Shown here in pieces: positions 1 to 64,000 of a DNA stretch of 64,000 nt. Position numbers and translations under genes: made by a program. The notes below the pieces were generated by a model that was not told where the DNA came from, searched no databases, and worked only from the letters and a program-made list of their open reading frames with translations. Positions within the stretch are counted from its first letter, which is position 1. The number at the start of each line of letters is the position of its first letter. The stretch is from Octopus vulgaris (lineage: Eukaryota): assembly GCA_951406725.2 (NCBI GenBank), contig OX597814.1, positions 221,464,001 through 221,528,000 on the forward strand. Reading direction: 5' to 3'.

Positions 1-837
1 TACTATTATTTTTCCTCAAAACACAGCACTACCAAATGAAGCTCAGAGTGCCTTAGGCAGGTATGGCGATTTTTTAGTTATGGGTTTACTGTTGGTTAAT
101 ACGACTATTATATTATAGGTAATATGCAATCAGAGCATCGTAGTGCTATTTTAATATACCGATGAATGCATTTTTGAGTCCTAATTGTAGCTTATTTATC
201 TATGTATATGACCTTTTTCTCTAATGATCTAGAAATCATTTTTAATTAGGGGGATTGTGTGTATTTTCAGGCTCGACGTTGTAGTTTATTTGTATTAAGA
301 ACACTTTACTCTATGTTGGAACAGGTACTGGTGCTTCTTTCAGTCTTATTATTTCTGAAAATATCCGTGAATTTAGCCTGTATCTCTCCGTCTACGACTG
401 GAATATCTCGGTGTGTGGCCAATTATTCATTTTCTGAGGTCTTTTTGGGAAAAATTTCTGCAAATATTATATAATAGAATTTCCAGCATTTTGGAGCTCT
501 AATTCAATCATACTTGTAAATTTTCTCTCTCTTGTTTATAAGGGAGCCTAGAAACAATTTGGTTAATTTTTTCATCCCAACTTCGATATAGTCTACATTT
601 ACTTAATATGTTCTTCTGAAAGCTTTCCTCCTGTCAGTCAAATGCTGTGATTTTCCGTTTTCTGTTCCTCTTCTATTTCATTTTCAGTTTATTCACCATC
701 TAAGTTTTTTCTTGACACCCTTTTAGCATAGCATTTTGCAACCTACCTTATTTTGAACTTACTTTTCAAATTTATCACTATTTCTGTAGTTTTTCTCCTA
801 CTTCTCAAAGCTTTTGGCAATTTAGACTATGCTTTGA

Positions 838-1160
838 ATTGGATTAGCAAAAAAGTACGTTTGTTTTTTTTTTAAAGCAAAAGATAAGACATAAGTTTTA
901 AATACAAAACAGTTTATTCAGTCAACGTAATTACTGTTTCGTTCATTATGTTTCATCATCTTCACTGTTCCATGAATTTACAATATATTTACTGAAGAAA
1001 AACTCTTCCAGGTGAACTTTTACATCCTCTTCAGAGTTGAAGGTCGGTCCACTCCATGAATTGTGAAAAAACCGAAACAGGTGGAAATCTGAAAACGCAA
1101 GGTAGCGCGAATATGAAGAGTACAGCAAAACTTCCTGGCTAAAACCCAGTAACTTTTGTA
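838..1160 (-). mobile_element. Mariner transposon remnant (transposase C-terminus plus 3' TIR)
   Basis: ORF 946-1128 reads YSRYLAFSDFHLFRFFHNS..TFNSEEDVKVHLEEFF, a degenerate mariner YSPDLAPSDYHLF motif; TIR-like TTGGATTAGCAAAAAAGTACGTT near 840; cut at 1160 by a LINE fragment. Confidence 0.8.
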
Positions 1161-2334
1161 AGGGAATATGGGTCGGTTGCAGGAACCAAAATCAACGTCG
1201 CCAAGTCGATGGGATTGCGACTGGGCATTTGGAGAAGCAGATTGATGCCGTCGGACGCCGGACTGACGGGCCAGTTAAACTACTCGGGGTCTGGTTTGGT
1301 CCCGACGTCCAGGTGACGAACAAGGTAGCCTGTCTTACCCAGAAATGGGCAGAAAGGAAGCTGTCCCTGAGAGGTGGGGAATGATTACATCACCTCTGTC
1401 ATTATTTTCGTTTGACCGTCGTGCCTTGTCTCGGTTACTGTTTGATTAGATATGAGCGTATCGTTTTTATCGTTCCAATGATCAGGCGATCTGTCTGCTA
1501 CCAACTCCCTCTGCGTGGCGGCTTAGGTATGCCATTGCTTTTGATGCACAGACACGCATCTAGGTTGTGCCACCTGCAACGATTACTCCTTGACGGAGCT
1601 GCAGTCATCGGTAAAGGATAGGCTGAGATTAGGCGCCTGATACTTAGAATGTCGTAAGGTGCTCACTGTCCTCTACAAGTCAGGCAATAGGATCGGTGGA
1701 TCCTCTATAGCTAAAGGATCGGTAGATCCTCTAGCTCTACACAGCTGTTGTTGCGTTTAGGGCACATCCGTCTGTCAGCCGAGTTCATAGTGATGATTGC
1801 CTCGCCGCTCTCCTTTAATCGGGCAGTCAAAGCAATTTTCCTTCGTCTAGTGGCTGTGGCGAAAGAGGTAGTCTGGTGGACGAGGCTGAAACATTCCTCT
1901 TCGGTAAAGCCCTTATGGACTTTTTCAAGTTTCACTTGAAAAGGTAAGTATGGGTGGAGAGAGAGATGCGGAGGGAACTTATGAAAAGGGTGGATGAAAA
2001 TTGCGAAAATGGCAACGATTGATGGTACCGCTCGCAGTGTTGACCTGTGAGTCGGAAGAAAAGAGTAGGAGAGGGCACTCATCCTTCGTATTCAAGGTGA
2101 TCTTAGACGGAGGGGTTCCTCGATTATCCCTAGATGTTCTTCTGCATCAGAAGGACCCCATCACTATCACCTTCCCCTCTTCTTCTTGTGTCGTATACCA
2201 TGTATGCTTCCCTTCTTCCTGTGTATGACGTGTATACCTTTTTATTTGTCATTCTATCATGTAAATCCCCACACTTTATGTCTGTCTTTGTATTGTCCCC
2301 AATATCCTTCGCCCTGGTGGCAAATAAAAGAAAT
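1161..2334 (+). mobile_element. 5'-truncated Tx1/L1-like LINE (ORF2 C-terminal part plus 3' UTR), degenerate
   Basis: Translates with frameshifts as EYGSVAGTKINVAKSMGLRLG..TDGPVKLLGVWFGPD..QKWAERKLSLRG, typical of the Tx1/L1 RT thumb; ends in GCCCTGGTGGCAAATAAAAGAAAT. Confidence 0.8.
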
Positions 2335-2912
2335 CCCTACTATTATTGTTGTTATTGTTGTTAGTAGTAGTTGTAGTAGTAGCAATAGTAGTAACAGTAG
2401 CAGTAGTAATATTAGTAGTAGTAGTATTTGGGCAAAAGCGGGTGCGTTTAGACTTAGAGCAAAGGAAAAAATCTGTTTACATGGTTTATACTTAATGAAA
2501 AAGAAAATAAAGAATATTCTGTTTTGGATGACTACGTTTTAGAATCCTTAAATATCTTCCACTTCCACCTAAGAATGAGGTGAATAATGTTCTTTTATTT
2601 TGTAAGCGTTCGTGTCTTTGTGCCACAAGATGTTCTTTATCGTTTAGCAAAGAGACCGTCAACAATTTTGAACAGGTCTTATAAAATTTTCTGTTCAAGA
2701 AAATGATTTGAGAAACTGAAAGACAAAAACGATAACATATATAAAGATGTAAATAAATCAGTTTATTAACCAGGAAAAAATAACACTCACAACAGATCTC
2801 AAAAATGAAAAACGATAAAAATATGCCAACAAATATTTTGTCAATATTGTCTGCAAAGACATTATTTTATATATAAGTAAACTTTCTCACTCCGTCTCTC
2901 TACTTCCTCTCA

Positions 2913-2913
<1 letters not shown>

Positions 2914-3007
<94 letters not shown>
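2914..3007. repeat. (TATC)n microsatellite
   Basis: Direct reading; similar (TATC)n tracts near 6.68, 26.25, 26.62, 38.62, 54.84 and 55.56 kb. Confidence 0.95.
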
Positions 3008-5250
3008 ACTGCCACATATCTATCTAGGTACCATATATCTATCTATGTTTTTATCTAAAACAAAAGGTCTCTAAAATAGGTATGCCATGAAATATTGTAC
3101 TGACGCTTTTATCGAAGAGAAAGCTACTAGAAAAGTTTTATATCTCTGACTACTGAAAATCTGAAGAGGTATTCATTAATCCATAAATGAGAAGCGAAAA
3201 GAAAGTATGATTACTATATCAAATTCTGTGGTTTCTATCAGTCAAGGAATGATTTTGAGACTATAGGTTTTATCTAGGAGAAGGAAATGAAGCTTCAGGC
3301 TTACTTGAAGCACTAAATACTTGGCTATAGGTACTTGACACAATATATTAGGCATGTTTCGAGACTTTTGCTTATGTTTAGTTATGGTTATCTTTGTGGC
3401 GCACACAAGCACCTTGTTAAAGAAGTCACGATGTTCAAAAATACATGTGGTAGGGCGTGATCCGCATAGACATCTGGTGTTGATGATCTCTGAAGGCTAC
3501 AAAGCAATTGTCGGTGCAGGAAAATAAGCGACATCAAGTTGAGATACTTGTAGGTTTTCTGCTCTGATGAGACGAAAATGTAGACGTGGTGGGGGATAGT
3601 GACGGATAGCAGCAGAACCATTAACAACAACAGCAGAATCAAGAAACCTCTGTTTACAAAACGTTATCAGTCCGAGCCTTCAGAATAGTTGAAATTCTCA
3701 TCTTTTTATCTAGCCCAGCGACCAGTGAACGGGACCCAGAGGACCTCACTCCCAGTAGTAACATCTAAACATCTTGTAGTGAATGGCGGTTGAAGTGATT
3801 AGGAAATTGTGGTTCACCAAAAACGTGAACTCGCTGAATAACGGGTGTTCGCATCATAGATAAGTTACAAACGGGTCTTCTAACTTACCAGGAGAAAGAA
3901 TCTTAAAAAAGCCCTAAATCGGAGAAAAAGGTGCGGAATTTTCCCACAGCAATGAGGTATTTTGAGTTTACATATGAGTGCATTAACCAAATTGTGTTAC
4001 ATATTTTGTTTTTATGTGATCTGATGTTTACTAAGTGTTTTAGAACATATCGAATTTTAATATGGAAATTGTATGACCTCATTATTTCTACCCTCATTTT
4101 TATACGATCATGAATTGACCAGCTTCAAATATTTTTTACCTATGTACAAATAATATATATATGTGTATAATGGAGCTTGGGTTTCGTATATGTTCTAAAA
4201 AGAAACATTTATGGAAACACTGTATATATCCAAATATGGATACATCAATTATGATCTGTTCCAGATCAAATTGAAACAAGTTTGGAGATTTTATGAACGA
4301 AAACGAGAGGAAGAGATGCATAGAGCGGGTGTTCGCGTGATTGTCCACCGACATGGGGCAGAACACTAGCTTAGTTACTATAGGACAACGACTAGAGACA
4401 GTGACACTTAGATTGTCATTAAAAGCTGCACATCAGTAAGAACACCTGGAGGTCACAGAACTGACTCGCAGCATGAGGGAGATTTGTATGAATATCTATA
4501 TTCTAACGATACTCGAAGACGACAAAATTATTTCCGTATATCTTTAAGGAGTGGAGGAAGCACCTGTCAGATGGGAGATGAAAGGCAGAAGTTCCAGTGT
4601 TCTAACAGACAGACCTGATGGGATTTCTGCCTCAGGGAGAGAGAGAAAAGAGAGAACATATAGGATAGATAGTAGGCTGCATTATATTTAACAGCGGCAA
4701 CAACCCAAGTATACAGAGGTGAGGGCTGCAGAGCAGAAGTTAATAAAACTGCTTCATCCTCAGTACCATCAGCACAAAATGATCGAGAAGTAAAGAAGCC
4801 TCATTGTCACACACAGGACTGGTTAAAGGTTATGAAGATAAGTATAAATTAATCGTATTACACCTGTTGGGAAAGGGATGAGACAGGTGAAAATGGAGAA
4901 AACGTCGGTAACAATAAGAAAACAAAATTGGCAAAAAAACAATAAATACTGATGAAAAGAAAAATAGTTTGATGCTGTTGTCTAGGAAACGGGGCCGACC
5001 CGTCAGTTTACCTGCATCCTACAAAATGTAATACTGGATTTAAAACAAAACGAATGAAACAGAGGAGTAGGACAGCAAGACACTGACCTTAAATGATAGA
5101 TATTTTATTCCAATCAGATCAGGAGTATCTCAATCGAATTCACGTGGGGGGATATGCTCTTACATTTCTTTCTATGTAATTTGTTTTATGTGTCGAATAT
5201 ACTTGGTAACACTTATTTCCACTACACAACTTCAAGGACATAAACGCCGG

Positions 5251-5330
<80 letters not shown>

Positions 5331-5360
5331 TACACACACAACGGTATGCGCATAAACAAA

Positions 5361-5593
5361 GGCGGCGAGTTGGCAGAAACGTTAGCACGCCGGGAGAAAT
5401 GCGTAGCCGTATTTCGTCTGCCTTTACGTTCTGAGTTCAAATTTCGCCGAGGTCGACTCTGCCTTTCATCCTTTCGGGGTCGATAAATTAAGTACCAGTT
5501 ATGCACTGGGGTCGGTGTAATCGACTAAATCCGTTTGTTTGTCCTTGTTTGTCCCCTCTGTGTTAAGCCCCTTGTGGGTAGTAAAGAAATAGG
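5361..5593 (+). mobile_element. tRNA-derived SINE, family B, with Tx1-like tail
   Basis: GGCGGCGAGTTGGCAGAAACGTTAGCACGCCGGG head, B-box-like GAGTTCAAATT, central GTCGACTCTGCCTTTCATCCTTTCGGGGTCGATAAATTAAGTACCAG; several related copies in the window. Confidence 0.85.
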
Positions 5594-6194
5594 TATGCAT
5601 ACACATACTCACGCATACATGCATCTGAATGCATTCGAATACATAATATGGTGGGCATGAATAGTCCTTGGTTGACAACATAGCATTGATAAATTCTTGT
5701 TCTTCTTCATATTCTTTTCCATTTTCTTGTTAGTGTTTTGGCTATTGTTCTCCTCCACCTTAGCTACCTCCCCCTCCTCCTCCTCCTCCAACTTATCATC
5801 ATCATCATCATCGTTTTGCTTCTAGTCTCCTGCCAAAATTAAGGGGAACTATTATTATTTCCATAATTATCATCATCATCATTAGTATTCTTGTTGTTGT
5901 TATTGTTGTTGTTAATATCATTATTGTTGTTGGTATTATTAAGAATTCGAGTGAATGAAAGCAATCTTGTGAATACCGTGACTATAAGATGAATACAAGA
6001 CTTTCTAATTACAGCAATTGCGACTGGGCACTCAGACTCGTGACCTCATCAATATTTTAAACCTCGTCGAGTTGAGTAATAAAACTAAATTATAGAGAAA
6101 CAATAATCAACACAAGTAAGGAATAAGTAGAATTTTGTAATTACGCAGGTTATAAACAAGAACAATTACATTAATTATGCAAAATAAGAAATGT

Positions 6195-6234
<40 letters not shown>

Positions 6235-6270
6235 GTATGTATTTATACATACATACACACACACACACAC

Positions 6271-6341
<71 letters not shown>

Positions 6342-6413
6342 CTTATACATACATATATGTGTCTGTCTGTGAGTTTTTGCGTATGTCCGTGTGTTTGTGC
6401 GACTGTGTATGTT

Positions 6414-6488
<75 letters not shown>

Positions 6489-6681
6489 TTACACAGTGTT
6501 AAATTAAGACCTACTAAAACTATCATGCCGCGGAGACAGTAATTTTGCAGTTTTATATAACGTGCGTTGTGTCTCGAAGCAATCTTTCAAGTTCAGTGCA
6601 CTTATTTTAACACCATGTACAATTAGATGATAATTAACTCTCGCAGGGTGGAGTACTCTAGTTGTTGATCTATCTACCTAC

Positions 6682-6736
<55 letters not shown>

Positions 6737-6749
6737 ATCTCTCTCTGTC

Positions 6750-6782
<33 letters not shown>

Positions 6783-6799
6783 ATGTGTGTGCGTATGTG

Positions 6800-7190
6800 T
6801 AGAAAATACAAACTGGGACAAGAACGCAAAACATTTAGAAGACGATATAAAGGACACGGACGGGACATTCGAAGCCTTCAATCTTTAGTCAAGAACCGTT
6901 TCATCCTCGCAATTTCGGCTGATTAATCTTGAGATTGCTCCAATCTGGCCTGCCCCAAGGAACATCTAAGCTAAGCGCATTAGATTCCTTGGAAGAAAGC
7001 CTCGAATGTATACAAAAGAAAGACGGGAAAACGGACGATGTTACACGGATATGAATACAAAAATACGTAAAAACAATAATGATAATAATAATAACAAAAA
7101 CAGGACGTCACAAACAGGCGTCTTTCGACTTGACGAGTAAACTTGAGCTGGCGTGTTAGGAATGTGCCTTAGGGCAGAGAGAAAAAATGT
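6800..7190 (-). repeat. Unclassified interspersed repeat; second copy at 39570-39805 (+)
   Basis: Reverse complement of 6810-6995 matches 39570-39800 (CCAAGGAATC..CCTTGGGGC.GGCCAGATT.GAGCAATCT.AAGA.TAATCAGCCGAAATTG.GAGGATGA; TGTTTTGCGTTCTTGTCCCA). Confidence 0.75.
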
Positions 7191-7244
7191 GTGTTGCCGC
7201 GACGACTGCTAGACTCGACTCTCCCCTCGTCAGACGACGTATGA

Positions 7245-7615
<371 letters not shown>

Positions 7616-7639
7616 TATGTGTGTATATATGTATATACA

Positions 7640-7945
7640 CTAATCATGATACTACCATTCTCGAGACTGCGTGCTGTACTGCCACTGGATATCTTGCCCT
7701 GGCTTGTCAGTAGGGCGGAGAGATTCGGCGAGGTGCTGACTAAGCCTTATTGGACCTAAAACTCAAGGTTATACAATCGCCGGCGGGGGGACTCTCCGAT
7801 ACCCGGGTGAGTAGGTTGATGCTGCGGTGGGCACGGACTCGGATGAAATAAACCTCAGGTGCAATAACCTCAGGCACGGGCCTTATTGCTTGCATTTTGC
7901 AAGGTCAGTGCTCAGTGATGGTCTTCCGCTCTCGTGAGTTATCAT
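7640..7945 (+). mobile_element. GC-rich non-coding retroelement with RTE-like 3' tail
   Basis: Ends GATGGTCTTCCGCTCTCGTGAGTTATCATACATAC, resembling the RTE 3' end at 17748-17790 (AATGGTCTTCCTCGGTCAGGAG..ATCATATA); no coding remnant seen. Confidence 0.45.
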
Positions 7946-7963
7946 ACATACATACATACATAC

Positions 7964-8026
<63 letters not shown>

Positions 8027-8027
8027 C

Positions 8028-8113
<86 letters not shown>

Positions 8114-8352
8114 ACGTAAGAATTATCATATATTCACCATAATTTGATGACGGCCAATGCACGAAACATTCGGATTTTAAGTCACTCAGTTTCATCTACT
8201 AAATATTAATATATATAACCATATACTCATATTCTGAGTTTTATTTTCCCTGTCTGCATGATCATATTTTTCATATTCATTTAAGACGGTAGTACCACGG
8301 TTTACGAACGCCTCAGATCACGAATAAATCGGGCTTTATATAAGTATATATA

Positions 8353-8564
8353 CTCTTTTTACTCTTTTACTTGTTTCAGTCATTTGACTACGGCCATGCT
8401 GGAGCACCGCCTTTAGTCGAGCACCTCGACCCCGGCACTTATTCTTTGTAAGACAGTACTTATTCTATCGGTCTGTTTTGCCGAACCGCTAGGTGACATA
8501 AACACACCAACATCAGTTGTCAAGCAATGCTAGGGGGACAAACACAGACACACAAACACACACT

Positions 8565-8598
<34 letters not shown>

Positions 8599-8761
8599 CG
8601 ACAGGCTTCTTTCAGTTTCCGTCTACCAAATCCACTCACAAGGCTTTGGTCGGCCCGCGGCTATAGTAGAAGACACTTGCCCAAGGTGCCACGCAGTGGG
8701 ACTGAACCCAGAAGCATGTGGTTGGTAAACAAGCTACTTACCACACAGCCACTCCTGCGCC
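8353..8761 (-). mobile_element. tRNA-derived SINE, family A (CORE-like, internal microsatellite, TAAAAGAG tail)
   Basis: Head GGCGCAGGAGTGGCTGTGTGGTAAG..GGGTTCAGTCCC (A/B boxes), CORE-like ACCTTGGGCAAGT, tail AACAAGTAAAAGAGTAAAA; five copies in the window. Confidence 0.9.
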
Positions 8762-8782
8762 TATATATAAATATATATATAT

Positions 8783-9041
8783 CGCGGAAATGTACTTGCA
8801 TAGCAAGTGACCTGCTCTGAGATCTCGTGCTGAAGCAAAAACAATTGCAGCGTGGAAGGTGTTTATAAACCATTTAAAACCACACAGAAACCGTTATTTT
8901 GCCAGCACGGAATTTTGTCAGTGATCAATCAATTCACGGTTTCAAAGCGACGAAAATATTTCGGCAAAATAAATTTAAATATTGAAGTGAATCTAACGGT
9001 TTTTGTGTGTTTTTAAAGGCTTATGAACAGCATCCACTCAG

Positions 9042-9044
<3 letters not shown>
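8783..9044. mobile_element. Fold-back non-autonomous element with G3:C8-variant hammerhead candidate
   Basis: 8852-8896 is inverted relative to 8994-9037; same family at 10770-10953; flanked by TA-rich tracts. Confidence 0.7.
8912..8970 (+). ncRNA. Candidate minimal type I hammerhead ribozyme, G3:C8 variant (degenerate copy)
   Basis: ATTTTGTCA-GTGATCA-..GCGAC-GAA-AATATT-T-CGGCAAAAT: stem I, core GUGAUCA, GAAA, palindromic stem III AATATT; stem II is damaged in this copy. Confidence 0.45.
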
Positions 9045-9097
<53 letters not shown>

Positions 9098-9322
9098 GAA
9101 ATATTAAAATAACTAAGTCTCTCTAAAAGAGAACAGCGGCAGCGTTCCCGGAAAATAATAGTTATCGCCATACTAATATGGCATTCTTATAAAAATAAGA
9201 AAAAAGCTGTCCGCTTATTAGCTCCATGAGGCCATCGCCTTAAGTTAGCTATTTGATACACAAACTGTATCCATATAACCTTCGAACAAGGGAGGTCAGT
9301 CGCTCCACATACTTGACCGGCA

Positions 9323-9364
9323 GCTACAGACGCGTTTCGGAGTATTGCCCCTTTTCAATGCAGC
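9323..9364 (-). ncRNA. Minimal type I hammerhead ribozyme, U3:A8 variant (copy 1)
   Basis: Exact reverse complement of 9557-9598. Confidence 0.8.
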
Positions 9365-9556
9365 GTAGCCAGCCAGTAGGTGTCGCTTCCGACAATCTCT
9401 GTTCGATGGTTTTATTTACCTAGTTTCGGTGGAATACATCCACTTGTTTTCAATAATAGAAATATTAAAATAACTAAGTGGATGTATTCCACCGAAACTA
9501 GGTAAATAAAACCATCGAACAGAGATTGTCGGAAGCGACACCTACTGGCTGGCTAC

Positions 9557-9598
9557 GCTGCATTGAAAAGGGGCAATACTCCGAAACGCGTCTGTAGC
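9557..9598 (+). ncRNA. Minimal type I hammerhead ribozyme, U3:A8 variant (copy 2); predicted cleavage after C9592
   Basis: GCTGCA-TTGAAAA-GGGG caata CTCC-GAA-ACGCGT-C-TGTAGC: stem I GCTGCA/TGTAGC, stem II GGGG/CTCC, palindromic stem III ACGCGT, GUC triplet; stem I extends via TGGCTGGC/GCCGGTCA. Confidence 0.82.
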
Positions 9599-9917
9599 TG
9601 CCGGTCAAGTAGTGTGGAGCGACTGACCTCCTTGTTCGAAGGTTATATGGATACAGTTTGTGTATCAAATAGCTAACTTAAGGCGATGGCCTCATGGAGC
9701 TAATAAGCGGACAGCTTTTTTCTTATTTTTATAAGAATGCCATATTAGTATGGCGATAACTATTATTTTCCGGGAACGCTGCCGCTGTTCTCTGTTAGAG
9801 AGACTTAGTTATTTTAATATTTCTATTATTGAAAACAAGTGGATGTATTCCACCGAAACTAGGTAAATAAAACCATCGAACAGAGATTGTCGGAAGCGAC
9901 ACCTACTGGCTGGCTAC

Positions 9918-9959
9918 GCTGCATTGAAAAGGGGCAATACTCCGAAACGCGTCTGTAGC
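9918..9959 (+). ncRNA. Minimal type I hammerhead ribozyme, U3:A8 variant (copy 3); predicted cleavage after C9953
   Basis: Identical to 9557-9598, exactly 361 bp downstream. Confidence 0.82.
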
Positions 9960-10196
9960 TGCCGGTCAAGTAGTGTGGAGCGACTGACCTCCCTTGTTCG
10001 AAGGTTATATGGATACAGTTTGTGTATCAAATAGCTAACTTAAGGCGATGGCCTCATGGAGCTAATAAGCGGACAGCTTTTTTCTTATTTTTATAAGAAT
10101 GCCATATTAGTATGGCGATAACTATTATTTTATATATATATATATATATATTATGTATGTATGTATATATGTATATGGCTGTGTGGTAAATAGCTA

Positions 10197-10606
10197 GGTG
10201 CAGAAGTGGCTGTTTGGTAAGTAGCTTGCGCACAAACCACATGCTTCGGGTTCAATCCCACTGCGTGGCACCTTGGGCAAGGGTCTTTTACTATAGCCTC
10301 CAGCCAACCACAGCCTTGTGAGTGGATTTGGTAGACCGAAACTGAAAAAAACCCGTCGTATATATGTATATATATATATATATATGTGTGTGTGTATACA
10401 TGTGTGTATATGTTTCTGTCTCTGTGTTTGTTCTCTCAACATTGCTTGACAACCGATGTTAATGTGTTAGCGGTTCGGCCGAAGAGACCGATAGAATAAG
10501 TACTAGGCTTACAAAAAATAAGTTTTGGCGTTGATTTGCTCGACTAAAGGCGGTGCTTCGGCATGGCCGCAGTGAAATGACTGAAACAAGTAAAAGAGTA
10601 AAAGAG
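10197..10606 (+). mobile_element. SINE family A
   Basis: Full-length homologue of 8353-8761 in the opposite orientation. Confidence 0.9.
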
Positions 10607-10639
<33 letters not shown>

Positions 10640-10652
10640 GTATGTGCATGTA

Positions 10653-10691
<39 letters not shown>

Positions 10692-10701
10692 GTATGTGCA
10701 T

Positions 10702-10769
<68 letters not shown>

Positions 10770-10770
<1 letters not shown>

Positions 10771-10953
10771 GGAGATGTACTTGCATAGCAAGTGACTTGA
10801 TCTGAGATCGTGTGCTGGAACGAAAATAATTGCATCGTGGAAGGTGTTTATAAGCCATTTCAGAAACACACAAAACCGGTAGATTCACTTCAACATTAAA
10901 TTTAATTTGTCAAAATATTTTCGTCGCTTTGAGACCGTGACGTGTTCACTGAT
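10770..10953 (-). mobile_element. Second copy of the 8783-9044 family, truncated within the hammerhead candidate (10906-10953)
   Basis: Minus strand reads TCA-GTGAACA-C-GTCAC ggtctcaaa GCGAC-GAA-AATATT-T-TGACAAA; remainder aligns to 8783-8896 and 8940-9037. Confidence 0.7.
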
Positions 10954-12696
10954 GCAGACATACGTATGGTGTGTATACATACACACCCACGCATACATAG
11001 ACTTATATAATTCATAACGAAATGGAAATATATTACTAGATACTTGTTGGAGAGTTTAGAATATATATCGTACTATTCGGTGTTTTTGTGTTCTTGTTTA
11101 CATCTGTTTTCTTGTACAGATTTTTCTGTGGGGACAAATAATGTTTTTCAGTATTAAAAACGTATAACGCCAAAGTGGTTCCAGGACAAATCCTTTTCAT
11201 TAATTATCCTTGGACGTGTGTTCGTTTCACGCTAACAGCATCGGAAATTTTATTTGAAATAACATGTTCATAAGAAATTCATATCACATCTCCGTAGGAA
11301 TTGCTAGGATATCATTATGTACTGACGAAATGTCACATACAAGGATTTTGTAAATTCTCTCTTATTAAATTTTCCCAAATTCAAATTTTGCAATCCAGGC
11401 TTCTATTTAATGCTTAAAATGTTGCGTTGTTGCCTCTGAATTCCTGTTGTACGTTCAATCAGCTTGTAATTCAAACATGTATCGTTCAGATAAGTAACTA
11501 AATGTCTGGAGTTTGAAATTACACATGGTTAATCAATAAGAAATGATTACTTTACTCATGTTAAAGATATTAGCAGATGGTTTTGGTATTGTGACGCATT
11601 CATTTGTTCATAAATACTATTTTCTGCCTCGAGAATTGTATGAATTTTCTGTCTCAGAAATGATTTAACCTCACTTTAATGTAAAATTTGTTTCATCGCT
11701 GTCTTTTAAACGAGAAATGTATTTTGATAATGAAGTGGAATTGCTTTTATACTTTTCGCTGGACAAATGCTAATTCTGGCTGTATCGAGTTTTAAATTAC
11801 ATTGCAGTTAACTCGATATATGTCTTTTCACTGCACTTACCAATTTTTAAAAATCCTTTTCGTCAGACATTTTAGCATAATGTGGTTGGCATGTACTTAT
11901 TGTTAATTTTTATTTGAGATAAATCAATTCTGCTTCGGCATTTTTGATTATTGTTGGAACCCTATGATTCTTAGATGCCCAGACATCTACAAACAGCATT
12001 AACTGAATTTCGATTAAAAATTATATAAAGTCTGCTGAATGTGGAGAAGTTTCAGTAAGCTGTTTGCAATTATTTAGTGTTATATTTTTATTGTATGGAG
12101 GATAAGACAATAATATCATTCTGATTTGAGTTTCGTTGTTTAAGTGTGATTATTCAATTCCTTATTGAAACCGTTCCATGCAAAGGTTTTAGCATACGCA
12201 TCACACCCTATAGAATTTATCACAGAAATAGACGTCCGATTATGGAAGCAGTACCCATATAACGACCAAAAGCTACGATTAACGTATGTCATATACGCTA
12301 CGAAAGCATACCAGATTATGCACAACGCTTACGCTCCTAAGTTCACTTTCTGGCAGAAAAAACTGCACAACCATAAGCCATCCAGTATTAAAGTACAGTG
12401 CAAAAACAAATATCATTCAACGTCCTTATTCTGAAGCGCAGCTACTCTGGAGGCATTGATGAATTAGGCAATTTATTATTCTAAGTGTACGATCATGTTC
12501 TGATGCATAGAAATGATAAAAAATATTAGAATGCAACACATACATACGTATATTATGTTTATATGTATATATACATTTATACATATATACATATACATAT
12601 AAACATACGTAAAGACACACACATATATATATATATCTGTATAAATGTATGTATGTATTTCTGCGAAGGTGGATATATACATACATACATACATGT

Positions 12697-12734
<38 letters not shown>

Positions 12735-13654
12735 GTATGTATGCATGTAATATATGTATATGTGTATGTAAGTAATGTATGCATGTATGCAGGTATATAT
12801 AAATGTATATATGTATCTATATATGCTTGTATATAGGAGATCTACATAAAAGTCACGAATACAAGCAGAAGGTGGAAAGCTGAAACATCTGGAATCTTAA
12901 GTACATTCTCCGTCACACACACACACACGCACACATACACACACTCACACACGCATACACATATACACACACATACACACGCATACATACAAACACACAC
13001 ACATACACACATTCACGTGTACATGCACAGTGAATGCTTTCCCACAAATACACAATCACACATGCAAATGCTCTGCGCGCACTCAAACATACATCCGCAT
13101 ATTTTGATGAAACATCGTGAAGAGAAAATAAATTGATTTTCCATTTTATAGTCAATCACCTTCGGCTAAAAGAAAGTTTCCATTTCTTATGACACTCTAA
13201 AATGTTGCATTTCACTTCATATTTTGTGCGTACAATAGTCTGGCTAAAGTGAGTAATGTTCAAGAACTCTATGCTTCATAACCACACAGACATACATAGA
13301 CTTATCAAATGCATCCAGTTTATCTATCAATCTACCTACCTCCGTAAATAGGTATGTATGAATATATGCATGTATATAAGCATATATACATATAAATACA
13401 TATATGTATGCATATATCAAACTATATATATATGTATGTATGTATATATCAAAGTATATATATAGTATGATATCCATAGACTTAACAGTTGGGTGCTGTG
13501 AAACAACAGGTGCGGCGCTTCATTGTACGCAAAAATCATTCTAATGTCATATTTCGCTATATTGGCAGAATACAGCGCGCTCTACCCTGAAATATAGAGT
13601 GTAAAAACTATCTGCTGATTTGTAATTGGGCTACACAAATGGAATAAAAGAAAT

Positions 13655-14839
13655 TACTGCTAATGGAAGATTTGGTGATGCGTATCCTGGATGATGGTGA
13701 TGCTGTTGACATCGTTTTATTGGACTTTGCTAAAGCTTTTGACTCGCTTAACCACCGTCTATTACTTGTCAAGTTTCAAGCATATCATTTCCATCCGGAT
13801 ATTGTACGATGGGTTGGTGCTTTCCTCTCAGATCGCTCCTTCCAAGTCCAAGTTAATGGTTCGCTGTCCGACGTCTCCAGTGCGAGCAGTGGCGTGCCTC
13901 AAGGTTCAGTGCTTGGGCGGTTATTGTTTTTAGTCTTCATAAATCACTTGCCCGACGACCTCACGCAACACACCCTTCTATTTGCCGATGATGTCAAACT
14001 GGTCGCTCCTCGCAGTGATATAGCTGATCTTCGTCGATGCCTCCACCAAGTTTGGAGATGGCCTAACGAATGGGACCTGTGTCTGAACGTGTCAAAGTGC
14101 TGTCATCTGCCTGTTGGCTCCTCTCCTGCAACTCAACTTGATTTCGAGCCGGGTCGTCTGCTACTGGAGAGGACCGACCAGGTAAAGGACCTGTGCATCT
14201 TGCTGGATTCTTCCTTTTCGCCTTCGGCCCAAGGCGGAGTTCAGTTTTTGATTCGACGGTCATTCGGAATGCTCACAGCAGCCATATTCCTACCGCTCTA
14301 TGTCACGCTGGTGAGACCCATATTGGAGTACGGGATGCAAGCCTCTTCTCCTTATCTCCTCAAAGACATGCATCATCTTGAAAGAGTCCAGAAGCTGGCT
14401 ACCCGCATGGTTCTTGGTTTCAAGCATTTGTCTTATGAAGAAAGGCTGAAGACGCTCGACCTTTATTCTCTACGAAAACGACGACGCCGTGGAAATCTCA
14501 TTCTCGCTCACAACATCATAAGCAGAAAGTGTAACCTCTCGAAAGAGCTGTTCTTCACCCCTGCTCCAGAGTGTTGGCTGCGGGGTCACTCCGGAAAGCC
14601 CTATCTGCGACGATTTCATCTCAATCGAAGGAGAGGGGCTTTCTCCGTCCGGGTTGCGGATCCGTCGAATAAGCTGCCGGACGAGATAGTGAAGATGCCG
14701 ACGACCGCTCGGTTCAAAGTCTCTCTTGACCAGAAATGGCCTGAACTCTTTGCATGAACACCCTCCCTGTACATAACTCCATGTCCCCCTACATGGCCTT
14801 GCTTTTGCTTTTTGAGCCAAATAATTAACTTAACTAACT
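13655..14839 (+). mobile_element. 5'-truncated CR1-group LINE; RT ORF 13663-14757 (364 aa)
   Basis: DFAKAFDS, GVPQGSVLG, LFADDVKL, LVRPILEYG, LERVQKLATRMV, LSYEERL, LRGH, FSVRV..NKLP motifs; short 3' UTR ending in (TAAC)n-like tail. Confidence 0.93.
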
Positions 14840-15944
14840 CATCTTAATAAATCCAGATGATGCAATAAAATTAATTTCATAATGTATTCCTTATCCATAC
14901 CACATAAGTCAAGTACACGTGTTGTTTAAACACCAGTTGTATATAATCATCTATGAAAATCCATTTAAAGAAGTATGGGGCAAAAAAAAAAAATCCAAAA
15001 GCATAATATATCCGAAGAAGTGATCACGAGAACGCTAAATATGTACTTTGCAGATTATCACAACTGCACATTCGAGTCAACTCCCAAACGAAAGTGAAAT
15101 CTCCAGCCCGGAGTATTTACTATTTCGAATCGGAAGTAACGTCAGTGTGCGGTATTGATAATTTGCTTTTGGAGCTAAATATGTATCTTTCGGTATCGCG
15201 TTTCCTTTTGAAGTAATTTCATTTTGCCTGGTAGTCCACTACATTGTGTATTTTAACACTATATAATTTTTTAAATATATTTTTCCCGGCTTCTGATCTT
15301 TAAGCAGCACACGCATATTAAGCATGCGGCATCGGTCATGTTTACATCATGCAGCTGCCTTTATTGCATAATCACCATAAACACACACGCACGTGCGCGC
15401 GCGCGCGTATAATGTAAATACAATGAGCATTAACTAGGTCAGCATTTGAAGAAGAAAGCTTAATAAATTGGGGATTAGCTGAATCTTTGAATGGAAAGAG
15501 AAAGCATCTGAAAGTTTTGGAAGTTAATCCTTCGTCAAAAGAAAGGCAAGAACAAAGAACATTTGAAGGAGAAATACTCGCAGTAAAACGCACAAAGTGT
15601 AAATACTGCTCTATGGATGATTTAAAATGGTTGTATAATAGATGCAAATACATTTTCACACTCATAGACATAACCACATATAGACATACATACATAGTGA
15701 TAAATTAATTACGAAGCGTCAAGTGCCAAAATATGCAAATTTATGTATCCTCGGTGATGGTGTTACATATTTATGACCGTTTTACAAGGATAATGACATA
15801 TTCTAATCTAGAGGTCATTGAGGAAGAAAACCAAGTAGATTACTAGTTGAAGGAAGAAACTTTGAGGAAACAGACGGAAATGGCGGTCGGAATAAATGTT
15901 GATATTCTTGTATTTCTCTCACAGCTATGCATTTTAATAAAAGA

Positions 15945-16328
15945 CTAGCAGTATCGCCCGGCGTTGCTCAGGTTTGTAAGGGAAATAACTATAAAGCATT
16001 TTTAGAGAGTTATAGCCAAAAAATAGCAAAAAAAAATGGAAAAAAAATTATGGTAAATTTTTTTTGAGAGTTAAAAAGGTGGAGTTGCGTCCCCTAGACG
16101 GTCTGTGGTTTGGGTTTCTGATTCTCGACCCCATGTCGAATTTATCGATTTTTTCAGAACTGGGGGAACTTTTCAAAATTTTCGCTGCGTTAGTTTTGAA
16201 TTATGACATTGGGCTATGTGTGTGTCAAGTTTCATCAGAATCGGTTGAAAGCCGTGGTCAGAGTGAGGGTACGAGAAAACAGACACACAGAAAACGCACA
16301 GACAAACTGCCGTTTATATAGAGAGAGA
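15945..16328 (-). mobile_element. Non-autonomous Helitron
   Basis: On the minus strand starts TC, ends CTAG, sits between A and T; subterminal hairpin CCCGGCGTTGCTCAGG; AAGTTTCATCAGAATCGG and ACAG repeats; same terminus at 36686, 42109 and 45571. Confidence 0.75.
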
Positions 16329-16368
16329 TACACACACACATACGCACACACACAAACACTATATATAG

Positions 16369-16420
<52 letters not shown>

Positions 16421-16857
16421 GTGTGTGTGTGTGTGTGTTCAGCAGTATCATCACCTAGCCGTTTTAAAGCATAAGCGAACTTATATGTTTGCGGCGTATT
16501 TCAGCTTATAAAGACAAATTCACTGCAGCTACCGCGGAGAAAATATTCTCTCTTCTGGTAAAGAGTATAAAAACTCTATAACTGTCAGTGTTGCCCATTG
16601 TCCGATTTCCAAACGCAGCGTTATCAATGGGAAATACTGAACATATATGCTTATATACATGCATATATTCATACATACCTATTTATGGAGGTAGGTAGAT
16701 TGATAGATAAACTGGATGCATTTGATAAGTCTATGGACAAATTTAAAGCTGTACCTTTAACTAAAACAGTTAATAGCATTGACTGAGATGGGCGAAAATA
16801 GATTCTCATACATACACACAGACACAGATACACACACACATATCTAGACCACACGTA

Positions 16858-17432
16858 ATTATTATATGTACTCCGCCTGTTCGCCATTAATCAGCGATTT
16901 AACGTGGTGGGTATGCCGCCCTCATAGCACCGAGCGTAAAGACACCTAAAAGCCATAGACAAGCGATACAACTCACCCCACAACGCATTCAGGAGCGATG
17001 GACATCGATGATTCACCATTTTTGTGGCTTATCAACAACAAATTGTAAGCGAACTGAATCGCCAGCCAATGACCGTATGCAAATAGTGTAAATATCATTA
17101 GCTGGTCTGCCTCAACGATGCATAGGAAAGGAAAAATTCAAATAAAAAGCAGCGCTATCGTTGCAAACATTACCGACCAAAGATACTCAATGCGCCATTC
17201 TTGTTCACCAGTAGGCTGCGCTTTGAAGGGGGAATCCCCACCCTCACTGTAAATAGCAGCCTACCGGTCAACAAGCTGCATTCATACGTTGAGTATGTGT
17301 GGTGGATAATGATTACAATTCTAGCGCTGCTTCTAAATCCATCCAGCTGTTCTTGAGATATCTAGTCCACGGACAAACAAACAAACACGACTGTAAGCAA
17401 TACCTTCAACCTTCGCTAAGGCAGAGGTAATA
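16858..17432. mobile_element. Possible Helentron/DINE-like non-autonomous element
   Basis: Right end AAATCCATCCAG..GAGATATC..ACAAACAAACAAACAC..ATACCTTC..GGCAGAGGTAATAAT is typical of this class; left end uncertain. Confidence 0.35.
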
Positions 17433-17550
17433 ATATATATATATATATATATATATATTTCTTTAGTTATCTTACCGTTTTTACCAATATATATATATTC
17501 ACCCTCATTTATGAATCTAATATCTAATTTTTCACCCTCATTTATGAATT

Positions 17551-17612
<62 letters not shown>

Positions 17613-17677
17613 TATACACATGCATGTGCTTTTTCTTAGCCATTTGAATATCTGCATATATACACTTAAATATACAT

Positions 17678-18927
<1,250 letters not shown>

Positions 18928-18984
18928 GATATGTATGTATGTATATATATACAGAAATATATGGAAACATATCTTAGTTGAAGG

Positions 18985-19239
18985 AAGAATTCTGAGTTCC
19001 GTGAGACTGGCGATGTACCGTAAGAGAGGGATTACAAAGAGTGACAGAGAGAGAGAGAGGGAGAAATGGAAAGACAAGAAAAGACGTCAACAAGAAACTA
19101 TGGATTACAACAGCCGGCAAAGTCTATGCCAGAGAATGTTTGTCCATGATAGGACTACACAGCCATATAGGAAATGTATCATATGAAATGTGCCGGATAG
19201 ACTACTTTATGCAACTCATTGTTCCCGAGACAAAAGGAT

Positions 19240-19243
<4 letters not shown>
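18985..19243 (+). mobile_element. RTE LINE 3' end fragment
   Basis: YARECLSMIGLHSH (RTE C-terminal zinc-finger remnant) followed by CATTGTTCCCGAGACAAAAGGATAC and (TA)n. Confidence 0.6.
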
Positions 19244-19285
<42 letters not shown>

Positions 19286-19286
19286 T

Positions 19287-19373
<87 letters not shown>

Positions 19374-19399
19374 TAATATATATACATATACGTATCATA

Positions 19400-19910
19400 T
19401 GCCTGCTTGTGTAAGCTTCATTTGTATGTTTATGTTACGTAAGCTTTTTGTATTTGCGAACAAGTAGGACTGTTTTTCTTTTAGTTATCATTTGTGACAT
19501 TTGCTTGCCGGCCTGATTTTTGGGACAAAAACAGTTTCATTATACAGTTATATTCATTATATAATGTAATGGTGCATTTATCGAGGACCATCTTAAACGT
19601 AGAGAACTAACGCAAGCCGCTGCATGCTTTAAGATCCCCTTCGGCATGTACGCTGGCAATCATGTTTATACGGGCAACTATATGCATAAACACTCATATT
19701 TTAAGTTTAGGGTTGTAGAAGTTGTAATGAAAAATATAACGTGATGAAGTATTGAGTGAATAAGTCCAGAATTCCATTTTCTCCCCGATGAGTAGCTCCA
19801 ATCCAAACAATACCTTTTGCTTCTTATGCCATTCCAAAATATGTTGCCTAATTCTATAATTATTATTCGATACAAATGACCATTCACTAATTTCGAATTT
19901 TAGTGACCAC
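19400..19910 (-). mobile_element. Degenerate Penelope-like 3' end (GIY-YIG C-terminus plus terminal repeat)
   Basis: ORF 19678-19887 ELGNIFWNGIRSKRYCLDWS..LNLKYECLC resembles the PLE endonuclease tail LS.HIW.LK..I.W..LN..E..C.H. Confidence 0.4.
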
Positions 19911-22348
19911 GTAAGTGAATATATTCTTCTGGGGTTCTTCGTTAGTGGTACACAAATAAAATTATATCTACATCAAGATTACTCCTATACTGTATTTAAG
20001 CTCCGGGGGAAGCTGAATGCAATCATATTATATTGATTAGACTGAATGCTGAAACGATAAGTAGATGTACATGTGAAAATGGTTGGGAAGATTACCCTAA
20101 ACTTAGGCAATGAAAAATATACTAATCCTCGTAGTGCACACAGTTGCATATTGCCAAGGTTTCACACTCTGATCTTATCATGAAATACTTATCTACCTTC
20201 AGTTTCAAAAGCTGGATGCTTCTCAGTCCAGGCGAAGACCGTGAGAGATTAACATGGATCGAATGGAAACTTACACAAATGACCCTCGGATAATGTACTT
20301 TCTAAAATTTCTCATATATCACATGTACTTTGGTACACGTGAAATATGAGATACATATGGGAGCAGCTGAATAAAATACCTTCACTGATCAAAATCCGAC
20401 GAGAGAAGAATGTTGTAGGAACAACTACAGTGACAGCGGTGAATCTTCAGGTGTACATGTCTCGAGTTGAAGCTAATGAAAGAATACAAGCTTAAAATGA
20501 ATATTAGCAATTCTCTCAGGATCAAATTAAGTAAACTACACAATTAAAGAAAGCAGGTTTAAATTCTATGTATCTCACAGAATCTGTGAGCAATACACAC
20601 GCACACACATGTGCACGCCCGCGCACACATACACACACACATACATATACGTGCGTATCTTTCTATCTATGTTAATGCGTGTGTGTGTGTCTATGCGTAT
20701 GTGTGTGTGTCTGCGTCTCTGTGTGTGTATACTAATCAGACAAAACTGGTCATTACGATTTTACATAAATTTATTCACTGTTACGAACGTTTCAAACTGC
20801 TAGAGGTATTGTTTCCTCACTTTTCAACCGTTTGTATGCATTATTGATTAGTTAATCAATTAATTAATAGAACAGTTGAACAGTTAGCCCTCAACCAATC
20901 TCTTAAGACCTTAGATTATTGTGATAGATTTTCTGTGTCTCAAACAGATATACTTGTGAAATTGAATTGTAGCTAACTGACATATGAAATTACTTTCTTT
21001 GATTTATTTTTGTATAGGCCAAATCCCAGTCCTGGTAGGTCGAAATTCTATTACTTAGGGTCTTGAATAATTCGAAACTGCCATATTTGTTTTACTGGGT
21101 AACTATTTAGAGGTATAATAATGCTATTTACTCAAGTCTGCCCCTATTGAAAAACTCACAAGAATGCTTGAAGGCTTTGAGGACTTGCTTATTAAATTCC
21201 AAGAAGATTCTATTCGTATTCTATCATCTTCTATTTCCTGTTATCTTTGATAGTTTACATGATTCCACTGATTATATGTGAGACTACTGACTCAATTATC
21301 AGCAGCATTCTGCATGTGGTTGAAACACTCCCATAATGCAATAATGTGCAGGAACTCTAGCATCTTGCAGGTGTAATTCAGTAACTTCGGGGACGACATT
21401 TCGCTGGAACAAAGAAGAGGTGTCGCAGAGAAATGGAACTCCAGCGATCAAAAAGTGTCACCAATGGGTAAGCTGGAAAGTAAAACAGAAGTAGAAAAAA
21501 AGTAGAAAAAAGGGTGAAGAAAGCGGTGAAATTTGCAGAGTCAGAGCTAGAATAAGAGGTTTGGTACATTTTCTAAAAACCCTCGGATAGCACACAGTAG
21601 GACCAGATGATGTGCTATTTTATTCAGATTCTAGCATAGAGTAGGTGGGTGTGAGGGAAGAAAGAGTAGGATGATGGGACTCAAGTAGTGGAGAAGGAGA
21701 GGATGTTTTGCAACATAATACTATATGATGAAAAACATTGTATGTGGACATTAACCGCGTTAGTTATTCGACGATCCCATCATATCCGTGACAAGATCGA
21801 GAAACTGTTTTACCTATTCCATTCCCAAAAAGGAACCTTAGAGAACCTCGTTAGAATTTATACGGTTGTTAACGATAGCGTTATGAGCAGTTGCTTTGCT
21901 ATGCTCCTCTGTGCACAGTAAATTCCACTCATGATATAAAATATGAGCGATCTTCATCTACATGATCTTTGGTTGGCATATGCACCAAGATCTAGGAGCT
22001 TAGAACTTTTCGGAGAAATTTTGAAAAATCTGATTATACTAGCAAACAAATGACTCACATAATTTCAGTAAATGGAAGAGCAAACTCGTATTTACAGAGA
22101 AAAGGTAAAAACTCTTTTGGCATTAATACAGACTGATGACAATGATTCATACTGTTTGCGAGAATCGTAAAATTTTTCGAAACTTCCTCTAAAATTCTTT
22201 CATGTATATTTAAATTCAGACCTGATTTTGATTTTGTCAATGCCATTCTAGCCTTGCATCAGTTCTTATTTTAAGAGATGAGGAATTATGTACATTATTT
22301 ACATTATTTACATTTGACGGAAATTTTTTCTTATCTTGTTTGTTATTA

Positions 22349-22392
22349 ACACAACGTTTCGTCTGATATAGCCTCCAGCCTTAATCAGGTAT
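22349..22392 (-). ncRNA. Minimal hammerhead ribozyme, mutated core (CTGATTA)
   Basis: ATAC-CTGATTA-AGGCTG..CAGAC-GAA-ACGT-T-GTGT. Confidence 0.6.
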
Positions 22393-22751
22393 CTTGGGGG
22401 AAATTTCGAACTTGGATTCTCATTCCTAAGGTATTTTTCGATGTTGTTGTTGTTGTTCTATTTCTTCTTCTTCTTCTTCTTCTTCTTCTTCTTCTTCTTC
22501 TTCTTCTTCTTCTTCTTCTTCTTCTTCTTCTTCTTCTTCTTCTTCTTCTTCTTCTCCTTCTCCTCCTCCTTCCTTCTTCTTCTTCTTCTTCTTCTTCTTC
22601 TTCTTCTTCTTCTTCATCTTCTTCTAAGCCAGGTCGCGGCTTAGAATCAAACTCGGAATCTTGTAGTTAGTATCCCACGCTCTTAACCACTACGCCATAT
22701 GCCCGTAGGCATACCTTAGGAATTAGAACTTAGGTTCGAAATTTCCCCAAG

Positions 22752-22795
22752 ACACCTGATGAAGGCTGGAGGGTATATCAACCAAAATGTTGTGT
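22752..22795 (+). ncRNA. Minimal hammerhead ribozyme, mutated GAAA
   Basis: ACAC-CTGATGA-AGGCTG..CAACC-AAAATGTT-GTGT; the two copies together give a canonical consensus. Confidence 0.6.
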
Positions 22796-23049
22796 AAACA
22801 ACAAACAAGAGGATAAATATCTGTCAAATGTAAATAATGTAATTGTATCAATTGTTTAGAAATTTAAAGGAATTTACAAAATATACTTTATAGAGTCACA
22901 ATATTAAAAAAAAGTTATTAATCCTTTAAGAATTATTTTAAGAAATCAGAATATCACCACGCTTTTGGAAAAGAGGTATTTGTATGAATTGTATTCTGTG
23001 TGTAAGCGCTTTCTCTCTTCAACTCTTCAAGCACACGTGTTCTGGTCTA

Positions 23050-23750
23050 ATCCATACAGCAAAGATACAGACATGATCTTGTCACCCTTCCCATACAAAA
23101 ATATGTGCTCCACAATTCACAGTACTATGGACCAAATCATCTTACATTGGGAAAACGATACCTCACAATTCTACATAAATCGTTGAATCTCCGACAAATA
23201 ATAATGAGAGAATCCCAAATCCTCAACGGCCGAAAAAACCCCACCAAATCTCAAAAAGCTCCCAACAAGTTGAGACTCACATCGGAAAAAGACATAATAT
23301 AGTGGAGACATAAAACTGTGGAGACTCTCGTTGTGGGACGTGTGAAATAATTAAAGAAGGAACCACCGATAGATTCAAGAGTGGGAAGGAATGAAATTGA
23401 ATGCAAACACGAGTTGCAAAATAAGAAGTAACTGCATCACTTGATCGCAATGAAATGAAAATTAAATTAGAGAAACAGGAATTAACCAACCGCATGAGTG
23501 TGCACACATAACAAATTAATATCTTCATCTCTTTGAAATGGTCCATGTGGTTAAAATCTAGACATTCGTGCAAAGCGAAAATTCAAAATGCTTTCGTTTT
23601 TCAAAATAAGAGACAAAACTGGTGTGGTACGAAATGCAGAAGTAAAATATACATTACAAGAATTCTAAATCTGCAACCAAACCGGAAATTGTCAGCACGA
23701 TTACTAAAGGCAACTTCCTGTTAATGAATTAGAACAGAATACGTGTGTTT
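23050..23750 (+). mobile_element. Degenerate Penelope-like element (cysteine linker plus GIY-YIG region)
   Basis: CGDSRCGTCEIIKEG near 23317 and ETG..NRMSVH near 23470-23505 match the PLE C..RC.TC linker and IGET..L..R..H. Confidence 0.6.
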
Positions 23751-23818
23751 GAAAAGATGAACTACTAAAACTGTAACACGCAGAATACACACTGTAAGAA
23801 AACGTCTGTATATATATA

Positions 23819-24086
23819 TAATAAATTATTAAATTAGGAGAACATTGATTTATATATCCAGGTTTTATTACACAGCTAATTACATCTTTTCATGTCAGTA
23901 CCTGCATATATTTCCGCTGAAAGTCAGTGCACACTGCAGATTTTGCATCTTGATTTGCACATTGTTTGCAATGTGCACTGGCTTGCAGCGGAAATATATG
24001 CAGGTACTGACATGAAAATATGTGATTAACTGTATAATAAAACATGGATCTGTGAATGTCTGTTCTCCTAATTTATGAATTTATTA
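23819..24086. repeat. Imperfect inverted repeat, about 120-bp arms with about 28-nt spacer
   Basis: 23819-23938 pairs with 23967-24086 (TTTTCATGTCAGTACCTGCATATATTTCCGCTG / CAGCGGAAATATATGCAGGTACTGACATGAAAA); element continues to about 24275 between TA runs. Confidence 0.9.
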
Positions 24087-24278
24087 TTTCTTCTCTACTG
24101 ACAACATGCAGTCTTGATAGGGACATGGATTTACAGAAGTGAGGATCTGCTGATGACAGTAAAATAAACTAACTGGATCATCTACATTCACTGAGGTTAG
24201 CCAGAATTTTTAACCAGTAAAAGCGAATACGGTACCCTCTAGAATTGTATATCCCTATTAACCAATTTTAGAAATATA

Positions 24279-24412
24279 TATATAGTTATGTTATGTTCTG
24301 TTAAGAACGAAAATATAGTTATGTTATATTCTATTGAGGACGTATATATAGTTATGTTATATTCTGTTGAGGACGTATATATAGTTACGTTCTATTCTGT
24401 TAGGAACGTATA
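24279..24412. repeat. 33-bp minisatellite, four copies
   Basis: TATAGTTATGTTATATTCTGTTGAGGACGTATA-type units start at 24281, 24314, 24347 and 24380. Confidence 0.9.
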
Positions 24413-24807
24413 AAGCATGTGCTATCCAGTAGTAGTATTATACGTATTTCCAGGTTTGCGTTTGGGCATTTGTCGTGTGTGAATAGATAATTGAAAAAAA
24501 AAAAAAAAAACAGCCCTTTAGCAACAACACATCCTGATAAGCTCAGAGACTACTACTAAATTCAAACCACGACAATGAGGATGTTCTTGAAGCCAAGAAT
24601 TTTAAACTTACGGAGACACTATTTACATATCGCCTGAGGAAACAGAAAATGGCTCCATAATGCAGGGAAACAGTCGCATAATCAAGTAACTGCACACCTG
24701 GAAAACTAAGTTGCGTGGAAACAAATTAAGTGGTTAAAAAATAAATTCCCAACTGTACCCCTCCTTGTTGACTCTAATGTTTTCAGTTATATACATACAT
24801 ATATATG

Positions 24808-24838
<31 letters not shown>

Positions 24839-25817
24839 ATGCATGTATGTATGTATGTATTGGCATGCAAGCATATATATGGACATTGAGGCATTTTACA
24901 AGCAGTGTTACATAGCTCACCTTGAAAGATCGGTAGATCGTCTATGGTGGTTTCGTGACTAGCATCGAAACCAGAGGAAGCGAATCACTTACCTGCCAAA
25001 GAAGGGTTGGAAAATAATCGTCGATATTTGCCTTTGCCTATATAATTACACATTGCAGCATCAGCAGCAGCCTTTTATTTCTTATGAAATGAAAGTTATA
25101 CAATAATGCCCATTTGAAATATCGAACACACGCTGTTTAGTGCAACAATAATTAAATATTGATTACACAGCACGTCAAAGAAGTAATTATGCAAATTGGA
25201 CTAACTTGATTTAGAGATGTCACGTTATTTAGTGGTTATAAATAGCTGTAAGCTTTATTAGGACACAAGTACAACGCAACAAAGACACTATACCATTAAA
25301 CCACCAATAATTTTTATTCTGCACATTAACTGCATTCTAACTATAGAGTAGGTGAACACATCAAAAACCTTGCTTTGCATTTTTGTTTTTGAAAAAAGAA
25401 TTCCAAACCATATTACCCAATACCATTTGTAGAAAAGTACCTCCATATAACAAATAAAATAATGGTTGCAGCTTGTGTACAGTGGACAAAGCTACTCTTT
25501 CTGAAATGTCAGATACATATTTTGAACAAATGGTGTAGGAATTTCTTCAAATCTACAAATGCGTATATATCAATTAAAAAAAGTTCCTGATACCCTAACA
25601 GGAGTAACTTGAATTTTGTTAATATTTTCAAGTTCTTTTTGCTCGTGATTGCTCATATGTATGTATACCTCAATGCATGTATATTTGTCTGTATGAACAT
25701 ACATATGTATATATGTACATGTGCGGAAGTAAGTATATATATATATTTACATTTGTATGTACGCATGTATATGCATAAGCATAAGTACGAGTGTCTTCAG
25801 TTTTGTGTCTGAGTATG

Positions 25818-25864
<47 letters not shown>

Positions 25865-25902
25865 GATTGTGTGTGTGAGTGCGTATATTTATGTATATAT
25901 AA

Positions 25903-25953
<51 letters not shown>

Positions 25954-26046
25954 TAGATAGATAGATGGATGTATATACATACATATTTATACCTGCATGT
26001 ATACCTATGTTTACGTATATATGCATATATATATATACATATATGA

Positions 26047-26077
<31 letters not shown>

Positions 26078-26252
26078 AGTATGTATATATATGCATATGT
26101 ATATATGTATACACACTCACACATAAATGCATAGATACATATATTGTGCAAGAACAAATTTTGAGGTAAACTGGAACAAGATTTAATATAATTTTAAATT
26201 TTAATAAAAAAGGATATAATTTGGAAATATACTTTATAAATATGTTGTTCAA

Positions 26253-26337
<85 letters not shown>

Positions 26338-26346
26338 CCTATCTAC

Positions 26347-26398
<52 letters not shown>

Positions 26399-26622
26399 TG
26401 ATCGATCGATCTTATCTATCTATTCTATTTATCTATCTTTCTATCAATGGACCGATTTATCTTTGTATGTGTGTGTGTGCGTGTTCTTGCGTGTGCGCGT
26501 ATGTGCTCGTGTCTTTGTATGTACATATATAAATGTGTGGGTGCGTGTTGATGCGTATGTAGGCATTTATGTATGTATATGTATTTGTATATATATGTAC
26601 GTAAGTATGTATGTATATCTGC

Positions 26623-26745
<123 letters not shown>

Positions 26746-28814
26746 GTGAGTATGTGTGCCTATGTGTATGTATTTGTATGTGTTTGTTTGTGCAATGAAA
26801 AGTTTAAATAATCTCATAGACTCGAAAACGTTAGCTTTTTTGCAGTTGAAAAGAACATTTTTTTTCATTCTCCAGTCGAAAATTTTCCTGCGTATGGAAA
26901 TTTTTTTGTAGTTGATATTAGTTTTATAGTTGTCTTCGACAGTATGTCATATATGTACATGAATATACGCTGTCCATAGAATGTGCGAAGTTATTGAATG
27001 ATTTCCTTTCAATCGATGTACCAAAATTTAGAACATTTATATTAAAATTTTCCAAATATGTAAGCTCTACGTAATATCATTGGTACTAATATGAAAAACG
27101 GATTAACATGTAAATATTTCATTTATCAGATAGTAGTTTAAATTTTCCTCTATAAATGTATGTGAGTGTGTGTGTTAGTTTGCATGTCTTAATATATATA
27201 CATTGTATGTCTCTACGTACCTTCTTTTATATATATACATATATACACACACGAAAAAATATATATGTATATATCTATATTTATATATACATACACACAC
27301 GCACTCATATATATAAACATACATTTATATATAAATATATATATGTATGTATATATATTCTGTGAGCGAGAGAGAGGGTGAACGAGAGATGGAGCGAAGG
27401 AAAGAGTGAGAGAGAGAGAGGGAGAGAGAGAGGGAGAGAGAGAGGGAGAGAGAGAGAGGGAGAGAGAGAGAGAGAGATGAAAAGTGTGTATGTAATAACA
27501 CGTACATAAAGTAAAGTAGAGCGTTTTCCATTTGCTCTGATGTAAGTCGGCAACGTAAAAATCTTTGCTTTAACAAAATTTTTAATATAATATGAAAGGC
27601 AGGTTTCATAAAGAAAGGTACAAATTTTCATTTTGGAAAGTGTATATAAAATATAACTTGAATGTATATCAAAAGTCCTAACTACTCCTAAATGTTATTT
27701 TTGTAACCTAAAAACCCTGTTGCTTTAACTATCTTCGGGAAATCAATTCTAACTATTTACATATATAACCGATAAAACAGTATGGCATTTTGTCATGTAC
27801 GAGTTGAAATTAGCAAATTGACAGACTATTACAAAACGTGTGACTACATTTGCCAGTATTTAGATTAACAGCGTATAACTAAGAGATATTGTGAATAATT
27901 CAAGAATTAATTGACATCTCTATTTTATTGTAATGTTGGTGATCATTGCATGGCTGAGGACAAGGTATTTTAGTCACAGGACTGATTGTTATAAAACAAT
28001 TCCTGGTAATATGGCAGAAGGCCAATCGAATATGTAAGAAATATTTCTGTTATTTCCATTCTCTGTGGACAGGCAAAACTGTGACACTTGTATATAGCTA
28101 CTTGAACGCGCACACGCACTCACACACACAGACACAGACAAGCGCACACACACACACAAACATACACAGGCAATTTCACCCACACACGTACAGCCTTGCA
28201 TGTTCACCCAATTTGATAGATACCATTGATTATTATCCCTCCATTTTCGAGATCTTTCTTCTTGAATGTCCTAAACTTCGAGAGATATTTTCTGGGATAA
28301 GCATCTTGGAAATCAACGTCATCCTGAACGTTAAGAAGTCGCCCCTCTTTCACTACTGCATAATAGATTTAAGGTAACCAATGTTCAGTGTATCTATAGA
28401 AAAGTTAAGCCATGCTGATCTTGCATACCCTGTCACCTTATTTATTCTGGATAGTCTAAGTAATCGTGTACATACTCCCGCAGTTCTGCTCTGTACATGG
28501 CTATCGCTAGTGTCATGGATAATATCAGATAGAATCAAATCATACACACTCTGACTGAGTATAAATGTAACTATCAATATTCCATACAGGTTCTCTCTAC
28601 CAATTTCAATTAAACTCACGGTCATAGTAGCAGATCCTTGCCCAAGATTAGCCGCGTGAAACTTTCTGTGATATGAAAATAATGGTGTAATATAGATCTG
28701 TTAGAGCTTTATCGAGTAGTCGTACCCTAAATCAGGGTTCGGTAAACAGAGGTAAATTACCCCACGTGAGGTAAAAATAAAATTCTTGGCGGTAATGAGA
28801 ACTCATTAGACATC

Positions 28815-28909
<95 letters not shown>

Positions 28910-31774
28910 GAACGTGTTTCTTGTTACAAGAGAAATTTTGCTTCTGGCATAAGGAAGCAGTCAAAAAGTTGCTTTTGCGACAACCTACTTTTGCAACATA
29001 AAAACAAAGCAGAGCAGTCGATTGGATCCCGAAGACTGTATCCAAATTGTTCTGGCATCAAAATACCTCATTTTTTTTTTTATGTAATTGTAAGTAGAAT
29101 GAAACATCATTTCTCCAAAATCTGAAGAAGTGAAAAAGTTTCCAGAAAAATCCTTTTGTTTCCTAATGAGGATATCAATTAATTTTATGGCATTTGTCAT
29201 ATACTTTTTGTATCCTCCATGTAGGTTCAATAAACCTTTTCAGTTCAAAGAATCTATAATTTTCTTCGCTTCAAATCAAGGGGGTTAACGTCGGCGTAAA
29301 TATATGTGTTTTGAGGTAATTGGTTAAAAATCTTCCCCCACCCCGCCTACTAATGAGTAAAACTATAGATATGTTACGTTGTTTGTTTTTTCAAATTTAA
29401 AGCTGTTTTCGTCTTGAAAAAAAAAGCGAAAAATAATAAGCAAAATGTCTCAAGTTAAAAGAATAACAATTGTATAACAAAGAATAAAGGTTTAAAAGAT
29501 GATTTCCTCAAAGACTACACCTTCAAGGCAACCTTTATGAACTTTTAGCCTATCTCACATAACATGTATTTTAGGCAGAAGCACACATAAATCGAATTTT
29601 AAAAGAAATTCTGTATAAACTTCCATCGATCTTTCAGTTTTTTTAAATAACCGGGGTTATTGCTATGGATATTGCTAGCCTCTGTATGTATTGATGATTA
29701 TTAGACTTCCACTATGACACGGTACTTTCTATATTTCCAAAATCTGAATGTACATTATTGGAGCTGTCTAGTTTGCCTGCAGGCTTTAGATATAGAATTT
29801 GTTCTGCTACTTACATGGAAAACGTAAGTTACTCGAAGGTTTTTAAGTTGCTATATTACATGTGAGATCCTATTTTATTTCTTAAACGAATTACCCGAGT
29901 CACTAATTGAAATTTCGTGCAGATCGAAAGACGTGGCGGGAACTGAGTCAACTGACTTGACAATTTTCTCTCATGGACAATCTATTCAAATGAAACGGAA
30001 ATTGCACCAAACTACCTTCTAGAAATCTGAACTGCAAAGCTGTGACTGCAGCGGTCAATCTGACGTAAATAGTTACTATGGTGATTAGAAAAGGCGTGGA
30101 AAACACGCTGACGTTTATAAATACTATACAAAGATAGCTATCTCCTTCACCAGTAATACAAAGACGCTACAGAATATATTTATCAGAAGAAATTGAAATT
30201 GAAAAGATAATGTCCTGAATATAAGTTAACAAATTAGCATGTAAATTAGCAACAATAAAGTAAAAAAGTAAGAAAGACGCAAATAGTCAAGAAAATAAGC
30301 AATAGCGGCTGCGATAAGTTTGTTAGCAGCAACGTGAATGCCATAGAAATAAGTCTCGGTTAAACCTGAATGAAATTATCTAGTCATAATCGCTCGGGAA
30401 ATTGTGATTTGAACACTGTTAACTGTATGCTTGCTGATTCGTAAATCGAAATGGATATTGATTTGATGTTGTATTGTATGATGTGAAGTCGCTGTTCAAG
30501 ATAGGTGTACTCCTCGAATGACGTAGATATAAGATTTTAATTATTCTTGTTGTTATCTATCAGGGCGTCTGTTCCAGCAAATCTACAGCCACACTTTAAA
30601 CCGTGAGCATTTCATATTTTATGGTGTATTTAGGATTACATATTCAAATGAGGTTTTTTGTTTGCTTACTGGTTAGCATGTGATTTGAAAGAGATTTGAC
30701 TGTTTTTTCTTGCAGGAAGCGTTACTACATAGATTTCCACTCATTGGTTTGCGACGATGAATGTCTTTTGAAGTATGGTTCAAAATGTGCTGAGACTCTT
30801 AAGTTAGAAGCAAGTTGAAAACCACTCTCAGTAAATTTAGCAGACATTCAGAAAATGACATTTGCGTTCTCATATTTCAAAATATAGATATGTTTAATGA
30901 TAGGGGAAGAGGTTTGAAAATTGATTGAAACAAATACAGTATAGCCATACATTTGTTTGATATACATGCATGTGATAAATCGATGTGTATGATTGACACC
31001 AAGACTTCACTGGCAGACCTCTTAAATCATTTCAAGTACCATAGATCAAAGATACATTGTGTCAAACATATTCAGATAAAAATAGATTCAAAATATCCAA
31101 GTCTACAGCATTAAATAAAAACAAAAGTAGGACGGATAAGGTTAAGTTAACAAATAAATCTCCTTAAATGCAAAGACATATATATGTATGCATGTATGTA
31201 TTTTAGCAAGTATTTATACACATCGATATATGAATGTGTGAGTTTGTTTGTTTGTGTGTGTGTGTGTTATCTCTATTTGAACTCTACTGGTAGCATGCAT
31301 GCCAGTACAAAACGTGGCCGTGACATTGACAACTAAACCGTCAATCAGGCTATATGCGGGAAACATGTTGCTGGGGTAATAATAACCAGTAAGACAGAAA
31401 CAAAATCTCTAAGGATTGACATAAGCATATTCCAGAAAATAGCCATATAAGATTTGCAACCGTCGTTAAAGACATTCTGATACAGCTGTAAGGTTTCAAG
31501 CGAAGATCTAACAATAGAGTGCTTCACAGATATACTTGAGATAGTAAAAGAGCAAGCTTTAAGGATTGCTGGAACGATGACGAGGAGTCTGGGCGCCTTC
31601 ACCGTGATAGACTAAGGTAACATATCAGCATCTTCTTGTGAGAACATGAACATGGCTAGCAGAATACATCTTGAGACTAAAGCAAAATCTGACGGTCATC
31701 TTTAAGGTAGTGTACAATAGATTGGATTTCCGCCAACCTCTTGCAGCTTGAAGTGACCGTCATTCAGCTTGAGT

Positions 31775-32010
31775 CACTCTGCCACCGGATCTTTCTTCTT
31801 TACAGCGGGCGGGATCGTTTCCATGCCAGGCAAAATGCTTGGAGGCAGTTCGTCCTTTTTAACGTTCTGAGTTGAAATTACGCCGAAGTTGACTTTACCT
31901 TTAGTCCTGTCGAGCTCGATAAAATAAGAACTAATGAGCTGTGAGATTAATGCAATCGACTGACCCGCTTCCACAAAATTGCTGGCCTCGTGCGAAAGTT
32001 TGAAACCAGT
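31775..32010 (-). mobile_element. SINE family B, diverged
   Basis: ACGTTCTGAGTTGAAATTACGCCGAAGTTGACTTTACCTTTAGTCC..CGATAAAATAAG matches the family B body; note this copy reads on the plus strand like 5361-5593, so the strand call is uncertain. Confidence 0.55.
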
Positions 32011-32329
32011 GTTTGGAATCTTTTTTTTTTTGTTCATTTAAAATTTCTGCTTAAGCCAGAATTGCTAACTGTATCTCTGGCAACGTGGGAATAATAATAA
32101 TATACTTTGTTTGGATAGATATTGTGATGTATATTGCTTCTTTCAAATCTAGGTGGTGATATTTTAATTGCTTTTATCATTTGCCGTCAAAATAATATAA
32201 AAGTATTTCAGAAATAGTAATGGAAATAACACTTGAAGACTGAAATTTTAAAATTAGAACGACGTCGCTTGAAGTTGAAATACGAGAGGCACATTAAAGA
32301 GTTTTAGAACTAAGACAGCAATTTCGAAA

Positions 32330-32650
32330 GAGCGTGTAGCCCTATTCCCTTGACTTCAATTCTTGGCGTACTTATTTTATAGAGCGCCCGGCGGAATTTG
32401 AACGCAGAACGTAAAGTATCGGAAGTAATGCCACTGAACATCTTGTCTTACCGACTAAAAATTCTGCAAGACCATCGATTTCGGGAGAGGGGCTAAGTTG
32501 ATTACATCGACTGGTACTTATTTTATCGACCCCGAAGTAAAGCATCAGACGTAAAGCCGACCCTAGGAGAATTTGAACTCAGAATACAAATACGGACGAA
32601 ACGCCTCTAAGAATTTTGCCCGGGGTACTAAAGATTTCGTCAGCTTCCTG
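32330..32650 (-). mobile_element. Two adjacent degenerate SINE family B copies
   Basis: TACTTATTTTAT..GGCGGAATTTGAACGCAGAACGTAAAG and TACTTATTTTATCGACCCCGAA..GAATTTGAACTCAGAA. Confidence 0.7.
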
Positions 32651-33777
32651 CCTCGAGAGCAACGGAATAATAACAGCAAAATAATCACACCACTATTACA
32701 CCCACTAATGCCGCCACCACCTCTACCACACCGCCACCACCAACACCACCACCACCACTACCACTACGCCCGTGCTGCTCTACACTATCTTTATGGTTGT
32801 AAAACGAGAGAGCCTGATTTTCAATGATGTGTAATGTCTCGGCAAGTACCCCATACAGGTGACTGTTGCCATATATATTAGACGAGCTATGAATGATCAT
32901 TTCAATTAATTCTACAGGTGAGCGTCAACTCTGATTTGCGAATAGTTTTGCCTCCGCTGCCAATTGTGGTCCAATTTATACTTCCTGCTTATTAAAAGAA
33001 AAGAAATTCATGTGAAGCGTCCAATTTGCGGAAATACTACCTTTCTTTCTACAATCATAATCTGAACAACACATTTGGCGTATGTTCTAGCAGTATATCT
33101 GTTTCTGATGTTATAGATTTGCTTACTTTTATGTCATAAACAAGCAGTGTATATAGTAGGACTTCTTGTGAATGGGAAATGTTTTGAGCAACACCATTCA
33201 CTACCTTCGTAAATTTTGTCACTAAAGCTGCGTAGCTCAAGAGGTTGGTGCTATCATACAGAAAATGTCTTTAAAAATTAGAATGGAAAAACATTGATTG
33301 AGCTATAAGTATGCACTTGTAGTTCAGTGGCAGCAACCGGAAGATCATACATGCTCTAGGTATTCGTGACTTGCATTTAACTGCATAATTTATTAATGAG
33401 CCTTTGAGGGCAGTGTTAGCTCTAGAAAGAACGCATTTTTTTTTATTACTACATGCCGAATGTCAGTTTGTTCTTTTACAGAAGCTGTTACATGGTAAAT
33501 AATTATAGTATATAGCAAAATTGTAAACACGCATGCATGTAAATTCGGAGATTACTTAGCACACATACGCACACCGGGCACACATACACCGGATACACAC
33601 ACGCGCGCGCGCACACGCATACGCATGCTCACACACGCATACACATATCTATGTGTGTGTGTGTTGTGTTTGTATGTGTGCGTGCGTGTGTATACACATA
33701 CACTCACACACATATCTATATACATACACACACATATATATATGTATATGTATTCGTATATACATATATATACACAC

Positions 33778-33860
<83 letters not shown>

Positions 33861-33884
33861 TATACAGACATACATACATACCAA

Positions 33885-34310
33885 CAAGCACACATAATTT
33901 CCACATAAATAGTGACGTACCCCGCCCCTTTCTAAAACGGAATGAAGGTGGTAGAGGCTTAATATCGATCCAAAATATCTTTGAATGTCGTATAATGTCG
34001 CTTCGGCGACATCTCTTAGCCACCAAGTGTCGAAGTGCATCCTTCGTCGAAGATTGCGTACGTGAGACTGATAATAGGATAATATTTAGAAGGCAGCCAC
34101 TTGAGCAACATTCCTTGTCTGATAACCCTGAATACATGCCCAAAGAAGTCCCATGACTCTACCGCAATGTATCATCAGATGAAAGGATGAACCTATGTGA
34201 GCAGAAAACTGTGCATGGATATGCTGGCAGAAAGTTCCAAGATGATAGTAATATTGACCAATATAGCAGTCTATCATGGACCAATAGCCGGATTACTACC
34301 TCCCATACAT
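33885..34310 (+). mobile_element. R4/Dong-like (RLE-type) LINE internal fragment
   Basis: [40 protein letters not shown] matches the H..SD..RLY..R..GGRGL motif; downstream QKTVHGY. Confidence 0.7.
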
Positions 34311-34373
34311 AAAATATAACATACAAATTTGAACATATACATACATACATACATACATACATACATACATACA

Positions 34374-34785
34374 TTATGGCTTCCCCCTCGTTATCGAGTA
34401 TGGCCATTGCACGAAGCTTAACTGTTACTGGTGCTGTGATCGAATGTGACTTCTTAGCCCAACTAAAGATCTACAATGTCCTGTGCAAAATTGGCAACTA
34501 AAATCTTTACTGGTAATAGCCGGCTGTAGTTGTAACTGGGCTCCATGTACCTTTGCATGTCGTTTAAGTCCTCCTGCCGAATTACACTCTCTTCCACATG
34601 CCCGACAGATATGATTAGTATGGTGTGTTACACTACCACCAGTGGCCAGGTTGTCACTCATCTGTCTCGTTTTATGACTACGAAGATGACTCATGAATCC
34701 AGCTTTACTGAGGCAGGGTCTTGCACAGACATTGCATGTCAGAATCAAAGGAAGACTCTTCCCTTCTGGAAGTGTAACAGCCGTG
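34374..34785 (-). mobile_element. RTE-like LINE 3' end encoding three C2H2 zinc fingers
   Basis: CNVCARPCLSKAGFMSHLRSH, CRACGRECNSAGGLKRHAKVH, CQFCTGHCRSLVGLRSHIRSQH, stop, then AATGGCCATACTCGATAACGAGGGGAAGCC and an (ATGT)n tail. Confidence 0.75.
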
Positions 34786-36685
34786 CATACACATATATAC
34801 ATACATACATACTTACATATATACATACAAACTAACAAAAATACCCTGCTGTCGATGTTGAAATTCTAATGAAGGATCTAGGTTAGAAACGAGTCTTTAT
34901 CGGCAAGAAATTTTAACATAAAACCGAACAATGACATACATATATATAGATATAAAATTCAGATATGATTTTTGTTCGTTTTTGTTTGTGGTGGAAAATT
35001 GAAAATACGTTCCGCAGACTTTAATCATATAACCATTTGCTGTATATCCGTTTATTTCATTTTTCCAGTTCTTTGATATCCTTTGGAAAAATCACACACC
35101 ATTGCCTGTCTCTGTTAAGTTCCGATTAAATTTGTGACAAATATTCTTAGGTACTGAATTTACAGGATCAATAGAGCATTGAAAAGAGTCAATGGCCGTA
35201 TATATTGTGGCTCATCCGGATTTTAAAGTCACCGCAGTTAATTTTACTTTTCATTCTTTTGGAATGGAGTAGCTGTTAAGTACTGGAGTTGATAGTACCC
35301 GATAATTTCCTTCCTTCAAAAACTGATGGTGTTTTGCGTAGATTATCATTATTGCTAATTATGCCATTAGTATCTATGTCATTAACATTTATGTTATTCT
35401 CAGCATAATGTTTCGAGTTTTATATTGTTTCATCCCTGACCAGACCTCTTCAAACACTAATGTTCAAAATCGTTTCAACTAAAACTATCTCATCGATTTC
35501 CCCCTTTTGTTTTGAGGTATGATAAATTTATTTTGACGTCATTCACTGTGTCTTTACAGTTTTAAATAGGTTGAATGTAAATTGGGAAAGATTCAGTTGT
35601 TATTTATTCCAGATGGAGTAATCACGTAGATAGATGGTTAATATTGTTATGCTTTTGTAAAGTAAACAAAGAATTTGGTGAGTAACTAAATGGCTTCTGA
35701 CCGTCACTTACGTCCCTTTATCATCGGAATTCAAATCTACTCCGCCCAGCTTTGCGCTTCAGCCATATAACGTCGATTACGTTCCAGTCATCTACTCTGA
35801 CGCTCCCTAGAAATGTGTAACTTTGTAGCAATGTAGGTAGGATTATTGTTCTCATCACCAATACCACAACCACCTACACCACCATCATTCTTTTAAACAG
35901 CGTTGTTATCGCTGTCATTGTCCTCATCATCGGCATCATCATCATCATCATCATTATCAGCAGCAGCAGCAGTAGCAGCGGCGATGGCGGCAGCAGTGGC
36001 GTTAATGTTCTTGTTGTTGTTGTTGTTGTTGTAGTTGATGAGTGAGTGTCTCATTAGTTTTGGACAGCAAATTGAAATAAACGAAACTCAATATTTTATG
36101 AAAATAAAAAGAAGAAAACAAAAAAAGAAAATAAACGGAAAAAGAATCTCAATATACTTTTTGAAAAATAAAAAAATTAAAAATATACATACATAATAAA
36201 CACATAGAACTAGTATTTTAAAATATAAAAAATCTAACAGAACCTCCCATCGCAGAAAACTAAAATTTAATCAAATCAATACATTATATAAATATCAAAA
36301 AAAAAAAAAAGAGAACAGAAATAAAGATTATTCTGTGAATCATTTGAAAAGTAGTATTTAAGAACTGAACAAAAAATAAACGAAAAAATATAACTAATTA
36401 AGAAATGCTTAGATTGAATTGCAACCACTGTCAATATATTTTGAATTGCATCATCTATTGACAGTTTTACAATTAACAGAGAAACAACGACCCAAGTTCT
36501 GAATTTGTTGTTAATGATGTGTTTATCTAAACTACTTGAAACTTCAATGATAAATTCAAAAGGTAATTATTCAGTGTTTGTTGTTATTATTGTAGTTCTT
36601 TAGTCCCAGTTTCGTCTTGATCGAGCAAAACTATACTCAAAAACGAAGACGTTCAAGACGTGAAGATAAAGCTTTTATTTATACA

Positions 36686-37079
36686 CTAGCAGTACCACCC
36701 GGCGTTGCTCGGGTTTGTAAGGGAAATAACTATATAAGCATTTTTAGAGATGTAAAGTATAATAGCCATCTCAATATGGCTAACTACAAAGGGGGGGAGT
36801 TACTGTAGCTTTTTACGTTCTGAGATTTAATACTACATTTTTAGAGAGTTACTTCCCTTATATATGCCAAAAATGCATTAAAAATGGGAACAATTGATGG
36901 TAATTTTTTTTAAATCGTAGACTCATCGTAGACGCGCGCTAATACCCAGAAGGGCTCGATATGAATCACGACTATAAGATACCCGGTTTTGGTTAATCTG
37001 CACCGCAAAATGTGGGAGTAGTTAGGAATCTAAATCGTAGGAGACAGACAGCGCACAACCTTACTTTTATATATAAAGA
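36686..37079 (-). mobile_element. Non-autonomous Helitron
   Basis: CTAGCAGTACCACCCGGCGTTGCTCGGGTTTGTAAGGGAAATAACTATA shared with 15945; other end TATATAAAGA|T. Confidence 0.75.
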
Positions 37080-37394
37080 TTTTCATTTACTGTGTATCTA
37101 GGAGTATATCATTCAAGGTGACTTTCTTTTCTTTAAAAGAGCAGATTGTAAAGTGAATATTTCGCTGCTATTTCTAGAAGGGGAAAACAACCACACAAAG
37201 GTCTCCTGTTTGGTTCGGAACTTGATTGCTATACTCAATAGTGCACTGGTGTTTTTAGAGGTGTCCAAGTAGCTGTTGTTTGGAAATAAATCATAACTAA
37301 TCAAGCAGAACCATGATTAGATGTATTCTCAACGAGAGAATAAGCTCTTTTTTGTGGTTTAAGGATGATGATATATCTCTGATGGCTAGATATA

Positions 37395-37732
37395 CTTGTT
37401 AGATATTAAGAGCAGTAAATAAAGTAGGTTGGGCCAACCATATATTCTACGGAAACCCGTTTCTAACTTTACAAGGCAAGGCAACTGATGGATACACCAA
37501 CGGAGGCGGAAGCTTGGCAAACTAAAAGGTTTACAGAAACGGAAGCATTGATGTAAACTGCAATACAAAGATAAAGACAGATGGGTATCTCTTGTTGGCG
37601 TTCTATACTCTCCTTGGAGGAGGAGGAGGAGGAGGAGGAGGAGAAGAAGAAGACGAAGAAGAAGAAGAAGAAGAAGAAGAAGAAGAAGAAGAAGAAGAAG
37701 AAGAAGAAGAAGAAGAAGAAGAAGAAGAAGAA
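37395..37732 (+). mobile_element. Degenerate RTE-type LINE 3' end with (GGA)n(GAA)n tail
   Basis: WANHILRK..RRKLGK..DKDRWVSLVGVLYS resembles an RTE C-terminus. Confidence 0.45.
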
Positions 37733-38622
37733 GGCTTAGGTAAATGTGTTGGTTGTGAACTGTAGGGAAAATACATTGGCCAAGTTAATACCATCACCTG
37801 GGTCTTGTGACTTCTTAGCAGAATTCATTGCAAGTATTTAAACTAGGTCTCCTCCTTTTTCAGGACATCAAGTTCTCTTCGCGGTTAGCTCCAATCTCAC
37901 TGATCCATACGAGCACTGATTCCCGCTCTCTCACCAAACCACGAAAAATAAATACGTCAATATTTCATTGCGCTGCAATAATCAGGAGTGGAAATTCGGT
38001 TTCACGTTTCATAAATTATAAGTAGCATAAGATGATCCCGTGTCTTACGGAGCTATACTCTGCTTCGCATTCTAATGAAAGCACAATCGTTAATTTTAAA
38101 ACATTATTATGGCTTACAGTATTGAAAATTTGAACTTCATCATTTGATAGCTAAGCTTTGAGAAATAAATAGACAAAAGCAAATGTTTTGGTACATGAAG
38201 CGTCTAAAATTTTATGTATATCACATGTTCGTTCATGACTTTATTCTTTAAATAATTTCTGTTAATGGATTTAAAGTTGTATTGTCTCTTTTTATTCTGT
38301 ATTTTGTTAGTCAATGACAACAATTCCGTACTTTGATGCTTATTTTATAGAAATGAACTCGCAAGGAAACAAAGTTGAGTCCAAATTTGATGGAAAGAAA
38401 TATTATATTGATACATCAATAAATTTCCAAGATATAATTCTTTGAAGCAGAGATTTTATTCATACTACGACCACAAATTGACATACAAAGAAACGCGTGA
38501 ACACGCACGCACACATACACATATGCGCGAACATCCAAACACACAAACACGTGCGCTGAAACTTCGATGTTAGTGGCATAAATATTCGATTCGCTGCAAT
38601 GAATCTTTTATTCAGTCTTTCG

Positions 38623-38707
<85 letters not shown>

Positions 38708-38828
38708 GTATCTATCTGTCTATCTACCATTTATCAATCTATTATCTATCAGACTTTGTTTCCCTCTTCCTCTCTCTCTCTCTCATTGTTTGTATACACA
38801 CACACACACATATATATACATATATATA

Positions 38829-39570
38829 TCGGCCTGAGTGAAAAGTAAGCAACGTTTTGAAACCTGAAATTCATCACAATATATTTCAGTAATGCGGAAG
38901 TTTTATTCATCAAAAGTAAGTACCATTACAATCAACACAAGTTTGCCAATGAGTTACAAATTTGTTTATTCTGGTAATATAGAAATCTGGAGGGGCACAG
39001 CTATGTAAACATTTGAACGCACTTTCAGCATCAGTTTGAGTTTTAGACCCGTCTCGCAGTAAACCATCAAGGTGCTTAAAAAAGTAGGAGAAAGGCCTGG
39101 GGAATAATCTGGGTGGGGAAGAACTTCATAGCCACCATAAACTTCTTTTTGAAAATCTCGGGTTTAGGGAAGGTTTTCGGAGCTTCGTTTTAGTCCAACT
39201 GCTGCAAAGAAAGTTTTTATAATTGTACAGAATCTACTTTTCATCGCAAGTTACCATACGGTCGAGAAATGGATCGGTCTGGCTATGGAGAAGAAGCGAC
39301 GAGCAAATTTCATATCTGCACATATTCTGATTTTAATTCAATTCGTGTGGTACACATTTGTTAAGACTTTTTTGATTTTCCGATCGCATGCAAATGTGTG
39401 CAGGCAGTTTTCTGGCTAACTTCAAGTGATTTTACGTGAATCTTTCTCAATGACGGTCCTTAATTGATCGTCATCGATGACACATGGGCGTCCACTACGC
39501 TCACGATCATCAAGGCTCAGGTCTTCATTGCTAAATCGTTAAAACTATTTTCGAGCACACCACTCCTGCT
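38829..39570 (-). mobile_element. Mariner remnant, internally deleted
   Basis: Minus strand encodes DRMVTCDEK.ILYN and YFFKHLDG..PDFYITRINKFVTHWQTCVDCNGTYF; TIR-like end next to TA at about 38829. Confidence 0.8.
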
Positions 39571-39805
39571 TTTTTCCAAGGAATCCAATGCTCTTAGCTT
39601 AGTTTTTCCTTGGGGCTGGCCAGATTAGAGCAATCTGAAGAATAATCAGCCGAAATTGTGAGGATGATCTGGTGCTTGACTGAAGAAAGATAACTTCGAA
39701 TGGCCAGTCCTTGTTTTCTTTTTATCTTCTATCTGAACGTTTTGTTGTCCCTTTTTGGATCACCTAGCTGTACGGATGTTTTGCGTTCTTGTCCCATTTT
39801 GTATT
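39570..39805 (+). repeat. Second copy of the 6800-7190 repeat family
   Basis: Aligns by eye to the reverse complement of 6810-6995; truncates the mariner; ends in TA repeats. Confidence 0.7.
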
Positions 39806-40043
39806 ATATATATGTATATATATATATATGTATATAGCAGTGTATGTACACTTTGTTCTCTTACATATATATAAATATATATATATATATGTGTGTGTGT
39901 ATATATATATACATTTAATTAAATATAGTCATTGTCGGTCTACGGAGTTACCTGGATTTTATCTTTATCAAAATACTCTACGGCTCTATAACTTGGTCTA
40001 TTTCTCTTTCGGGTTTATGATTTACTGACAATATATATATATA

Positions 40044-40228
40044 CTCTTTTACTCTTTTACTTGTTTCAGTCATTTGACTGCGGCCATGCTGGAGCACCGC
40101 CTTTAGTCGAGCAAATCGGCCCCGGGTCTTATTCTATCAGTCTCTTTTGCCGAACCGCTATGTGACGGGGACGTAAACACACCAGCATCGGTTGTCAAGC
40201 AATGCTAGCGGAACAAACACACACACAT

Positions 40229-40261
<33 letters not shown>

Positions 40262-40426
40262 CATATATACGACAGCCTTCTTTCAGTTTCCGTCTACCAA
40301 ATCCCCTCACAAGGCATTGGTCGGCCCGGAGCTATAGCAGGAGACACTTGACCTAGATGCCACGCAGTGGGACTGAACCGGGAACCGTGTGGTTGGTTAG
40401 CAAGCTACTTACCACACAGCCACTCC
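40044..40426 (-). mobile_element. SINE family A
   Basis: Near full-length homologue of 8353-8761. Confidence 0.9.
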
Positions 40427-40909
40427 ATATAAATGTATGATTCAGGGATCGGGATGTAGGGAGAAATTTTTGCGTTAAGTAATCCGTAAAAAATAAAAAA
40501 AAAAACTTTTAGGGACAATGGTTTATTGAGACGGAAGGTTGTGGATTTTTCGTATCGAAGAACGATAAGCTGAAAGTTCATTTTATATTCCACGGTAGGC
40601 GGCCATGTTTGCGGGGTGTGCTGTTCCTTTTACTAAATTCTGTGACCCAGCCAAAACAGCTCTATTATTCTAATACCAGTCAACTGACCTTGCTTAAAAT
40701 CCTCCTTCCTCCCACTTCCATATATTTTCTCCTCTTATTCAAATACACATTTCTTCCTATATTTATATACCACTCCCATACGCTACTTACCACACATTCT
40801 GATTGAAACTTTCATGCCTCAACAAGTACACCCTTACCACAATGTAACCTCTGATTCAATCAAGATATCTTTGGCCTGAAGAGTAGCCGGCTGTATACAC
40901 CACGTTTGG

Positions 40910-40955
<46 letters not shown>

Positions 40956-41815
40956 CAGGATTCAAGCGAAGCCCTTAGACAGTAAAGCATCAAGATAGAA
41001 TCATTGAAATCGCTATCGCGTACAAACAATATTTGGGGAACAAACACGTATTTACTATGGTAAACATGGATGTATAATCCAGTTTTATGAACAATCACAA
41101 AGGACCAACTGAATATACAAGGCTGCACAAGGCTGCCTATGGGTAAAAATACTACAGTAATTGCACTGCACCCAATACACTCCAAGGTGAAAGATAAACA
41201 AATTGCAAGATATGGCTTGTGGTTCACTCACTAACGCTGTTTTAGACGTAATTTTTATTGGTGAATAGAATCAAGCGAAAAAAAGTTGACATCACGTGAA
41301 CATATTTACGAATTAAATATTTCAAACCATCTTAAATACGAAGGCAAATGTCATTTTGTGATTACCCGGCCAATATTTGGTCTGAGATTCCAGATGAAAA
41401 CGTTCGTTTTTGTATGATGTAGTAATGCTGTTCACCAATAGAAAAAACATCTGAAACAGTTGTAGTGAGCGAATTCATCTGTTGTTATTTTGAGTATCTA
41501 CATACATACATCATACATACATATATACATACACACACGCACACACACACACAAATACACAAACATACACACAGATATATATAGAGATATATGAATACGT
41601 ATGTGTTTGTGTGTGTATGCATGTATGCATGTGTGTTTGTACCTATCTAAATGTTTCTAGAGCTATCCATTGACAAACTAATTATGATGTTGTACAACGT
41701 TCATGATGGACATTTTCCGTCTCTTTGCGTTTTGATTTGATGTACACTCGATGTGAACATCGTCTCTCAAAATTTCAGCGTTGATAAATGAAGTATCAGT
41801 CACCCACTGTAACCA

Positions 41816-42109
41816 AAATTGAGAGTATCATAGAAGAAGGCTTGCTCTTCCTTCCGTAGAAGAAAAGATTCAAATCGGACCATGTTAACATCAAAAATTA
41901 TTTACATAAAAAAGGTGCGTTTTTTCTATGAATGTCCCTATTTTTTACGATTTTTTGACTGCTGTGTCGCCATCTTTCGGTGTATTTCAACCAGAAAAAT
42001 GGTCACTTAAAGAGAATAACAAGCTACATAATGCAAAACTCTTACTTTTCAAAAATTCCAATTCTAAAGAGTCGAAACAAATCCGAGCAACGCCGGGCGA
42101 TACTGCTAT
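41816..42109 (+). mobile_element. Non-autonomous Helitron 3' part
   Basis: Ends CCGAGCAACGCCGGGCGATACTGCTAT, the reverse complement of the 15945 terminus. Confidence 0.65.
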
Positions 42110-43136
42110 TATATAATATTAATGTTCCAGATTAAACTATTCCGTCAACTATTGTTTCGCGTTTATGCTATAGTTTATGGACCATTCTGAGAAAGGGCTT
42201 GTTAGAACCGATACCCGTTTTTGATCAACATTTATCACCGTGCTTTGACATATTGTTGCTTTATTGTTTGTCTTGCCGTCAGGATCAATAGTATTGCAGC
42301 TTTCAAATTGTTTACTTTAATTTTGTTTGATAAACCTGGTGATGCTAGGAAGTTGGGACTCGATTTCACGGCTGCATCTACTAAAATGAATCGATTCTGA
42401 TCAACCGGTTCTGTTGCTTTCATGGAATTAAAAAAGTATTTTTCCTTAGTGCGTATCTGAGAGAAATGTTCACGATGCGTATAGGAACTGCAGGAACACG
42501 GCATAGCCTATTCCTTTTTTAAAAGACCTTTGGCAATGATTTGTGGGAAATGTTTCTGTCGGTTGAATGCACACATATCCAATCACTGTTTGAAATTAAC
42601 GTAAACTACGTAAGAATTTCAAACTGGATTCGATCCCGATCCATGATTCCTCGGGCAAGTGTTTTATACCGTAGTCTCATTTCGAACCATTATATAGACA
42701 GATTATAATGCTGGAATATTACTGGAGAAACAGTACTTCTCCTTCTCTAGTATATCTAATCCAACACTTGGTTTAATACAACTTATAATCAACAGGTCTT
42801 TTTAACGGTGTCATCTCACCTGGAAGTATATGGCTCATGTCTTTTATCTGATCTGAGGATGATGACGGGATCGCCCTGTTTCCTATGACCAAATCGTTAA
42901 AAGATAGTTTTGTAGTAAAATAAATTTGTTAAGCAAATAGTGATAGCAAAGCGCGATCTTAACAAATAAACAGTGTTGTGCTGTCATTACAAATTTTAGT
43001 TGATACAATATACATACATGCATATGTATGTCTACATCTATCTATCTGCCTGTCTTTCTGTCAGTTTGTCTGCTTGCCTGTCTGTCAGTCTGTCCTTCTA
43101 TTTGTCTGTCTGTCTGTACACACACACACACACACC

Positions 43137-43186
<50 letters not shown>

Positions 43187-43277
43187 ATTGAAAAGCAGCA
43201 GAAATATCACAAAAACTGTTACTCAGAGTTTCACGTTCCTTTTGGTCGGACAGTTTTGTTAAAATATGATATATATA

Positions 43278-43338
<61 letters not shown>

Positions 43339-43340
<2 letters not shown>

Positions 43341-43729
43341 GAGAGTATTGTAGTTCGCTTGAAGCATTGTGTATGGTTTGTAAAGAATAAAATTGTTGAA
43401 TGGTACAACAAGGCACTATAATACAGACAATGGGTTATATATCTGGGCTGTACGGGTTTTAGTATTGCAGACAGTCGACTACGAAAGACTGACAGACAAA
43501 TGGAGAAATGGTTACAGTGGGTGACTGATACTTCATTTATCAACGCTGAAATTTTGAGAGACGAAGTTGACATCCATTATAGCAGCGACTCCATCTAAGA
43601 ATATCTGAAGAAAGAATATTATTCCGAAATATCATTTCAGACAATGGATGACTAAATTACAAACAGGTATATAGCCCATTGTCTGTAATATAGTGGACTG
43701 TTGTACCATTCGAAACTTTTTATTCTTTA
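43339..43729 (+). mobile_element. Fold-back non-autonomous element with canonical hammerhead core
   Basis: 43381-43445 is inverted to 43665-43729; (TA)n on both flanks; 43510-43574 recurs inverted at 41752-41815. Confidence 0.75.
43599..43638 (+). ncRNA. Candidate minimal type I hammerhead ribozyme
   Basis: GAATAT-CTGAAGA-AAGAAT att ATTCC-GAA-ATAT-C-ATTTC; outer pairing CATCCATT (43571) / AATGGATG (43643). Confidence 0.6.
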
Positions 43730-43736
43730 TATATAT

Positions 43737-43805
<69 letters not shown>

Positions 43806-43984
43806 TAACAACTAATATGTTGTTTTATCAATAGCCATATATCTGGACATAGTTTCTTGTCTAAATCTGTGAAGCGCTGGTTAAAATCTATTGCACTATT
43901 TGGTTTCATTGTAATGAGGTACCAGCCAGTAATACGATTAAAATGAAGTCAACACGGCCAAAAGAGTAAATATTCGCTTCTGAC

Positions 43985-44440
43985 AGGTAACTATACAAAT
44001 TAGTTCCATACTAATCGAGAGGCTGCTAATTGCACAGATGAGATTCTCAATATTAATATCTTCAATATGCTAATGAGGAAACTGTTACTACGAAAGTAAG
44101 TATGCAAATGATGTCAACGATACCGAGAGGTTAATTATGGAAATGATGTACCTGCAACTAAGAGAATAATTATGGAAATTATATGCTACTACCAAAAAGG
44201 AGCAGTATGTAAATAACCTTCTCCCTAAAAATACCTTAAGTATGCAAATTAGATACCAGCATTGTACAAGGTAAGTATGCAAATTAGATTCTCATAGGAA
44301 AAAGTCCTCAAATAATGAACCCTTAAGGTTTCAACTAATTAGAGTGTAATTATGTACATTAATTCTCCACTGCCCAAACAGTAAGCATACAAATTATGTA
44401 TGTCCCTGCTACTAAGAGAGATATAATGGAAATATATTCT
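43985..44440 (+). repeat. Degenerate 35-bp tandem array centred on octamer-like ATGCAAAT
   Basis: Motifs at 44067, 44102, 44137, 44172, 44207, 44242, 44277 (exact 35-bp period) and at 44352, 44387. Confidence 0.8.
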
Positions 44441-44662
44441 TCTGCTCAAATGTGAATAAGTTGCTCAAGACCTTCCGGCGTCTTAGTTTGTTGCTCATCC
44501 TAACCCCACTATCGATAAAAGAAGCGCCGCCACCATTCTGATTCATTTATACCTTTGTACGGCTAACATAGTTACAAATTTTATTTGATATATTTTCTGC
44601 CAGCAGCACAACTGCATTAATTCATTTCTTTGGTCTTCTCCATACATACATACATACATACA

Positions 44663-44716
<54 letters not shown>

Positions 44717-44869
44717 AATGTATGTGTATATATATACACATACACACATATATATTTATACATACATATATATATACATACATATATACATACCTATATA
44801 TATATACACATACATATAACCTATATATATATATATATATATATATTATTACATATATAAATACATATA

Positions 44870-45470
44870 ACTCGATTAACAAATGATTCCTTTTTGTGAC
44901 GGGAAAGTAGCATAATGCAGGATTCCAAACGTTGCTGTTTCTGATTTTCATTGAGTTCATGTGGAACCCACTTATCCAGCTTCTTCAGTTTACCAATTTG
45001 AACTAGGTGAGTCATTATTGTTTGCTTGCTAACATCAAACAGCAACAATAATTCACGGGCACTTTCAGATGGATCTGACTGGACGGTGACATTCAGTTCG
45101 TCATCATCCATTTTTGTTTCTGGTCGACCGCGTTGCTCATTTGTGAGGTCAAAATTACCACAACGAAATTTTGAAAACCAACTTGGTACATTCTGGTGTG
45201 TCATGACATTAGAATGAAATACTCCGTTAATATTCCGAGCTATCTGTGCTGTATTTCAAAGAAAGAACTCATATTTCAAAACTGTACGAATTTCCGACTT
45301 ATCCATCTCAAAACAAAAATAGCAAAAAACTATTTATAAATAATTCAGAAGGTGCAAAATTGGAAAGAATAAAGAAATACGTGTCAGCTTTCTAAAATAA
45401 AAATAAAGATTGGTGCAAAATGAACAACTCTCAAGGTTTACCATTTACCTTATTACAAAGTTCATACTTG
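44870..45470 (-). mobile_element. Mariner remnant (N-terminal half of transposase)
   Basis: WFSKFRCGNFDLTNEQRGRP..KLDKWVPHELNENQKQQR: HTH region and WVPHEL linker. Confidence 0.9.
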
Positions 45471-45512
45471 ACGACCATATATATATGTGTGCATACATAC
45501 ATCTCTCTCTCT

Positions 45513-45555
<43 letters not shown>

Positions 45556-45570
45556 ATATACATATATATA

Positions 45571-45919
45571 TTAGCAGAGATACTCGGCGCTGCTCGGAAT
45601 TAAAATACGTATTTCTTTATGGTTTTAATTGTTTCGGTCATGTGACTGTAGCCATGCTAGAGCACCGTCTTTAGAAATGGGGCAGAGGATTTATTCTTTA
45701 TAAGCATAGTACTTATTCTATCGGTGTATATTGCCAAACGGCTAAGTTACGCGAACGGAAACTCAGCAACATCGGTTGTCAAGTGATGGTAGATGTAGAA
45801 ATACAGACACACGCACACGAAACGTAAAAGACTTTTTCTATTCCTGAGCGCTATACTAATACATTTGTTTGTTTGTACTCCACCAGCCTTCGTCTTTTGT
45901 TTATTTTCGTAAACTTTCC

Positions 45920-45976
<57 letters not shown>

Positions 45977-46549
45977 CATACTTATATATACATATATATA
46001 CATATATATACATGTATATGTTTATATACATGTATATATATATATATGTATATCTACATATGTATATATAGATATATATATATACATATATATACCTAAT
46101 AAAACACATATCTATATGTTTATATATATATATATGTATGTATGTATGTGTTTATATACATGTATATATGTATGCATGTACCTATGTGAGATAATAGGTC
46201 CACTTTTAATACTTTCAGTAGCAATAGCTCCCCTATGTACATATTATGTACATAATATAAATATTAATAGTGAAACTATTTCAACTGAAAGTATTATCTA
46301 ACATTACAATAGAGATGCTATTGTTACACTTTTGACACGCAATACTGAATTAGTGTAAGGAATTGCTCTGGGCTCGCATTAGGAAAGAATCTGAAAATGC
46401 TTTTGATTCATGACACTGCAAGGACCATAATTAAGGCATGTGTAAAATTTGAATGAATTCGGTTAGGTAATTCTCGTGTTCTCGTGATGCACACATGCAA
46501 GCAGGCAGACAAGCACACATTCTCAGTTTTATATTTATATATATAAAGA
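45571..46549 (-). mobile_element. Degenerate non-autonomous Helitron with nested SINE A fragment (45625-45810) and microsatellites
   Basis: TTAGCAGAGATACTCGGCGCTGCTCGG end and AAAATTTGAATGAATTCGG..GCAGAC..TATATAAAGA end; SINE A 3' half inside. Confidence 0.55.
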
Positions 46550-46779
46550 AGGACATATTTAGAGAGAGACCGGAATGTGGGACATAGAAATACTCAAGAT
46601 AGTGAACGAACGTACTTGAAGTCCACTTAAATGTGTTGGGCCCTAGTTCTTTTCAGAACAGCCATATCGGATATGTAACACTCGGAATTGTATCCGCAAT
46701 AATACCTAGTGATCTGCCTTGGTGGCTGAAATGTCGGAGAAGGAAACTTTAATATAAAATCGTGTTTGAAATAGTCCTA

Positions 46780-48500
46780 GATGACCTACCACAGCGCCTT
46801 GATTTTGAAGAAACGATTATTAATCCTAATATAAAAGTCAGAACTGCCATTAAGCAGGGGAATTACGAGTAGGCCTCCAACAATGAGACTATGGTATATA
46901 TACTGAAGTGATTATGCAAAACGGGATGTGCTGTCAGACCATACGACTACACCAACTTTAAACCAATGGAAGTGTTCGCCAGTTCCCCAGGATTGTAAAG
47001 ATGATATACCGATTCCGTAGTACAAGTAGAAAACGTCAAGTCTGTTTCTGAAAATTTCCTGGTACTTCCTTTCTTGTAATTGTTGGTAAGATATTACCTA
47101 GATTTGTAACCAATCGACCGCACAGTGAGTCTCTTTTCCCGAAGTCTCTTGATGTGGATCTAAAACTCATACCACAGATATGAGTTATAGTGTTATACAG
47201 TTTCAGGAGAAGTTAAAACATCGAAGCCTTTTCTTTTACTAATATTTCGTCGATTTAGTGAATGTTTTTGATACTGTAGATAGTATTGTGGGAGATAGTC
47301 TTAACGCTGTTGTATCAACCTACTTTTGTTGATATATTTGTCCAACTGCACAATTACATGAAGGCCTTCATGTGGGTGTGGATATGTCAACTAAAATAGA
47401 GCTCTATCGGAACTGATTCCAGTTTAACTCAAGAGAGTTACATTGAGTAATGTAGCAGCACCATCTTCGTTCTCCATATATATCGTAGTTGTGATAGCTG
47501 AAATTATTTAAGTATTCTGGTCTAGGGATCGTTGTTCACTATCGCACAAGAAGTCATCTGTTTAATCTCAATCACCTGGAATCTAAATCGATATCCTTTA
47601 TAACTCTTAATTGCAAATTGGGGTATGCTGACAATTGTGACAGTATGGAACTACATATTCAGACAATATTAAAATTCTTTTTTAGTGCAGTGCTAATTTT
47701 GGACTTAATAGAAAATAAAAGTGATATTTAGATCTGCTCCAGAAGAGCCGTATTGAGAATGCAGTACACTTGTCCAAGAGATGAGACTTAATGTAGTGTT
47801 TTCTTTTGTGCATCTGGGCAGCTTCGTTTCAGTGATGGATCCCTACATCACAAACTCAACTTAGCGATTGAGAACTCTTCAATTTGGTTTGAGACATTGA
47901 AGAACTGAGTGCGGTTAGACGGGGAGTATGAATCTGATCCCCAAGACTTGTATATAAGATCTCAACTCCACTTATCTAAGACAGAGGATCAAAATACTAG
48001 AAGGGTGTCACCAAAAGCGTCCACGGCGTATTTTAAATATCAACCGGAGTCTTTGTACTTGACACAGAAGAGCTGGAAACGGTGGAGTCTGTGATTGTTG
48101 ACGCCTTTTGTCATCAAGTATATGCGATGGATTGATCATGTAAACGTACTAAAGATTTTTTGGCTTCCAAAGTTATTACTTTAAGAAGAATGAATACTTG
48201 GTAAATGTCTCCAGCACAAATAAAAAAAAAACAAAAGAGAGAAGAATAAAGAAATGGAAAAAATCATAACATCACAAACAATAATGTTAAGCCGTTGAAC
48301 ATCAGATATGTACATTAGAAAATTCTTGGACTGAATAGAAGCAAATAGTGATGTATAACAAGTCGAAATAGCCTGCAGCATGAGAAGATGAACATTGCCC
48401 TCCAAATAGTGAAACGTTATGCTCGAAAACATTTGACTGTTGAAATTCTGCATGTTTGAGTATCTAGGGATAATCTCATCTGCGAAATCGGTGGTCGCAT
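46780..48500 (+). mobile_element. Old, heavily degenerate RTE LINE (RT region)
   Basis: Fragmented IVGKIL, QFQEK, IFVDLVNVFDTVD (about 47250), YADNCD (about 47625) and F.HLGS motifs in the expected order. Confidence 0.7.
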
Positions 48501-48890
48501 TATAGCAGCAAAAGTCAGACTTTTCATCCATAAAATGTCACATATTAATGAAACAAATAAGAACGATTATATGTCAACCCTAGCGGAGCACTAATCTTTA
48601 ACATGTCGACAGGTGGGTTGATCTAGTGGAGAGGGGCATAAATCCATTTAGGATAAATGCCCAAGGCCAAGACTTCAGTGGTTGTTATTTCGGGCAAAAT
48701 ATTACTACGTTTGTCAACAGACACATAAATCAAAATGATAGTTGTATACATAACTGAGATCCCATGTTAGAAATGCTATCAAACATTTTATAGGAATATG
48801 TCGAAGATATAAAATCGGTTACACATGAAATACAGAGTTGTTGAAAATTAGGCATACATACATATATATATATATATGTGTGTGTATATG

Positions 48891-49003
<113 letters not shown>

Positions 49004-49082
49004 TTACATATATGCATATATACACACATATACATACGTACGATGGACTCTTCTGTGAAAGGCGGCGTTTCAGCGTTCAACA

Positions 49083-49330
49083 TTTTGCCGAACGATCTTC
49101 ACAAATGATTTGTTTATAGTGATCAGATGTATGTGCCTTACTTTAGCTTACTCTCTCCATCAAATCGACGTTGTCTGAACAGGTGCACGCTATACCACGC
49201 GTCAGGTGGCGACGTTATCGCAGAGCAACTTGAGATGAAACGGTTGCCCAAAAACACAGCTCACCACCCCTCGGTCTAGGAATTAAAATCACGATCGCGG
49301 TCCTAAGGGTAGTAGCTTAACCTCTAATCC
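49083..49330 (-). mobile_element. SINE family C, diverged
   Basis: TTTTGCCGAAC..TTATAGTGATCA..AGCTTACTC.CTCCATCAAA.CGAC..ATCGCAGA.CAAC shared with 7245-7519. Confidence 0.7.
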
Positions 49331-49619
49331 ATATATAAACGAACGAATGGATTATATGGTTTCACTGTAATGTTTCATTAAATGATATTTTATTATTACA
49401 TTATGTTGTTGTGTAGCACGTTCAACTTCTATAAGAATATGCAATAATTTACAATTAATCTCCCAACAAAGGTCAATAATCGATGTGCTGTGAGAATAAC
49501 GAGTCCAACAACATGAACATTCAAAGTAGGAATACCCACAATTCAATATAGAAATGAGTGGTAGTGCGATCAGCGTATCAGAATTGTTGAGATAAAGTAA
49601 ATTATTTCGCAACTTCATC

Positions 49620-49960
49620 TAAGGTATTACAAATAAAAAATAACCTTAGGGTTACAAACCTCATGAATATCCTTCTGGATCACAACTCGGACTTATTCTA
49701 TCGCTTCCACAAGCCAGATGGAAATCTAAACGACGTAAACTTTATTCTAATCACTCGAGAAGTATAATAAATTCGATTATTATACGCATCTCTACTACAA
49801 TTTCTAATCTATCAATTGATGAGGATATCTTTAGGCAACATTCTAAATACCATAACAGACACCTGTATATAGATTATTATAAAGAAAAGATTACCTTTAT
49901 AACTCCATCCAACGATTCTATAAATAGCAATGGAGTTAACAAACCCGGTCTCTATATCAA
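49620..49960 (+). mobile_element. Penelope-like RT thumb fragment
   Basis: LFYRFHKPDGNL..YSNHSRSII..SNLSIDEDIF..YKEKITF matches the PLE pattern Y.KPN..SNHP..I..IS.LS...IF..GY. Confidence 0.6.
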
Positions 49961-50124
49961 CTAAACGTAATCGTATTAAAAACCTTACCAATAATGTTGA
50001 CGATGACAACGATGATGATAATTTCATAATTATAAACGTAATTGTATTGATAACAATAACATCATCACCAGCAGTATCAGCAGCAGTAACAACAAGAACA
50101 ATAAGTCAAATGAGGTAAGATTAC

Positions 50125-50640
50125 TCATATAGCTAGTGAATGTAGTATACTGGCACAGAAAGAATACAAAATACATGAAAGACATGACAACCCAGGGAAA
50201 ATAATCCACGGTGAGTTATGTAGAAAGGTAGGATTTACCTGTACTGATAAGTAGTTTGAACATGGGTCTAGTAAAATGCTAGAAAATAAGAAATATAAGA
50301 TGTGAGATTTTAACATTCAGACAGAGTGAAACAAGCTAGATGGTGTGATTTAGAAGAGAATGGAAAGTGACTGGTAATCAACTTCATAGTCCCAAATGAT
50401 GAGAAAGTTAATGAGACGTAGAGGGGAAATGGCAAAGCACCAGGACCTGGTCATTGAGTTATAGAGGTCTTGGAAAGTGCGGCTAAAATGTGTTCCGGTA
50501 GTTACAGGAACTATCACTAAAGATTTCAATAGATGAATAGAAGAAATAGGCATAAAACATAGTTTAGTGCAGCCCTAGAGAAGATTATTAAATAGGACAG
50601 CTGGGATATTTATGAAGGTACTTGGCATCTACAGTTACTT
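50125..50640 (+). mobile_element. R4/Dong-like LINE C-terminal (CCHC plus restriction-like endonuclease) remnant
   Basis: HIASECSILAQKEYK..RHD..KIIH.ELC, DFNIQT, VPND.KV, K.QDL, VPVV.G, GTAGI..KVL. Confidence 0.75.
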
Positions 50641-50699
50641 GTTGTGTGCATATGAAATAATCAGAATAATGGCTTCAAATTGTGGTACAAAGCCAACTA

Positions 50700-50826
50700 A
50701 CGCGATGGAAGGGTTAAGCACATTTCATCAGCCCGTGCTAAACTGATACTTATTTTATTGATTACGGAAGGATGAAAGGCAAAGTCGGCCATGGTGGAAT
50801 TTCAACTCAGAACGTAAAGACGGAGG
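50700..50826 (-). mobile_element. SINE family B lacking its head
   Basis: TACTTATTTTATTGA..GAAGGATGAAAGGCAAAGTCGGCC..GGAATTTCAACTCAGAACGTAAAGACG. Confidence 0.75.
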
Positions 50827-50832
50827 TAAAGA

Positions 50833-52010
50833 TGATTTCTTTTATTGGCTACAAGGGCCCACGATATGCAGGACAATATGGAAAGACGAGATACAACACG
50901 CAAAATGAGACATTACAACCAATAAGGATACTGAAAACTATATAATTGATAAATAGAATCCCTAGTATTAGGGTAGTCCACTTATGAAAATTCAAAGAAC
51001 ACCTCACACAAAATATCCTGTATTATTCTTCCATCTCAAAAGAATGGGTTTCATCTTTCATTTTCTTTTTTTCTACTTAGAAAAGCGTACTTTTATCAAG
51101 TGGGTATGATATTTTGTAATTTTATAAAATTAATATTAGTTGTCTCAAACTTCAGATTATATGTAAAGTCAGCTTCACCAGTGTTGCCGCTCGAGTTTAC
51201 CTTTTGATGAAGACACTAAAAGATAACACCTCCATCCCTACTCATACCTTTCTCTTCAAAATATAGTGGCTGAAGCTGATGAGCTTGGCCAGATAGTTGA
51301 GAGTATCTCAAACCTTTTAGACGGGTCCACCTTACAGCTTTTTTGCCACTGTCACTTAGCAGAGAAAGATCTGCCTCTCTTCTCTGCTGGATTAGTTTTA
51401 CACGAGGCAGTAGCTACTCAATACAAGCAGAAAAGTCACTAATGCACGGACACTGAGTAATTGTGTGCACGACGGTTTCGTCCTCTTGCATGCATCACAG
51501 GCAGATCTGGCTGCTGACGCTTACATGCCTCAAACAGGCAATGCTCCCTTGGAGCACAGTTCTTCGTCGCTAGATTCCTCAGAAGTGATAACTCCCAGTG
51601 TTCTCGTCGAAGCTCAGAGTCAATCCTGAGCTATTGTCGCTCATACCCTGAATGTGCCTCCTACAGAAATCTTCAGTTGTTTTCCTGTTAACAGATTTGT
51701 CCTTCTGGTACAATGCAATGAGAGCCAGACAATATTCTAGAAGCCATTAACCCAATCTTGGTCTACATTTGAACCTTGACTGCAACTCAGTCAATGAGAT
51801 GAGTTGCGGAAAAACGTGTTACCCGATCGATGTCCATATTACTTCACTCTTATTTTCGTTGTCATTGTTAACATTATCTTGGCAATTTAGATATTTCTGC
51901 ACGTGCGTCAGCCTCAACGTATAGCGACGCACCATCGAGAAATGCCATGGACTGAGTGTTGACAGCAGATGAATTTTCTGACCAGTGGAACCAGGCCTTT
52001 CTGGTTAAAT
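50833..52010 (-). mobile_element. Second Tx1/L1-like LINE 3' fragment, degenerate
   Basis: GATTTCTTTTATTGGCTACAAGGGC..GGACAATA mirrors 2285-2334; 51190-51270 mirrors 1920-2030. Confidence 0.65.
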
Positions 52011-52269
52011 ATTTAAGCTATAAAACCTTACTACTAGTCATTGATTTAAAACTGAATATAATCATCCATAACCTATTTATTGTTCGAATAATATAAAATA
52101 AGGGGGTATGATATTTTGCAATTTTATAAAATTAATATTATTTGTCTCAAATTTGAAATAATCTCTCTTCCTTAGATTATACGTTTCATTAAACCTATTT
52201 CTTCCACGCTTCCTTTTGCAAGTGGAGTTATTCATTTTGGTTACTTTCATATATTGGATTAAAATTTCG

Positions 52270-52472
52270 ACACATGGTCAAGGAGTTCGAGGAGTGGAGT
52301 AAGTCGATTACATTGACGCCCCCGCCCACTCTTCTGCAAATGGCAATTATTTTATCGATATCGAAAAGATGAAAGGCAGAGGACCTCGGCGTAATTTGAA
52401 CTCAACGTAGGGACAGCCGAAATGCCGCCAAGTATTTTGTCCGGCGTGCCAACGAATCTGCCCGCTCGTCAC
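52270..52472 (-). mobile_element. SINE family B, diverged
   Basis: TTTTATCGATATCGAAAAGATGAAAGGCAGAGGACCTCGGCGTAATTTGAACTC..CCGGCGTGCCAACGAATCTGCC. Confidence 0.75.
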
Positions 52473-52649
52473 CGTTTTATTTTCTTATATCAGATTTCAT
52501 TTAATTTTTTATACATAGTAATATTTTTGAAATATAAGGATTTGGGTGATTTAATTCATCATTTTCTTTAATTTTATTATTTATAAGAAGTAGGGAAATA
52601 TTGTTATAATCAGATAGGTTCCTAGTTCTTCTACTATAAATCCTGTAAA

Positions 52650-52868
52650 GGGGTGAGTTGGCAGAAACTTTAACATGACGGTAGAAAGGTTTAGCGGTAT
52701 TTCGTCTGTCTTTACGTTCTGTGTTCAAATTCCGCCCAGGTCGATTTTGCTTTTCATCCTTTCGTGGGGTCGATAAATTACGTACCAGTTGTGTACTGGG
52801 GTCGATCTAATCAACTGGTCTCCCTTCACCCAAAATTTCGGGCCTTGTGCCTAGAGTAGAAAAGACTA
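52650..52868 (+). mobile_element. SINE family B with alternative tail
   Basis: Head and body as 5361, but tail is CCCAAAATTTCGGGCCTTGTGCCTAGAGTAGAAAAGA. Confidence 0.85.
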
Positions 52869-53349
52869 TAAGTTCTTTTTTTCCTTTTCTTTTAATTGCC
52901 ATAGAAATAACTGTTTTACAAATTGTATTCTAATTTTCCAATATTGAAGCTAGCGTACGTTTATATCTTTAGAAATTATGAATTAACTAAAGGTTATAAG
53001 TATCTCTCTATGCTTAATTTGAACGTATGTTTGATTATGTCAGCGCCACTACCATATGACCGATTATAGTTGTCTTTTCCTACATTAATTTATCGTATGA
53101 TGGTTTCCTTTATTCGGTTAATATCATTAGCCTATGTACTTATGATTTCTCAATGATTTAATACATACTTTTTTTTTCTCTCCCCCAATCCGTTAATCAT
53201 TTCTCTTTTGGAGACGCTCTTAAATCTCTATACATTAATTCTATATATATTTTATCTATTCACTATTAGCTATCTCTTTCTTAATTAACTTTAGTGAATT
53301 CATTCTCCTTATACTGCAGTAATTAAATTGAACACATCCGTACATCTTT

Positions 53350-53437
53350 TTTTATTACATACTAATAGTTTTTTATTACATACTAATAGTTTTATTACAT
53401 ACTAATAGTTATTACATACTATTACATACTAATAGTT
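53350..53437. repeat. About 20-bp minisatellite TTATTACATACTAATAGTT
   Basis: Four to five imperfect tandem copies read directly. Confidence 0.9.
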
Positions 53438-53749
53438 CCACTCAGTTTTGGATACTCTTGGATTTGCGTATTATCAAACACTAGTGATCATTCTCTCATT
53501 GATGAGCCCTTCGCTAATGGAATGAATTTTTTATCTGTTGTTGTCTGTCTTTCTGTCTAGCCATCAAATATAATGTGCTTCACACACATTGATCCCTTTT
53601 AATCTCTCTCTCTCTCTCTCTCGTTCTCCCTCTCTTTCTTTCTTCCACCTCTCTCTCTCTCTGTATATATTTATAGATAGATAGGTAGGTAGAGAGAGAG
53701 ATAGGGAGAGTTGATAAATCATGTCTCTATTATTGCATTTAAGTGAATG

Positions 53750-53952
53750 AAATTGACAGAAGGTGGAGAATTTTTCGTCACAGACAAGTGAAGTTTGGAA
53801 AAGAGGCCTTGCAAGTCTATCAGATAGATGGAAGAGTATTGTAAAAAATGAAGGAGTGTATATTTTAGATTAAAAAAGAACATTATTCATCTTAATTTTG
53901 AAAAATAAAAGAAATATAAAAGAAACCGCATTATTTATGGGATGACCCAATA
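53750..53952 (+). mobile_element. Mariner 3' end
   Basis: FSSQTSEVWKRGLASLSDRWKSIVKNEGVYILD-stop, then TIR-like TTATTTATGGGATGACCCAATA. Confidence 0.7.
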
Positions 53953-54837
53953 TAACAAAATTTTCAACATGAATTTTAAAGGCAGATAACTGTTCACTCT
54001 TCTTACGAAACGTAACAATGCATCTTTTCTAAACCGACAGGAACGCATTTAATATCTGAAATGACATTATTACCCACTGCCTCAAAACCAATTCCTATCT
54101 TGGAATGATGACTGCTCATACTTCACCACTCATATGTTACTCAACTTCGAAGAAAAACTTTTTATTTGATTAATAGACCCAAGTGCAATTGACATATATC
54201 TACTAAGGCTTACTAGATGGAACTACAGCTAAATTGAAGGTTCTTCGTGGGTTTTATATTCTAACATTTTATTGCGAGCATCCTTTGTATTTCCATTTGT
54301 GCTTCGACACACTTTTACAAAAACTTCTTGCTCCTGTGTGTTTTATAAATAAATATTTATTCATACATAATCTTTCCTGCTTCCCTGTCATTTGTTTTAT
54401 TCCATCTTTCTATCCCTTACTATTCATAGTATTTTTCTCCATCCACTTTCACTTTCAAAACTCTCTACTCCTCCTTTCCCTCTACTTACGTAGTCTATTA
54501 GCATTAAACATTATACTACACCTTTTTAGAATAAACACTATATTCAAAACCGCTTCCTTATACATATATGCTATCAATTTTGCGTTTCCCATTCTCCGCT
54601 CTATTTCTACTCCCGCGCTTCTCTTTGTTTTAAGTGTTTTATAGTCTAAATGTTTTATACTATTTTCCTGTTTACTTTTACTGTCTCTCCTAGATAAATA
54701 TTTTTCCTCTTGGCATTAAAACTTAGTATTTCATCTACGATACACTAAGGTACAATTAAATGAATCACATCTTATCGTCACTTTCATTCTTCCTTTATTC
54801 GTTTCGTTTCTTTCTTTCTGTCATAATTTCTCTTCGC

Positions 54838-54953
<116 letters not shown>

Positions 54954-55339
54954 TGTTCACTTCTTTATTTCTTTTTATCTCACTCGTTATTCCCCCCCCC
55001 ACCGTTTTACGTACCCTGTTTTCCTCATGCTATCTTTCTCTTCGTATGTGTCTAACCATTTCCTCTTTCTTCTCTTTATCTTTCTTTCGCTTTCCGAGAT
55101 TTCTCCTGCTTCCCTACCATTTCCGTTTGCTTAATAATACCTTGCTCAACCGTCATATCTATATATTTAAATGTTAGACCATTAATATTTATAAGACTCA
55201 CTTTGACCAGCATTTTATAACTGTATCAAACAGGAATTTTTAAAATAATGCAGCAGTGACGTTTTGAATAAATGGAACAAACGATACTCGCAGTGAACAG
55301 AGGTATAAATTCTGCTTCTAGCTAAATTAATAATAATTC

Positions 55340-55535
55340 CTGGCGTAAGCACGAGGCCAGATTTTTGAGACAGCGGAGTAGTTGATAATATCAATTCCAG
55401 TATTAGACGCTACTTTATTTTATTAACTTCAAAAGGGTGAAAGGCAATATTAACCTTAGGAGGATTTGAACGCAAGATGTAGTGAGCTGGAACAAATATC
55501 GCAAAGCAGTCTAACCGACACGCTGACCGATAATT
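55340..55535 (-). mobile_element. SINE family B, highly diverged
   Basis: TACTTTATTTTATT..AAAGGGTGAAAGGCAA..GGATTTGAACGCAAGA. Confidence 0.55.
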
Positions 55536-55559
55536 CTATATTACATCTCTCTCACTCTG

Positions 55560-55638
<79 letters not shown>

Positions 55639-55865
55639 GTCTGTCTGTCTGTCTTTCTGTCAGTCTATTTATCTATTTATCTATCTATCATTCTATCTAT
55701 ACTGTACTATCATGTTACTGATCTGGATATATATCCATTCGTTAAAGATAGATCGATATGACCGAATAAAATTCTCGAATTGTCTGACACAGTATAGTCA
55801 CAGACAAAAGACTGACACCAGTAGAAAACCAGTAGTACATATACACACACACGCACATATATGTT

Positions 55866-55918
<53 letters not shown>

Positions 55919-57131
55919 ATATATATATGCAATTATGTATGCATATACAGAAGCATACGCCTGTGTATATGTATGTATGTATATATATATAATTAAATGA
56001 TATACGTTAGGTATGTTTCGTATGCTTACAGCATCAAGTTATAGAAATATTGATAAAGTTTACAGCTTATATAGTTTCACATCAAAACGATCAAATTTCT
56101 TTAAAAAGAAACACGAAGATAAACGAAATGAATCACAATAATAAATAAATATATAAATAAATAATAACTTAAAAGAAACAAAACACAAAACAAAATAGGA
56201 AATTGTAAAAACATGAATGAAAGTAATAGAAACGGTTCCTTGAAATGGTAAAAATAAAATGAAATTAAACATAGAAAGGAACAATGTAAATAGAATAATA
56301 AAGATTATATTTTATGGGAAAGATATTTTATTACTTGTGTAATATAAACTAAGTTCAGTTTTAAAAAAGAGACAAGGCATACATGATAACCGAGTGGAAT
56401 TCTCTTTTTCGGGAGATACAATATTGTCTCGAATTCCTCAAACAAAGCAATAACGCAATCTTCTTTGTATCGATACCTATTTGTCTGCTATTATGTTATG
56501 TCTCCCTGTCTGTGTGTCTCACTTTCTCTCCCACGTTCTCTGTACACACACACACTACAAACACACGTGCATATATATACACATACATACATATGTATGT
56601 ATGTAGAGGCATATGTTTAAGTTATGTGTATTGTTGTTCATAGAATACTTTATGGATGAGGGATGGTGTATGCAGGAAGTTATTGATACATATTGATCTG
56701 TACGTATGCATATATAAATGGTAGTTATACACGGTATATGTGCAAACCGTCGCAGATATAAATATGCATCTACATATATTTATCTATATTACGTACACAT
56801 TTACACAAATCTGCTAGGATATATGTATGTCTATATGTATGTATCTGTCTATTCACACACATACATATGTATGTGCATATATGCGTATATATATATATAT
56901 ATGTACACGAATAAGTATGTGTGTGTATGGTATATATATATATTATATGTATAATATATACATACATGTTTATATAGATGTATATCTATATTTTATATAT
57001 GTACACATACACGCAAAAAGTGCACAAAGGAACATTCATAGAACCACACAAGCATGTATTTATGTATGCATCAAAATATGTATATATATATACACACGCA
57101 AATATTGATTAACTGAATTGATATATATGCG

Positions 57132-57167
<36 letters not shown>

Positions 57168-57808
57168 CAGTGTGCGCTGGTGTTTGTATACACGCATATC
57201 CTCTGAATTAAAGACATTAAAATTTTAACGTAATAATAAATATATATTTTGTCGAACTATACATATTTATGAAATGTTGAGATTTATAAATTATGGTCCT
57301 CGAAATATTTAAAATCCGATCTACTATCCCCCATTACAACCCACACAAGCACGCACCCACGCGCATTCACCCCCCCCCCACATACATAGTATAATATGCA
57401 TATTAGACGTCAGAGTTATCTGTGTCCATTGCCATAGTGAAAGACGGACATATTAAAACAGTAAAATCTGAGGAAACTAGAGATGTACTTTGAAGACAGT
57501 AAGTATTGCAAATACTTGGAACTGTGTTACAAATACCAAACCTTCAAGAAGTGAAGTCTAGCGAACCTTACCTGTGCTAGAGCAGGAATGTTCTCAAGAT
57601 TTGTGTCAGCAACTAATTATGAGAGTCAGTCGAAGCAAGTGATGGTAAAAAAGAAAAGGAACGAAGATATCAAGCACTGGTGGAGGCATGGAGTAACCGT
57701 TGAAGCTTAGAAAACGTAAAAGGATCACCATGTGATTTGAATATTTTGGAGGATAGTGAGAGAGATGCACAACTGAGAAACTTAGTACAGACACAGTCTA
57801 CACGTTCA

Positions 57809-58679
57809 TAAGTTGTCTGATCAATAAGTATCCGTACAGTTGCTATATAGTAAGGAAGCTAAAACACGGAGCATGAATCCGCTTAGCACAGATTGACATT
57901 AAATGCTGCTACGCATGCGCACTAAGATTCACCGTTCTAGCTCCCTGCCACTGTTTACAGCAGTGCTTCGAAGGAAGGTGTGTAGCGTGTGATCGTCGCA
58001 TTGACCATGCCAGAGAAAGTTGAACAGAGAATCTACATCAAATTTTACCAAAAGCTTCGTTTTACCAGATTTTACCAAAATAGGCCAAAGCTAATTTTTC
58101 AAAAAGATCTTGTGCAACTGAAATTCGAGTGTCTTTTTGGTCAGCTGAAATCAGTTTGGGCTCAAACTTGGCAGACACGCGACTCATACCCCAAATCTTC
58201 TGTGATAATGAACTGAACTGGACCGTAACTAATCTGCACATCCTCTGAGAACTCACCGATGGTGATTCGACGATTTCCCCTCACAGCTGCATGCACATCG
58301 GCGATGTTTCTCTCACTTCTAATGGTTGCAGGTCTCCCAGAACGTTCGTCAATATCGGCTTTTTTTTCGGCCATATTGGAAACGTCTGAACCGCACATAC
58401 ACTTATGTGCAGCTCATATACTCCTCTTCATATACTTTCTGCAATCAGAGTAGGCCTCTGAGCAAATATAGCCATCACAGCTTTCTCTGTTATGGTCAAT
58501 GCGACGATCACACGCTACATACCTTCCTTCGAAACACTGCTGTAAACAACGGAAGTGAGCTAGAATGTTAAAACTTAGCACCCATACACGAGGTCTATCT
58601 GTGCAGAATGGATTTACTTTGCGTGGTTTAGCCTCGTTACTATGACAACAGCTCAGATACTTAATGATCAGACCTCGTA
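57809..58679. mobile_element. Mariner-derived element built from two inverted 5' ends
   Basis: GTCTGATCAATAAGTATC / GATACTTAATGATCAGACCTCGTA termini; 57925-58020 inverted to 58480-58565; minus strand encodes DDERSGRP..NRRITI..ITEDLGMSRVSAKFEPKL. Confidence 0.8.
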
Positions 58680-58847
58680 TACGTACATTGATACATTCAT
58701 AAATATATATACATATATATTTGAGTAGTTGAATGAATTATCTTGTTATGGATAATTCGGTTAACCGATATCTGGGTAGCAAATTCACACCAGAGAAGAC
58801 ACGTTTGAAGTTACGTGCTTTCGTGTGGAAATTTGTATGTTTTTTTT

Positions 58848-59054
58848 TATATAAATATATGAAAGAATGGAGTTGAACGACGAATTAACAAAATTCCTTT
58901 ATTTTCGACATATGTTTTGAAGGCTGCATATTCCTAATTGCGAAGGAATAATATTCCTTCGCAATTAGGAATATGCAGCCTTCGAAACATATGTCGAAAA
59001 TAAAGGAATTTTGTTAATTCGTCGTTCAACTCCATTCTTTCATATATTTATATA
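58848..59054. repeat. Near-perfect palindrome: 103-bp arms, 1-nt centre, one mismatch
   Basis: Centre GAAGGAATA-A-TATTCCTTC at 58951; arms pair out to TATATAAATATATG / CATATATTTATATA. Confidence 0.95.
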
Positions 59055-59377
59055 TTTTTAAAAATATATACATATATATGTACATTAGTACATTCGTATA
59101 TACATTCTGTATAATCGAACCGAGTTTATTGAACGAAGTATCTTTTGAAAATTAACTTGCTGAGACACATCTGCACCAGAGGATGCACCACAAAGAGTTG
59201 AGCTGTAATTCACCAGCGAAGGATCGACAGAAGATGGGTTGGAACGATCCTTATGATTAATAAAGTGTCGTATGAATTTCAATTTCTATATCTCGAATAT
59301 GTTATATACACACATACATATGCACACACACACACACACACATACATGTGTTTGTGCGTGTGAGTATAAATACATAT

Positions 59378-59444
<67 letters not shown>

Positions 59445-59805
59445 AACGTTTGTGCGTGTATGTTTGTATGTATATACACGTTTATATATGTGTGTACAAA
59501 TGTATATTCATGTGTGTGTTTGCGTGTGTGTGTATGCGTGTGTGTCAATGTCTGTGTGCATGTTTGTGCCTGTGCACAAATTCTATAACTGCTACAAGAA
59601 TCTCAATCTTCAAGGGGAATCTCAGAAATGCCATTCTCTACAAGCTTTGCGACAAAGAATTTTTATTTTAAATCCCGAGTGGGTCTTTATTGCAACAGGC
59701 GTTCTACCCATTCTTCTCCCTGGGTCGTGTGATACGCATGAAGATTCTCGGTAGGGGATGCATCTGTGTGTGTGTGTGTGTGTGTGTGCCTGTCTCTCTT
59801 TCTCT

Positions 59806-60223
59806 CTCTTTTACTCTTTTACTCTTTTACTTGTTTCAGTCATTTGACTGCGGCCATGCTGGAGCACCGCCTTTAATCGAGCAAATCGACCTCGAGACTT
59901 ATCCTTTTGTTAGCCCAGTACTTATTCTATCGGTCTCTTTTTTGCCGAACGGCTAAGTAACGGGGACGTAAACACACCAGCATCGGTTGTCAAGCAATGC
60001 TAGGGGGACAAACACAGACACACAAGCATACACGCACACACACATATATATACATATATACGACGGGCTTCTTCCAGTTTCCGTCTACCAAATCCACTCA
60101 CAAGGCATTGGTCGGCCCGGGGCTATAGCAGAGGACACTTGCCGAAGGTGCCACGCAGTGGGACTGAACCCGGAACCATGAGGTTGGTTAGCAAGCTACT
60201 TACCACACAGCCACTCCTGCGCC
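59806..60223 (-). mobile_element. SINE family A
   Basis: Full-length homologue of 8353-8761. Confidence 0.9.
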
Positions 60224-60756
60224 TATGTCTGTGTGCTTGCGTGTGTGAGTGTGAGTGTGAGTGTGTATGAGAGATAAAGAGAGAGCAGGGTGATAGAGAA
60301 ATTCCTAATATTTACAGTGAGTTGAATGGATCGGTACCTGGATCGATGAAAGCTGAGGACAGTTATGAGGAAAACATTTATGATAAATAATACAAAATGG
60401 CTCCGAACCGGTTGAATGGTGACAAACACGAACACAACAATGCATAATCTAGCCAATTCTTCGCTTGAAGGCTCATGGCTAGAGTTCAAATAAAATATCT
60501 ATGTCATCGCTGCCAATATCTTCGGCTACAGGACACTGAATCGCAAAATAATTTTTTAAATGTATGATATCTTAGGCATGTAGCATAAATTACACCAGTT
60601 GTACAATCCTAATTTACGAAGAAAAGCTAAAGACAGACAGAAGCATTGAGACGCCATAAATTAACATTGGAAATACAGCTGAAGAAAATGAAGAACGAGT
60701 AATGGTTGACGATATGCCAAGATATTGGATTTACGTTTGAGAAAACTGACACACTA

Positions 60757-60801
<45 letters not shown>

Positions 60802-61304
60802 ACGCACACACGCACACACACGCACACACATACACGTACGCACACACGCACTCATATATGTATTTTATTGTGACAGGGGAGTCATTCTCTCTTTTAGTGC
60901 CTTATTATGTAACAAACTCCCCTGTTAGATATCCGCTTATTTACATATTCTTTCTAAAATCTTCGTCGCATCTTGCAAACTTTTCAATAATCGTTGACTT
61001 TGTCCGTTATTAGAAATGCGTTCCTTTTGTTTGTTTGTGCACATGTGTGCGCGTCAGTGTGCAAGTGTATACACATATGTATGCATGTATGTATGTGTGT
61101 GTATGTGTAAGTGTACTTGTCTGTCTGTTATACCTATGTGCATGTCTATCTCTTTATATGTTTAATTACATATCCATTTATCTACCTACCTACACACACA
61201 CACAAATATATATATATATATATACACATATATATATATATATATATATATAGTAAAGAAAAAATAAGAAGGTTAACAGCAGGCTGTTTCACCTCATTAT
61301 ACAG

Positions 61305-61340
<36 letters not shown>

Positions 61341-61389
61341 TTATATACGTCTACATAACAGCCTACTAACAAATCTACCTGTGTATATA

Positions 61390-63180
61390 TAAACTGTGAG
61401 TATTGTGGTATGAGTACCTTTTACGTATATTTCCTACTTAGTACTGAGAATGTTTCATTTATGAGAACATGCTGATGTCAAGTTGACTCAGCGTGCCTCC
61501 ATATTGGCTTTTGGTATGTTGGTAGAGTATGGAAGACTTTTGTTGTCAGCATATTGGTCTCAAACGTGCATTTAGTCTCGCGTCTCACCTATGTATATCG
61601 TGTTCGTTTCTTTACAAGAGCCCTCTATGCCCCTTATGCTGTAGGCTACATTTCTAGTTCTACAGTTATTGCCAGAGTTATTAATGTACTGTATTCAGTT
61701 ATAATTGGTACTTTTAATATTCTCAAAAGTGTACGTCCTACACAATTGTGATCTGATGGAGATCCCTGGCTGTTCAACGATCTTAATGTTGAATTTGGCC
61801 TTCTTCACAGATTTCTTAAACGTTTGGGCTGGTTCTCCATTGGCTGTGGCCACTACAAACATCACTCCTTGGTATTTGTCGCTCTTGTATCACGTGTTCA
61901 CCCTGTTTGCTCTGGCACAAACTCTTTGTATCATGTTCCAGTGTTTACTTCTATATCAAGTGCAGTTACCACTGGTTTCATTACAAGCAATACTATCTAA
62001 TTTCTTTCTAGCAATCCCTTTATACCCGAACCCTATCTTTCTGATAATATTCAGCGAATTGCATGCTGTACACGATGTTCTGTATATGTTTCTTTGTTTC
62101 ATCGGGTTTGCATATTTGGGGACACACTGTTCATTATCCTAAGTCTGCTACCAGTATGTTGATTTTCATATTGTGTGACAAAGCTGAGTTCTTGTGAACA
62201 ACATATTTAGAGGCTATGGGTTTCATGTAATAGGAGTGGATGAGCTGCATTCTGTTGCTCACAGTCTCTAACCAAAATTCAGTATCAAGGACAAGGAATC
62301 TATTGTTAGGGTGCCTAATGCGGTAATCGATAATTACCCTGATACTTTGATGGATGGAGTTTGCTACTTGCTGGATGATCTCCATTATGCTCCTCTCGGT
62401 TTCTACATTACAGATACTAGAATTTGTACTAACTAGAATATTAATGCCATCTACATACCTACAGTGTACCAAAATAGTTGTGGATTGTTCCGACAAGGAT
62501 TGTCTAAGTTTTCTGTCACACCAGGTCATGAAGAGCCCGGTCACTTCTCCATCCGCACCGACACCAATGGCTGCATCTTGAACATGCATGTATAGTTTCT
62601 TGTTAAACTATACTATGTGGTTTTTCGAAATGGTTCTTATGCTAGCCCCTATTGCATGCTCAGTCATGCTTTTCACCTGACTGTTGCTCTTATGGTCCTG
62701 TGTTGGTATGGTCCAGCTACTCAAGTGCTCTGCGGTGTTTGCTTTCACTGCTGAGGTGATAGTGAGTGGTCTTCTCCTCTGTGACCTGGTGCGGCAGAAT
62801 CCACAAAGGTCATGGTTGTCTAGGTAGTTAGTCATAACTTAGTTTAAGGAGGAGGCCCAGTTCCCTCGTGTTGACTTCACGGAACTCTACTTCACTCTCA
62901 CAGATAATCTCAATGACTTTTTCCACAGCAAAATCTATGTCTATAGATGGGTAGAGTGAAACTAATCCATACTACCCACAGCATAATCTGTGAGGTCAAT
63001 GGAGTAGTTGCAATTATTGATTCTACTGAGAAGATCCTCCATGCTCACACAGACATGTGGGGACATTTTAATGAGTGGTCATAACACCTGTGAGATGTCG
63101 TTGGGTAATTTATAATTGCTGGAGATATTCCCATGTGTGCATTGAGGAGTTTTCCACTCCTTCATGTTTAATGTTAACAT
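61390..63180 (-). mobile_element. Penelope-like retroelement, degenerate (RT plus GIY-YIG)
   Basis: VGSMD..SLYPSIDIDFA (about 62950), AIGV..GLFM..CRYVDG..ANSIH..VLD..YMKPIASK (ORF 62134-62589) and CRTRNVAYSI..IYIGET (61580-61665). Confidence 0.85.
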
Positions 63181-63439
63181 GCATGTATGTATGTATGTAT
63201 GTATGTATGTATGTATGTATGTATGTATGTATGTATGTATGTATGTATGTATGTATGCATGCATGTAAGTAGCAGTTGAAAAATATATTTGGTCTTAGCT
63301 ATTCAATTACTACTCCTCTCTACCTAATTAATGGCTACACCTTAATCAGTGATACTGAGATGTGCAGCTTTCTACAGTTCTTTAGCATAATCCATTCTCA
63401 ACAGAAGAGAATGTTATATACACCTACCACAGCGCCATG

Positions 63440-63710
63440 TTTTTAGAGAATGGATGATAATCGTAACAGATAGGAAGTCTATATTTCCATTAAGCAAATC
63501 AACAAACAAGGCAAAACAGGAGCGGATGGTCTACCAGCTGAGGTCTATAGGTAGGATGGGGATATTTTAATTGATTTTAATTGATTATGAACGAACACTA
63601 ATTGTAAACGGATGAAATTGCTCACCGTTTCCATAGGAATCTAAACATGCAATACGGTTTTTACTGTACAAGAGTAAAGGTACAGAATCAAGCCGCGGTA
63701 GCTTTCGTGC
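63440..63710 (+). mobile_element. RTE LINE internal fragment
   Basis: IKQI..KTGADGLPAEVY and LYKSKG motifs. Confidence 0.55.
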
Positions 63711-64000
63711 TTCATTTTCCCCTGGTATTCTTTCTGCTTTATTGCTTTCCTGATTTTAATTTTACTGCATTGGTGAATTGCTTCCGGTTCTGTTAGCCTT
63801 AATTTCTTCATATCCTGTTTTATTATGAAATGTGAAGAAGGGCTAGAATGTCATTATAGAGCCAGGTTTTGTTCGCAGTTTTAAGGTTGAGGTATAAAGT
63901 GCATTCTGTTAGCATGAATGGGATATATCCTTCTAGAAAGTTAAGGTTGCTTTATAATAACTTTTGTAACTGTATAATTTTAACATTTGTCCACATCGCA

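Follow-up and report, generated by a model that had tools for sequence, protein, structure and literature searches.

A young hammerhead repeat of Octopus vulgaris, probably copied by a Penelope-like enzyme, and a LINE that apparently switched to it from U1 snRNA genes

Non-LTR retrozymes have been described in several metazoans (coral, mussel, axolotl) as non-coding tandem units of 170-400 nt and low GC content with one type I hammerhead each, for which a dependence on Penelope-like elements (PLEs) was proposed (PMC7229834, bioRxiv 2026.07.22.740005). Retrozyme circles were demonstrated in other animals (PMC7229834), and animal retrozymes have been argued to be non-autonomous PLEs in work that, for Xenopus, reported similarity to autonomous PLEs in 24 of 57 families and cleavage of one of nine tested dimers (bioRxiv 2026.07.22.740005). 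Hammerheads of the Schistosoma PLE Cercyon were described with a U3:A8 pair, a palindromic stem III and predicted dimeric cleavage (PMC4209133). PLEs with a pLTR, Poseidon of Anolis among them, are characterised by a tail at one end, an inverted and 5'-truncated arm, partial tandems, and AT-rich or microsatellite targets (bioRxiv 2021.04.23.441226, PMC11167929). Sequence-specific LINEs of the Tx1 clade, for their part, use snRNA genes or other repeats as targets, Tx1L being found in Tx1D, Keno in U2 and Tx1-Mar in Mariner-N4; the targets named comprise U2, U5, 5S, satellites, microsatellites and transposons (PMC4494074). According to the same source, tandem copies of these LINEs sandwich one duplication, and a lineage that targets snRNA genes is related to one that targets transposons. 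A retrozyme could be among the satellites of that list, and U1 is described as a target of Dada DNA transposons (PMC8869645).

The octopus repeat reported here has the unit length, low GC content, tandem non-coding organisation and single type I hammerhead of the metazoan retrozymes, from which it differs by a U3:A8 core, a strict pairing of short and long arm ends in (TA)n and the presence of a site-specific LINE inside it. It shares with the Schistosoma PLEs the U3:A8 pair, the palindromic stem III and a predicted dimeric cleavage, although in Schistosoma the pair occurs in heterogeneous, mostly single minimal motifs (PMC4209133) and in octopus in canonical type I motifs of homogeneous tandem arrays. 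The arrangement of arms, tail, partial tandems and targets is that of PLEs with a pLTR, whereas the octopus repeat has no ORF and a tail of about 60 bp instead of 30-40 (bioRxiv 2021.04.23.441226, PMC11167929). The LINE, in turn, resembles the Tx1 clade in its type of target and in its tandem copies around one duplication, but its targets are U1 snRNA genes and a hammerhead retrozyme, neither of them among the Tx1 targets listed above, and its apparent change of target lies between copies 95-97% identical in DNA.

The array and its (TA)n flanks occupy positions 9044-10176 of the window, that is, the whole stretch of 64,000 nucleotides that was analysed (contig OX597814.1, positions 221,464,001 to 221,528,000, forward strand), and its features are given in Table 1. 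A preliminary description made from the letters of the window had proposed an inverted copy and tandem copies of a non-coding unit between (TA)n tracts, and BLAST of the unit bore this out, the direct arm of 652 bp (9480-10131) being made of the same unit as the inverted one. The unit length of 361 bp given in that description holds for the window copy, which lacks one C, but not for the family, whose units are mostly of 362 bp. No ATG-initiated ORF of at least 40 aa lies wholly within the array, and two such ORFs extend out of it into the TA tracts. Older dispersed repeats flank the array (8537-8709 / 10248-10420 and 8762-8875 / 10747-10860), one pair inverted (86%) and the other direct (87%), and are probably unrelated to it.

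Table 1. Features of the octopus array, in window positions; u denotes a position within the unit, u1 being 9480
Feature	Positions	Strand	Remarks
Left (TA)n tract	9044..9094	.	Insertion target; (TA)n-rich flanks also in most other loci examined
Inverted arm	9092..9479	-	388 bp; u324-361 then u1-350; long 'tail' end (u350) outermost, at 9092
BLAST copies, minus arm	9092-9441 (u1-350, 99.1%); 9442-9479 (u324-361, 100%)	-	
Hammerhead type I	9323..9364	-	U3:A8 core 9358-9352; predicted cut after 9329, minus strand
Empty 17-bp LINE target site u52-68, minus arm	9374..9390	-	Matched to LINE junctions elsewhere
Arm-arm junction	9476..9479	.	4-bp microhomology, read from sequence
Complete unit u1-361	9480..9840	+	BLAST reference unit
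Empty 17-bp LINE target site u52-68	9531..9547	+	Occupied by the putative L1/Tx1-type LINE in other copies
Hammerhead type I	9557..9598	+	Core 9563-9569; predicted cut after 9592
361-nt monomer predicted from the two cuts	9593..9953	+	Ends pair in predicted fold
Terminal partial unit u1-290	9841..10131	+	BLAST 99.7%; end belongs to short end class (u284-291)
Empty 17-bp LINE target site, terminal unit	9892..9908	+	
Hammerhead type I	9918..9959	+	Core 9924-9930; predicted cut after 9953
Right (TA)n tract	10131..10176	.	

The three hammerheads and the predicted plus-strand cuts were found in the same places as in the preliminary description, and a hammerhead descriptor of our own gave three matches in the window and none in 40 simulated sequences of 64 kb with matching dinucleotide composition. 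The fold comprises a helix I of 6 bp, a helix II of 4 bp and a helix III of 2 bp with a palindromic loop, which by the definitions of PMC4209133 corresponds to a canonical metazoan type I motif, so the earlier label of minimal hammerhead was wrong. It had also been anticipated that the variant core would escape a strict search; indeed, Rfam gave no hammerhead family up to an E value of 5 and nothing at gathering score, so that a standard search misses this U3:A8 hammerhead. The miRNA matches returned by Rfam in the array were discarded, as they reflect the inverted repeat only. On the other hand, the U3:A8 pair, which headed the preliminary description, is not new, since it was published for Schistosoma PLEs with about 1,300 matches (PMC4209133) and occurs more than once in the octopus genome itself, where it forms the core of all five retrozyme variants and is present in the pLTRs of autonomous PLEs. 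Among the loci examined there was no C3:G8 relative, and hence the swap at positions 3:8 is not seen to covary within the genome.

Copies across the genome with covarying stems, as expected from the preliminary description, were found in the form of five natural variants, 70-93% identical. Pairing in stem I is kept in 28 of 30 cells (25 of 25 for the inner five pairs) and in stem II in all 20, with both sides changed between variants in each of the two stems. The palindrome of stem III is present in the five variants, which use all four self-complementary inner dinucleotides, and in the core N7 is the sole variable position, the U3:A8 pair, the GAAA and the NUH site being always present. Such covariation is good sequence evidence for selection on hammerhead pairing with a second copy, and the four different stem III palindromes point to dimeric cleavage. 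The core is intact in 134 of the 138 segments that cover the ribozyme, within a family too young to show whether the core is better kept than the rest. Moreover, the predicted fold of the 361-nt monomer (-125.1 kcal/mol, z -7.25, none of 100 shuffles equally stable) brings its ends together. Taken with this modelled fold, the compensatory changes would show selection at the RNA level in the lineage, which is a separate matter from present activity.

A search of the 2.8-Gb genome (227 contigs) for three disjoint 22-23-nt patterns over u52-73 yielded 684, 374 and 21 exact matches, that is, at least 1,079 units, and reversed-pattern controls yielded none. In a DNA search in which the best 40 of 1,171 candidates were scored, 199 matches were obtained; the best matches listed show 93-100% identity, mostly 98-99%, and a tandem arrangement with a 362-bp period. 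The units form short arrays that are dispersed over many contigs and whose ends in (TA)n are fixed. Variants private to one array are often common to units of both arms, which indicates that most insertions derived from one donor. In two loci (L014 and L088) the private variants are common only to the outermost unit of each arm, a pattern that favours a multimer template over a monomer circle, although conversion between arms could give the same. Diverged sister repeats were met in the flanks of other loci, two of them 82% and 71% identical to the unit. Three such repeats (L075:540-935; L200:837-1201 with L109:1-292; L034:7132-7273) carry covarying U3:A8 hammerheads within (TA)n, and a fourth (L127:5076-5215) is a weak profile match. 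A 392-nt self-looping contig occurs in three public runs tentatively taken as RNA and could equally come from a circle or from tandem RNA or DNA, and no start or end places are visible in the assembled contigs of four public runs. The units of the array are non-coding and in tandem, fall within 170-400 nt and carry a hammerhead in successive copies, in agreement with the definition of a non-LTR retrozyme, and the element is likely a non-autonomous PLE. Taken by itself, it is an ordinary new retrozyme family; no description of it was found in the literature covered, consisting of main texts mostly from outside subscription journals, and it may be catalogued already.

The ends of the repeat bear on how it moves. 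Among 41 arrays, chosen as best matches (40 of 1,171) or for their adjacency to the LINE, 33 are two-armed with tails outward, and for 31 of the 33 the ends fall at u280-291 (near u287) on one arm and at u347-350 on the other, the exceptions being L004 (258/290) and L023 (350/128). A tail at one end together with an inverted 5'-truncated arm is the arrangement described for PLEs (bioRxiv 2021.04.23.441226). In vitro, the tail of the Anolis PLE lies between two internal start sites of reverse transcription, both target strands are cut and extended, and uncleaved RNA is the dominant substrate (PMC11167929); by analogy, the pairing of short and long ends matches these two start sites. Thus the earlier proposal of a retrozyme dependent on Penelope is supported by the genome-wide arrays, the tail signature and the covariation. 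An abundant autonomous PLE of the same genome encodes RT and GIY-YIG domains (781-aa frame in 16 of the 148 matches listed), and its pLTR contains a U3:A8 hammerhead. Its junctions with (TA)n fall at two positions separated by 40 bp, both kinds of end being present together in each of the two two-armed copies seen; the long end has the 7-mer CTATTAT in common with both retrozyme ends. A second PLE family has a U3:A8 core as well, as judged by eye. When 46 PLE loci (of 6,136 GIY-YIG candidates) were searched for a partner by blastn and with a profile of four copies, they yielded only the sister repeats and no pLTR or autonomous PLE similar to the unit in DNA, so we infer the partner PLE. Among other observations on the PLEs, locus L121:1-5172 (contig C16) holds many intact 781-aa frames that, in the copies read, each follow a second open frame of 250-479 codons, which is unusual in that PLEs are single-ORF elements. 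U3:A8 hammerhead-like motifs lie downstream of another PLE family at L129:4606 and L131:5243, with a palindrome in L131.

The most surprising feature, beyond the view of any reading confined to the window, is a site-specific LINE of 5.35 kb that was met between distant units while the autonomous partner was being sought. Its ORF1 contains a zinc knuckle and its ORF2, intact in some copies, an APE endonuclease, an RT and a zf-RVT domain; from these domains and its best named homologues (a Ciona pol-like protein and a Chlorella RT, 25-27%), it would be of the L1/Tx1 type. An exact pattern of its 3' end has 28 matches in the genome, 21 of them adjoining u52 and seven elsewhere (one in a U1 gene, five at ATAC and one at ATAT), and a 1-bp deletion in the 3' UTR separates both groups without exception. 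The u52 site lies 26 bp upstream of the hammerhead, and the LINE enters it in sense, typically with a 17-bp duplication (u52-68). Consistent with this, 16 of 19 close matches to the LINE 5' end follow u52-68, one is joined at u358 and two follow nt 1-17 of U1, so that 16 of the 17 near-full-length 5' junctions at the retrozyme follow the 17-bp site. Truncated copies also exist, of which L075 retains the duplication and C2a and L077 do not. A midpoint-rooted tree of 24 natural copies, from which a 69-bp copy was omitted, groups the 20 retrozyme copies in one clade (100/99) separate from the U1 and ATAC copies, the bootstrap not being settled. Altogether, the 21 copies at u52 likely arose by repeated site-specific insertion; no LINE targeting a retrozyme is described in the literature covered, with the same scope as above. 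Regarding related sequences, a public run under a different organism label contains stretches of the LINE, 200-460 bp long, that differ at 0-2 positions, and 70-85% of the sampled words are present in 20 public runs (11 studies, seven organism labels), as would be the case with closely related species or loose labelling. Another LINE family, about 70% identical (L160-L165), has its 5' junction at about 1500, and several of its copies follow one conserved sequence that resembles a small-RNA promoter and start, has no Rfam match and is possibly another target.

Older relatives of the LINE, 86-97% identical, sit either within a U1 snRNA gene or at sites of the ATAC type. Only one copy, L067, lies directly within a U1 gene: it abuts nt 1 of an intact gene (Rfam 125 bits) in a cluster of three on contig C18. 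About 40 kb away, locus L142 shows a LINE end, U1 nt 1-17 and a LINE in succession. The 5' junctions of L090 and L142 carry U1 nt 1-17, and, as L090 has them at a non-U1 site, the LINE RNA must have included a leader derived from the target. A U2 snRNA gene (L063:2301-2494) was noticed about 400 bp past the 3' end of L090, itself a U1-type copy. From these copies, the LINE likely switched recently from U1 snRNA genes to the retrozyme, a direction suggested by the greater divergence of the U1-type copies. Within the first 250 aa of ORF2, two U1-type and 11 retrozyme-type copies differ consistently only by the fixed changes N23D, M26R and L84M. A change in the endonuclease hairpin, a candidate determinant of the target, was set aside as cause of the switch, since residues about 187-197 are alike in the U1-type L142 and in retrozyme copies. 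Aligned in register, the two targets agree at 8 of 14 positions upstream of the nick and at 14 of 32 overall (P 0.013 and 0.022, over a span chosen afterwards), a similarity that is too weak to call, the first four bases being different. The ATAC common to the old off-target sites and to the start of U1 fits either a preference of the nuclease or a pairing of read-through flanks.

The account we consider probable is that a young non-coding repeat was copied into (TA)n by a PLE enzyme and that the LINE inserted repeatedly at a fixed site in it after a recent switch from U1. Its main competitor, which appears unlikely, is a single chance insertion followed by hitchhiking, in which the Penelope pathway copies LINE and unit together as one composite, with no targeting at all. 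Such a course would agree with the single clade of retrozyme LINEs, with the little sequence that the U1 and retrozyme targets have in common and with the fact that the age of the LINE follows that of the unit haplotype in most loci, youngest-clade copies being found in an older haplotype at one locus of eight against 37% of sites (P = 0.15). This agreement in age is also compatible with a random choice among the sites then present. Three loci are more direct: in L077 a truncated LINE is joined directly to the inverted arm, in L032 the unit that follows the LINE has a haplotype unlike that of the other units in the array and breaks off at u286, and in L081 a LINE sits on both arms; the first two, and perhaps the third, look like co-transfer of LINE and unit. 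However, L075 carries a LINE of the youngest clade, truncated at 3302 and flanked by the duplicated target, inside an older unit haplotype. On contig C2, where five LINE copies stand in tandem inside one retrozyme array (L071-L074, 73.044-73.069 Mb), there are three LINE-17bp-LINE junctions, a pattern interpreted elsewhere as sequential insertion (PMC4494074), and in five two-armed LINE arrays (L075, L076, L083, L086 and L088) the mirror unit of the opposite arm is empty. Moreover, a truncated LINE joined to the inverted arm should be the dominant composite form, given an insert of 5.35 kb and LINE-free arms that reach at most about 3.6 kb, yet it occurs in only one of 16 mapped LINE-bearing arrays. 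Targeting is therefore judged to be the main route and co-transfer a minor one.

As for the repeat itself, a spread at the DNA level as a minisatellite, with the hammerhead as a relic that no longer cuts or is unnecessary, would be in keeping with the unimpaired in vitro insertion of the Anolis PLE by hammerhead mutants (PMC11167929) and with the eight of nine Xenopus dimers left uncleaved (bioRxiv 2026.07.22.740005). The dispersal of short arrays with fixed ends over many contigs, the compensatory changes between variants and the stability of the monomer fold make it quite improbable. There is even less to recommend that the LINE, and not a PLE, mobilises the repeat as its SINE. The LINE does have intact ORF2 copies and a physical link with the repeat, its older copies sit at ATAC or ATAT, close to (TA)n, and none of the 46 PLE loci offers a homologous pLTR; but LINE and repeat have no common 3' tail, about 21 LINE copies face more than 1,000 units, the autonomous PLE has the same pattern of two ends and two arms, and the sister families, in which no LINE was seen, also end in (TA)n at equivalent positions. 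Lastly, low-complexity flanks and homopolymer differences between units could raise the suspicion that the tandem and inverted structure arose as an artefact of assembly, which we regard as hardly credible with the same architecture and locus-specific junctions in 33 arrays and the head-to-tail junction in contigs of three of four public runs from different studies.

Under the preferred account of a PLE-copied repeat and a targeting LINE, arrays would be transcribed and hammerheads of neighbouring units would pair through their palindrome, so that monomers of 361/362 nt may be cut out and be ligatable into circles. As suggested by the observed ends, a dimer of the PLE RT/GIY-YIG protein would nick both strands of a (TA)n tract and start reverse transcription at u287 and u350, about 60 nt apart, one on each strand. 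The template would be the same or a sister multimeric or circular RNA, and the two cDNAs would join through microhomology to give two arms with their tails out. The LINE would then nick before u52 and after u68, leaving the 17-bp duplication that is seen in its copies. Since it lands between two hammerheads, both ends of a read-through RNA would be trimmed. Pairing between RNA and target was proposed for SART1 and R1Bm (PMC7265360). It is conceivable, if rather doubtful, that the target of the LINE is set mainly by its own RNA and not by its endonuclease, and that one chance landing in a retrozyme was alone enough to redirect a U1-specific LINE by way of hammerhead-cut transcripts. Such transcripts would bear a 3' trailer of 62 nt matching the target and a leader of 316 nt. 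Conversion tracts from the donor 3' trailer were found in L032 only, and they do not discriminate, because a trailer used for priming would not be copied. If this RNA-guided reading were true, a natural retargeting would have been caught at 95-97% identity, in a hyperparasite that uses the ribozyme of its host for RNA processing.

What is new in this genome is a young LINE clade fixed at one retrozyme site, an apparent recent switch from U1 and a clean rule of twin ends. The pairing of ends in a non-coding substrate of 361 nt offers a small and direct test of PLE integration and of tandem regeneration, which in vitro work leaves open (PMC11167929). Changes of LINE target are usually inferred over deep splits, whereas here a single genome contains both states. 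As copies of the new type have intact ORFs and the endonucleases differ by three fixed changes, guidance by protein and by RNA become separable by swaps, and, if RNA flanks suffice for targeting, this would have a bearing on programmable insertion tools.
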